Under the pieces are notes generated by a model. It ran no database searches. It saw only the letters and a program-made list of their open reading frames with translations, and had not been told where the DNA came from. From the NCBI GenBank assembly GCA_031316235.1, contig JALDRA010000001.1:2400001-2432000 (forward strand): a DNA stretch of 32,000 nucleotides. Direction: 5' to 3'. This document shows, in pieces, positions 1 to 32,000 of this stretch; positions within the stretch are counted from its first letter, which is position 1; each line of letters starts with the position of its first letter. The stretch comes from Candidatus Scalindua sp. GTDB lineage: Bacteria > Planctomycetota > Brocadiia > Brocadiales > Scalinduaceae. The position numbers and the translations under genes are program-made.

Positions 1-415
1 GTATATCCTGTTGCGGGCCAATAGCCCAGATAATTTCTGTCGTAAACCTCCTGGTAAGACTCTCTATCTCCTTTTCCGACATCTCTTTCGGATTACAGCA
101 TACACCGCCCTTGGCTCCACCGTACGGCAGCTGCATCAATCCACATTTCCAGCTCATCAACATCGCCAGGGCGCTTACCTCTTCAAGGGTCACGTTCGGA
201 TGATAACGGATACCGCCCTTTGATGGCCCCAGGGTAACATCATGCTGCACCCGGTAACCCATAAACACCTTGTTTTTTCCCGTATCCATTTTAGTGGGAA
301 TAGATACAATGAGTGAGCGTTTAGGATATCGTAATCTCTCTCGAATTGCATCATCCAGCTCAAGCTTATCAGCAACGAGGTCATATTGTTTTAAAACCGA
401 CAGTAAAAAAGACAT
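1..415 (-). CDS. gdhA: Glutamate dehydrogenase (Glu/Leu/Phe/Val dehydrogenase family), N-terminal part; the gene runs off the left edge
   Basis: My own minus-strand translation from the ATG at 415-413 gives MSFLLSVLKQYDLVADKLELDDAIRERLRYPKRSLIVSIPTKMDTGKNKVFMGYRVQHDVTLGPSKGGIRYHPNVTLEEVSALAMLMSWKCGLMQLPYGGAKGG. It carries the family hallmarks GPxKGGIRYHP and PYGGAKGG. It is absent from the ORF track because no stop lies in the window. Confidence 0.85.
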   Translation of the reverse strand, partial: MSFLLSVLKQYDLVADKLELDDAIRERLRYPKRSLIVSIPTKMDTGKNKVFMGYRVQHDVTLGPSKGGIRYHPNVTLEEVSALAMLMSWKCGLMQLPYGGAKGGVCCNPKEMSEKEIESLTRRFTTEIIWAIGPQQDI

Positions 416-644
416 AATTGCAGCAGTTCTCCACTTTTTACAGGTGAGAGATACGCAGCTCCCTGGTCTTTTAAAAAAAGAGGACGGGAGCTGGAGGGTT
501 TCGAAGTATTTGTAATCGTACCTTTATAGAGTGTTTTTTACTGATAATCAATATTTTTTCTCACGGTTTTCCATAGATTTGCCTTCAATCAGGAGATAGA
601 GCTCTCTTTTCAGAGAAACTGAAATTTTATCAAGCAGGAGAGTT

Positions 645-1091
645 TCATAATGTTGATTTGAAATCCTCAAAAGCATCTATCAGCGTTTTCAGCGATGAAA
701 ACATCTCTTTTGTCCCGTTACCCTCAACTTTCTCCTTAACGGCCTCAAAGTATTTGTCTTTAAACTCCTCGATATCCTTTGTTAACTTCTTTCCCTTGTT
801 GGTTAGTTTCACCACTACTACGCGCCTGTCGCATGTATCGCCCCCTCTTTCGACGAGCTCATCTTTAATGAGATTATCAACTATGCGTGTCATAGTGCTC
901 GAAGTCAGAAACATCTGCTCGCTTAACTCACTCATCTTCAGACTCTTTTTATCTTTTAACGTGCTGAGTGTCTGCGCCCTTGTTGAAGATATGCAGAATT
1001 TGGTTTCCATCTCCTTATCAAGCATGTTTATACTGCTCAAGAGGCCTTTCATCAGATATCTAAATCCCTCACTATTGAAATTGCTTTTCAT
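645..1091 (-). CDS. MarR-family transcriptional regulator
   Basis: This is ORF 645..1256(-). The likely true start is M56 (MKSNFNSEGF..., ATG at 1091). A winged-helix pattern is present: SELSEQMFLTSSTMTRIVDNLIKDELVERGGDTCDRRVVVVKLTNKGKKL. Confidence 0.75.
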   Translation of the reverse strand: MKSNFNSEGFRYLMKGLLSSINMLDKEMETKFCISSTRAQTLSTLKDKKSLKMSELSEQMFLTSSTMTRIVDNLIKDELVERGGDTCDRRVVVVKLTNKGKKLTKDIEEFKDKYFEAVKEKVEGNGTKEMFSSLKTLIDAFEDFKSTL

Positions 1092-1412
1092 TGTAGTTCC
1101 TTTCAAAGGGCAAATTTTGTATGTTTCCCAATTTGTATATAACAAATATAATCTGAGTTTTGTTCCACTGTAATTTCCTTTGTATTGTGTAGATAACGTA
1201 AAAACGGCTGCTCTCCAGAGACAAAGGAAAGCATTAGTACTTGAAAAAAATGGCACAAAGAAATAAAATACATACTATTACGAGCTTTCACTATGTCAAC
1301 TGCTGCCTGCGGGAGGAATATTTCAAAAAAGAACAGAGAACTATCCGCCTCACTCTCTGCAACGGGAGGATAGAATGACAGGAGATCACTTTTATTTATC
1401 AATTTTTATGAT

Positions 1413-2888
1413 TTGACTATGACTATTATGGGTAATTATGAAAGGCTTTTAGAAACATATAAGAAATCAACAATTCTTGAATCTATTGCCGAGGTTCTCC
1501 AATGGGACCAGGAAGTGATGATGCCGGAGGGCGCTTTGCCGGTACGGGCACAGCAGAGCTCTGCTCTGGCAGCACTGGAACACGACATCCTGACATCTGA
1601 TGAGATGAACGTCCAGCTTGTATCAGTAGAACAGGAAAATCTGGATCTTGACCAGGCTGCAAATGTGCGGGAGATTAAGAGAAATTTTGAACGTGCCAGG
1701 AAAGTTCCGAATGCATTAGTTCAGGAATTACGCGAAACCGCAATAACGGGTGTCGAATCCTGGAAAGCAGCTCGGAAGGGGAACGATTTCAAGATATTTT
1801 TACCCTCTCTCAGGAATGTTTTCGCCTTATCAAGAAAAGTTGCGGAATGGATAGACCCAGACAAACATCCGTATGAAGTTCTCCTTGAAAGTTACGAGCA
1901 GGATATGTCTATAGAGGAGATTAAAAGTCATCTCAATACAATAAAAGAGCATTTTGTCCCTCTTATTGCCGGGATTAAGGGCCAGGAAATAGACGATTCC
2001 CTGATTACCAGAGAGGTTGATGTTGAAAAGCAGATCGAGTTTAACCGTTTTATTGCCAAAGCAATCGGTTATGATTTCTCCAAAGGAAGATTAGACGTTT
2101 CAGAACATCCGTTTACATCCTGTTATGGCAGAATTACGACAAGATATAACACAGGATGGTGGTCAGCTATCTCCGGGACCATACACGAGGCTGGTCATGG
2201 TATGTACGAGCATCATTTACCTCTCAAATCTTTTGGCCTTCCTCTCGGACAGTATTGTTCCATGAGTGTTCATGAATCTCAATCGAGGCTTTGGGAAAAC
2301 AATGTCGGTAAATCGAAACCGTTCTGGAAAAAGTTTTTCCCTGATCTCAGAAATTCGTACGGTTTCGATGTTGATTTAGAGGAATTCTATAGAATTATAA
2401 ACAAGGCAGAACCGAACTTCATAAGAATTGAAGCTGATGAACTGACCTATAACCTGCACATCATTCTCAGGTTTGAAATTGAACTTGGCCTGATTGAAGG
2501 CAAGATACACTTTGACGAGCTTCCTGAAGTCTGGAATCAGAAATTCAAGGAGTATCTTGGTATTGTTCCTCCTGCTGATTCCCTTGGCGTGTTGCAGGAT
2601 ATTCATTGGGCCTGGGGCAATATCGGCTATTTTCCCACGTATACGCTAGGAAGTATGATAGCGGCGCAACTGTTTGCTGCCGCTGAAAATGATATCCCTG
2701 GTTTGGCGGGCAGCATAGAGCAGGGTAAATTTGAGGAACTGAGATCCTGGCTCAACAGAAACATATGGAGTCACGGGAAAAGGTATTTGACCCGGGAGTT
2801 GATAAGGAGGGCCACGGGAAAAGATCCGGCCCCGGACGATTATATAGACTATCTCAAAAGTAAGTATTCAGAAATCTATACGCTGTGA
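1413..2888 (+). CDS. Carboxypeptidase, M32 family (Taq-type metallocarboxypeptidase)
   Basis: 491-aa ORF with HEAGHGMYE (HExxH), HESQSRLWEN and IEADELTYNLHIILRFEIE, all typical of peptidase M32. Confidence 0.9.
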   Translation: MTMTIMGNYERLLETYKKSTILESIAEVLQWDQEVMMPEGALPVRAQQSSALAALEHDILTSDEMNVQLVSVEQENLDLDQAANVREIKRNFERARKVPNALVQELRETAITGVESWKAARKGNDFKIFLPSLRNVFALSRKVAEWIDPDKHPYEVLLESYEQDMSIEEIKSHLNTIKEHFVPLIAGIKGQEIDDSLITREVDVEKQIEFNRFIAKAIGYDFSKGRLDVSEHPFTSCYGRITTRYNTGWWSAISGTIHEAGHGMYEHHLPLKSFGLPLGQYCSMSVHESQSRLWENNVGKSKPFWKKFFPDLRNSYGFDVDLEEFYRIINKAEPNFIRIEADELTYNLHIILRFEIELGLIEGKIHFDELPEVWNQKFKEYLGIVPPADSLGVLQDIHWAWGNIGYFPTYTLGSMIAAQLFAAAENDIPGLAGSIEQGKFEELRSWLNRNIWSHGKRYLTRELIRRATGKDPAPDDYIDYLKSKYSEIYTL

Positions 2889-2910
2889 TGAAGATTATTC
2901 CATTGGGTTA

Positions 2911-3870
2911 ATGATGAGAACAAGACTGTTTCCCCCGGTAAAACCGTATCACACAGGTTTCCTCAGAGTCTCAAAACTTCACACGTTATTTTACGAAGAG
3001 GCAGGGAATCCTCAGGGAAAGCCGGTAATTTTTCTCCACGGAGGTCCCGGGGTCGGTATTCTTCCGGCTTACCGGAGATTCTTCGATCCTGAATTTTACC
3101 GGGTCGTCCTTCTCGATCAGCGGGGGTCGGGGAAAAGCACACCTTTTGCTGAATTGCGCGAGAATACAACGTGGCATCTCGTTGAAGATCTTGAGAAACT
3201 CCGGAAGCATCTCAAGATCGATAGATGGATCGTGACAGGTGGAAGCTGGGGGAGCACGCTTGCCCTCGCATACGCCCAGTGCTATCCAGAAAGCGTAAAG
3301 GGAATGATAATACGAGGTGTGTTTACGGCTCGTGCCTCTGAAAATGAGTGGCTCTTTTCTGAAAAAGGAGCAGGTCAGATATGGCCGGATGAATTTGAAA
3401 AATTCCTCTCAATCTTAAGGAAAGCAGAAAAGAGAGAGATTCTCAAATCATATGGTAAACGGCTTACTTCAAAAAACAGCGACATTGCATGGGAGGCAGC
3501 TCAGTCTTTCGCGAACTGGGAAGGTACCATAATGAATCTCGTGCCGGATGAGAAGAAAAAGAGCTCATTTCTGACGAAGGAGCGTACAATTGCCTTTGCA
3601 ACAATAGAGTGTTACTACGCACTGCACAATTTTTTCATGAAATCGAAAAAAAACGGTCTGTTCCAGAATATGAACAGCATTAGAAACATTCCCTTAACCA
3701 TTGTTCAAGGCCGCTACGATACCATCTGCCCTGTGCGGTCTGCCTATGATCTCCACAAATTCCTCCCCAATTCAAAACTCACTATTGTTCCTACCGGCTC
3801 CCATTCACCTCTGGAGGCTTCGATGAGAAAGGCCTTAATCAAGGAGAGCGAAGAGTTTAAAAACCTTTGA
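2911..3870 (+). CDS. pip: Prolyl aminopeptidase (proline iminopeptidase), alpha/beta hydrolase
   Basis: 319-aa ORF with PYHTGFL...LHGGPGVG, LLDQRGSGKS and the nucleophile elbow GGSWGSTLALAYA. Confidence 0.9.
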   Translation: MMRTRLFPPVKPYHTGFLRVSKLHTLFYEEAGNPQGKPVIFLHGGPGVGILPAYRRFFDPEFYRVVLLDQRGSGKSTPFAELRENTTWHLVEDLEKLRKHLKIDRWIVTGGSWGSTLALAYAQCYPESVKGMIIRGVFTARASENEWLFSEKGAGQIWPDEFEKFLSILRKAEKREILKSYGKRLTSKNSDIAWEAAQSFANWEGTIMNLVPDEKKKSSFLTKERTIAFATIECYYALHNFFMKSKKNGLFQNMNSIRNIPLTIVQGRYDTICPVRSAYDLHKFLPNSKLTIVPTGSHSPLEASMRKALIKESEEFKNL

Positions 3871-3980
3871 TGAGCAATCTTTTGTAAGGGAAATCAAAAT
3901 GCAGTTTTGGTCGACTTATTTATTGCAAAGTAATCGGATATATGGCTTGTGGTGACTGGCCTCCTGAATCGTGGCTGAGG

Positions 3981-4120
3981 TATACTAAAACCGATCTGGT
4001 TTTCGGTTTTACCGGCAACCAGATCCTGGTTAATGGTATCCCCGGACAAAAAGCGCCGAGGACTTTACTCGCTCAATTTTATCTCGGATTTTATCCGAAA
4101 ACCATTGGAAGGTGAGTATA
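3981..4120 (+). repeat. AT-rich structured MITE/REP-like element, full-length copy A (about 140 bp)
   Basis: Ends are tatactaaaaccg...gtgagtata. Internal hairpins are aaaaccga/tcggtttt, aaccag/ctggtt and tcggat/atccga. It matches the reverse complement of 19058-19195 almost base for base and shares ends with copies at 20640, 22028, 23820 and 29495. Confidence 0.8.
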
Positions 4121-4284
4121 GCAGTGGTATGGTGAGGGAGGGGACTTTTTCGGTGTTCAGGACATATTATGTCCATTTAACGTGGTTAACTAGATCGCAA
4201 TGACAATTGCATTGATTCCTGGAATTGTCCTCTTGAAGATTTTCGAGAATTTACAACGCAAAGTACAAACGAGAGAGTGAAAGT

Positions 4285-5145
4285 ATGAAAATCAAGTTGA
4301 TATCTTTTATGGTCCTAAGTTTATTAAGTGTTCAATCAGTATTGATTGCTCAACAGACGAAAGGGCCTTTCCGGAAGGTAGACCAGGAAATCCTTGAGCG
4401 CGCAATGGAGATGGTTTTGAAGAAGGATATCGGTCCGGAACCTGCCTATGATCCAAAAGCCACTCCAAACGGTGTTAGATACCAGATAGATGTTCTTGTT
4501 TATCTCTTAGAAAATGAGGTAAGACAAGATCACGAATCTCCGGAAGTAAAACTCCCTCTTCTTATCGGTTATAAAGAGTGGTATGAGGCTTTTAAGAGTG
4601 TGAATTGCCAGGATCAAGATATCCCTGAATATGTAGATAGAGCGTACGAATTTAAGCAGAATATGGTAATCGACTATAATCGGAGCAAAGTAATTAAAGA
4701 AACATATGATACCGATAACCCATATCTGGCTGCTAATATTACGCTCTTTTGGAAATCCCCGGAAAAGAGTTTATCTTATGAAGACTTAGATTCAAAACCA
4801 CCACTGAAAGTTATTTATGAGAGAGTAATGACTTATCGGTTTCTTAAATACAAAGATGATAATCTTGTTGTATATGACCAGATAAAGGGACTAAAAGGAA
4901 AAGCCCTTGAAGGTTTTCTTAGAATCTTTGGGAAGATCCAGATGACACAATATCGAACCATAGCAGTAAAAGATGGGCCGCAGTATGTATTAGTGGAGGT
5001 AGCGAAATTTCGGTGGCTTTTCGGTTCGAAGAAAGATCTGACTATAACGCCTGACGGGGTTACTCTGGAAGGTGTACCGGAAAAAGAGAAACAGAGACTT
5101 CACCGCGAAATCAAAATTCAGTACGAACCCCTGAATCCAGGGTAA
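4285..5145 (+). CDS. Hypothetical secreted protein (N-terminal signal peptide)
   Basis: 286-aa ORF with the hydrophobic N-terminus MKIKLISFMVLSLLSVQSVLIAQQ. I recognise no family. Confidence 0.55.
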   Translation: MKIKLISFMVLSLLSVQSVLIAQQTKGPFRKVDQEILERAMEMVLKKDIGPEPAYDPKATPNGVRYQIDVLVYLLENEVRQDHESPEVKLPLLIGYKEWYEAFKSVNCQDQDIPEYVDRAYEFKQNMVIDYNRSKVIKETYDTDNPYLAANITLFWKSPEKSLSYEDLDSKPPLKVIYERVMTYRFLKYKDDNLVVYDQIKGLKGKALEGFLRIFGKIQMTQYRTIAVKDGPQYVLVEVAKFRWLFGSKKDLTITPDGVTLEGVPEKEKQRLHREIKIQYEPLNPG

Positions 5146-5244
5146 ATATTTTGGTTCTGTAAGCAGCCGTTTTCTGGCCGCTACCGCTTCCTCTGCACCC
5201 TTCGCGTCTTCTGACCGGAATTATTGTCTGGAGGGGGCGGTGCA

Positions 5245-5990
5245 GAGTCTTTTATATTGTAAAACAACCTGATATAGGTAAAGAGATTGATAATGCACTG
5301 GATGCCATTGAAAGGATTAATCCTTCACTGAAGGATGTTTTGCCGAAGGTCTATGCACGGCAGAATCTTGACCCAACAAATCTGGGTGGTTTAATTGACC
5401 TGGTTGGAAACATTGCCCTGGGAGATGCAAAGGCCAGAAGCGCAGATGTTCTGGGTCATGTATTTGAATATTTCCTTGGTGAATTTGCACTGGCAGAAGG
5501 TAAAACCAGGAACAGGGGGCACCTGATAAACCGCAGAACACGGAAACTGTCGGAGGAGGACATTATCTGCATATCTGAAACCTATCACAAGTGGAGGAGT
5601 GCACCCACCCCTGGCCCCTCCAGGGAGGGGAACATAATTGATGGCTCTTCCAGGGAGGGGGACATAATTTCTGGCCTGTCCCGTAAGGGGAGTATATCAG
5701 CTTCCGGGAAAAAGAAAAAATCTCTCCCCGGGGAGGGTGGCTCGGAGAGTCGGGAGGGGTACACAGACATTCCCGGTTTCTGTAACTCCGCATCGATTGA
5801 GAGGGTGAGGGAACTGGATTACGTGCTTACGCCGGGAAGATATGTTGGCCTGCCTGATGAAGAAGAAGAAGATTTTGATTTTAATGAACGGTTTACCACT
5901 TTGAAAAAAGAGTTTGAAGAGCAGTTGAAAGAGGAAGCGAGATTAAATGCACTGATTGCTGAGAATTTAAAAAAGGTGAAACTGTCATGA
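5245..5990 (+). pseudogene. hsdM: Type I R-M methylase subunit HsdM remnant: part of the N-terminal region joined directly to the C-terminal tail, with the AdoMet-MTase core missing
   Basis: KQPDIGKEIDNALDAIERINPSLKDVLPKVYAR...DVLGHVFEYFLGEFALAEGK matches the conserved HsdM N-region. It is followed at once by RNRGHLINRRTRKLSEEDI..TYHKWR...DIPGFCNSASIERVRELDYVLTPGRYVG, the HsdM C-terminus. The GGEFYTP and NPPF catalytic motifs are absent. The frame is open from 5163. Confidence 0.8.
5602..5759 (+). repeat. G-rich tandem-hairpin element, copy E1 (in frame inside the hsdM tail)
   Basis: It starts cacccacccctggcccctccagggagggg. Units of about 30-33 bp each carry a cccctcc/ggagggg palindrome. It lies between the conserved HsdM motifs TYHKWR and GYTDIPGFC and translates as PTPGPSREGNIIDGSSREGDIISGLSRKGS. 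Boundaries are approximate. Confidence 0.75.
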
Positions 5991-6360
5991 ATCATCCGCT
6001 GGCGAAAGAGAAGGATTATTCCGCATGGCTTAAGGAACTGAAAAATAAGGTTTGACTGGTTCAGATAAAAGCGGCTGTTAAAGTTAATACTGAGTTACTG
6101 CTGTTTTATTGGGAACTGGGGCGGCATATTGCAGATAAACAGAAGGATGCAAAGTGGTTTGAAGGTTTTCTGAAGCAATTAAGCATTGATTTAATGGTTG
6201 AATTTCCAGATATGAAGGATTTTTCTTTAAGCAATCTAAAATATATCAAACAGTGGTATACTTTATTAGAATTCGAAAATAGCCAACAAGCCCTTGCCTA
6301 TTTAACACAAATCCCGTGGGGACACAATATTGTCATCATATCAAAGTGTAAAAACCCCGA
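5987..6360 (+). pseudogene. DUF1016/YhcG-like nuclease, N-terminal fragment with an in-frame TGA, 3'-truncated
   Basis: MNHPLAKEKDYSAWLKELKNKV*LVQIKAAVKVNTELLLFYWELGRHIADKQ...LSIDLMVEFPDMKDFSLSNLKYIKQWY...IPWGHNIVII matches my recollection of the DUF1016 N-terminal pattern. The TGA is at 6053-6055. Homology stops at about 6360, where hsdM-tail sequence resumes in the same frame. Confidence 0.7.
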
Positions 6361-6859
6361 TGAAGACATTACCTGCATATCTGAAACTTACCACAAGTGG
6401 AGGTATGAACCCACCCTTAGCCCCTCCCAGGAGGGGAACATTACTTCTGGCTCCTTCCAGGTGGAGAACGTGTCTTCCTTCCCCTCCCAGGAGGGGAATA
6501 TATCTCTCCCTGGAAAGGGAAATAAGCCTCATACCGGGAAAAGGAAATGTTCCTGTCCAGGTAAGGGTGTGTTGGGGAGCCGAGAAAAGTCCCTCCCTTG
6601 GGAGGGTGGCTCGGAGAGACGGGAGGGGTGCACGGGTATAACGGGTTTTTGTAACTCTGTAACAATGGAAAAGGTAAGAGAACTGGATTACGTGCTTACG
6701 CCGGGAAGGTATGTTGGCCTGCCCGATGACGAAGATGATTTTGATTTTAATGAACGGTTTACCACTTTGAAAAAAGAGTTTGAAGAGCAGTTGAAAGAGG
6801 AAGCGAGGCTGAATAAACGTATTGATGAGAATTTGAAAAAAATTAAGATCAATGAATGA
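6361..6859 (+). pseudogene. hsdM: Second, paralogous copy of the HsdM C-terminal tail (5'-truncated), overlapping the hsdS start
   Basis: DITCISETYHKWR...GITGFCNSVTMEKVRELDYVLTPGRYVGLPDDEDDFDFNERFTTLKKEFEEQLKEEARLN aligns by eye with 5556-5990 in DNA and protein, apart from the inserted element. It ends in ATGAATGA, overlapping hsdS. Confidence 0.8.
6408..6628 (+). repeat. G-rich tandem-hairpin element, copy E2 (same site in the second hsdM tail, longer)
   Basis: It starts aacccacccttagcccctcccaggagggg and ends gagggtggctcggagagacgggagggg, the same right end as E1. It translates as PTLSPSQEGNITSGSFQVENVSSFPSQEGNISLPG. Boundaries are approximate. Confidence 0.75.
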
Positions 6860-7973
6860 GTGGAAAGAATTTTCAATTCTAGATTTCGCTGAAATACATA
6901 ATAATATCAGAGTTCCTCTCAGTAAAATGGAACGAATGAAAAGACAAGGTATTTTTCCTTATTACGGAGCATCTGGAATAATAGATCATGTTAATGATTT
7001 TTTGTTTGAAGGAGAGTTTGTTTTAATTTCAGAAGATGGTGAAAATTTGAGATCACGTCAAACACCAATTGCCTTTAAGGCAGATGGCTAATTTTGGGTT
7101 AATAATCATGCACATATTTTAAAAGGTAAAAAAAACTTTCACAATAACTTGCTAATTTATTACTTTCAGAATTTAGATCTAAATCCTTTTATCACTGGTG
7201 CCGTGCAGCCAAAACTTAATAAGGCTAATTTGCTTTCTATTCCAATATATCTACCTAAGGATGAAATCGAACAAAAAGCCATCGCCTCTATCCTTTCCAG
7301 TCTCGACGACAAAATAGACCTGCTCCACCGCCAGAACAAAACCCTCGAAGCTATAGCGGAAACACTCTTCAGGCAGTGGTTTGTAGAGGAAGCGGAAGAG
7401 GATTGGGAGGATGGTAAAATTCCAGATGAATTTGATTATGTAATGGGTGCCTCTCCACCAGAAGAAAGTTACAACGTGGAAGGAAAAGGTGTTCCAATGT
7501 TTCAAGGCAATGTTGATTTTGGATTTCGATTTCCTAAACAAAGGGTGTATACAAGAGACCCTAAGAGATTTGCCGAAAAATACGACACTCTTATTAGTGT
7601 TCGTGCTCCTGTAGGCGCTCAAAACATGGCTTATGTAAAATGTTGTATTGGCCGAGGGGTTGCTGCATTTAGATATAAACGCGAAGGTTCGTACTATACC
7701 TATACATATTTTAGATTAAAGTCTCTAATGGAGGAAATAAAGCAATTCAATGAGACAGGAACGGTTTTTGGTTCAATAAGCAAAGGGGATTTTGAAGTAT
7801 TTGAAATTGTTATTGCCCCAATAAACTTAGTCGATAAATTTCAAGCTGAAACAAAACCAATTGACGACAAGGTGATATCGAATTGTTTTCAAATTCTCAC
7901 GCTAGAAAAACTTAGAGATACTCTTTTACTGAAATTGATGAGTGGTGAAGTGAGAGTTGAATATGAAAATTGA
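6852..7973 (+). pseudogene. hsdS: Type I R-M specificity subunit HsdS with one in-frame TAA (7089-7091)
   Basis: ORFs 6852..7091 and 7149..7973 share one frame, and the only interruption is ...FKADG*FWVNNHAHILKG. Both target-recognition domains and the central and C-terminal conserved helices are present (LSSLDDKIDLLHRQNKTLEAIAETLFRQWFV, LEKLRDTLLLKLMSGEV). Confidence 0.85.
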
Positions 7974-9079
7974 TAATTATCAAAATGTAATTAGTTACTT
8001 AAATAAGAATAAAAGAGAAAAGCATCTCCTCCTTGGTAATGGATTTAGTATGTCTTATGATAAGAAAATATTTTCTTATAATGCTTTTAGTGACTTTATT
8101 AAAAAAACAGATAATCAATTACTACAAAAATTATTTGGCATTATAAATACTTGTAATTTCGAACTGATTATGAGCCAACTCGATGTTTTTTACCAACTTG
8201 CTGTTGAGTTTGTTGCGGATAAGGGTTTAGCAGATAAAATTACGATAGCTACGAAGTCTTTAAAAGAGAAGCTTGTTAATGCAATTTCCGAATTGCATCC
8301 TGAACAGGTTTTTAAAATACCAGCAGAACAGAGTCGCAACTGTGCTTTATTCCTTTCCAAATATGAAATGTATGGAAATTCAAAAGGGAAACGACTAATG
8401 GCTTTCTGGGAATTGGAAAGTAACCAGATAGTAGGAAAAATTATCAGTGAGTTAATTGAACATTGGCGGACTTCAAAAATGCTGTCCGATACTGAAATAA
8501 CAAAATCACAAGAAATACTTAGCAAAGATTGCCAAGTTATTGCTAACCGATTATTGGGGAGAATTCAAATTGAAACAGAAACTAATAAAAAAAGTGAAGA
8601 TGATTTCTTACAACGGAATTTTGAAAACGTCTCTTTAATAGGTTTAAATATTGAATGTGGATTAGTCAATGTTTTAGAGCAAAGAATATTTGAAATTCAA
8701 AAGAATCTTAAAAGTAGAGCTTCCCTTTCTGTTATCTTTTTATGTGGAAGTACGCTTGAAGGTATTCTCTTAGGTATCGCAACACGAAATCCAAAAAAGT
8801 TTAATCAAGCAACTGCCAGTCCGAAAGACAGAATATCAGGAAAAGTGATGAGCTTCCATGAGTGGTCATTACATAACATGATAAATGTTGCTTGCGAGGT
8901 TGGTCTTTTAGGATTAGACGTTAAGAAATTCAGTCATGCTTAGGGATTTTAGAAATTACATACATCCATATGAGCAATGGAGTTCAGGTTTTAATCCGGA
9001 TGAACATACCGCACTTATAAGTTGGCAAGTATTGAAAGCGGCCATTCATGATTTGAGTGGAAAGGGAGGCTGTGATTAA
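7957..9079 (+). pseudogene. Chimeric accessory gene: DUF4917-like N-terminus plus a HEPN-like C-terminus, with a +1 frameshift near 8938
   Basis: The N-terminus HLLLGNGFSMSYDKKIFSYNAF...CNFELIM...LKEKLVNAISELHPE resembles DUF4917 (from memory), but that family's later conserved core is missing. The ORF stops at 8943. The sequence continues in the +1 frame (8939-9079) as LRDFRNYIHPYEQWSSGFNPDEHTALISWQVLKAAIHDL, which carries an R-x(n)-H (RNxIHP) HEPN-type motif. Confidence 0.55.
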
Positions 9080-9177
9080 GAAAACAGAATATAGTCAATA
9101 GCAAATTAGCGTCCTCAAAAGACCACAGAATACTTTGTTGCCGAAATTGAAGGCCTGCAAGTGCTGGTTAAAAGAAT

Positions 9178-10158
9178 ATGGCTAAAGGGAAAAGAAACTT
9201 GTGGAGCGTGAAAAATGAACTCTTGATAAAATCAAGAGAGGCAATGCTTTGTGCAGTACAAATTTTCAACAATCCTAACATTGTCTTTAAATCAGAAAGT
9301 TTCATTGTTCTAGCAAATATTGCATGGACTTACTTGCTTCATTCTTATTATAAAAAAAGTGGTATTAACTATAGATACTACGAACAGAAGGCGCAGCGAA
9401 AAAGATATGATAAAACAAAAAGAGGGTCATTCAAATATTGGGAACTTGAAAGATGTTTGAATGATAAAAACTGTCCAATTGATAGTGTAACTATCTCCAA
9501 CTTGAAATTCCTTATAGGCCTTCGGCATGAGATTGTGCACCAAATGACAACTCGAATAGATGACTATCTGAGTGCTAGATTTCAGGCTTGCTGTTTAAAC
9601 TACAACAAATACGTTAAAAGACTCTTTGGTGAAGACTATGGTATTGACAAATACCTTTCTTTTTCTATTCAATTTTCATCAATTACGGAAGATCATGCGA
9701 AACAGCTGAAAGAATTTTCGGAATTACCCCAAAATATTGCTGCATATATAAATGATTTTGATAATTCAATATCGGAGGAGGTATTTAATAATCCACAATA
9801 TTCATACAGAGTTCTTTATGTTCCAAGGACAGCTAATAGAAAAGGGCAAGCTGATAAAGTAATAGAATTTATTCCTGCCGATTCGCCAGAGGCGCAGGGA
9901 TTAAACAAAGAGTATCGAATAATAAGGGATAGAGAGAAGCCAAAGCACTTGCCAACTGAAATAATTGATATAATGCGATCTAAGGGTTTTAAAAAATTCG
10001 GCATGCATCAGCACACCCAACTTTGGAAGCAATTTGATGCGAAAGATGAAGCCAAAGGATTTGGTGTCAGGGTTGCCAATGCTTGGTATTGGTATGATAA
10101 CTGGATAAAAGAAGTTGAAAAATATTGTGTGGAAAACAAAGAATTATATGTTGACTGA
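9178..10158 (+). CDS. Uncharacterised protein, DUF3644-like (family assignment from memory, unverified)
   Basis: Intact 326-aa ORF. The N-terminus LIKSREAMLCAVQIFNNPNIVFKSESFIVLANIAWTYLLHSYY...WELERCL...ISNLKFLIGLRHEIVHQ resembles DUF3644 proteins, which are frequent in R-M and defence loci. Confidence 0.5.
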   Translation: MAKGKRNLWSVKNELLIKSREAMLCAVQIFNNPNIVFKSESFIVLANIAWTYLLHSYYKKSGINYRYYEQKAQRKRYDKTKRGSFKYWELERCLNDKNCPIDSVTISNLKFLIGLRHEIVHQMTTRIDDYLSARFQACCLNYNKYVKRLFGEDYGIDKYLSFSIQFSSITEDHAKQLKEFSELPQNIAAYINDFDNSISEEVFNNPQYSYRVLYVPRTANRKGQADKVIEFIPADSPEAQGLNKEYRIIRDREKPKHLPTEIIDIMRSKGFKKFGMHQHTQLWKQFDAKDEAKGFGVRVANAWYWYDNWIKEVEKYCVENKELYVD

Positions 10159-10264
10159 AATCACAGAATCCGAAATAGAACAATTCGCAGTTGAATTACT
10201 CAAAAAATCAGGCTACAAACACATCTATGCCTTCAACCGCAGACTATATGGAAGCAAACGGTAA
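10151..10264 (+). pseudogene. hsdR: HsdR 5' stub (about 27 homologous codons followed by unrelated sequence and a stop)
   Basis: From the TTG at 10151, LTEITESEIEQFAVELLKKSGYKHIYA parallels the N-terminus of the hsdR at 11313 (MNKISENTIEEFTIELLEKSGYQYLFA). The start overlaps the stop of the preceding ORF (TTGACTGA), and the stub ends in TAATG at the rhuM start. Confidence 0.6.
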
Positions 10265-10736
10265 TGAATAAAAACAATCTTCCTGATAAACAATCAAATT
10301 TCTTTCTCTACACCGGAAACGACGGGAAAGTAAATATCGAAGTATTTATGCAAGATGAAACGGTTTGGCTGACGCAAAAGGCTATCGGCGAGCTTTTTGG
10401 AAAGTCAAAAGCAATAATTAGCGAGCATCTTAAGAAAATATATGCAGAAGGAGAATTGGAGATGGAGTCAACTGTACGGAAATTCCGAACAGTTCAAGCT
10501 GAAGGATCAAGGAAAGTAGAAAGAGGTTTGGAATTTTACAATCTCAACGCCATCATCTCGGTCGGCTATCGCGTAAACTCCTACCAGGCTACACAGCTTC
10601 GCATATGGATAACCAAACCCTGAAAGAATTCATCATCAAAGGAGTTGTTCTGGATGATGAACGACTCAAGCAGGGCAATCAGGTTTTTGGTAAAAACTAT
10701 TTTGACGAACTACTGGAGTGCATCCGGGAAATACGT
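10264..10736 (+). pseudogene. rhuM: RhuM-family protein, frameshifted (about 10617) and 3'-truncated
   Basis: FLYTGNDGKVNIEVFMQDETVWLTQKAIGELFGKSKAIISEHLKKIYAEGEL...YNLNAIISVGYRVNSYQATQLRIW is the RhuM signature. It continues in another frame as LKEFIIKGVVLDDERLKQG...YFDELLECIREIR, consistent with a 1-nt loss in aaa(a)ccctg. The rest of RhuM is missing. Confidence 0.75.
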
Positions 10737-10781
10737 GATCTCATATTGCCAAAACTGATGAGCAATGAGGCTGAAAATTGA
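10734..10781 (+). pseudogene. hsdS: Probable HsdS 3'-terminal tail fused to the rhuM remnant
   Basis: IRDLILPKLMSNEAEN* resembles the conserved HsdS C-terminus (compare LRDTLLLKLMSGEV at 7925-7966). The junction sits at a shared (I/L)RD. Confidence 0.45.
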
Positions 10782-11329
10782 CAAAACATAATCCAAAGAT
10801 ACACCATCGTCGGTCAATCAGATTAAAAGAATACGATTATTCACAGGAAGGGTTCTATTTTATTACGATATGCACGAATCACCATGTATGTTTATTCGGC
10901 AAAATATACGATGGTAAAATGGTATTGAATGATGCGGGAAAAATTGCAAAAGAATGTTGGTTGGATATCACGGAACATTATCCGAATACCAGATTGCATG
11001 AATGTGTGATTATGCCAAATCATGTACATGGAATACTACAAATTGTAAATAACACGGGGGTAGGGGTTCAAGATATTGAACCCCTACAACAACCCAAACA
11101 AAACCAATACCAGAAAATAATTCCGCGTTCAATCGGTTCCATGGTGCGGGGATTTAAAATTGGTGTGACAAAATGGTTTCGGAAAAATACAAACGTATAT
11201 ACGGTATGGCAACACAATTATTACGAACATATTATACGCAACGAACAATCATATTATAAAATTTCGGAATACATTATCAAGAATCCCTCTCATTGGCTAA
11301 CTGATAAATACTATGAACAAGATTTCTGA
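10778..11329 (+). mobile_element. REP-associated tyrosine transposase (RAYT; IS200/IS605 TnpA-like Y1/HUH enzyme), apparently intact
   Basis: 183-aa ORF with a TTG start. It has HHRRSIRLKEYDYSQEGFYFITICT, the HUH motif in MPNHVHGILQI, and the catalytic Tyr region WQHNYYEHIIRNE. There is no tnpB. It overlaps the hsdR ATG by 17 nt. Confidence 0.85.
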
Positions 11330-12204
11330 AAACACTATAGAAGAATTTACCATTGAGTTACTAGAAAAGTCTGGTTATCAGTACCTGTTTGCCCCTTTAA
11401 TCGCCCCAAACGGTAAAACACCTGAAAGAGAGTCATTTGAAGATGTACTGTTAATCGAACGTCTGCAAACAGCAGTTGGCAGGATTAACCCTGAAATCTC
11501 TGAGGATATCAGGGAAGATGCCATAAAACAGTTACTCAGGTTAAACTCTCCAGAGTTGATCGCCAACAACGAGGGCTTTCACCGTATGCTTACCGAAGGT
11601 ATAACGGTTAGTTACCAGAAAGACGGAAATGATCGTGGGGATTTAGTGTGGATGATTGACTTTAAAAATCCTGACAATAACGACTTTCTTGTTGTCAATC
11701 AGTTTACGGTTATCGAAAACAGTGTAAATAAACGTCCTGATATTGTTCTCTTTGTCAATGGCCTTCCATTGGTGGTTATCGAACTCAAGAATCCTGCCGA
11801 TGAGAACGCGACCGTAATATCCGCATTCAGGCAGTTTCAAACCTACAAGCAGGCAATCCCCTCCCTGTTTACCTACAATGGCTTTATGGTTATTTCAGAC
11901 GGCCTGGAGGCAAAGGCAGGTTCTCTTTCAGCTGGACTAAGCCGATTCATGGCGTGGAAGACAGCAGACGGCAAGGTTGAAGCGTCTCCCCTGATTGGCC
12001 AACTGGAAACACTCGTTAAGGGTATGCTGAATAAGAAGACACTGTTAGACCTAATACGCCATTTTATTGTATTTGAAAAGTCCAGAAAAGAGGACAAAGA
12101 GACCGGTATTATCACCATACAAACTGTGAAGAAGCTTGCTTACTATCATCAGTATTATGCTGTAAACAGGGCGGTAGAATCGACGATCAGGGCGGCGGGG
12201 TATG

Positions 12205-12399
12205 TACCCACCCCTGGCCCCTCCCAGGAGGGGAACATAATTCTTGGCCCCTCCAAGGAGAGGGGCATAATTTCCGGATCCTCCCAGGATGGGAATATAT
12301 CTCCTGGTTCGTTCCGGGTAAGCAAAGGAACAAAAAGCCAACTTCCAGGTAGTGGTGAAGTAATAAGTCCCCTCCAGGGAGGGGATACAGGGGTGGGTA
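12205..12399 (+). repeat. G-rich tandem-hairpin element, copy E3: 195 bp with perfect 12-bp terminal inverted repeats
   Basis: tacccacccctg (12205-12216) is the exact reverse complement of caggggtgggta (12388-12399). Sub-terminal hairpins are cccctcccaggagggg (12218-12233) and cccctccagggagggg (12369-12384). At 195 bp (65 codons) it reads through as PTPGPSQEGNIILGPSKERGIISGSSQDGNISPG. Confidence 0.85.
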
Positions 12400-12780
12400 G
12401 AAAAATCATCTCTTACAATCCAAAACTGAAGGAATTGGCAAAAAAGCTGAGAAAAAATATGACGCTTTCTGAGGTTCTGCTCTGGGATCAGTTAAAACAG
12501 AAGAAAATGCTCGGTTTTGATTTTGACCGACAAAGACCCATTGATGAATATATCGTTGATTTTTATTGTAAAGATTTAATGTTGGCAATTGAGATTGACG
12601 GTGAAAGTCATACCTGTGAAGAAGTTTATGAGAATGATGTTATAAGGCAGAAAAGACTCGAATCATTGGGTGTGCGTTTCTTACGTTTTCATGATCTGGA
12701 CGTAAAAAAGAATCTTAATGGTGTACTCAGGGTAATAGAACATTGGATCAAGAAACATCAAAATGATTTGGTGGGGAGAT
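12400..12780 (+). CDS. DUF559 (Vsr-like PD-(D/E)xK) endonuclease module embedded in frame in hsdR, with no start or stop codon of its own
   Basis: LAKKLRKNMTLSEVLLWDQLKQKKMLGFDFDRQRPIDEYIVDFYCKDLMLAIEIDGESH...DVIRQKRLESLGVRFLRFHDLDV...LRVIEHWI matches the DUF559 pattern (LR..T.aE..LW..L....l.g.kFrRQ.pi..yivDFyc....l.iElDG..H). It has no counterpart in HsdR proteins. Confidence 0.85.
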
Positions 12781-12950
12781 TACCCACCCCTTGCCCCTCC
12801 CGGGAGGGGAAACCCACCCCGGACCCCTCCAGGGAGGGGAACATAATTCATGGCTCTTCCAGGGAGGGGGACATAATTTCTGGTCCCACCGAGGAGGGGA
12901 ATATACCTTATCCTTTTGGGGAAGGGAGGAAGTCCCTCCCTGGGGAGGAG
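12781..12950 (+). repeat. G-rich tandem-hairpin element, copy E4 (left end duplicated, right end degenerate)
   Basis: It starts tacccaccccttgcccctcccgggagggg. A perfect 16-bp palindrome lies at 12794-12809, followed by a second left end, aacccaccccggacccctccagggagggg. The stretch 12824-12885 is nearly identical to 5609-5670 in E1. It translates as PTPCPSREGKPTPDPSREGNIIHGSSREGDIISG. The right boundary is approximate. Confidence 0.75.
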
Positions 12951-13923
12951 TCCGTAATGGAATCGCCTGCAAGCTATGGTTTACCGGGAGTCAAGGCGCA
13001 GCCTGTCGGTGACCGAAAGGGTGGTGTTGTATGGCATACGCAGGGGAGCGGGAAATCCCTGTCAATGGTTTTCTATACAGGAAAGATTGTTCTTGCTTTA
13101 GATAATCCCACCATTCTGGTTATTACTGACAGGAATGATCTGGACGACCAGTTATTTGATACCTTTGCGGCATCGAAACAGCTTCTCAGGCAAGAGCCTG
13201 TACAGGCAGAGGACAGAGAGCAATTGAAGGATCTTCTCAAAGTGGCATCGGGTGGTGTTGTCTTTACAACCATTCAGAAATTTCAACCTGAAGAAGGAAA
13301 TGTGTACGAGCAGCTCTCCGATAGAAAAAACATAATTGTCATAGTTGATGAGGCACATCGTACTCAGTACGGGTTTAAGGCCAAAACGATAGATGAAAAG
13401 GATGATAAAGGAAATGTAGTCGGCAAGAAAATTGTATACGGATTTGCGAAATATATGCGTGATGCCCTGCCAAACGCAACGTATCTTGGATTTACGGGTA
13501 CGCCGATAGAAAGCACAGATGTTAACACACCCGCTGTATTTGGTAATTATGTTGATATTTACGATATTTTACAGGCGGTAGATGACGGCGCAACCGTAAG
13601 GATTTTTTACGAAAGCAGGCTGGCGAAGATAAAGCTCAGTGAAGAGGGGAAAAAACTTATTGCGGATCTTGATGAAGTGCTTGAACATGATGAATTAACC
13701 CAGACCCAGAAGGCAAAAGCAAAGTGGACACAACTGGAAGCATTAATCGGCAGTGAAGACAGGGTTAAGCAGGTGGCGCAGGATATTATCACACATTTCG
13801 AGCTGAGGAATAATCCCGGAGGCGGGGGGCTTGATGGTAAGGCAATGGTTGTGGCCATGTCGCGCCGTATTGCTGCCGATTTGTATAAGGGAATCATTAA
13901 TATTCGACCACAATGGCACAGCT

Positions 13924-14310
13924 TTTTCTGATAGTGGAGGAAAGGGTGACCCTGCAATTGCCCAGGAAAAAGCTGTCAAAATGATGCTGGAAAAACTTGA
14001 AGTGGTTTCGCAGATGTTTCATGGATTTGCCTATGAAGATTATTTTCAGTCAGACACTTCAGCAAAGCTATCCCTTATTCTTGCTGCAGAAGAACATATT
14101 CTGGGAATGGACAACGGGAGAAAGAGATATATTGATGAAGTAACCGCTCTGCCTCAGGTCTTTTCCATAGCGATACCCCATGAACAGGCAATGGACGTAA
14201 AAGATGAATTATCATTCTTTCAGGCGGTTAAATCACGATTAGCAAAGTTTGACAGCACAGGTTCAGGCAGGACCGACGAGGAAATAGAGACAGTAATACC
14301 TTACGAATAA
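13924..14310 (+). pseudogene. hsdR: HsdR C-terminal-domain fragment (different frame, 3'-truncated)
   Basis: SGGKGDPAIAQEKAVKMMLEKLEVVSQMFHGFAYEDYF...LILAAEEHILGMDNGRKRYIDEVTAL...ELSFFQAVKSRLAKF matches the region downstream of the HsdR helicase (DUF3387-type). The first roughly 30 codons of ORF 13831..14310 are an out-of-frame overlap, not homologous sequence. Confidence 0.7.
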
Positions 14311-14542
14311 AGCGATTCCACCCCTGGCAGTTACTGTATCATTTGTTACGCCACTCTTCTAAATCTTGCACTTGCTTTTCAATACAGTATTATTCATAAT
14401 GCTTTCCTCCCCGTCTTAGCCGGGCAGGACTTACCGGGTGAGAGAGTTTGTTTTTTGCAGATTTGTTATAACAAGCTTCTCTTGTCCTTTTAAGCCAGTT
14501 ATAAGCTTTTTTGTTGATTACAAACCGTTCAACCTGGATTTC

Positions 14543-15664
14543 ATGAAAAACAAAGAACCCGACGATATCTATTTTATGCGAAAAGCGATCTCTCTCGCCA
14601 GGAAAGGTATGGGGAATACAAGCCCAAACCCGATGGTTGGCGCCGTAATCGTGGCAGATAAAAAGATTATCGGGCAAGGTTACCACAAACGATGCGGTGA
14701 TTTTCACGCAGAAATAAATGCGATCAATAACACGCGGAAAAGTGTGGGAGGTTCAACGTTTTATATCACTTTGGAACCGTGCAGTCACTTTGGGAGAACC
14801 CCCCCTTGTGTGGATACATTAATAAAAAATAATCCGAAGAGAGTAGTCGTCGGTTCCGTAGACCCGAATCCCCGTGTATGCGGAAAAGGAATCAAAATTC
14901 TGCAATCCCATGGTATAAGGGTTGATGTCGGAATACTGGAGAGTGAATGTCTTCAATTAAACGAACATTACGTTAAACACATAACGTCAGGAATCCCTTA
15001 TGTAACCGTAAAATATGCCCAGACATTGGACGGCAGGATAGCCACAAAGAGCGGGAATTCCCAATGGATCAGCTCTGAGCCATCACGAAAATATGTTCAC
15101 CGCCTACGCCGTATACATGACAGTATCATGGTCGGCAGAAAAACGATTACCACTGATGATCCAAGATTAACGGTAAGACATGTGAAAGGTAAAAATCCCC
15201 TACGCGTTATAGTTGATACCAGGCTTCGCATACCCCTCAAATCTTTTGTTCTGAAAGACGCTGCCGCTAACCAGACAATAATTGCGACAACTCAAGAAGC
15301 CTCTTCCCGTAAGGTGGCAGCAATAGAAAAGCTGGGAGCAGAAGTTCTGATAGTAAAAAGAGATTTACATGGCGGTGTGAACCTTCGCTGTCTTCTCAGG
15401 GAACTTGGAAAAAGAGACATTATCTCGGTTATGGTGGAAGGGGGTTCAGAGCTCATTACATCTCTGCTTGGTGCAGACCTTGTTGATAAGATGATAATAC
15501 CGATAGCGCCCAAGATCATAGGGGAAGGGCTGGAGGCAATTGGAAATCTTTCTATCAACACAATAAAGGATGCTATTACATTTTCATCCTGCAGAATAAT
15601 GAGAAAGGGAGGGGATATTGTCTTTGAAGGTAACGTGTTGAAGAAAACCAGACCCCGTGGTTGA
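14543..15664 (+). CDS. ribD: Bifunctional riboflavin biosynthesis protein RibD (pyrimidine deaminase / uracil reductase)
   Basis: Starts at the internal ATG 14543 (MKNKEPDDIYFMRKAISLARKG). It has TSPNPMVGAVIV, HAEINAI and TLEPCSHFGRTPPC (the zinc deaminase site), plus a C-terminal reductase domain (YAQTLDGRIA...SSEPSR). Confidence 0.9.
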   Translation: MKNKEPDDIYFMRKAISLARKGMGNTSPNPMVGAVIVADKKIIGQGYHKRCGDFHAEINAINNTRKSVGGSTFYITLEPCSHFGRTPPCVDTLIKNNPKRVVVGSVDPNPRVCGKGIKILQSHGIRVDVGILESECLQLNEHYVKHITSGIPYVTVKYAQTLDGRIATKSGNSQWISSEPSRKYVHRLRRIHDSIMVGRKTITTDDPRLTVRHVKGKNPLRVIVDTRLRIPLKSFVLKDAAANQTIIATTQEASSRKVAAIEKLGAEVLIVKRDLHGGVNLRCLLRELGKRDIISVMVEGGSELITSLLGADLVDKMIIPIAPKIIGEGLEAIGNLSINTIKDAITFSSCRIMRKGGDIVFEGNVLKKTRPRG

Positions 15665-15729
15665 ACGATAACTACCCACCTGCTGCGTTGCGGTAATAAT
15701 TCCGTAGTCCTCACGTACTTGAGTACGTT

Positions 15730-15761
15730 CCGGTTCCGAAAACCATTATGAGATGAGTATA
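15730..15761 (+). repeat. AT-rich MITE family, right-end fragment (copy B)
   Basis: ccggttccgaaaaccattatgagatgagtata matches the right ends of copies A, E and H. It lies just downstream of ribD. Confidence 0.6.
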
Positions 15762-15849
15762 GATAAACCTGTCTGTTTTGGGTCAGGAGCAGTGTCGTAA
15801 GATAATAATTCAGCTTTTCTGCCTGGTCGAACAGGAACAGAGATGAAAT

Positions 15850-17025
15850 TTATTCCTTTCTGGTCCTGGCTCGGTCAGATTGGGAACTTTCAATTTCCTG
15901 GATCAGCCCCTTATCTGACATCCCTCTTAAACCAGTGAGTATCGGGGTTTTCAGACCTTTATGCTGAATCAGGACCTTAAATGTATCCCCCATGCCACCT
16001 GGTACGATAAGATTTTTTATTGCCAGAAACCTTCCAATGTCCCCTTGCAGCTCTTTCATCTTATCAAGGATCCCAAGCGCTAAGAGAAAGTGAGACTGTT
16101 TAGTAAATCCTGTTGTGGATAATCCCGATTTGACTCCAGCGTTCATTAAACCACTGAAATTTACATGAGAGGTAATATCCTGATTACCAATCCATACAAA
16201 CGGGTTTTCTTCTGTCCTGTGTTTACGATAACACATCAATGTTCCCCTGAATCTTTCATCAGAGTAGAGGTCACGAGCTAGGTATCCATAATCTATGGTG
16301 ATGACAAACCCCTTCTTCAAGTTAGAAGCGGTACTTTTCATCCATTCCAGGGCCTTCAGGTTTACTTCAGCCCTTTGCCCCTCTTTCAAGGGTATCGAAA
16401 GTTCCCCGAAATACTCTTTGATGAGAGGTTCTGAGGGCTCATCCGCAATCTCACTGAATTCACCATTTTTTACCGTTACATAAAGTTCTCTCAAACTGCC
16501 ATCTTTCACTATTACCCGGTGCACAGGATGAGAATCTACAAATTCGTTTGAGAGGAAACATCCGACAAGGGGGGCAGCCGATAAACCATCAACAGAAAAA
16601 GATTCCCATGAAACCTTTGTTTCGAACTCCTGTAAGAGGTCAGACTGTCTCCTCACATGGTATTTGCTTATCTCTATAATTTTGTATTCGAGTTTATTAA
16701 AAAATTCGGGGAAACAGCTCCTGGCATACGTAAGTACATCATGACAGAGCCAACCCTTTCCCGCACCCATCTCAACAACGGTAAACTCTCTCCTGCCCAG
16801 AATTCTCCACATCTCTTCCAGCTGCCTGGCAATGAGCTGCCCGAATACAGGGTGCACATCTGAGCTCGTGTAATAGTCTCCTCTTCTGCCTATCTTCTCT
16901 TTCTGAGAGGTATAATATCCATGTTCAGGGTGATAGAGCGCCCACTCCATGAATTTCGCAAAGGTTATCGGGCCCTCCTTGATTAATACGCTGATAAGTT
17001 CTCTCTTTGAATCTATGGAATCCAT
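15850..17025 (-). CDS. SAM-dependent methyltransferase, MidA/DUF185 (NDUFAF7-like) family
   Basis: 391-aa ORF with ITFAKFMEWALYHPEHGYY...GDYYTSSDVHPVFGQLIARQ...VVEMGAGKG, typical of the MidA family. Confidence 0.8.
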   Translation of the reverse strand: MDSIDSKRELISVLIKEGPITFAKFMEWALYHPEHGYYTSQKEKIGRRGDYYTSSDVHPVFGQLIARQLEEMWRILGRREFTVVEMGAGKGWLCHDVLTYARSCFPEFFNKLEYKIIEISKYHVRRQSDLLQEFETKVSWESFSVDGLSAAPLVGCFLSNEFVDSHPVHRVIVKDGSLRELYVTVKNGEFSEIADEPSEPLIKEYFGELSIPLKEGQRAEVNLKALEWMKSTASNLKKGFVITIDYGYLARDLYSDERFRGTLMCYRKHRTEENPFVWIGNQDITSHVNFSGLMNAGVKSGLSTTGFTKQSHFLLALGILDKMKELQGDIGRFLAIKNLIVPGGMGDTFKVLIQHKGLKTPILTGLRGMSDKGLIQEIESSQSDRARTRKE

Positions 17026-17141
17026 ACTCGCATCATACCGGAAATAGTGTCAGAGACCTTGAAACAAAGCATGCACACTCTGAAACTAAAATGTAATCAG
17101 CCGCCCCTCTTTCTGGGATTGGCTTCCCGAACAGGATACCC

Positions 17142-18062
17142 TTAACAAATTTCTTCAAGCCGTTTCTTCGCCGGCCGAACCCTCGAAAGTTCTTGATCTT
17201 TCTTCACCACCAGTTTCTTTTTCCGATACAGTAACTTTTCAAATAGTAAATTTGTTTTAGTGGGTAAGTTTTGACTCTCTGCCCTCAGATATCGTGCTCC
17301 CATACGACAATAATCGGGATCTATTTCGACACCAATGCTGTTTCTTCCGTACCTCAAGGCAGCAACCATACTGGTTCCCGAGCCGCAAAACGGATCAAGC
17401 ACTGTATCGTCAACAAATGAAAACATGCGTGTCAATCTCGATGCCAGCTCCAGAGGGTACGGAGCCGGATGTTTTTTTAAAGATGATCCGGGGATGTTCC
17501 AGATCTGCTGAAACCATCGGTCAAAGTCTTTCTTATTGATCATACTCTCCTGGCGCTGCTGCGCCGTTGGTTTCCTGTAGCCACCCGGTTTTCGCTGCAT
17601 GAGGATGAACTCTATATCATTCTTGATAATAGCGTTCGGTTCATAGGGTTTCCCGAGAAATTTTGAGCCGTTGGCTACCTCATATGAGGCATTGGCTATC
17701 TTGTACCATATTATGGGATTGAGATTGTCAAACCCTATTTTCCGGCACAGGACACAAATATCTGCATGAAGCGGAAAAACGAGATGCCTGCCGAATTTCC
17801 TTCGAGATACGCAAACATCACCGACGACACAAACCAGACGCCCACCGGGAACCAAAACACGAAACACGTGTTCCCAGACGAGTTTTATTTCCATGAGAAA
17901 TTTTTCGTAATCTTCTATATGCCCCAGCTGATCAGGATTTTCGTTGTATTTTTTAAGATTCCAGTACGGCGGAGAGGTAATTACGAGATGGACAGACTCA
18001 TCGGGAATGAATGATAAGTCTCTCGCGTCTCCGTTAACCAGCCTGTGGGTAGTTTCACTCAT
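17142..18062 (-). CDS. Type II DNA methyltransferase, beta class (N4-C or N6-A; PF01555-like)
   Basis: Motif IV (TSPPYW) lies N-terminal to motif I (LDPFCGSGTS), which is the beta-class circular permutation. The start codon overlaps the stop of the upstream endonuclease gene by 1 nt (TAATG on the minus strand). Confidence 0.85.
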   Translation of the reverse strand: MSETTHRLVNGDARDLSFIPDESVHLVITSPPYWNLKKYNENPDQLGHIEDYEKFLMEIKLVWEHVFRVLVPGGRLVCVVGDVCVSRRKFGRHLVFPLHADICVLCRKIGFDNLNPIIWYKIANASYEVANGSKFLGKPYEPNAIIKNDIEFILMQRKPGGYRKPTAQQRQESMINKKDFDRWFQQIWNIPGSSLKKHPAPYPLELASRLTRMFSFVDDTVLDPFCGSGTSMVAALRYGRNSIGVEIDPDYCRMGARYLRAESQNLPTKTNLLFEKLLYRKKKLVVKKDQELSRVRPAKKRLEEIC

Positions 18063-18796
18063 TACGAAATAAATCCTCCAACATGCGCTACGAGGATATG
18101 TGAAAAATTTTCGACAGACAGCTCATCGAGAGGTGTGGCAAATACCCCCTGAGGTCCATTATCCCGGTCTGAAGTAATGAAAGCAGATGCGGTGTAGTGT
18201 CTCTCCAGGACAAGTTTTCTGCAAAAAATTTCATAGCGTTTCATGTAGGATGCACCTTTGAATTCTGGAAATACTGAAAAATGAGGTTCTTTAACACGGA
18301 CAGGTTTTTGTGAAGAGGCACAATCTTCGAGCATGAAAAAATATCCGAGAAAGGGCTGAGGACTTGTATGGAATGCACCTTCACGGTAGGCAGTCCATAA
18401 GTCGATGGCGCTTCCCATTGCTTCCTCGGTCCGGTTATTGAAATTGTTGCCAAATGAGGGTCCAACCTGCGACTTGGCTTCGATTGCGGCGATGAGTTTT
18501 CCATCCTTCACCACAAGAAGATCCCACTCCTTTGTCGGGCGGAAGAAACCGGGCAGTTCAAGAGAGCCCTTCCTCTGGACCAGTTTGATGTCCAATCCTG
18601 TTGACACAATAAGCCGGGTAAAGAGTTCTACAAAACCGTCCATCTGTGCACCACCAGTTACCGCACTTCGAAGGCCAGCGTCAGCACGTCCGCTCTGCTG
18701 TTGTCTGCGCTGCTGAAAAAGCCTTGTTTCCCAGTAGTGCGAAACAGCGGCCCCAATCATTTCTTGTAAATTTTCTGGTAAACCAAACTTATTCAT
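18062..18796 (-). CDS. Type II restriction endonuclease, XhoI/PaeR7I-like (family assignment from memory)
   Basis: 244-aa ORF with SAVTGGAQMDGF...ELPGFFRPTKEWDLLVV...IEAKSQVGPSFGNNFNNRTEEAMGSAIDLWTAYREGAF, which I recall as the XhoI-family core. It is translationally coupled to the MTase. Confidence 0.65.
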   Translation of the reverse strand: MNKFGLPENLQEMIGAAVSHYWETRLFQQRRQQQSGRADAGLRSAVTGGAQMDGFVELFTRLIVSTGLDIKLVQRKGSLELPGFFRPTKEWDLLVVKDGKLIAAIEAKSQVGPSFGNNFNNRTEEAMGSAIDLWTAYREGAFHTSPQPFLGYFFMLEDCASSQKPVRVKEPHFSVFPEFKGASYMKRYEIFCRKLVLERHYTASAFITSDRDNGPQGVFATPLDELSVENFSHILVAHVGGFIS

Positions 18797-18859
18797 CTCG
18801 CCATCTTAACCATGGAAAACAGGGGGAAATTGAGACCTTGATCAGATTTAAAACAGAGG

Positions 18860-18895
18860 TATGCTAAAACCGAAAACCAAACCGGTTTCAGTATA
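18860..18895. repeat. AT-rich MITE family, minimal hairpin copy C
   Basis: tatgctaaaaccgaaaaccaaaccggtttcagtata is an imperfect version of the palindromic core seen at 23835-23874. Confidence 0.55.
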
Positions 18896-19033
18896 GCTAC
18901 TTTTGTGAATTAATTCGCTGCATGATCGAATTTTAGCTCCTCTATTCCCGTATGTCAATTAAATAGGTTGTGGTTGAACGTAAACTATCCATTTCATGCG
19001 CTGATGTTATCATTTCTTTTGAGTTTTAGATTT

Positions 19034-19195
19034 TTCCAAAAACCATTATAAGATAAGTATACTCATCTCATACTGGATTTCGGATACAATCCGAGATAAA
19101 ATTGAGCGGGTAAAGTCCTCGGCGCTTTTTGTCCGGGGATACCTTCACCAGGATTTAGTTTCCGGTAAAACCGAAAACCAAATCGGTAGTAAATA
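19034..19195 (-). repeat. AT-rich MITE, full-length copy D (19058-19195, reverse orientation) abutted head-to-head by a 28-bp right-end fragment (19034-19061)
   Basis: 19058-19195 is the reverse complement of copy A with few differences. The segment aaccattataagataagtata immediately before it is a plus-oriented right end that shares the central tata. Confidence 0.8.
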
Positions 19196-19409
19196 TCAGG
19201 ATAATTTTCAAGGGAAACGGGGCTATTCCCTCCATGCCCTGACTTTTATGTCCCCGTGTAAAGCAATCCTGAGGGCTTGAATTGTTTGCAGCGTATTAAG
19301 TGGTTATTTTATTTAGAAGTAGCTTTGTGGGCTGAATTATTATATACTGAACCCCTGGTTTTTGAGCCTTTTGACAAATTTGATACAAAAAAAGAAAGAT
19401 AAAGAAGAG

Positions 19410-20612
19410 ATGAAATTCAGCGAAATAAACCTACCCTCAAATATCCTTGAAAAACTCCATGAGATGGGATATGACGAAATGACACCAATTCAGGAAATAA
19501 CGTATCCCATCATTTCAGCAGGACAAGACCTCTGTGCAATTGCAGAGACCGGTTCGGGAAAGACAGCCGCCTGTGCAATACCGCTTATCCAGAAAATAGA
19601 TCCGACACTTAACGCTATTCAGGGTCTTGTGATTGTTCCGACACGGGAACTGTGCATGCAGTATGTGGGAGAGATCCAGAAGATTGCGGCAAATACTCCC
19701 GTGACTCCCTTTGCCGTGTATGGCGGTTTCGATAAAGAGATTGAGCTTGCCAAGCTGAGGCACGGGGTGCACATTCTGGTCGCAACACCGGGGAGGCTGA
19801 TCGATTTTTTATACAGTGGGAAAATTTCTTTATCACGCGTCAAGTGTGCTATCCTTGACGAGGCAGATGAGCTTTTGAAGGTGGGGTTCCTTGAAGATAT
19901 AGAATTTATTCTGTCCTGTATCCTGCATGAACATCAGACGCTCCTTTTTTCCGCAACTATGCCCGAGGATATAAAAAAACTTACGCATGATTGTCTCCGT
20001 GACCCGCAGCACATCTCCCTCGTCTCAAAGAGGGCAGCGCCGGAAAGTATTGAACACTATTTTTCCTATCTCCACCCGAAATACAAACAGACTGAGCTCA
20101 TAAAATATCTGGAGGGAGAGAACGTCGAGCAGATGATCATATTTTGTAATGCACGTCATAAGGTTGATACGCTGTTCCGATCTATCCGGCAGGATTTTAA
20201 AGATGTAGAGTATATACATGCAGGGCTCAATCAGGGAAAACGTACTTCAGTTTTCATGCAGTTCAGAAAGGGGAAGATCCACTATCTCATTGCCAGTGAT
20301 GTAGCCGGGAGGGGGCTTGATTTCTCACATGTTTCGCACGTTGTAAACTGGGATTTTCCTGAAGGACGGGACCGGTATACCCACCGTACGGGCCGTGCCG
20401 GGCGTATGGGAAAAAAAGGAAAGGCGTTTACTTTCGTCACCAAGCATGATCTTCCTAATCTTCGGGAACTTATTGACAGAAAACAGATTACTCCCAGCTG
20501 GATAGGAAAAGATCCTCTTCTGGAAATCAGAGAATCTCAGGAGAAAAAAAATCAAAAGAGTAAAAGACGTTTCCGTCCCCGTTCAGGCAAGCCAAAAAAG
20601 AAGGTTGAATAA
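19410..20612 (+). CDS. DEAD-box ATP-dependent RNA helicase
   Basis: Contains AETGSGKT (motif I), PTRELC, DEAD, SAT, HRTGRAGRMG and a K/R-rich tail. I prefer the ATG at 19410 (MKFSEINLP) to the TTG at 19362. Confidence 0.9.
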   Translation: MKFSEINLPSNILEKLHEMGYDEMTPIQEITYPIISAGQDLCAIAETGSGKTAACAIPLIQKIDPTLNAIQGLVIVPTRELCMQYVGEIQKIAANTPVTPFAVYGGFDKEIELAKLRHGVHILVATPGRLIDFLYSGKISLSRVKCAILDEADELLKVGFLEDIEFILSCILHEHQTLLFSATMPEDIKKLTHDCLRDPQHISLVSKRAAPESIEHYFSYLHPKYKQTELIKYLEGENVEQMIIFCNARHKVDTLFRSIRQDFKDVEYIHAGLNQGKRTSVFMQFRKGKIHYLIASDVAGRGLDFSHVSHVVNWDFPEGRDRYTHRTGRAGRMGKKGKAFTFVTKHDLPNLRELIDRKQITPSWIGKDPLLEIRESQEKKNQKSKRRFRPRSGKPKKKVE

Positions 20613-20639
20613 GAGACGCATACGAAAAGTAACACGGTA

Positions 20640-20750
20640 TATACTAAAACCGATCTGGTTTTCGGTTTTACTCGAAACCAGATCCTGGTTGCTGGCACAC
20701 TCCATCCGTTTTTTCCCGGTTTTACCGAAAACCATTTTAAGATGAGTATA
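20640..20750 (+). repeat. AT-rich MITE, short variant, copy E (about 111 bp)
   Basis: tatactaaaaccgatctggttttcggtttta...ccgaaaaccattttaagatgagtata. The left 50 bp are nearly identical to copy A. The middle matches copy H. Confidence 0.8.
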
Positions 20751-20771
20751 AATCATATACAGGCATAAAAA

Positions 20772-21461
20772 ATGGAAATATATGTAACGACAACAACCCG
20801 ATTGCTTGTTTCACTCCTGATGGGCGGTATAATCGGGTTTGAAAGGACTTTTTACGGAAGACCGGCGGGGTTAAGAACTCATACCCTGGTCTGTATCTCT
20901 TCCTGCCTGTTAATGTTATTCGGCCTGTTTCAGGAGAATCTTTTAAGCAGTATGTCCATTGAAACTATTCAGATTGATCCTACGCGGATGGCACAGGGTA
21001 TTATGACAGGAATAGGGTTTCTCGGGGCCGGTGTGATCATGAAAGAAAGATTCTCCATCAGGGGGTTAACTACCGCCGCTTCGATCTGGATTACGGCGGC
21101 CATAGGGATTATTATGGGACTGGGGCTCTATTTTCCTGCTATTTTAGCCACCATGCTTACTTTAATAGTCTTAAGCTTTTTTCGCTGGTTTGAACGGAAA
21201 TTACCCGTTCTCAGGTATGGAAGGCTGGTCTTACGTTTTAAGAACGACGAAGCGATATCAAAAGATGAAATTAATACGATTGTAGAAAGTAACAACATCA
21301 AGGGGGGAAATTGCAGTTTTTATCTCAAAGATGAAGGTAGATTTTTACAATATGAGCTGACAATGTGTACCAATAATCCAGATAATTTTTATCAACTGGC
21401 TGAAACGTTAAGAAAACTTGATATTGTGGATGAATTCAGTGTCATACCTACCGGTGAGTAG
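20772..21461 (+). CDS. mgtC: MgtC/SapB-family membrane protein
   Basis: Contains GGIIGFERTFYGRPAGLRTHTLVC, GIMTGIGFLGAGVIM, GLTTAASIWITAAIGIIMGLG and a C-terminal ACT-like soluble domain. Confidence 0.8.
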   Translation: MEIYVTTTTRLLVSLLMGGIIGFERTFYGRPAGLRTHTLVCISSCLLMLFGLFQENLLSSMSIETIQIDPTRMAQGIMTGIGFLGAGVIMKERFSIRGLTTAASIWITAAIGIIMGLGLYFPAILATMLTLIVLSFFRWFERKLPVLRYGRLVLRFKNDEAISKDEINTIVESNNIKGGNCSFYLKDEGRFLQYELTMCTNNPDNFYQLAETLRKLDIVDEFSVIPTGE

Positions 21462-21512
21462 ACAGGGTTCTGTTCAGTGTTTACCTTTCGACATTCCTGA
21501 CGGATATAAAGA

Positions 21513-21995
21513 TTATGCAGGAAGCTGTTTTTGCCATGCGGTATAATTTTTCTTCATCTGTTTGATGTGATCGGTGACATGATTTGCATAAATTTCAAGC
21601 CAATGATCGAGCGTCACGATTCCATCTTCTCCATAACCGGAAGCATTTGACCAGATTGTGTCAGGAAGTTCTTTGATGAGGGCATAGGTATTCTGCCTTA
21701 ACCATTTAAATAACTTCAATGATCCTTCGATATTTTGCTCCCTGTAGTGTAAGGCTTCAGACCAGACATTCTGGTCATAATCGTTAACAGATTTCCCCGG
21801 CTGTGCAATTAATTTCCTGCATTTAACAAAAGCATTTGCCTCACTATCTGCAATATGAACCAGAATTTCATGAATACTCCAACGGTCTCCTGAAGGTTTA
21901 AATTCCCACATCTCTTTCGGAAATTGTTTTAAAGCTTCTGTTAATTGCTGAAACCCTTTCCCGAACAGTTCAATTGCCTGTTTCCGATTCTGCAT
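21513..21995 (-). CDS. DinB-family (DinB_2-like) protein
   Basis: Has the His-triad pattern WSIHEILVHIADSE ... HWLEIYANHVTDHIKQM. The ATG at 21995 is preceded by aaggag. Confidence 0.75.
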   Translation of the reverse strand: MQNRKQAIELFGKGFQQLTEALKQFPKEMWEFKPSGDRWSIHEILVHIADSEANAFVKCRKLIAQPGKSVNDYDQNVWSEALHYREQNIEGSLKLFKWLRQNTYALIKELPDTIWSNASGYGEDGIVTLDHWLEIYANHVTDHIKQMKKNYTAWQKQLPA

Positions 21996-22027
21996 AATTC
22001 TATCTCCTTTCACTATTTTGAACAAAT

Positions 22028-22084
22028 TATACTCATCTCATACTGGATTTCTGATTAAATCCGAGAAAAAACAGAGTGAGTATT
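22028..22084 (-). repeat. AT-rich MITE family, truncated copy F
   Basis: tatactcatctcatactggatttctgattaaatccgagaaaaaacagagtgagtat aligns with the first 60 bp of copy D. Confidence 0.65.
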
Positions 22085-22129
22085 CCAGGGCAGCGTATCT
22101 GTAACGAAAAATCCATGGTCCTCTAGAAA

Positions 22130-22768
22130 CTAGCGCCTGATACCTGAACCATGAGCATTGAACTGCCGAACCGCTTCATCTGAATATTCATGGGCAGTCA
22201 GTGTACGCAAAACATCAAAAGGAAGGGTCAGGTGACAGGCTCCTGATAGTATCGCGGCACCTGCTTCAGACGGTGATTTCAGGCTGGCAGCGAGAATCTG
22301 GGTTTGGCTTCCTTTCAGCACAGTGGCCATGTCAGCGAGAATACCCATTCCATCTCCCAGTAATTTTGTTGCCCGGTTCACATAAACGGCAATATAGCGA
22401 ACCCCAATCTCACGAGCAACAATAGCTTGCGCAACACTGTAGACGGCCGTAATGCAACAGGGGATTTCTGAGGGAAGAAATGAAATCACCTGAAATCCAG
22501 GTTCAGTGGGAGGTATTTTAAGGACCAGCTGATCTCCGACAATCTTTTTTACACGGGCAGCCTCTTTTATCATATCTTCAATGCTGGTTGCGAACAGCTG
22601 GTAGAAGAGTAATCCGGTGCCGAGTTCTGCCAATTGGCGTATCGTATCTTCAACTGGATTTTCTGATTGCGCAAGAAGAGTTGGATTGGTAGTTATCCCG
22701 CGAACCCAACCAAGCTCCTTTGCAGCCTTTGCCAGTTCAATATCTGCCGTATCAACGAAAATTGCCAT
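22130..22768 (-). CDS. Transaldolase / fructose-6-phosphate aldolase family protein
   Basis: From M24 (ATG at 22768): MAIFVDTADIELAKAAKELGWVRGITTNPTLL...LVLKIP...ITAVYSVAQAIVAREIGVRYIAVYVNR. The 23 upstream codons of the ORF run into repeat sequence and are probably not coding. Confidence 0.75.
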   Translation of the reverse strand: MAIFVDTADIELAKAAKELGWVRGITTNPTLLAQSENPVEDTIRQLAELGTGLLFYQLFATSIEDMIKEAARVKKIVGDQLVLKIPPTEPGFQVISFLPSEIPCCITAVYSVAQAIVAREIGVRYIAVYVNRATKLLGDGMGILADMATVLKGSQTQILAASLKSPSEAGAAILSGACHLTLPFDVLRTLTAHEYSDEAVRQFNAHGSGIRR

Positions 22769-23100
22769 AGGTAACAGGTACTGTGTATCAATCACAAATT
22801 GTTTTCCGGTTTCACCTGAACGCCACCGTATTTTCAATCATAAAGTCCTCGGAGGTTTTTGCCCGGGGAAAAACCTCAGCTGGGTATATTTCAATAGTGC
22901 ATAATTTTCCTGTAAATAATCTGTTCCGTATTTTCAATACCGATGATGACTGTGGATCTGATTATTCAGAAAACCCGTGAACCTTCCAGTGAATTCCTGT
23001 ATCATAAAGCGGGACAGAGAGTAAGTCAATATGCAATTTGGAAACAGTATCCCTGAAATGATTGCCCTTGCAGAGAGAGTATGCGACAGCATTGGAAGAA

Positions 23101-23757
23101 ATGAAACAGATCCACCTGCCACCGCCAATTGGTAATATCGAATATCTTTATAGCGATAATCAGATAATCATTGTTGAGAAACCGGCGAATATGCTGTCAG
23201 TACCCGGTAATACTCCGGAAAAACAGGATTGCCTCATTCACCGGGTGCAGAAACGTTTTTCCGAAGCCCGGATAGTCCATCGACTCGATTTTTCTACTTC
23301 CGGTCTCATGGTTATTGCACAAAACGCAGCCTCCCATCGCACATTAAGCCTTCAATTTCAGAATCGGGAAACGGAAAAGAGCTACATCGCAAAGGTGTAT
23401 GGTCATCCAGAAAAGGCCTCTGGAGTTATCAACCTGCCCTTGCGCTGTGATTGGGAAAGGCGCCCCCGGCAGATTGTTGACAGCAGGCAGGGGAAAGAGG
23501 CGCAAACCTTGTGGAAAGTTCTTGATCGTTATGAAGAGTGCTGCCGAGTGCTCCTGACCCCCATAACGGGACGAACTCATCAGCTTCGTGTTCATATGCA
23601 GGTATCGGGGCACCCAATTCTTGGAGATGAACTTTATGCCCATCAGATTGCGTTTCAAATGGCAGATCGATTAAATCTCCATGCTGCGAAACTTATCATC
23701 ACTCATCCGACAGAACAGAAACGTTTAACTTTCGCAAGTGTAACGACTCCTTTTTAA
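23101..23757 (+). CDS. RluA-family pseudouridine synthase
   Basis: Contains IIIVEKPANMLSVPG, the catalytic HRLDFSTSGLMVIAQN, and TGRTHQLRVHM. The ATG at 23101 lies in frame inside ORF 23062..23757. Confidence 0.85.
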   Translation: MKQIHLPPPIGNIEYLYSDNQIIIVEKPANMLSVPGNTPEKQDCLIHRVQKRFSEARIVHRLDFSTSGLMVIAQNAASHRTLSLQFQNRETEKSYIAKVYGHPEKASGVINLPLRCDWERRPRQIVDSRQGKEAQTLWKVLDRYEECCRVLLTPITGRTHQLRVHMQVSGHPILGDELYAHQIAFQMADRLNLHAAKLIITHPTEQKRLTFASVTTPF

Positions 23758-23819
23758 TCGAGAAAAAGTGTCTTTACATTGAGCGGGTATAAATTTGAAC
23801 CTGAAGGGAATACCTTAAT

Positions 23820-23889
23820 ATACCCATCTTACACGTTATACTAAAACCGAAAACCAAATCGGTTTTAGTATAACGTGTAAGATGGGTAT
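23820..23889. repeat. Perfect palindrome (31-bp arms, 8-nt loop) built on the AT-rich MITE core, copy G; possible rluA terminator
   Basis: atacccatcttacacgttatactaaaaccga (23820-23850), loop aaaccaaa, then tcggttttagtataacgtgtaagatgggtat (23859-23889). I checked base by base that the arms are exact reverse complements. Confidence 0.85.
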
Positions 23890-24201
23890 CTCTGGATTGA
23901 GCAGTAAACTCTTCTCATTCCGCTATAGTCTCTTCAGACTGTCCCTGACTATTATGAACGGAGAACACAGGGAGAAGCGGGAATTTGAGAAAAAAAACTT
24001 GAATAAGTCTGCTCAACAAAGTAATGTTATTCGACTACACGGATGTGGAATCTACTTTCAGGCACCTCATTTCTGGTAATCTATTTCTTCAGCAGGTTGA
24101 TTACGCAGTGCTTTTTTATCTGCCGGATGAGGAGCAATGGGAAATTTTTTGTGATGTGAGCGTAACAAAAACGCTTTTCTGTCGTTTAAGAGCCCCGAGC
24201 T

Positions 24202-25047
24202 ATGAGTAAAATATCTCTTGTAAAACTGTTAAACAAAATCGAAGAACTTCCGCCTTTGCCTCAAAGCATCCCGCAAATACTCGATATCACCAGAAATCCC
24301 GATTCATCAGCTCATGATCTCACGAAAGTTTTCGAACGAGATCCAACTTTAGCGGCTGGTATCCTTAAGCTTGCAAACACAGCATATTACGGGTTTAACA
24401 GGAAGATATCCACGATATCCCATGCCGTAGTCTGCCTTGGTTTTAACACAATAAGGAGTATTGCACTGACTGCATCTACGCATGGCATGTTGAGTAACGG
24501 AATAGATGCATATCATCTTGAAAAAGGGATGTTGTGGCAACATTCAACCGCCTGCGCAATCTGTGCGAGAATGATTGCACAGCACGTCAAATATAAGGAT
24601 TGCGAAGAAGCATATATTGCAGGCCTGTTACATGATATTGGCAAGATCATACTGAGCAGTTTTGCAGAAGAACAGTATGATGAGATTATAGAGAAGACAA
24701 TGGACAACAAAACACCTTATAATGTGGCAGAACTGGAGGTCCTCGGCTATGATCATCCCCAGATTGGCGGAAAAATCATTGAGAAATGGAATCTTCCTCC
24801 TGCTCTCGTAGAAGCGGTGCAGTATCACCATCAACCGGAAAAAGCAGAAAATAACACAATACTGACTTATATTGTGCATTTAGCGGATGCAATTTGTGAT
24901 ATGCTCGGAATTGGTCTTGGAAGTGATGGTCTCATGTATATATTTGAAGAAAATACATTCGATATTTTAGGGATCGGAAAAGAGGATGTTGAAACCTTCA
25001 TGAGTGAACTTGTTGATAAAATACAAAGCGGTAAGCTGGAATCGTAA
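24202..25047 (+). CDS. HDOD-domain signalling protein
   Basis: Contains LPPLPQSIPQILDITRNPDSSAHDLTKVFERDPTLAAGILKLANTAYYG...ISHAVVCLGFNTIRSIAL...GLLHDIGKIIL. Confidence 0.85.
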   Translation: MSKISLVKLLNKIEELPPLPQSIPQILDITRNPDSSAHDLTKVFERDPTLAAGILKLANTAYYGFNRKISTISHAVVCLGFNTIRSIALTASTHGMLSNGIDAYHLEKGMLWQHSTACAICARMIAQHVKYKDCEEAYIAGLLHDIGKIILSSFAEEQYDEIIEKTMDNKTPYNVAELEVLGYDHPQIGGKIIEKWNLPPALVEAVQYHHQPEKAENNTILTYIVHLADAICDMLGIGLGSDGLMYIFEENTFDILGIGKEDVETFMSELVDKIQSGKLES

Positions 25048-25080
25048 GGGAAAGCCGCTCTATCTCCTCCCTGTTCATTG

Positions 25081-26562
25081 TCATTTGTAGCCAATACTAT
25101 CCAACTGCACCTCCCTCACGGCGATCTCCGGGGCGATTACGGCCACCTTTGATCCCCAAACAGACGTAGATCTCCTTTCTTTTGAAATACCAATGATGTT
25201 TTGAAGCATCTCTTTTATATTAGCATTAATTCGTATGGTATTCGGCGCCAGGGGAGTAGATATTTTCCCGTCCCTTATCAGAAAAGAGTCAGCTATTATT
25301 GTACTTGTGAAGTCTCCAATGGTTAAACCATTGATAGGATAGGTATACCAGATCCTCCCGATATACACACCATTATTTACCAGCTGAAGCAGTTCATCTC
25401 CCGCCGTCTCTGTGCTCCCCTCCATTATTACGTTTGTAGGAGATATTCCAGCCTTTACTTTGTAATCTCTCCCACACGAAGTATATCTGAAGCCATTCCT
25501 TGGTATCGGGTGGTAGAGACTGTTTTTCAATTTTTCTGCGAAGTAGCTGTTTGCAAGAAAACCCACCAATGTACCATTTGCTATTAAATCAGTTCTCCCC
25601 GTTGGTATACCCTCACAGGTTATCCTTGTGCTGCCAATTTCTCCCTGTATGGAACCATCATCATAGATATTCAAATCAGGTGAGGATATCTTTTGCCCCA
25701 ACTTTCCAAGAAATGGTGTATTGGAGGAGTTTACTGATGTCAGGTTTAATGAGGGTAACAGGACGTTTGTGGCAATATCGGTAAGAGGTTGGTTTCCGAA
25801 TATTACCGGATATTTCCCGGATTTCATGCGCTTTCCACCTATTGTCCTCACTGCGCTTTCCGCCGCTTCTCTCCCCGCCTCCTCAGGATGAAACCTGTCA
25901 AGATGCGTGCTTAAACTCCACCCGGAACCCTTTACATTTTTTCTCTCAATCATTGCCGTTATATTTGCGGTCAGGGAGGTGGATTCGTCAAAATCATCTA
26001 TTCCACGTGTACTCTTTATAGCCATTCTTTCTTTCAGAATGGTAACGTCCCCACCAATGATAATCGATTTTTTATACCCTCCATGATCAAAGGCCTCAAG
26101 AGAACCCTTCAACACCTTCCATCCCAAATCAACGCTATCTGTTTCGCTGATTTTCATAACAGTATTGTCATGATAGTTCTGCAGGGTCGGAATTGCCATA
26201 GGGTCGGGGAGTGACTTAAAGTCCTGATCAAACACCATGTTTCTTTTTGCCTTTGCCAGGGCTTCCGACACACCATCAATCGTTAAATCATTTGTTACCG
26301 TTCCAAACCCGACTGTTCTTCTGTTCCCCTTCTTGAAAACGACAAGCAGCCCGAGTCCATACGATTGGAGAGACTTTGGCTCCTGGACACCATTACAGGG
26401 AATGTCGGATGTGTAGCTGGTGCGTATGGTTATCAGGTCATTCCATGAAGCGAAAATCTCTGCGTCGGCTACATCTTTTTTCCCCTTCAGGTAGTGTAAT
26501 GCATCATGGACAGATGTCCTTAAATCTTCTATTTTGATCATAACAATCCTCGTAATTGTCAA
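25081..26562 (-). CDS. pmbA: PmbA/TldE-family protein (TldD/PmbA metalloprotease partner)
   Basis: 493-aa ORF with the TldD/PmbA fold pattern (GFRYTSCGRDY, PTNVIMEG, NGVYIGRIWYTYPING). It lacks HExxxH and sits beside the tldD-like gene. The start could be M8. Confidence 0.8.
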   Translation of the reverse strand: MTITRIVMIKIEDLRTSVHDALHYLKGKKDVADAEIFASWNDLITIRTSYTSDIPCNGVQEPKSLQSYGLGLLVVFKKGNRRTVGFGTVTNDLTIDGVSEALAKAKRNMVFDQDFKSLPDPMAIPTLQNYHDNTVMKISETDSVDLGWKVLKGSLEAFDHGGYKKSIIIGGDVTILKERMAIKSTRGIDDFDESTSLTANITAMIERKNVKGSGWSLSTHLDRFHPEEAGREAAESAVRTIGGKRMKSGKYPVIFGNQPLTDIATNVLLPSLNLTSVNSSNTPFLGKLGQKISSPDLNIYDDGSIQGEIGSTRITCEGIPTGRTDLIANGTLVGFLANSYFAEKLKNSLYHPIPRNGFRYTSCGRDYKVKAGISPTNVIMEGSTETAGDELLQLVNNGVYIGRIWYTYPINGLTIGDFTSTIIADSFLIRDGKISTPLAPNTIRINANIKEMLQNIIGISKERRSTSVWGSKVAVIAPEIAVREVQLDSIGYK

Positions 26563-26752
26563 TACGATATCATTTGTAATGAGAAGTCTGTACAGAAAAT
26601 TGATCCAATCCTTTGAGGGCTCTTACAGGAAACGATTGACCCTTCATTTTTTTTGATCAATTAAGGTTCAGTCTGGGTTTTATCCCAATTCGTATGAATA
26701 AAAAAATCTCAAATCTGAAATCCTACTCCGACAGGTGCGGATCAGGAGTTGT

Positions 26753-28294
26753 TCAACACCCAGCCAGCCTTGCCTTACTCCGGAGGGTCGGCCCTCCGTT
26801 TCCGACCCTCATAATCTGCATCGGCTGTCCTTTCCCACAATTTGGAATGGGAAACATCTTGAAGTCATTTCCTGCAGCATCAACATTCATAAGAAAATCT
26901 TTAGAATTTGCCATTATGCCTCCCCCCCGGTAAAGTTTACCAAGTTTACCGTTTTCAATCTTATACACCTTCTGCGCTGAGATTCTGAAGTTCTCCCTGG
27001 ATTCACTTATGGATGGTGTTCGATGGTTATGAATATAATAGCCATCTTTTACCTCTTTGATGATGTGTTCCGGATCTTTCCGTCCCGGCCCGAAGATAGT
27101 ATTTGTCATCCTGACTAACGGTACCATCGATGGGACCGTTGCCCTCATGGATCCATTCGGTTTGTGCCCGAGAATTGCAGCAGTTTCCCTGCCATTCAAA
27201 AAAGTCTTTAAAATGCCATCTTTAATGACTGCTATAGCTTTCGCGGGAGTTCCTTCGGCATCATAGGTATAGTAACCGTATCCCATTCTCGTTGGATCTG
27301 AAAATGCGTTTACCAGCGGAGACGCTACCCTGTTTTCCAGTTCATTTCTCTCCGGACTCTCAAAAAGCCATGTCCTGCCTGCATAGGCAGTTTCCATTTT
27401 CAAGACCCTGTCAGCTTCGGCAGGATGTCCAACTATTTCGTGTACAAGCAGTGTGTTATAGTGAGGGTTTGTGACAACAACAACTTCCTCTTCTGTAGTT
27501 TTTAGAAACTCTGCACCGGCAAGCTCAACCGTATCCCTCGTTCTCTCAAGTGCAAAATCAAGAAAGCTGCAGTTATAACAATTCTTTCCTTCGATTACCT
27601 CCCAACCTCTTACATCACCGATATAATCATAACCAACTTCCGGAATTGCTTCTCCTTGTTGTGCTGAGAGATACACAACACCCTGCGTTACCGGAAGTGA
27701 CTGATCTATGACAGCACCTTCAGAACTGCAAAAGAGTTCTCTGGTTATACCTGTCCTGATCGTTGCAGCAGCAAACTGGACCGAAGGATCAAGGGCTTTC
27801 ATCTGCAGGGAAGTGTTCACAGTCGTTTTAAGTATCTTCTGTAGTGGAACACCCCGCGGATCTATGTCGAAATCTGCCGGAATGGTATCCTGGCACACCT
27901 TGATCTCTGCAAGCCTGACCTCTGCTAATGCATGAGCAATTTTTTTAAATTCTGATTTCCTCTTTGCATTTGCCCTGGCTCTCCCACATGCAGTATCGAT
28001 ACCTGACAAAAGTAACTGTGCCAGATCCCTCTCATTTAAATCCTTCTTTCCCAGGGATTGGCCATAAAAACCCCAGGAGGCCAGTTCTCCTGCAATTACC
28101 CGTATACCAAAAGAGGCTTCGTAATCATCTACCGCCTCCTTTGATATTCCATTTTCAGACCTGGCCGATTTGAATTCATGTATTCCCAATCTGAGGTCAA
28201 GATAGTTCATCTCTCTCAGAGAGGAAACCTGTTTCTGCACTATTTCAGAAACAGCCCTCTTGAGCGTATCAATAATCTTGATTTCCGGTTTCAT
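26753..28294 (-). CDS. tldD: TldD-family metalloprotease
   Basis: 513-aa ORF with HEIVGHPAEADR (HExxxH), the G-rich C-terminus NCGKGQPM, and MRVGNGGPTL. Confidence 0.85.
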   Translation of the reverse strand: MKPEIKIIDTLKRAVSEIVQKQVSSLREMNYLDLRLGIHEFKSARSENGISKEAVDDYEASFGIRVIAGELASWGFYGQSLGKKDLNERDLAQLLLSGIDTACGRARANAKRKSEFKKIAHALAEVRLAEIKVCQDTIPADFDIDPRGVPLQKILKTTVNTSLQMKALDPSVQFAAATIRTGITRELFCSSEGAVIDQSLPVTQGVVYLSAQQGEAIPEVGYDYIGDVRGWEVIEGKNCYNCSFLDFALERTRDTVELAGAEFLKTTEEEVVVVTNPHYNTLLVHEIVGHPAEADRVLKMETAYAGRTWLFESPERNELENRVASPLVNAFSDPTRMGYGYYTYDAEGTPAKAIAVIKDGILKTFLNGRETAAILGHKPNGSMRATVPSMVPLVRMTNTIFGPGRKDPEHIIKEVKDGYYIHNHRTPSISESRENFRISAQKVYKIENGKLGKLYRGGGIMANSKDFLMNVDAAGNDFKMFPIPNCGKGQPMQIMRVGNGGPTLRSKARLAGC

Positions 28295-28720
28295 TTTTCT
28301 CCATGGTGTACCTATTGCACATTGATATTCGGTTTTCAGGACCCGATTTCACAAGGACTTCACCTTTTTCTCAATCACACAGTCCTTGGCGGTTTTTCCC
28401 AAATCTTGATTACTGATATTGCCTGTATCAGGCCTCTTACTTCCTGATGGTTTTGAAAATCTGAAGCGGCTATCATCTCTGCCAGATACCCTTGTATGCT
28501 TCAGTTCAATTGCAAGTATCTTACTTTTTTCAAATAGCTCTTCTCTCAGCAAGGCAGACTTTTATTGAAAGAACAATGGAAAAATTATAATTACGCAAAT
28601 TCTTAACCGGACACTACTGATAAATACAATACTTACAGAAAATATGATTTTATTTACTTGGAACTTTATGGTAATACAAGAATGCCTTATATGAAAAATC
28701 CTTTGCACTACCGCTGCCAC

Positions 28721-29104
28721 TTAATAACGGCTCTCTCCTCTTTGTGGCGTCTGTCGTTCTATCCTTTGGTATTTTTCCCTATTCTGTGGTTCTGTCCTTT
28801 GGTATTTATCCTTATATGGTTCCTGTTTCTTTTCGGGGGAGGTATATTTATCTGGGTGCTCCCTATACTCGTTTGCACATTCTTCACAACACAGCCTTAT
28901 ACTGTTACCGTCTTCTTCAACTTCAACAGGCTTCCCCATACTGTCAACGGCCTTTCCACAAACCTTACAGGTATCAACAGACTCCTCTGAAGCAGAGGCC
29001 TGCTTAATACCGAAGCAACTGTTGACAGATGAAATATTACCCTCATAAGGATACATAAGCACAAAAGCACCAGCAAGAGCACTTACTATATATCCAATAC
29101 GCAT
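28721..29104 (-). CDS. Small secreted Cys-rich protein with a YHS/TRASH-like metal-binding motif
   Basis: Signal peptide MRIGYIVSALAGAFVLMY, then CKVCGKAVDSMGKPVEVEEDGNSIRLCCEECANEYREHPDKY (C-x2-C...C-x3-C). The basic tail has an imperfect KYQR(T/I)E repeat. Confidence 0.6.
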   Translation of the reverse strand: MRIGYIVSALAGAFVLMYPYEGNISSVNSCFGIKQASASEESVDTCKVCGKAVDSMGKPVEVEEDGNSIRLCCEECANEYREHPDKYTSPEKKQEPYKDKYQRTEPQNREKYQRIERQTPQRGESRY

Positions 29105-29494
29105 AATAATTTAACTCCTTTCAGAAAATCCTTAAATACAATTATAATAAAGTACTTATATTATAATTGCTACCGATAGGGTTTACCAAACAAAAACCGC
29201 TACCGTATTTCTATCACACAAAGACTAATCCCCGATAAATCTGCAAAGTCCTCAACCGGCCGGCTACCGTCATATTCACTCTCCAATATTGGTTTCGTAT
29301 TGTTATAAATCATCAGTAACGTCCGGTTAGGAATTTGCACGTGCGGCTTTTGTAATACCCGAGTGCTTTTATCGGGTATCCAGAGAGTCTCATTCATCCT
29401 GGATTCCCGCTAAAAACATGCGGGAATGACATCTTTTGAGCAATAAATTAAATACGCAAAAACCTAACCGGACACTACTGGATTTTTCTAAAAA

Positions 29495-29571
29495 CCAAAG
29501 CCTGGTTGCTGCTATACGCACTCCATTTTTTTTCCGGAGTATTATCCGAAAACCATTATAAGATGAGTATA
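29495..29571 (+). repeat. AT-rich MITE family, 5'-truncated short variant, copy H
   Basis: ctaaaaaccaaagcctggttgctgctatacgcactccattttttttccggagtattatccgaaaaccattataagatgagtata aligns with the right two-thirds of copy E. Confidence 0.7.
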
Positions 29572-29800
29572 TCAACTTGAATCAGGGGCACCTGCAATAC
29601 CTGATCCGCATCCTGCAATGGGTATAGGTTACGATTTTAATGGTGGTAATACTATATTTTCACGTGAATAAAAATTTTTGCTGAATTTATTACATTCCCT
29701 GATATAATGACTTTTCAATAATTGGCTTCATTACTATGGATAGTACAGTTGCTCTTTCAGCCTGGAATATCGGTAAATTTTATAGGATATCTTGAAACCT

Positions 29801-32000
29801 ATGGCTTTTGACATAGACATAATAAAGAGTGTTTACAAAAAAATGGGTGAGCGGGTAGAGAGTGCCCGAAAGCTTCTCGGCCGGCCGCTTACGTTGACAG
29901 AAAAAATACTGTATTCTCATCTGAGTGACCCCGTATGCGCAAAGGCGTATGAGCGGGGAAATTCTTACGTCGATTTTCGACCGGACCGGGTTTCCATGCA
30001 GGACGCAACTGCCCAGATGGCACTTTTACAATTTATGATGGCAGGCAAGGAGAAGACGGCGGTGCCTGCCACGGTGCATTGCGACCATTTAATACTGGCA
30101 AAGGAAAGTGCCGGGCCGGATCTTGAAAAGTCAAAAGTGACGAACAGGGAAGTATTTGATTTCCTCGCCTCTGTTTCAAACAAATACGGTATCGGTTTCT
30201 GGAAACCCGGAGCAGGCATAATCCATCAGGTGCTGTTCGAAAACTATGCGTTTCCCGGGGGGATGATGATAGGTACTGATTCTCATACGCCAAATGCAGG
30301 CGGTCTGGGTATGATTGCCATCGGGGTAGGGGGAGCTGATGTGGTGGACGTAATGGCAGGCATGCCGTGGGAACTGAAAATGCCGAAAATGATCGGCATA
30401 CGGCTGACGGGCAAAATGAGTGGGTGGACATCTGCCAAGGACGTAATCCTGGCGATTGCCGGTATTCTCACGGTAAAGGGCGGAACCGGATGCATAGTGG
30501 AATACTTTGGTGACGGCGCACACGAAATTTCCTGTACGGGGAAAGGTACAATATGCAATATGGGAGCGGAGGTCGGCGCAACTTCCTCGATATTTGAATA
30601 TGACAAGAAAATGAAAGCGTATCTGGAAGCAACCGGAAGGTCAGATATCGCTGAATTGGCCGATGAAATGGCCGTACACTTACGCTCTGACGATGAGGTG
30701 CATGAAAATCCCGAAGAATTTTACGATCAGTTAATCGACCTTAATCTCTCAGAACTGGAACCCCATATTAACGGTCCGTTTACCCCGGATTTATCATGGC
30801 CTGTTTCTCAATTCAGCAAAGCAGTAAAAGAGCAGGATTGGCCTGATAATCTTGAAGTAGGGCTGATCGGTTCCTGTACAAATTCATCATATGAAGACAT
30901 CAGCAGAGCAGCTTCCATTGCCAAACAGGCACTCGTAAAGAATTTGAAGGCAAAAGCGGATTTTATCATTACACCGGGATCGGAACAGGTCCGGTTTACA
31001 ACGCAAAGAGATGGTTTCCTCGATACGTTTGAAAAAATGGGGGGGGTAATCCTGGCAAATGCATGTGGCCCCTGCATAGGTCAGTGGCAGAGACACAACG
31101 AAGATCGAAAACATCGAAACTCTATTATAACCTCATTTAATCGGAATTTTAAAAAACGGAATGATGGCAATCCCAATACCTACGCATTCGTAGCCTCTCC
31201 GGAAATTGTAACTGCCATGGCACTTGGAGGGCGTTTAAGCTTTAATCCACTTGTAGATACCCTGATAAACGAAGAGGGGGAAGAGGTCAAGCTTGATGAA
31301 CCGAATGGAGCTGAATTACCAGGCAATGGCTTTGAAGTGGAAGAATCGGTATACATACCACCCGCAGAAGATGGAAGCAAGGTTGAAGTAACCATTGATC
31401 CGAATTCTAAAAGGCTTGAGCTGCTTTCACCCTTTCACGCATGGGAAGGTGAAGATCTGTACGGGTTGAAATTGTTTATCAAGGTAAAAGGGAAATGTAC
31501 TACTGACCACATCTCCATGGCCGGATACTGGCTGATGTACCGGGGACATCTGGACAGCATATGCCAAAACTTGATGCTGGGTGCGGTGAACTACTTTAAC
31601 GATACTGCCAACCTGGTGAAAAATGCATTGACCGGTTCATATGACGAGGCCTCCAAGGTGGCTCGTTATTACAAAAACGCCGGCGTTGGTTCCGTGATTT
31701 TTGGGGACGAAAATTACGGAGAAGGGAGTTCCAGGGAGCATGCCGCCATGGAACCGCGCCACATGGGTATTCGTGCCGTTATCGTCAGGTCGTTTGCGAG
31801 AATCCACGAAACAAACCTCAAAAAACAGGGAATTCTGGCTCTTACCTTTATCGACCCTGAAGATTATGAAAAGGTACAAGAAGACGACACTGTCGATATC
31901 CTTGGATTAAAAAGTTTCGCGCCTGATACCAGATTGACCATTCGGCTCAATCACGCAGACGGCAGCACCGATGAGTTCCAGGTGCATCACACCTATAACC
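29801..32000 (+). CDS. Aconitate hydratase (mitochondrial-type aconitase), 5' portion of about 733 codons; runs off the right edge
   Basis: My own translation from the ATG at 29801: [41 protein letters not shown]...[19 protein letters not shown]...VHCDHLI...[15 protein letters not shown]...[15 protein letters not shown]...[11 protein letters not shown]...[10 protein letters not shown]...SFNRNF. The Fe-S cysteines and substrate-binding motifs are present. It is absent from the ORF track because no stop lies in the window. Confidence 0.9.

Follow-up and report, generated by a model that had tools for sequence, protein, structure and literature searches.

The four GC-rich hairpin elements of the window (the whole 32,000-nucleotide stretch of Candidatus Scalindua DNA analysed here), E1 to E4, are members of a palindromic module family that accompanies genes for DUF559 nucleases and is carried in frame by intact relatives of the window's host genes, among which interrupted and uninterrupted alleles are mixed. 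We consider it probable that this is a selfish, MITE- or REPIN-like family with a homing-type nuclease as partner, persisting within genes only in tolerant loops. The mobilising role of DUF559 and the mechanism by which the family moves are both inferred.

Table 1. Elements, nuclease and host gene remnants, with positions in the window
Feature	Position	Strand	Description
hsdM relic 1	5259..5990	+	Found by tblastn with the intact HsdM of Ca. Scalindua SCAELEC01 (L035); ORF called 5340-5990
E1	5602..5759	+	Box-hairpin module followed by 30-nt hairpin units and closed by a degenerate hairpin and box
hsdM relic 2	6362..6859	+	Duplicated C-terminal piece, aa 422-555 (Pfam, tblastn)
E2	6408..6628	+	E1 paralogue of greater length (80-aa loop), with two good hairpins that lie at 6422 and 6482
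hsdR pseudogene	11313..14310	+	HSDR_N, insert, SWI2/SNF2 motor, frameshift at ~13900, T1RH-like_C (Pfam)
E3	12206..12398	+	Complete element: terminal inverted modules flanking 30-nt units
DUF559 (Vsr-like PD-(D/E)XK) endonuclease	12399..12779	+	Pfam PF04480, E 3e-29
E4	12781..12950	+	Two box-hairpin modules in tandem, 30-nt units, truncated closing hairpin

The 34-nt module consists of a box, ACCCACCCC, a TAA linker, a hairpin, CCCCTCCnnGGAGGGG, and AATAT; the hairpin, behind its 3-nt linker, has the form CCCCTCC-nn-GGAGGGG, and the elements add hairpin units of 30 nt. In complete elements a variable core lies between two inverted modules, and in the window this core is made of these 30-nt (10-codon) units; the terminal modules of E3 measure 33 nt (12206-12238) and 30 nt (12369-12398). 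A repeat search of the window aligned one family (D1) at 5553-5698, 6359-6504, 12156-12301 and 12762-12907, and TRF found the 30-nt period in all four elements. The hairpin core CCCTCCMRGGAGGGG, with two mismatches or fewer, occurs 19 times against 0.16 expected, always within E1-E4, and the rest of the window holds no other copy of box or hairpin. Among the genome matches listed, the core motif is found at more than 120 loci in at least 10 phyla, with the upstream box present in 99 of 125, and the consensus of 55 direct-box copies is almost invariant.

E3 folds into a single long hairpin through both ends (dG -48.2 kcal/mol; z -5.7, equalled by 0 of 200 shuffles); E1, as single-stranded DNA, folds no better than its shuffles (z 0.14), which fits the decay of its right end. 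Such a strong hairpin, folding far beyond shuffled sequence in E3, together with a variable extra stem-loop between box and hairpin in some taxa that resembles covariation, would be in keeping with a structured RNA or regulatory motif (terminator, mRNA-stabilising hairpin or sRNA) that happens to lie in ORFs. This is highly improbable, given that no Rfam family matched at gathering or relaxed thresholds, that a T-run is absent, and that copies point either way relative to genes, form inverted doublets and also lie within ORFs; their tight pairing with the gene for a nuclease also fits a role at the DNA level.

As the initial annotation had stated, all four elements share one orientation, here the plus strand, and are read without a stop in one relative frame of the enclosing ORFs. 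Their host-frame peptides begin PTPGPSREGN, PTLSPSQEGN, PTPGPSQEGN and PTPCPSREGK, with the shared pattern PTPxPSxEGN. The stop-free reading is due to base composition: GC content is 0.54-0.61 against a background of about 0.43, and three to four of the six frames of each element are free of stops, compared with 0.15-0.20 per frame in segments of equal length. Since at least half of the frames are open anyway, the common frame and orientation are statistically unremarkable. The open opposite-strand frames, which had also been pointed out, give rise to spurious ORFs at 12051-12341(-), 12155-12409(-) and 6330-6641(+). We agree with two further points of that annotation: every copy of the AT-rich MITE in the window is intergenic, and the window records at most two independent insertion events. 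These events are ancient.

These copies had been likened to Rickettsia palindromic elements (RPEs). In its strict form the analogy makes them coding-specialised, frame-preserving palindromes aimed at loops of restriction-modification (R-M) subunits, as the uniform placement of all four window copies, the recurrence of R-M hosts elsewhere (HsdM in L019, L035 and L115; a DNA methyltransferase in L044) and hot spots in HsdM and HsdR loops might suggest. A census of copies by frame and position relative to ORFs had been proposed, with a mostly intergenic or mixed-frame outcome named as refuting; in our sample of about 120 loci listed across genomes, copies are indeed mostly intergenic and in mixed frames. 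Long ORFs hold 10 (upper bound 21) of 86 boxed copies from other genomes, or 12-24%, whereas random placement would put roughly 85-90% there. Copies within long ORFs are read in four frames (S0, S1, S2 and antisense A2), and those of the anammox relatives Brocadiaceae and Loosdrechtia are intergenic. The family is restricted neither to coding sequence nor to one frame; with open frames accounted for by composition and so few events in the window, we find the strict analogy very unlikely.

The coding sequence that hosts the elements in the window consists of gene relics and pseudogenes. With residues of the hsdM relics numbered as in the intact L035 orthologue, relic 1 joins aa 97-178 (the end of the N-terminal domain) directly to aa 405-555, the catalytic core being deleted, and its Pfam match to N6_Mtase spans positions 276-310 only; its protein is identical to P0250 of Ca. 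Scalindua sp. (locus tag MRK01_10120). Relic 2 is fused 3' of a DUF1016_N fragment inside ORF 6194-6859, and the duplication is also present in SCAELEC01 (L035 4633-5100). In the hsdR pseudogene, whose product is 100% identical to P0121 from Ca. Scalindua, T1RH-like_C stops at position 122 of 329, and aa 632-726 and 870-1081 are missing (tblastn with the uninterrupted P0129). The loop positions first assigned to the inserts hold: in the frame of relic 1, E1 is read as a loop from TYHKWR to GFC, and this TYHxWR-GFC loop of HsdM has 59 aa in copy 1 and 80 aa in copy 2, against a canonical 10 aa, while the stretch of HsdR from the YYAVN helix to just before motif I (GSGKS) has 288 aa where the mode is 49-50 aa.

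Both loops are insertion hot spots. Ca. Scalindua SCAELEC01 encodes an intact 556-aa HsdM with an E1-type insert in frame, and in-frame GC-rich repeat peptides of at least five repeat families occupy the same loop in about 20 of 101 related HsdM proteins. In-frame inserts are likewise found in 38 of the 95 related HsdR proteins having both landmarks, and those insert-bearing proteins whose whole sequence was retrieved are full-length (1213-1405 aa). DUF559 stands at site A in 27 and at site B in 11, with 57 lacking it, in a match list skewed to DUF559-bearing proteins because DUF559 was in the query. Across the two sites three DUF559 subfamilies are represented; Kuenenia has HsdR alleles with the module alone, and unit number varies widely, reaching more than 12 in tandem in P0126. 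A backbone tree (546 columns) mixes site-A, site-B and uninterrupted alleles at 87-89% backbone identity, with sister sequences that differ in DUF559 subfamily at one site. Elsewhere, in other phyla, in-frame copies of the module occur in IleRS, MutL, QueG, a DNA methyltransferase and AAA-WD40 proteins.

Of greater interest at this locus, and absent from the initial annotation, is the complete DUF559 nuclease inside what had been described as an E3/E4 composite. Bracketed by E3 and E4, it forms in-frame HsdR residues 363-489, matches PDB 3hrl (E 3e-12) and shares 79% identity with free-standing proteins about 125 aa long. In an AlphaFold model of HsdR that is poor beyond this domain (mean pLDDT 53.6), DUF559 is confidently folded (84-92), and the segments encoded by E3 and E4 are predicted to be unstructured (24-31, with values below 50 for residues 297-368 and 492-560, respectively). 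The embedded nuclease lacks its own start codon, so it could be a domesticated domain instead of an active selfish gene. Going further, the repeat peptides and DUF559 might be adaptive parts, selected as flexible R-M linkers and an accessory nuclease, inherited with the gene and without current mobility at the DNA level. The initiator Met is indeed lost from embedded subfamily-1 copies, and a conserved, well-folded DUF559 is kept in frame in many full-length HsdR proteins. We nonetheless think this unlikely: it is the DNA palindrome that is conserved and not the peptide, the module being translated in four or more frames and in either orientation, and the intergenic majority of copies, the same modules around free-standing DUF559 genes, the mixing of insertion states over two sites and three subfamilies, and the variable unit number all argue against it.

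What stands of the RPE comparison is the presence of in-frame selfish palindromes in surface loops without destruction of the protein, as seen in the intact HsdM, the HsdM and HsdR surveys and the low-confidence linkers; coding and frame specialisation does not. The comparison concerns behaviour; a relationship in sequence is not expected. Like the module, RPEs are short palindromic selfish repeats in frame within unrelated protein genes, the peptide they contribute falls at surface positions that tolerate it, and no transposase is known for either (PMC10969869). Unlike it, RPEs are confined to Rickettsia, with some families mainly intragenic, whereas copies of the module come from at least 10 phyla, lie mostly between genes, are read in several frames and have DUF559 as a constant gene partner.

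Among the loci listed, DUF559 is the sole non-housekeeping ORF family found repeatedly, from genome to genome, no more than 2 kb from the motif; it is present at 5-6 of 120 module loci, with no DUF559 within 8 kb at 114-115. Seen from the nuclease, the association is tight. Thirteen DUF559 genes of this subfamily were examined (the window, five genome loci, L122 and six unselected tail-less homologues): a box-hairpin follows the stop in 12, lying 0-80 nt from it in 11, with several stops near or inside the box linker, and an inverted hairpin-box lies about 3-80 nt upstream in 10-12. In the window the module continues in frame 3' of DUF559, and many annotated homologues close with module-encoded tails (NPPPTPPRRG, EPSPDPSKEGN, KPTPGPSQEGN). 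Free-standing DUF559 genes among housekeeping genes are flanked by the same modules, while the second subfamily (A-sub2) has repeat flanks of different sequence at the protein level and the third (site B) has a box, CCCTCCCTC, and different hairpins at the DNA level. Independently, a published screen reported a 14-fold enrichment of DUF559 coding sequences in the set of genes that inverted repeats overlap (PMC9881135). The box is outermost in free doublets and innermost around DUF559, so the gene may simply sit between two elements.

Alternatively, DUF559 could be a bystander to REP/REPIN hairpins that owe their mobility to a RAYT (Y1/HUH) transposase. As with REPINs, the short palindromes often form inverted doublets, and ORF 10778-11329, immediately 5' of hsdR, matches the REP-associated tyrosine transposase model NF047646 (E 2.5e-13) and has HxH and YxxH motifs; a homologue (47% identical) adjoins hsdM in SCAELEC01. 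The match, however, scores 50 bits, under the curated cutoff of 80, no RAYT homologue occurs at the other 119 module loci listed, and modules flank neither RAYT-like gene, flanking REPs being a hallmark of RAYTs, but do flank DUF559 in 12 of 13 cases. The module also lacks a GTAG or CGTC tag (PMC3733652), and one sequence is kept across phyla where REPs are lineage-specific. We therefore judge RAYT mobilisation improbable. In organisation the likeness to REPtrons remains, with 20-40-nt palindromes, single or in inverted doublets, and hundreds of non-autonomous copies beside one small enzyme gene bracketed by inverted repeats (PMC3116915, PMC3337134); the bracketed gene here encodes a PD-(D/E)XK/Vsr-like nuclease instead of a Y1 HUH transposase, and intragenic in-frame copies are common.

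Under the preferred reading, a selfish palindromic family with a homing-type nuclease, E1-E4 would be copies of a horizontally spread, GC-rich and stop-poor repeat, of which solo and doublet copies would be non-autonomous, MITE/REPIN-like derivatives and the DUF559 cassette the nuclease-bearing form. The cassette may spread when DNA is cut at, or close to, a module or target site and the break is repaired by copying a template that bears the cassette. Insertion could occur anywhere, and intragenic survivors would be those in a tolerant surface loop whose frame is open and whose length is divisible by three; they would be translated into disordered linkers rich in Pro, Ser, Gly and Glu. The HsdM TYHxWR-GFC loop and the region of HsdR before motor motif I would be recurrent landing sites in a type I R-M family of high mobility. 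The Scalindua inserts are probably old, since further anammox bacteria share them, with decay of the R-M system around them coming later. A PD-(D/E)XK nuclease is by itself not a transposase. Neither paired empty and filled sites at the DNA level nor recent identical copies were seen.

Bacterial MITEs (Correia/NEMIS, ERIC, Nezha) are similarly small, multicopy and mostly intergenic, with terminal inverted repeats and occasional in-frame fusion to host ORFs (PMC10969869); they differ from the present elements, which are built internally of 27-42-nt hairpin units repeated in tandem and for which neither a target-site duplication nor a cognate IS or transposase with the same ends was seen. On the nuclease side, the EDxHD homing endonuclease I-Bth0305I belongs to the Vsr/DUF559 clan, and mobile endonuclease genes of its type also lie in conserved genes (PMC3424549, PMC9403480). 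Endonucleases of that type are carried by self-splicing group I introns or inteins, whereas the window insert, in which Pfam and Rfam detected no Hint or intron features, would stay in the mature protein. The ShiLan domain of actinophage DNA methylases is a homing insertion with an HNH nuclease that stays in frame and does not splice. Like the window insert, it interrupts a DNA-modification or restriction gene, is stop-free in the host frame without intein or intron features, carries an endonuclease, shows homing-like phylogenetic patterns and is predicted to loop out from the host protein (PMC11855218). The ShiLan nuclease is encoded out of frame and has no described repeat flanks, whereas DUF559 here lies in the host frame, between palindromic modules that are multicopy and are found alone as well.

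The four hairpin elements reported in the initial annotation, E1 to E4, are real and occupy the coordinates in the table: a direct-repeat family joins 5553-5698, 6359-6504, 12156-12301 and 12762-12907, and the core CCCTCCMRGGAGGGG, sought across the window with at most two mismatches, turns up 19 times where chance predicts 0.16, always within E1-E4. The elements are 158-221 bp long and in frame, and each has a tandem period of 30 nt, or 10 codons. The single orientation and single relative frame described for them also hold, with all four on the forward strand and the enclosing ORFs reading PT(P/L)xPSxEG(N/K) without stops. Because the elements are GC-rich (0.54-0.61, where the window as a whole has about 0.43) and inherently poor in stops, with three to four of six frames open per element as against 0.15-0.20 per frame in random window segments of the same length, their antisense frames are open as well, which yields spurious overlapping ORFs and the antisense ones already noted. 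The earlier caution about independence was well placed, as at most two independent events are represented among E1-E4. Given so few events, and with half or more of the frames open, the shared frame and orientation are therefore not statistically remarkable in themselves.

As single-stranded DNA, E3 is predicted to fold into one long hairpin through its ends (dG -48.2 kcal/mol, z -5.7 relative to shuffles). Folding of E1 is no better than that of shuffled sequence, and the right ends of E1, E2 and E4 are degenerate or truncated. Metagenome scans with the window-type unit CCCCTCCnnGGAGGGGAACATAATT and with a two-unit pattern of 30-nt period gave 0 matches and 1 irrelevant eukaryote-like match, and an exhaustive protein search with the E4 peptide gave nine weak matches, mostly to unrelated repeat proteins.

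Features of the window, its elements and the insertion sites in related proteins
Feature	Position	Strand	Description
E1	5602-5759	+	in hsdM copy 1
E2	6408-6628	+	in hsdM copy 2
E3	12206-12398	+	complete element; module copies inverted at ends 12206-12238 (33 nt) and 12369-12398 (30 nt)
E4	12781-12950	+	in hsdR pseudogene
Left end of every element E1-E4			34-nt module: box ACCCACCCC + 3-nt linker + CCCCTCC-nn-GGAGGGG + AA(C/T)AT
Module consensus across genomes			(A)ACCCACCCC-TAA-CCCCTCC-nA-GGAGGGG-AATAT
DUF559 domain	12399-12779		complete Vsr-like PD-(D/E)XK endonuclease between E3 and E4, in frame (HsdR residues 363-489)
hsdM copy 1			residues 97-178 fused directly to 405-555 of an intact orthologue; catalytic core gone
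hsdM copy 2			residues 422-555 only, joined to a DUF1016_N fragment
hsdS			partial
hsdR	frameshift near 13900		residues 632-726 and 870-1081 missing
HsdR site A (that of the window)			between the YYAVN helix and motif I; corresponds to EcoR124I residues 267-300
HsdR site B			about 40 aa upstream of site A; third DUF559 subfamily
Protein P0137			example insert junction peptide AAGYVPTPYPSQEGNIVSNPSQEGCIVESPESYGVPGVISQPIGDR
RAYT-like Y1/HUH transposase ORF	10778-11329	+	motifs NHVHGIL and NYYEH; 17-nt overlap with hsdR start
Type II R-M pair	17142-18796	-	apparently intact; XhoI-family endonuclease (PF04555, E 3e-101) and N6_N4 methyltransferase
AT-rich MITE-like family	3981-4120, 15709-15761, 18860-19196, 20640-20750, 22012-22082, 23820-23889, 29483-29571		seven intergenic gaps

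The module belongs to a family that extends well beyond the window. An exact-pattern scan with one genome per species gave at least 120 loci among the matches listed, in Cyanobacteriota (Moorena, Okeania, Crocosphaera), Bacteroidota (Pontibacter, Chitinophaga and others), Verrucomicrobiota, Planctomycetota (Scalindua, Brocadiaceae, Loosdrechtia), Hydrogenedentota, Calditrichota, Bacillota and others. The box lies upstream in 99 of 125 listed hairpin matches and the module consensus is nearly invariant, with a variable extra stem-loop between box and hairpin in some taxa. Elements measure 100-330 bp, and a frequent form is the inverted doublet with boxes outermost, as in E3 and in loci L020, L046, L063, L081 and L086. 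In the filamentous cyanobacteria Moorena and Okeania (L002, L010, L015, L024, L026, L027, L039, L050 and others) the module sits within GGGGAGA/GGGGAAT-type heptamer arrays, usually on both sides. Its G-rich strand has four G-tracts, GGG-A-GGGG-TTA-GGGG-T-GGG, and could therefore form a G-quadruplex. A described RNA family was excluded with Rfam, which gave nothing past generic hairpin (miRNA) noise for the window at the gathering threshold, for positions 5400-13200 when E-values were relaxed, or for eight loci that carry modules.

The view of these repeats as a coding-specific, frame-preserving family is not borne out, and at the family level this cross-genome sample contradicts it. A boxed copy flanked by 300 nt or more was scored as intragenic if its frame ran open for 70 codons or more to each side; only 10 of 86 such copies among the matches listed lay in long ORFs (21 as a generous upper bound), and these fell in four frames (S0 four, S1 three, antisense A2 two, S2 one). 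The Brocadiaceae and Loosdrechtia copies sit between genes. Coding sequence is thus under-represented among the locations of the family, and no frame is preferred. The same distribution conflicts with the idea that the inserts are purely an adaptive domain or linker, since the DNA palindrome is conserved across frames and at intergenic sites. True in-frame copies do occur elsewhere, in a Calditrichota DNA methyltransferase, Chamaesiphon IleRS, an Oscillospiraceae MutL linker, QueG and cyanobacterial AAA-WD40 proteins. The essential IleRS of the Chamaesiphon MAG (L074) has its in-frame module near residue 898, SEPTPSPSKEGN, followed by an extra stretch of about 150-200 aa with hydrophobic, transmembrane-like segments before IleRS sequence resumes, a passenger much larger than a repeat.

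Among the listed matches, DUF559 is the sole non-housekeeping ORF family to recur within 2 kb of the motif across genomes, at 5-6 of 120 module loci, and it is DUF559, not a transposase, that is the only gene sharing module ends. The domain in the window, to which the initial annotation made no reference, significantly matches both the family profile (PF04480, E 3.4e-29) and a DUF559 protein of known structure (PDB 3hrl, E 3.1e-12), and has the conserved IVDFYC...IEIDG..H motif. Its subfamily is very large: proteins of about 125 aa that stand alone, with over 6000 matches at E <1e-10 and up to 79% identity to the window copy, in Bacteroidota, Desulfonatronum, Calditrichia and others; a search of viral contigs found no relative of the window DUF559.

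We examined the association from the nuclease side in 13 cases: the window, five genome loci, the locus L122 and six homologues picked solely for being short and on long contigs. A box-hairpin follows the DUF559 stop in 12 of the 13 (at 0-80 nt in 11), and an inverted hairpin-box lies about 3-80 nt 5' of the start in 10-12; the flanks are often full doublets. The box is innermost around DUF559, whereas it is outermost in free doublets. Several stop codons fall near or inside the box linker, while the window's module continues in frame, and many DUF559 proteins in databases have module-encoded C-terminal tails or start FPSWEGxGVG. Embedded subfamily-1 domains lack an initiator Met, where free-standing forms begin M(P/K/R)RKI. 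A second subfamily (A-sub2) has different flanking repeat peptides, and for the third, at site B, the repeats differ in the DNA itself, with box CCCTCCCTC and other hairpins; these separate repeats suggest that nuclease and repeat co-vary. In a published screen, CDSs that inverted repeats overlap were 14-fold enriched for 'DUF559 domain-containing protein' (PMC9881135), and in the papers mentioning DUF559 that we examined we found no account of repeat flanks, HsdR insertion or module association. In three Bacteroidota (L123, L127, L130) a free-standing DUF559 cassette is directly 3' of a 2-oxoacid dehydrogenase E2 gene, in two of them just 5' of recG, and in a Calditrichia genome (L128) it lies between chorismate-binding (trpE/pabB-type) and glutamine amidotransferase genes, beside an unannotated 251-aa ORF. 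Such recurring chromosomal positions hint at preferred intergenic landing sites.

HsdR offers two insertion sites for the nuclease. Among 95 relatives with both landmarks, 27 have DUF559 and repeats at site A, 11 at site B and 57 at neither, in a list skewed towards DUF559-bearing proteins because the query contained DUF559. Insert-bearing HsdRs retrieved whole are full-length, at 1213-1405 aa versus 1077 aa uninterrupted, and Kuenenia has alleles with the module alone. A neighbour-joining tree built from 546 backbone columns mixes site-A, site-B and uninterrupted proteins, at 87-89% backbone identity: the sisters of the window and P0122 (site A) are uninterrupted P0129 and P0130 (88% identical) together with P0125 (site B, 89%), the sisters of P0123 (site A) are module-only alleles, and sister pairs have different DUF559 subfamilies at one site. 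This is the pattern of presence, absence and replacement expected of homing endonuclease genes, which likewise occupy an exact position in some alleles and are missing from others that are otherwise nearly identical. The backbone is 65-87% identical across phyla, which marks it as highly mobile itself.

Inteins are defined by a Hint/splicing domain, an N-terminal Cys or Ser, and a C-terminal His-Asn plus nucleophile. The HsdR insert begins YVPTPGP and ends GEESV, and Pfam finds only HSDR_N, DUF559 and the motor families SWI2/SNF2, ResIII and DEAD in the 872-aa ORF, without a Hint domain, which excludes an intein. The AlphaFold model of this ORF is poor overall (pLDDT 53.6) and was used for the contrast between DUF559 and its flanks only, not for siting the insert on HsdR; in it DUF559 is confidently folded (84-92), while the segments encoded by E3 and E4 are unstructured (24-31). 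In the JGI protein P0126 (1405 aa), the element 3' of DUF559 has grown to more than 12 tandem 14-aa (42-nt) units, SQEGNLTFQEGDTA, in an otherwise intact HsdR, so in-frame expansion of unit number within coding sequence is possible.

HsdM, too, has a loop in which in-frame inserts recur. Of 101 relatives, 82 have 10 aa between TYHxWR and GFC; in about 20 this loop is expanded, always at an identical junction, by peptides that come from five or more different GC-rich repeat families. Aligned to PDB 3khk, the insertion point is between residues 497 and 505. Another repeat, (F)PSSGGVxExRGG, is in frame at three or more places per protein in the Chitinophagales-type HsdRs P0128 and P0162, and it recurs in the HsdM loops of P0323, P0341 and P0354, so multiple palindromic families colonise the same R-M proteins. 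R-M genes, which are favoured as hosts, are dispensable and also heavily sampled.

The suggested likeness to Rickettsia palindromic elements (RPEs) stands in part. RPEs are palindromic repeats of about 100-150 bp, in sequence families 1-10 of the genus Rickettsia, a large fraction of them intragenic and frame-preserving. The window copies are functionally alike in that a palindromic repeat lies in frame while the host protein stays intact (PMC10969869), as in the HsdM of Ca. Scalindua SCAELEC01 and the full-length HsdRs, but the module family differs from RPEs in being mostly intergenic and in mixed frames. As the host is a planctomycete, the relationship is one of analogy, not membership.

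The window comes from a Ca. Scalindua MAG, and its type I R-M locus is decayed. Its 872-aa ORF is 100% identical to the Ca. Scalindua protein P0121, and a 216-aa ORF corresponds to MRK01_10120. In Ca. Scalindua SCAELEC01 an E1-type element lies in frame in an intact HsdM of 556 aa and an E2-type element in the duplicated fragment, and a Brocadiaceae HsdR, 84% identical, has an E3-DUF559-E4 arrangement identical to that of the window; the inserts are therefore older than the decay. The dead island (5990-6360, 7957-10623) is a patchwork, with a DUF1016_N (YhcG-like nuclease) fragment containing an in-frame stop between the two hsdM relics (5990-6360), and with hsdR separated from the hsdS fragment by DUF4917, DUF3644 and a truncated RhuM ORF (7957-10623). 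The XhoI-type pair lies a few kb from the decayed system.

The RAYT-like ORF that overlaps the start of hsdR raises the question of whether a REP/RAYT system mobilises the hairpins. The ORF matches NF047646 at E 2.5e-13 (50 bits, below the curated cutoff of 80), a 47%-identical homologue stands beside hsdM in SCAELEC01 (L035, 7305-7874), and short imperfect palindromes in inverted doublets are common to REP/REPINs and the module family. However, modules are absent from the flanks of both ORFs, no RAYT homologue was found at any other module locus among the matches listed, and the consensus lacks the GTAG or CGTC tetranucleotide at one palindrome end by which REPs are recognised (PMC3733652). 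We therefore reject this as the main explanation. What remains alike is the organisation of REPIN-RAYT 'REPtrons', with a different enzyme class here (PMC3116915, PMC3337134). Of the features of a MITE, terminal inverted repeats (33/30 nt in E3), small size and lack of a transposase ORF are present; MITEs are further marked by a target-site duplication and a parent IS that shares their ends, and here no consistent direct duplication is visible at doublet ends and the one gene sharing the ends is DUF559. For the in-frame nuclease cassette, the closest likenesses include the ShiLan non-splicing homing insertion in phage methylases (PMC11855218) and the EDxHD/Vsr-like homing endonucleases (PMC3424549, PMC9403480).

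The reading that we prefer, with moderate confidence, is a selfish palindromic repeat family whose solo and doublet copies would be MITE- or REPIN-like and whose partner would be a homing-type Vsr-like nuclease, its gene bracketed by the repeats. The data establish the family and its architecture, the DUF559 association, carriage in frame by intact proteins and the mixing of allele states; beyond these, DUF559 may recognise or cleave the modules, and spread could follow from cleavage and templated repair. Intragenic copies would persist only if the frame is open, the length divisible by three and the loop tolerant, and would be translated as disordered linkers. There is also, in our view, a substantial though less than even chance that DUF559 and its cognate inverted box-hairpin modules constitute an undescribed, cross-phylum class of mobile element, REPtron-like in layout but with a Vsr-like homing nuclease replacing the transposase. 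The modules would then act both as DNA recognition or recombination ends and as encoded disordered Pro/Ser/Gly linkers, and the cassette could invade coding sequence in frame without intron or intein, as repeatedly in HsdR.

To our knowledge, the movement of short palindromic repeats (RPEs, Correia elements, many MITEs) has long been unsolved, since for most of them the enzyme has not been found. That a very widespread repeat family has one constant and very small partner gene thus provides a testable candidate enzyme-substrate pair, and the inserts show a route by which selfish DNA, even a whole nuclease domain, enters proteins without splicing. At two sites on one highly conserved HsdR backbone there are natural allele series, from uninterrupted through module-only to the module with DUF559. 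Among 'endonuclease domain-containing' annotations, DUF559 is one of the commonest; the repeats yield spurious ORFs, odd low-complexity tails and inflated 'fusion' labels (HsdR/very-short-patch-repair endonuclease), and recognising the module would improve annotation.

Two further repeats in the window are unrelated to the hairpin modules. The AT-rich MITE-like family has ends TATACTAAAACCGA... and ...GATGAGTATA, with inverted matches of 31-86 nt among its copies, which are often composite or nested; the copy at 23820-23889 is a perfect 31-nt palindrome. At 28750-28815 there are two tandem 33-nt units, 87% identical.

Follow-up and report, generated by a model that had tools for sequence, protein, structure and literature searches.

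How does a nuclease come to lie inside the coding sequence of another enzyme without interrupting its reading frame? The question is raised by a 32,000-nucleotide stretch of DNA from Candidatus Scalindua (the window, to which all coordinates refer), in which approximately 747 bp of extra sequence separate the nuclease-coding from the helicase-coding part of hsdR and leave the reading frame intact. Three parts make up the insert: E3, a palindromic element of 195 bp, then a DUF559/Vsr-like nuclease, and finally the hairpin array E4 (Table 1). A sequence-only reading of the locus had proposed these limits and this three-part layout, and alignment with HsdR orthologues having a short native linker placed them almost to the base: the insert comprises positions 12204-12950/53, i.e., about 249 stop-free codons that keep the hsdR frame. 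HsdR homology ends at ...RAAGY (codon for Y at 12201-12203) and restarts at (V)MESPASYG (V at 12954); motif I of the helicase (TQGSGKS) follows the insert by about 20 codons. That E3 and E4 have the same orientation (direct-repeat family D1) and that the whole block preserves the frame had also been seen correctly.

The hairpin-DUF559-hairpin architecture was found at the identical hsdR site in three more independent assemblies (L001, L002 and L003), which rules out an assembly artefact and with it the chimera that the sequence-only reading had named as a possible source of error.

Table 1. Position of the hsdR insert, its parts and related features in the window
Feature	Position	Strand	Remarks
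E1, solo hairpin-array element in hsdM fragment	5602-5764	+	in frame, between ...ISETYHKWRS and ...IPGFCNS
E2, solo hairpin-array element	6408-6634	+	in frame, in duplicated, chimeric hsdM 3' fragment; same hsdM position as E1
RAYT-like ORF (IS200/Y1, HUH motif HVH)	10778-11329	+	NCBIfam REP_Tyr_transpos; overlaps hsdR start
hsdR-continuous ORF	11313-13931	+	872 aa, insert included
hsdR 5' part, HSDR_N nuclease domain and linker to ...RAAGY	11313-12203	+	Pfam HSDR_N, E 1.4e-53
E3, palindromic hairpin-array element	12205-12399	+	195 bp, perfect 12-nt TIRs
Left inverted unit of DUF559 cassette	12366-12399	+	hairpin 12369-12384, then GGGGTGGGTA 12390-12399
DUF559/Vsr-like PD-(D/E)XK nuclease core	12399-12779	+	PF04480; 127 aa, RKIISYNP...DLVGR
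Right inverted unit of cassette	12781-12813	+	TACCCACCCC and hairpin 12794-12809, translated LPTPCPSREG
E4, hairpin array, oriented as E3	12781-12950	+	direct-repeat family D1
hsdR helicase part	12951-13931	+	SWI2_SNF2, E 1.3e-74; premature end at 13931
hsdR C-terminal-region remnant, out of frame	13925-14310	+	T1RH-like_C profile positions 1-122 of 329 only

The decayed host gene, the nuclease and the repeats

The window hsdR shares 84% overall identity with its relative P0122, a figure that rises to about 91% when only the HsdR flanks compared are counted. The helicase part is 91% identical to residues 309-631 of P0129 and is broken beyond, with a frame shift at 13931; the C-terminal remnant aligns to residues 727-869, and residues 632 to about 742 and 870-1081 of P0129 have no counterpart. 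Helicase motifs IV-VI and the final approximately 210 amino acids are absent. A full HsdR combines HSDR_N, the SF2 helicase motifs I-VI and the C-terminal domain in one ORF; the window gene retains HSDR_N and the N-terminal portion of the helicase region with motif I, and is the pseudogene derivative of a genuine HsdR.

The embedded nuclease matches PF04480 with E values of 1e-27 to 2e-28 (96-99 bits vs. a cut-off of 20.6) over profile positions 2-106 of 109. The D/E/D/H positions of IVDF...EIDGESH, which are invariant or nearly so in alignments A1 and A2 and are putatively catalytic in this fold, are all present, as the sequence-only reading had predicted. AlphaFold2 (AF2) modelled the core with a pLDDT of 92-98 as a Vsr-like alpha/beta fold, for which Foldseek returned 3hrl (TM 0.84), 3r3p (the homing endonuclease I-Bth0305I; TM 0.81) and 1vsr (TM 0.48). 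Sequence matches in the PDB were 3hrl (E 9e-21) and 3r3p (E 0.003), so that fold and sequence both match the catalytic domain of I-Bth0305I. PADLOC and PHROGs searches yielded just a weak generic nuclease match and a family of unknown function. The 127-aa nuclease is the sole ORF of the cassette, which hence lacks the recognised transposase of an insertion sequence. Compared with orthologues, DUF559 has a dN/dS of 0.07-0.17, versus 0.5-1.2 for the arrays, and its dS is lower than that of the host flanks; a ratio of about 0.1 shows that purifying selection acts on the embedded nuclease.

At the locus DUF559 has neither an ATG nor a stop codon, as had been noted before. However, the left repeat contains an in-frame GTG (12393-12395) 8-10 nt past GGAGG(GG) (GGAGG at 12378-12382), and this GTG may be used as a start. 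Because of this SD-GTG and the truncation of hsdR, the earlier statement that the nuclease can be made only as an internal domain of HsdR is too strong. The sequence-only reading had overlooked the SD-GTG, the pseudogene state of hsdR and the RAYT-like gene upstream. A promoter scan around the insert gave nothing above shuffled expectation, and the terminator-like matches proved to be the array hairpins themselves.

The arrays are built of a unit of approximately 30 bp composed of a head, ACCCACCCC, and a GC hairpin, CCCCTCC-NN-GGAGGGG (consensus ACCCACCCC-T-N-N-CCCCTCC-NN-GGAGGGG). The 9-nt head is near-invariant across DUF559 loci; the base preceding it is not conserved. Two of the three frames of the unit contain no stop codon, and the arrays repeat with a period of 30 nt, which is divisible by three. 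In the window there are 11 copies of the hairpin motif CCCCTCCNNGGAGGGG (0.04 expected) and four of the head motif (0.06 expected), all of them confined to E1-E4. E3 begins with a forward head and hairpin unit (12205-12237), continues with further hairpins at a spacing of about 30 nt, and ends on the right with an inverted unit, hairpin-motif copies lying at 12218, 12248 and 12369; its TIRs, TACCCACCCCTG and CAGGGGTGGGTA, are perfect over 12 nt and extend to about 33 nt. The left unit of the cassette forms an 11-nt perfect inverted repeat with 12781-12791. In E4 the hairpins lie at 12794, 12824, 12854 and 12884, a second head is found at 12812, and the tail, translated as KSLPGEE, is truncated. 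From position 12812 on, the first 72 nt of E4 are 96% identical to E1 of the same genome, whereas orthologous E4s are only 77-80% identical; the tails of E1 and E2 share 88% identity. As a short non-autonomous TIR element in multiple copies, with E1, E2 and E4 as relatives, E3 is MITE-like; DUF559 and the RAYT-like protein are candidate cognate enzymes. No target-site duplication was definable at the variable hsdR linker.

E3 folds more stably than shuffled sequences (MFE z = -5.8). Pairing of E3 with E4 RNA, which would loop out DUF559, was considered and rejected: in the MFE structure each array folds on itself. At the protein level the dN/dS was 0.6-1.2 for E3 and 0.5-0.6 for E4, and AF2 gave a pLDDT of 45-56 for E3, which was without secondary structure, and of 52-60 for E4. 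The arrays, by these measures, evolve neutrally as protein and are modelled as unstructured, in line with the earlier description of the G/P/S/E-rich flanks as linker-like.

A cassette family that recurs in HsdR

The arrangement is not confined to the Scalindua genome. The same DUF559 subfamily (60-78% protein identity) was found in Bacteroidota, Planctomycetota, Cyanobacteria, Ignavibacteria, Nitrospirota and others, usually as a free-standing mini-gene of approximately 0.5 kb between inverted copies of the unit. Of 83 loci, 51 had an inverted unit on the upstream side of DUF559, 63 had one on the downstream side and 44 had both, which proved correct the impression of the sequence-only reading that DUF559 ORFs in other genomes carry similar hairpin flanks. 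Within 300 bp of DUF559 the hairpin density was 3.1/kb versus 0.076/kb elsewhere in the 917 kb compared, an approximately 40-fold difference. An ATG of their own was found in 67 of the 83 copies and in none of the five embedded in HsdR. A stop codon before the right-hand head is lacking in 59 of 75 loci, which makes the missing stop the norm of the family, and in 55 of the 75 the right-hand unit is in the "PTP" frame of the DUF559 ORF. Translational fusions of DUF559 to CysQ, a tRNA m6A methyltransferase, IspG or HsdR account for about 22% of the loci; the same types make up 16% of the best protein matches. DUF559 as a whole comprises 19,969 clusters (50% identity) at E ≤ 0.001. In the literature on DUF559/PF04480/COG2852 and on nuclease-bearing in-frame palindromic elements, searched with coverage of a minority of the subscription journals, no description of the arrangement was found; the family of DUF559-unit cassettes is widespread and apparently undescribed.

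Among the 120 best HsdR relatives 38 contain DUF559. HsdR orthologues with a native DUF559 domain were what the sequence-only reading had named as evidence against an insertion, and taken literally such proteins exist. The embedded DUF559s are, however, polyphyletic, the lineages numbering at least five and the sites at least two, and free-standing relatives are closer than some of the embedded ones, which argues for recurrent insertion rather than for a native domain. Types A, B and C occupy two HsdR sites. Type A falls into three sublineages, whose DUF559s are 58-65% identical versus 72-78% for the hosts. Relatives of type C were found additionally in HsdM, at the site of E1 and E2, and at a third HsdR site; the hairpin flanks of type C cassettes are arranged differently, so that the picture of the units as half-sites is not general. 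In HsdR orthologues 83-91% identical the linker is empty or carries a solo hairpin unit only. Truly empty linkers were observed at the protein level only, since L085 (encoding P0130, the twin of the empty-linker orthologue P0129) has a degenerate unit at the site.

Two DUF559 copies in one Ignavibacteria genome (L028 and L029) are only 85% identical and hence give no sign of recent transposition; their comparison puts the right end of the element about 15 nt beyond the hairpin, with the left end blurred by other repeats. Units abutted head to head, i.e., the palindrome GGAGGGG..GGGGTGGGT/ACCCACCCC..CCCCTCC predicted for an unoccupied site, were found in metagenomes (L089/L091). They are rare, with six exact matches in the whole metagenome collection and none within 6 kb of 80 cassettes (917 kb). 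Searches of plasmid and phage collections returned only distant relatives (≤43% identity) and thus no evidence for a vehicle.

Weighing the explanations

We consider it probable (about 0.6) that the inter-domain linker of hsdR has received, and tolerates, a composite insertion whose core is a mobile selfish nuclease cassette. Of the two suggestions made in the sequence-only reading, that of a selfish nuclease surviving as a tolerated loop insertion agrees with the polyphyly, the empty or solo orthologous sites, the neutral arrays and the constrained, folded nuclease; the other, an autonomous form of the hairpin-element family, presupposes a catalytic link between DUF559 and the units that is as yet hypothetical, and the arrays may instead have been mobilised by the RAYT-like gene 0.9 kb upstream. 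Its overall interpretation is thus supported in part. Several points count against mobility: the abutted palindromes are rare, the two Ignavibacteria copies show no recent transposition, no target-site duplication was definable, the type C flanks differ, a RAYT-like gene adjoins three Brocadiales loci, and a nuclease of 127 aa cannot by itself perform strand transfer.

The strong purifying selection, and the number of intact HsdR-DUF559 proteins of full length, would be explained just as well by a domain that benefits the host. DUF559 would then have been exapted as a second nuclease module of an HsdR clade, e.g., for processing or nicking in restriction, the arrays being leftover linkers. The dN/dS of DUF559 is as low as that of the host domains, it is found in many HsdRs of full length (1210-1405 aa) whose helicase motifs are all present, intact operons such as that of L002 exist, and the independent acquisitions at inter-domain linkers could be due to convergent selection. 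We nevertheless regard exaptation as unlikely: the closest relatives are free-standing mini-genes of other phyla with the same inverted units, the same cassettes are fused to the unrelated CysQ, TrmN6-like protein, IspG and HsdM, DUF559 is absent from HsdRs that are 83-91% identical, and the nuclease ORF is intact despite a dead hsdR, that of L003 having its frame broken directly after DUF559. Also improbable, in our view, is that the arrays are of the REP/REPIN type and were moved in trans by the RAYT-like Y1 transposase, with DUF559 as an unrelated flanked gene or passenger. E3 with its two inverted units and spacer is indeed REPIN-like, the RAYT-like ORF lies directly upstream of hsdR in the window, in L001 and in L083, the arrays are present in all three loci, and L083 has them without DUF559. 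But the ORF, although it matches REP_Tyr_transpos with E 2.5e-13, scores 50 bits versus a cut-off of 80 and matches TnpA-REP 4er8 only weakly. In REP-RAYT systems the Y1 transposase lies between its cognate REPs; here no units flank the RAYT-like ORF, and in most of 80 other loci the inverted units hug DUF559, which thus takes the position of the RAYT. The units, headed by ACCCACCCC, lack the GTAG or CGTC tags of the known REP superfamilies (PMC3733652), L002 has arrays and DUF559 with no RAYT-like gene nearby, and in none of the 80 loci does such a gene occur within 6 kb; upstream of hsdR it is kept in three Brocadiales loci in all.

Inverted repeats of approximately 30 bp on both sides of DUF559 would also be compatible with an invertible switch, in which the 0.4-kb segment is flipped and hsdR or the nuclease toggled; an antisense DUF559 would put stops into hsdR, and in a genome-wide model based on inverted repeats "DUF559 domain-containing protein" is 14-fold enriched among predicted programmed-inversion targets (PMC9881135, Table 1). 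This enrichment is a model prediction that flanking repeats alone would produce, no invertase gene was among the ORFs scanned at the locus, and all embedded copies observed are in the sense orientation, antisense ones being such as would escape the protein searches used. We therefore hold a switch to be very unlikely. Hardly credible is an intein- or intron-like element that is excised from the protein or mRNA to restore HsdR. The insert does lie in frame in a conserved gene beside a catalytic motif, and its nuclease has the fold common to intron- and intein-borne EDxHD homing endonucleases (PMC3239194; PMC2677866). Pfam, however, revealed no Hint/intein domain, the junctions GY/VPTP and GEE/SVME have neither Cys, Ser or Thr at +1 nor His-Asn, no Rfam family, group I and II introns included, was detected in the 32 kb at gathering thresholds, and the flanks are repeat arrays of variable length.

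For the mobile cassette as the favoured explanation we propose the following course. The core would be a cassette of approximately 0.45 kb, the 127-aa DUF559 gene between inverted units of about 30 bp, nested among the REP-like arrays E3 and E4 built of the same unit. It belongs to a very large cross-phylum family that typically exists as an ATG-started mini-gene whose ORF reads out past the right unit into downstream sequence. A copy that lands in an insertion-tolerant linker and leaves the host frame open could persist, as an additional folded domain held by disordered linkers of Gly, Pro, Ser and Glu. The cassette probably entered hsdR in an ancestor of the Brocadiales and was then inherited with the gene; since entry, the nuclease has been kept under purifying selection; the arrays have drifted in protein sequence but been homogenised within the genome. 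Decay of hsdR in the Scalindua genome came later.

Mobility of the cassette would be driven by the nuclease. We assume that it recognises or cleaves the palindromic head/hairpin units and that repair of the break from an occupied copy spreads the cassette among unit-bearing sites, in a homing-like gene conversion in which the flanking units would serve as homology arms or half-sites. Solo arrays such as E1, E2 and the Kuenenia site could arise where direct units recombine and the cassette is deleted. The related fold, the polyphyletic site occupancy, the low dS of DUF559 and the rare abutted palindromes make the nuclease a candidate for a homing endonuclease. Tentatively, and at somewhat less than even odds, DUF559 cassettes may even represent an unrecognised class of compact (about 0.5 kb) mobile elements, defined by a Vsr-fold nuclease, REP-like inverted units, nuclease-triggered gene conversion across sites and phyla, and built-in read-through.

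Significance and relation to known systems

If this is true, there is a third route, beside introns and inteins, by which a homing-type nuclease can live inside essential or conserved genes: insertions would yield tolerated fusion proteins rather than knock-outs, and selfish DNA could reside in genes without RNA or protein splicing, frame-neutral disordered linkers being sufficient. Odd multi-domain annotations (HsdR/Vsr, CysQ/DUF559, methyltransferase/DUF559) would be explained. If a major branch of DUF559 is a mobile cassette tied to a palindromic repeat, a large family of "unknown function", whose members are routinely annotated as repair endonucleases in databases, would obtain a testable function, with the conserved unit of about 30 bp as candidate recognition site of a small nuclease. 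Insertion that preserves the host frame and is cushioned by linkers is a natural source of new domain architectures, and the inter-domain linkers of type I R-M subunits are hotspots that accommodate 40-330 additional residues, a property of use in engineering.

The cassettes resemble REP/REPIN-RAYT systems (PMC3116915; PMC3337134; PMC3733652) in that a small enzyme gene lies between inverted GC-rich palindromic units, which also occur elsewhere as solo copies, doublets and arrays. They differ in that the enzyme is a Vsr-like PD-(D/E)XK nuclease rather than an HUH/Y1 transposase, in the head of the units, and in that units and gene lie in frame inside coding regions and are both conserved across phyla; REPIN-RAYT systems are, according to the same literature, mostly inherited vertically. 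Like E1-E4, the Rickettsia palindromic elements and other intragenic MITEs are approximately 100-250 bp long, inserted in frame in unrelated protein-coding genes and translated into additional peptide segments (PMC10969869). The Rickettsia elements are known from one genus and have not been reported with a nuclease gene, whereas here a full nuclease domain accompanies the repeats and the hosts of the cassette span several phyla.

With the EDxHD/I-Bth0305I homing endonucleases of group I introns, inteins and "fractured genes" (PMC3239194; PMC2677866) the cassette shares the fold and the habit of a selfish nuclease gene lying within conserved protein-coding genes near catalytic motifs. Unlike these, it has no ribozyme or intein and is translated through, with repeat-encoded linkers as cushion; its flanks are hairpin repeats instead of host exon, and its target cleavage is putative. 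Vsr and the housekeeping DUF559 proteins (PDB 1vsr/1cw0, 3hrl) belong to the same superfamily and have the same catalytic architecture, and databases apply the label "very-short-patch-repair endonuclease". The similarity of the window DUF559 to Vsr proper is distant, and no partner cytosine methyltransferase was identified adjoining it at the locus. Its sporadic occurrence, together with the inverted-repeat flanks and the fusions, indicates a mobile element rather than a repair enzyme.

The insert in hsdR and its bracketing units

The hsdR open reading frame of the window is continuous across the whole insert. In the ordinary-linker orthologues P0144, P0198, P0213 and P0235, ...RAAGY is followed by about 12 variable residues and MESPxSYG; in the window the stretch from GY to SVMESP is about 249 codons longer (12204-12950). 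The sequence-only reading had described an open frame made up of an array (E3), a DUF559 core (PF04480, a Vsr-like nuclease) and a second array (E4), which is accurate in coordinates and description; the death of hsdR, a GTG in the left repeat and a RAYT-like gene (RAYT for REP-associated Y1 (HUH) transposase) had escaped it. The assembly chimera that it had considered is excluded, since the three-part insert is found at the identical codon in three other assemblies, L001 (Brocadiaceae), L002 (a JGI Brocadiaceae-like contig) and L003 (Scalindua RBC_AMX3). Removal of the insert as an intein or intron is excluded as far as sequence evidence allows.

Both arrays consist of units of about 30 bp, a 9-nt head plus the GC hairpin CCCCTCC-NN-GGAGGGG. 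The window has 11 copies of the hairpin motif and 4 of the head motif, where chance would give 0.04 and 0.06, respectively; every copy is within E3, E4 or the solo arrays E1 and E2 in the hsdM fragments. The ends of E3 form a stem of about 33 bp (MFE -99.8 kcal/mol, z = -5.8). An inverted pair of one unit tightly brackets the DUF559 core, heads toward the ORF and hairpins outward, the right arm of E3 doubling as left arm of this cassette. Because the left repeat holds GGAGG and an in-frame GTG, independent initiation of DUF559, which had been thought to be made only as an internal HsdR domain, is conceivable.

Features of the decayed operon and of the insert in the window
Feature	Position	Strand	Remarks
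Decayed Type I restriction-modification (R-M) operon	5340-14310		5.3-14.3 kb
hsdM fragment 1	5340-5990		N6_Mtase profile: last 35 positions only
hsdM fragment 2	6194-6859		hsdM 3' end and hairpin element duplicated; this copy fused to DUF1016 N-terminal fragment
RAYT-like ORF	10778-11329	+	183 aa; HUH motif MPNHVHGIL; overlaps hsdR start
hsdR ORF	11313-13931		872 aa
E3	12205-12399		perfect 12-nt terminal inverted repeats
Left unit of cassette	12369-12399		CCCCTCCAGGGAGGGG-ATACA-GGGGTGGGTA
GGAGG	12378-12382		in left repeat
GTG	12393-12395		in left repeat, in frame
DUF559 core	12399-12779		E 2e-28; every family-invariant D/E/D/H position present
E4	12781-12950		units of E3 repeated, orientation unchanged
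Right unit of cassette	12781-12809		TACCCACCCC-TTG-CCCCTCCCGGGAGGGG

Comparison of the window, L001, L002 and L003 with one another gave dN/dS values of 0.07-0.17 for the DUF559 core, 0.04-0.12 for the HsdR flanks and 0.5-1.2 for the E3 and E4 arrays; the nuclease is selectively maintained, its repeat flanks are not. The dS of DUF559 (0.37-0.49; 1.35 versus L002) is consistently lower than that of the host flanks (0.53-1.0; saturated versus L002), which is compatible, weakly and on 126 codons only, with alleles having exchanged the insert later. AlphaFold2 predicts the core with pLDDT 92-98 and both arrays with 45-60 and without secondary structure. Structurally the model is closest to 3hrl (TM 0.84) and to the homing endonuclease I-Bth0305I (catalytic domain, TM 0.81), Vsr being more distant; 3r3p was also found by sequence (profile, E 0.003). 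E1, 7 kb away in an hsdM fragment, is identical to E4 in 69 of 72 bases from the head onward, as against only 77-80% for the E4 orthologues of sister genomes, indicating either array copying between sites or homogenisation by gene conversion.

Decay of the host operon

The window operon lacks the catalytic core of hsdM and contains, besides the hsdM fragments, a DUF1016 N-terminal piece, a partial hsdS, a RhuM fragment (50 of 252 profile positions), the RAYT-like ORF and then hsdR; its counterpart is intact in Kuenenia (L083) and L002. Open reading frames persist across several of its junctions.

The HsdR protein, found identically in a Candidatus Scalindua sp. metagenome-assembled genome (MAG), matches the reference orthologue P0129 at 91% through residue 631. 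It has an internal deletion (P0129 residues 632 to about 742, helicase motifs IV-VI) and a 3' truncation: the frame shifts at 13931 and runs on to P0129 residue 869, the final ~210 residues being gone, and ribD comes next. The window hsdR is dead, and the preserved frame is thus a relic without present selection in this genome.

In L001, a run of G (12522-12547, …NDPGGGG) divides hsdR into two overlapping ORFs, due either to a sequencing error or to a slippage-prone tract; the counterpart in the window, a GGGGG-encoding stretch (…NNPGGGGL, ~13813-13830), is in frame. In L003 (6382-6560) the array after DUF559 is in another frame (PLRGG/PLQGG) with a stop 14 codons past the nuclease, so that its product would at most be a fusion of the HsdR N-terminus with DUF559.

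Recurrent insertion and a cross-phylum family

DUF559 in HsdR is best read as a recurrent insertion, not as a native domain. Of the best 120 HsdR relatives, 38 contain it (from Brocadiaceae, Chitinophagales, Calditrichaceae and a Halobacteriota archaeon), in several types and at several sites, and these proteins do not represent one fusion. Type A (window) and type B (NSKNYFxLPYNPKLKERARELRQAGN...) occupy one HsdR linker; type C (HYRGGM...RRQHQIGHYIVDFYCHSE...) lies about 25 residues upstream, after FIVFE(R/K), and is also found in HsdM, both at the exact E1/E2 position (P0251, P0282) and at another site (P0329, P0341), as well as at a third site of HsdR (P0245). Type A comprises three sublineages with differing flank architecture, 58-65% identical to each other versus 72-78% for their HsdR hosts, and free-standing DUF559s of Bacteroidota (up to 78%) are nearer to the window copy than are the embedded copies of the other sublineages. 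Type C has free-standing relatives in Acidobacteriota, Armatimonadota, Methylococcus and Chloroflexi. Every state from empty linker to full cassette is found among orthologues at the window site, including a degenerate single unit (L085), one unit (L084), two units (Kuenenia L083) and unit-containing stubs (P0135, P0170, P0204). We count at least five independent DUF559 insertions into this HsdR family.

GC-rich palindromic insertions of unrelated sequence, translated in frame, occur at further HsdR and HsdM sites of the family (L002 1516-3210 in hsdM, L083 1-901, P0123, P0128, P0162, P0169, P0216, P0235, P0240), for example FPSSGGV..RGG (up to 4 tandem copies ahead of FPYEDYF), SLSPSGRDGREGG, SSPSGRGGGEG at the hsdM E1/E2 site and SVGAGLRACP after FEKSK; in-frame palindromic repeats seem to collect in these R-M proteins quite generally. 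In the right array of P0126, an otherwise intact HsdR of 1405 aa, a ~14-residue repeat (ASQEGNLTFQEGDT) has expanded to about 13 tandem copies, some 170 extra residues; arrays vary greatly in length, and the proteins apparently tolerate this.

A profile of the DUF559 core found more than 548 relatives in bacterial contigs (one genome per species). The best 80 of these, 60-78% identical, come from Bacteroidota (many families), anammox Planctomycetota, Cyanobacteria, Ignavibacteria, Nitrospirota, Zixibacteria, Marinimicrobia, Lentisphaeria, Binatia and a Comamonadaceae MAG. The earlier impression that DUF559 ORFs elsewhere carry similar hairpin flanks is borne out: by a strict pattern the unit is present on the left in 51, on the right in 63 and on both sides in 44 of 83 loci. 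The 9-nt head is essentially invariant, and hairpin density is 3.1/kb within 300 bp of DUF559 versus 0.076/kb over the other ~840 kb. Upstream of both Ignavibacteria copies (L028 and L029, 5580-5840) lies a different ~60-nt tandem or dispersed repeat, common to the two loci and recurring downstream of one copy.

An ATG lies within 14 codons of the core in 67 of 83 copies and in none of the 5 HsdR-embedded ones. The right-hand head is reached without a stop in 59 of 75 loci, is translated Pro-Thr-Pro in 55, and in 40 the ORF passes entirely through the right unit. The missing stop is thus characteristic of the family as a whole and explains the many DUF559 fusions. The ORF continues into a downstream gene in 12 of 83 loci (CysQ in 6, tRNA m6A methyltransferase in 2, IspG-like and others in the rest) and is internal to a larger ORF in 6; 19 of the 120 best protein matches and 18 of the 150 best 50%-identity cluster representatives exceed 250 aa. 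In the Cytophagales CysQ fusions (L004, L007, L009, L013, L018, L019; Cyclobacteriaceae, Ekhidna, Reichenbachiella) DUF559 is followed by a forward unit and, after a spacer, by the inverted unit that stands to the left of DUF559 in the window (here …PSSEGLGVG); this unit adjoins the conserved CysQ N-terminus, stopping 2-6 codons ahead of it. Its GGAGG and in-frame GTG could serve CysQ as ribosome-binding site and start, which may make the unit a portable module for translation initiation.

Competing explanations, mechanism and known systems

A RAYT-driven REP system would account for the arrays. The RAYT-like ORF matches NCBIfam REP_Tyr_transpos below cut-off (E 2.5e-13) and TnpA-REP 4er8 weakly, and is kept immediately ahead of hsdR in Kuenenia (L083 7496-8017) and Brocadiaceae (L001 9496-10017), a Y1 transposase-like gene being an odd fixed member of a Type I R-M operon. 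No hairpin units flank it in the window, and we regard this explanation as unlikely, since it leaves unexplained the units bracketing DUF559 in 80 loci without a Y1 gene within 6 kb. Just as doubtful is exaptation of DUF559 as an HsdR domain, by which selection on the nuclease is explained but not the unit flanks, the free-standing majority or the unrelated hosts. An invertible switch, suggested by predicted inversion targets being enriched in DUF559 proteins (PMC9881135), is very improbable; the enrichment may just mirror the inverted repeats of the cassette.

A selfish insertion is well supported: across phyla, palindromic units in a conserved inverted pair are physically linked to a nuclease gene that is itself conserved and that recurs at unit-bearing, insertion-tolerant sites. 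A nuclease-driven mechanism is plausible, in which the nuclease would act on the units and break-induced copying would carry it from one unit-bearing site to another. Unoccupied sites are predicted to be abutted heads. In the JGI metagenome collection the pattern GGAGGGG-N(1-6)-GGGGTGGGT-N(0-8)-ACCCACCCC was found in six stretches, among them a perfect palindrome on ~190-kb contigs (L089/L091), built as hairpin-head|head-hairpin around a 2-nt centre; sites of this kind do occur, though rarely. Recombination of the direct units at 12205 and 12781 would delete the cassette, and the remaining solo array would resemble E1, E2 or the Kuenenia site. The window copy is old and vertically inherited, in a since-dead gene.

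A full-text literature search yielded no account of a Vsr-fold nuclease that is combined with inverted REP-like units, a design for read-through and insertion into a linker that is translated without splicing; such architectures are already in public annotation, e.g., as JGI's 'R subunit/very-short-patch-repair endonuclease'. The arrays are like the Rickettsia palindromic elements, which are in-frame intragenic MITEs (PMC10969869), the layout of gene and inverted units parallels RAYT/REPIN systems (PMC3116915, PMC3337134), and the nuclease fold and residence in conserved genes resemble those of EDxHD homing endonucleases (PMC3239194, PMC2677866).

Follow-up and report, generated by a model that had tools for sequence, protein, structure and literature searches.

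The window (the whole 32,000-nucleotide stretch of Candidatus Scalindua DNA that was analysed) carries on its forward strand the open reading frame 11313-13931, which Pfam identifies as the R subunit of a type I restriction system, hsdR; the 195-bp segment 12205-12399 lies inside it. Based on Pfam, the predicted protein contains the domains HSDR_N (residues 4-208), DUF559 (residues 371-477) and SWI2_SNF2 (residues 566-793). In an alignment with EcoR124I HsdR, query residues 258 and 568 match chain residues 267 and 300, so about 275 additional residues lie in the linker between the nuclease and the motor. An identical protein, insert included, has been recorded from a MAG of Candidatus Scalindua. 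The hsdR gene of the window is a pseudogene, in which about 135 codons between WHS and FYSDSGG are gone relative to the orthologues; because of this deletion, the frame shifts at ~13920. The 11-nt C-box fragment CCACCCCTGGC, found directly past the truncation point, has three exact matches in the window with none expected. Two hsdM C-terminal fragments (5340-5990 and 6194-6859) lie 5′ of hsdR, each with one gene-less repeat copy in frame. All four copies in the window are within one horizontally mobile R-M island, and the hsdR/hsdM locus is a decaying island of this kind that has been colonised by hairpin-repeat elements. The features of the locus are the following:

5603..5760, + strand: gene-less copy in an hsdM fragment, with an A-type C-box and hairpin, units, and a D-type hairpin and G-box GGGAGGGGT
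6409..6629, + strand: second gene-less copy of equal layout, in frame in the second hsdM C-terminal fragment
11313..13931, + strand: host gene hsdR, with HSDR_N and SWI2_SNF2 (open reading frame, Pfam)
12205..12234, + strand: left terminal unit in (+) orientation, made of the C-box TACCCACCCC, 4 nt and the hairpin CCCCTCCcaGGAGGGG
12213..12307, + strand: translated array of 30-bp hairpin units (3.2 copies), which decays from 5′ to 3′
12308..12368, + strand: degenerate spacer, as read from the sequence
12369..12399, + strand: (-) unit, made of the hairpin CCCCTCCagGGAGGGG, ataca and the G-box GGGGTGGGTA; right terminus of the 195 bp and upstream cassette repeat
12393-12395, + strand: in-frame GTG
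12399..12779, + strand: DUF559 domain (PF04480), in frame with hsdR (Pfam, PDB match)
12781..12810, + strand: (+) unit TACCCACCCCttgCCCCTCCcgGGAGGGG, downstream inverted repeat of the DUF559 cassette
12811..12900, + strand: right-hand array, with a second C-box and hairpin unit followed by two 30-bp hairpin units
12930..12948, + strand: D-type 3′ terminal hairpin (AAGTCCCTCCCTGGGGAGG), present as a remnant from which the G-box is deleted in the window
13831..14310, + strand: remainder of hsdR, out of frame (T1RH-like_C), stopping at 14310
14318..14328, + strand: C-box fragment CCACCCCTGGC, 11 nt, directly past the hsdR truncation point

Anatomy of the insert and of its 195-bp segment

The segment 12205-12399 is, on balance, probably the left-hand doublet of G-rich hairpin units, boxes outward, within a ~750-bp composite selfish insertion (12205 to ~12955) placed in frame in the hsdR linker. 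The core of the insertion is the cassette 12369-12810, in which the DUF559 coding sequence stands between inverted ~30-nt units (TTCCCCTCCnnGGAGGGGnnAGGGGTGGGT); each unit consists of a C-rich 7-bp hairpin, 2-6 nt and a G-box, and the boxes face the gene. Five C-box/hairpin units were counted in the window. The sequence at 12388-12399 pairs equally well with 12205-12216 and with 12781-12792, and the second of these pairs brackets the nuclease. The right terminus from which the initial annotation had delimited its element thus serves at the same time as the upstream inverted repeat of the cassette around DUF559, and this cassette is the entity conserved across phyla. The spacer at 12308-12368 resembles the KKSLPGEGGSE 3′ end of the hsdM copies and may be a decayed version of it. 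At the other end of the insertion, the hairpin at 12930-12948 runs into the G-box GGGAGGGGT in the orthologous inserts L201 and L202, where this box is intact.

The initial annotation had presented the 195 bp as the archetype copy of a MITE/REPIN-like element. Its 12-nt inverted termini are indeed exact (TACCCACCCCTG at 12205-12216 and the reverse complement CAGGGGTGGGTA at 12388-12399), and the terminus TACCCACCCCTG, with up to two mismatches allowed, has seven matches in the window versus 1.57 expected from shuffles. Hairpins of the CCCCTCCnnGGAGGGG type adjoin both termini (12218-12234 and 12369-12385), and palindromes of this type number nine in the window versus 0.06 expected. These hairpins extend the inverted termini, as had been proposed, to ~28 paired bases with one small bulge (12+8+8 in a single-strand fold). 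When folded as single-stranded DNA, the 195 nt pair end to end at -47.8 kcal/mol (z = -5.7), and as RNA they reach -98.3 kcal/mol (z = -5.6), with none of 200 shuffles as good in either case. Single 32-nt units fold no better than shuffles of equal composition, and the thermodynamic stability of one unit is therefore no evidence by itself.

The interior array was recovered by Tandem Repeats Finder (12213-12307, period 30, 3.2 copies, 69% matches), and its peptide, PSQEGNIILG / PSKERGIISG / SSQDGNISPG, agrees with the first reading. The short palindrome attributed to every array unit is a perfect 7+7 in the first unit but progressively degenerate in the second and third. The length is a multiple of three (195 = 65 x 3), and the frame stays open within the hsdR reading frame. 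The TA ends that had raised the possibility of a TA duplication are present at 12205-12399, but other copies differ (CA at 5602, AA at 6408 and AA at 12811), and because the flanking bases vary between copies there is no consistent duplication of this dinucleotide. No target-site duplication could be defined either from the flanks of the copies or by comparison with the uninserted hsdR L204, relative to which the insert has replaced a 36-nt variable linker without duplication.

The segment is not an archetypal or autonomous element, since its inverted right terminus is found at no other copy in the window, and 195 bp is not a fixed size. Measured between YHQYYAVN and RKII in the orthologous inserts, the left arm is 10 codons longer in L201 and 7 codons shorter in L202; the left (+) unit is absent altogether from the HsdR relatives P0006 and P0008. 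The length of the segment is thus no fixed property, because the number of units varies and these two relatives have no left (+) unit. The REPIN-like reading stands for the dispersed units and their doublets, and not for an archetype of 195 bp. An alignment of units from Scalindua, Kuenenia, Brocadiaceae, Flavobacteriaceae and Bacteroidales has 23 positions invariant across the five groups, and the unit belongs to a real dispersed REP-like family with conserved termini. Additionally, the box-outward inverted doublet occurs elsewhere as a free element of ~85 bp (L090, L091 and L096), and copies that keep the frame inside genes exist both in the window and in other genomes.

DUF559 genes and their inverted repeats

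The domain at 12399-12779 belongs to DUF559 (PF04480), a Vsr/EDxHD-like PD-(D/E)xK nuclease family (Pfam E = 1.2e-27; match to PDB 3HRL, E = 1.9e-13), and sequence inspection together with Pfam finds its Vsr-like motif IVDFYC...AIEIDGESH...D intact. The inserted domain is 70-80% identical to free-standing DUF559 proteins of ~125 residues from Bacteroidota and other groups, which begin M-x-RKIIPYNPKLKEL. Some gene calls for free-standing proteins are longer, with PSWEGPGVG-type peptides upstream and PTPxPSxEGN downstream, and these correspond to the two orientations of the unit. A dN/dS of 0.07-0.10 across three orthologous inserts shows that purifying selection acts on the inserted nuclease. 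The dS of the insert, compared between the window and L201, is 0.49, versus 0.87 and 1.04 for the flanking parts of hsdR, a difference that is suggestive at most of a later exchange of the insert because only 127 codons are compared. Among viral contigs we found no close relatives of the window lineage, and plasmids gave only six distant DUF559 matches, one per record and all below 60% identity.

Pfam detected no Hint/intein domain in the insert, and a NUMOD DNA-binding region was not detected either. Rfam, applied at gathering thresholds to the window and 11 loci and at an E-value threshold to 12100-13000, assigned no family to the units and returned chance-level matches only. An intein or intron reading was rejected, given that there is neither a Hint domain (Pfam) nor an intron model (Rfam), that the junctions are repeat peptides and that the insert is read through.

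Eighty metagenome loci were picked by DUF559 protein patterns alone, of which 76 were evaluable. When the 150-nt flanks were compared, 55 of the 76 reached an inverted-repeat score of 30 or more (median 44), as did none of 46 controls whose flanks were displaced by 400 nt (median 15, maximum 22); these counts overstate independence, because the DUF559 loci are mutually related and only about six repeat families are involved. About a quarter of the evaluable loci are without a clear inverted repeat. Of 138 flanks, 112 contain a C-rich hairpin with at least 6 perfectly paired bp and a G-box after it. The repeats around DUF559 genes form about six sequence families, and the nearest protein neighbour shares the repeat family in 52 of 62 cases, versus 15.6 on average and at most 28 in permutations. 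The gene and its inverted repeats are thus inherited together across phyla, and the repeat families co-vary with the protein lineages.

The G-box repeats the purine arm of the hairpin as a mirror image in each of the six families, with A either kept or replaced by T:

Purine arm GGAGGGG: G-box GGGGTGG
Purine arm AGAGGGG: G-box GGGGTGT
Purine arm GGGAGGG: G-box GGGAGGG
Purine arm AAGGGGG: G-box GGGGGAT or GGGGGTT
Purine arm (A)GGGGGG: G-box GGGGGGT

The mirror is perfect in 74 of 110 distinct flanks, versus a permuted mean of 34 and a maximum of 44. In purine-motif triplexes, the third strand runs antiparallel to the purine strand onto which it folds (G*G:C, A*A:T, T*A:T). Judged over about six independent families, the G-box would follow the mirror rule of an intramolecular triplex of this type; G-quadruplex formation or recognition as a protein half-site are possible alternatives.

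A genome scan with the motif CCCACCCNNNNCCCCTCCNNGGAGGGG returned at least 120 stretches. The phyla and groups among the matches listed include cyanobacteria, Bacteroidota, Verrucomicrobiota, Calditrichota, Moduliflexus/UASB14, Hydrogenedentota and others; the 27-nt unit is present in eight phyla or more, usually with no DUF559 gene, and the taxonomic labels carry a binning risk because some of the stretches are MAGs. No Scalindua record was among the matches listed, and the repeat is unsupported as a Scalindua-wide family because the window copies sit in one mobile R-M island. Eight loci among the at least 120 stretches contain a DUF559 match. Among the matches listed, the DUF559 gene lies ~160 nt or less from the motif in seven of these eight, directly abutting it in six, and in the seven loci units in the order (-) gene (+) flank the gene on one or both sides. 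DUF559 is the sole protein family that recurs near the motif across phyla when the open reading frames within 400 nt are clustered among the matches listed, and the gene flanked by the units is DUF559 rather than a Y1/HUH transposase (RAYT).

The scan also bears on a further alternative, namely that the segment is chance low-complexity sequence or a simple tandem repeat that belongs to no family. The composition-like folding of single units and the mere 69% likeness of the array units are what such a tract would give, yet the nine palindromes of the window stand against 0.06 expected, the 27-nt pattern would be expected ~0.3 times in the genome collection by our estimate rather than in at least 120 stretches, and 23 columns would not stay invariant across phyla. 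We consider this alternative refuted by these three observations and its probability to be negligible.

Gene-less units and hsdR orthologues

Units without a gene are far more numerous than cassettes and are found as singlets, as both kinds of doublet, as tandem arrays and as in-frame inserts. The scan yielded at least 155 motif sites in the at least 120 stretches, and the only cassette ends among them are those beside the seven DUF559 genes. Free doublets of ~85 bp are found in both polarities (L090, L091, L096, L050, L101, L105 and L027/L059), in some cases in several copies per genome (L027/L059), and in L057 a tandem array of 15 units of 63 nt lies 3′ of the DUF559 gene. Open-frame analysis of the listed stretches placed 14 of the at least 155 listed sites inside long open frames. 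The host genes outside the window include those for UvrA, an Eco57I-like methylase, a BatA/VWA protein and TnpB; the UvrA of L050 contains a whole doublet, and in L002 the unit is an insertion within TnpB itself. In the window, the permissive sites are the inter-domain linker of hsdR and a C-terminal loop of hsdM (two fragments). Different proteins contain the unit translated in three reading frames.

This excess of gene-less units over cassettes, the free box-outward doublets and the folding of the 195 nt into one long hairpin would also be expected of a stand-alone MITE/REPIN mobilised in trans by another transposase, of the RAYT/IS200-IS605 type or other, for which DUF559 would be cargo, a neighbour or a preferential lander. 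IS605-type TnpB reading frames also lie near units at five cyanobacterial loci of two genera among the matches listed; these cases are, however, limited to Okeania and Prochloron, in L002 the unit sits inside TnpB, and no transposase family recurs beside the units across phyla among the matches listed, whereas DUF559 does. REPs are also known as targets of IS insertion (PMC1525189). Nevertheless, a passenger would not be expected to show co-variation between repeat family and DUF559 lineage, the units are without the GTAG/CGTC tag of RAYT-linked REPs, and there is no target-site duplication. We therefore consider mobilisation in trans unlikely, although it is the strongest of the alternatives.

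Comparison of hsdR orthologues separated three states. Uninserted HsdR is represented by P0009 (91% identical in the shared part), P0024 and L204, remnants by Kuenenia L203 (YVPTPYPSQEGNIVSNPSQEGCIVESPESYG), which is the same as P0017, and by P0015, and the full insert by the window, L201 from Brocadiaceae, L202, P0004, P0006 and P0008. The window, L201, L202 and L203 share one and the same 5′ junction, GGGTATG followed directly by TACCCACCCC, and from this identity the insert looks like the product of one insertion event within the anammox group. L203 looks like a deletion derivative of an insert of the L202 type. The uninserted L204 has neither a unit-like nor a palindromic target at the insertion site, and the hsdR insertions are therefore not explained by simple homing into a unit doublet.

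The same region of hsdR has received DUF559 more than once. A second lineage occupies the same loop with other repeat peptides (P0075, P0019, P0042, P0055 and others), and a third occupies a neighbouring loop (P0016, P0107 and P0074), with a record named Halobacteriota included. In total, hsdR has taken up DUF559 from at least three lineages, of which one lies at a different loop. Additionally, hsdR-borne and free-standing DUF559 proteins of the window type are interleaved in identity: the domain of P0006 is 0.87 identical to a free-standing copy versus 0.82 to its best hsdR-borne relative.

Recurrent entry into one protein region could reflect selection, and the insert may be read as an adaptive acquisition in which HsdR gained a second nuclease domain for restriction, with the PSxEGN repeats serving as slippage-prone flexible linkers and nothing currently mobile. 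The retention of the insert in many full-length HsdR clusters and the purifying selection on the domain fit this reading, as does the varying number of units, which slippage predicts. A linker peptide, however, does not account for inverted DNA repeats that are conserved at the nucleotide level while being translated in three frames, nor for the same DNA unit flanking free-standing intergenic DUF559 genes and occurring alone in unrelated genes and between genes of many phyla. The interleaving of hsdR-borne with free-standing copies and the pseudogene state of the host hsdR in the window also argue against it, and we judge domain acquisition of this kind to be rather improbable.

Relation to known systems and possible mechanism

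A close parallel to the cassette and its units is that of REP/REPIN sequences and RAYT (Nunvar 2010; Bertels & Rainey 2011, PMC3116915; review PMC3184786). In both systems, imperfect palindromes that are short and rich in G+C are found singly, in inverted doublets and in clusters, a small gene lies between inverted units, the units exceed the gene in number and the unit family tracks the gene lineage. Nevertheless, RAYT is a Y1/HUH transposase whereas the gene flanked here encodes the DUF559 Vsr-like nuclease; the units described here have a G-box as the mirror of their purine arm, are frequently translated as part of a gene's frame and have a sequence common to several phyla. REPs linked to RAYT carry a GTAG or CGTC tag at one end of the palindrome (PMC3733652); in our unit alignment this tag is absent, with TT before the stem and the G-box after it.

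The nuclease itself points to the EDxHD/Vsr-like homing endonucleases (Dassa 2009, PMC2677866), and a DUF559 gene has been assigned to the EDxHD homing endonuclease family (PMC9403480). The two share the catalytic fold family and the habit of selfish insertion in a conserved gene of DNA metabolism, with presence and absence among orthologues. The EDxHD homing endonuclease I-Bth0305I acts as a dimer and contacts ~60 bp of a pseudo-palindromic target (Taylor 2011, PMC3239194), which is about the size of two inverted units. In contrast to homing endonuclease genes, the insert is associated with no intron or intein and is read through as protein, no NUMOD region was detected in it, and its gene lies between long inverted repeats that have many gene-less copies.

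The in-frame copies recall the Rickettsia palindromic elements and other repeats that are joined to genes in frame (Ogata 2000, cited by PMC3184786). In both cases, palindromic repeats are inserted in frame at tolerant sites and translated as extra peptide, but the sequence family and the host range are different, and the elements described here include a nuclease gene and tandem arrays. Bacterial MITEs such as Nezha and Correia (PMC3184786, PMC10969869) resemble the segment in having terminal inverted repeats, a length of 100-250 bp and strong predicted folding, and in carrying no gene themselves. They differ from it in that no target-site duplication accompanies the insertion described here, in that the partner with matching ends is the DUF559 cassette, which encodes no known transposase, and in that the length of the element varies because of its internal unit arrays. 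A subterminal hairpin beside a short sequence box suggests structure-specific recognition, as at the ends of IS200/IS605 elements. Those ends are recognised as hairpins on a single strand. In the cassette, the ends are mutually inverted, the enzyme is of another class and no TnpA gene is linked. Small dispersed repeats of cyanobacteria were reportedly described by Elhai in 2008. The element fails membership of the REP/RAYT systems, of the classical MITEs and of the intron- or intein-borne homing genes, and it shares operating features with each of them. In the literature on DUF559/PF04480/COG2852 and on in-frame palindromic repeats, for which our coverage of subscription journals was incomplete, we found no link between DUF559 and flanking repeats and no earlier description of a DUF559 gene-plus-repeat cassette recurrent across many bacterial phyla.

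By analogy with these systems, we read the cassette with moderate confidence as a REP/RAYT-like or homing-like selfish system that works with a DUF559 nuclease, and we infer its mechanism as follows. DUF559, probably a dimer like I-Bth0305I, would recognise the unit pair or the structure into which it folds, and would nick or cut there. The cassette would then spread by recombinational repair from a cassette-bearing copy, and the gene-less units and arrays would multiply via break repair or slippage. Inside genes, an insertion would survive only if it keeps the frame and lies in a tolerant loop. To our knowledge, a PD-(D/E)xK nuclease alone is no known transposase. A wider and distinctly more tentative proposal is that the DUF559 family might include the dedicated enzyme of pan-bacterial selfish hairpin repeats, independent of RAYT, with ends recognised as a folded structure and spread by nuclease-triggered recombinational copying. 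If true, this would account for the thousands of short G-rich palindromes of cyanobacteria, Bacteroidota, Planctomycetota and other groups, and for their in-frame copies.

The interest of the locus rests on the link between DUF559 and the repeats and on the mirror-box rule, and less on the 195-bp segment. If the link holds, it would give DUF559, a large orphan nuclease family, a testable function, and it would open a second route to REP-like repeats in which a PD-(D/E)xK nuclease takes the place of a tyrosine transposase. It would also explain a frequent peculiarity of annotations, namely G/P/E-rich peptides (such as PTPxPSxEGN or PLLGGxGVG) found inside proteins that are otherwise conserved, or at their ends. 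Additionally, each nuclease lineage with its own hairpin-plus-mirror-box would be a predicted enzyme-substrate pair for studies of DNA recognition by structure or by sequence.

The G-box as a mirror repeat

The G-box lying 3′ of every hairpin in the G-rich units repeats the purine arm in mirror image, A either remaining A or being replaced by T, both in the flanks of L121-L200 (metagenome loci chosen by DUF559 protein similarity) and in the window at 12369-12399 and 6591-6629. Of 110 flanks, 74 had a perfect mirror; permutations gave at most 44. This is the sequence rule that an intramolecular purine-motif triplex follows.

Apparent landing sites and host genes

A distinct DUF559 lineage, carried by the HsdR relatives P0016, P0107, P0074 and their kin, occupies a different hsdR loop, located before ITTIKKLAAYHQYY (columns 300-640 of A1, the alignment of HsdR relatives), and carries its own flanking repeat peptides; one of its records is named as a Halobacteriota archaeon. 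The C-terminal loop of hsdM, which hosts G-rich units in the window, holds a different repeat-like peptide, ADLRVCPHSDEYPNVQNTGEHVGSPLQ, in the Peptococcaceae gene of L204 (1582-3246), the locus with an uninserted hsdR. At the same loop, the loci with the full hsdR insert (L202) and a Kuenenia remnant (L203) show SPSSNSSQKEENK..SPSGRGGGEG. It appears that this loop is repeatedly used as a landing site by whichever repeat family is present.

Among the loci from the genome scan, in-frame G-rich units were also observed in unrelated bacteria, within genes encoding UvrA (L050, 4148-4232), an Eco57I/MmeI-like R-M enzyme (L030), a BatA/VWA protein (L020) and an IS605 TnpB (L002). The UvrA copy is an entire inverted doublet adjoining the UvrA interaction domain. 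In a Bacteroidales MAG (L057, 1461-2409), a 63-nt C-box/hairpin unit is repeated 15 times in tandem with 95% likeness, directly 3′ of a DUF559 gene, and the array is included in a stop-free stretch of 1068 codons.

In the window, G-rich units are confined to R-M genes, in contrast to a second, unrelated and A+T-rich family (TATACTAAAACCGAAAACCAAA..., TATACTCATCTCATA...), whose copies all apparently fall in the gaps separating ORFs of 100 aa or more.

Copies of the A+T-rich repeat in the window
3981-4120
18860-19196
20640-20750
22012-22082
23820-23889, with a perfect 31-nt palindrome
29483-29571

The family includes an inverted pair of 86 nt (91%) and resembles a REP/MITE-like family resident in intergenic DNA. 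Additionally, two tandem copies of a 33-bp repeat, 87% alike, are located at 28750-28815, where ORFs of both strands overlap.

Decay and spread of the R-M system

The R-M island of the window is decayed throughout. Its hsdR is a pseudogene (13915-14330), in which a frameshifting deletion between WHS and FYSDSGG has removed approximately 135 codons of the helicase C-terminal half. Directly past the truncation point at 14310, positions 14318-14328 hold an exact 11-nt C-box fragment, CCACCCCTGGC, for which 0 occurrences are expected by chance; this suggests that a G-rich unit was involved in the deletion.

Other decayed features of the island
5340-6859, hsdM C-terminal fragments, a paralogous pair with 83-90% likeness between 5716-5974 and 6585-6840, the first without the methylase core and the second fused to a DUF1016_N fragment
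10264-10623, RhuM fragment

The minus strand at 17142-18796, a few kb away from the decayed type I locus, encodes an XhoI-type type II R-M pair (N6_N4_Mtase and XhoI endonuclease family) that appears to be intact.

In the database comparison, the family of the window hsdR (11313-13931) showed 83-91% identity across Peptococcaceae, Aminicenantes, Marinimicrobia and anammox Planctomycetota. Such identity across very different phyla indicates that the R-M system itself has spread horizontally, and recently.
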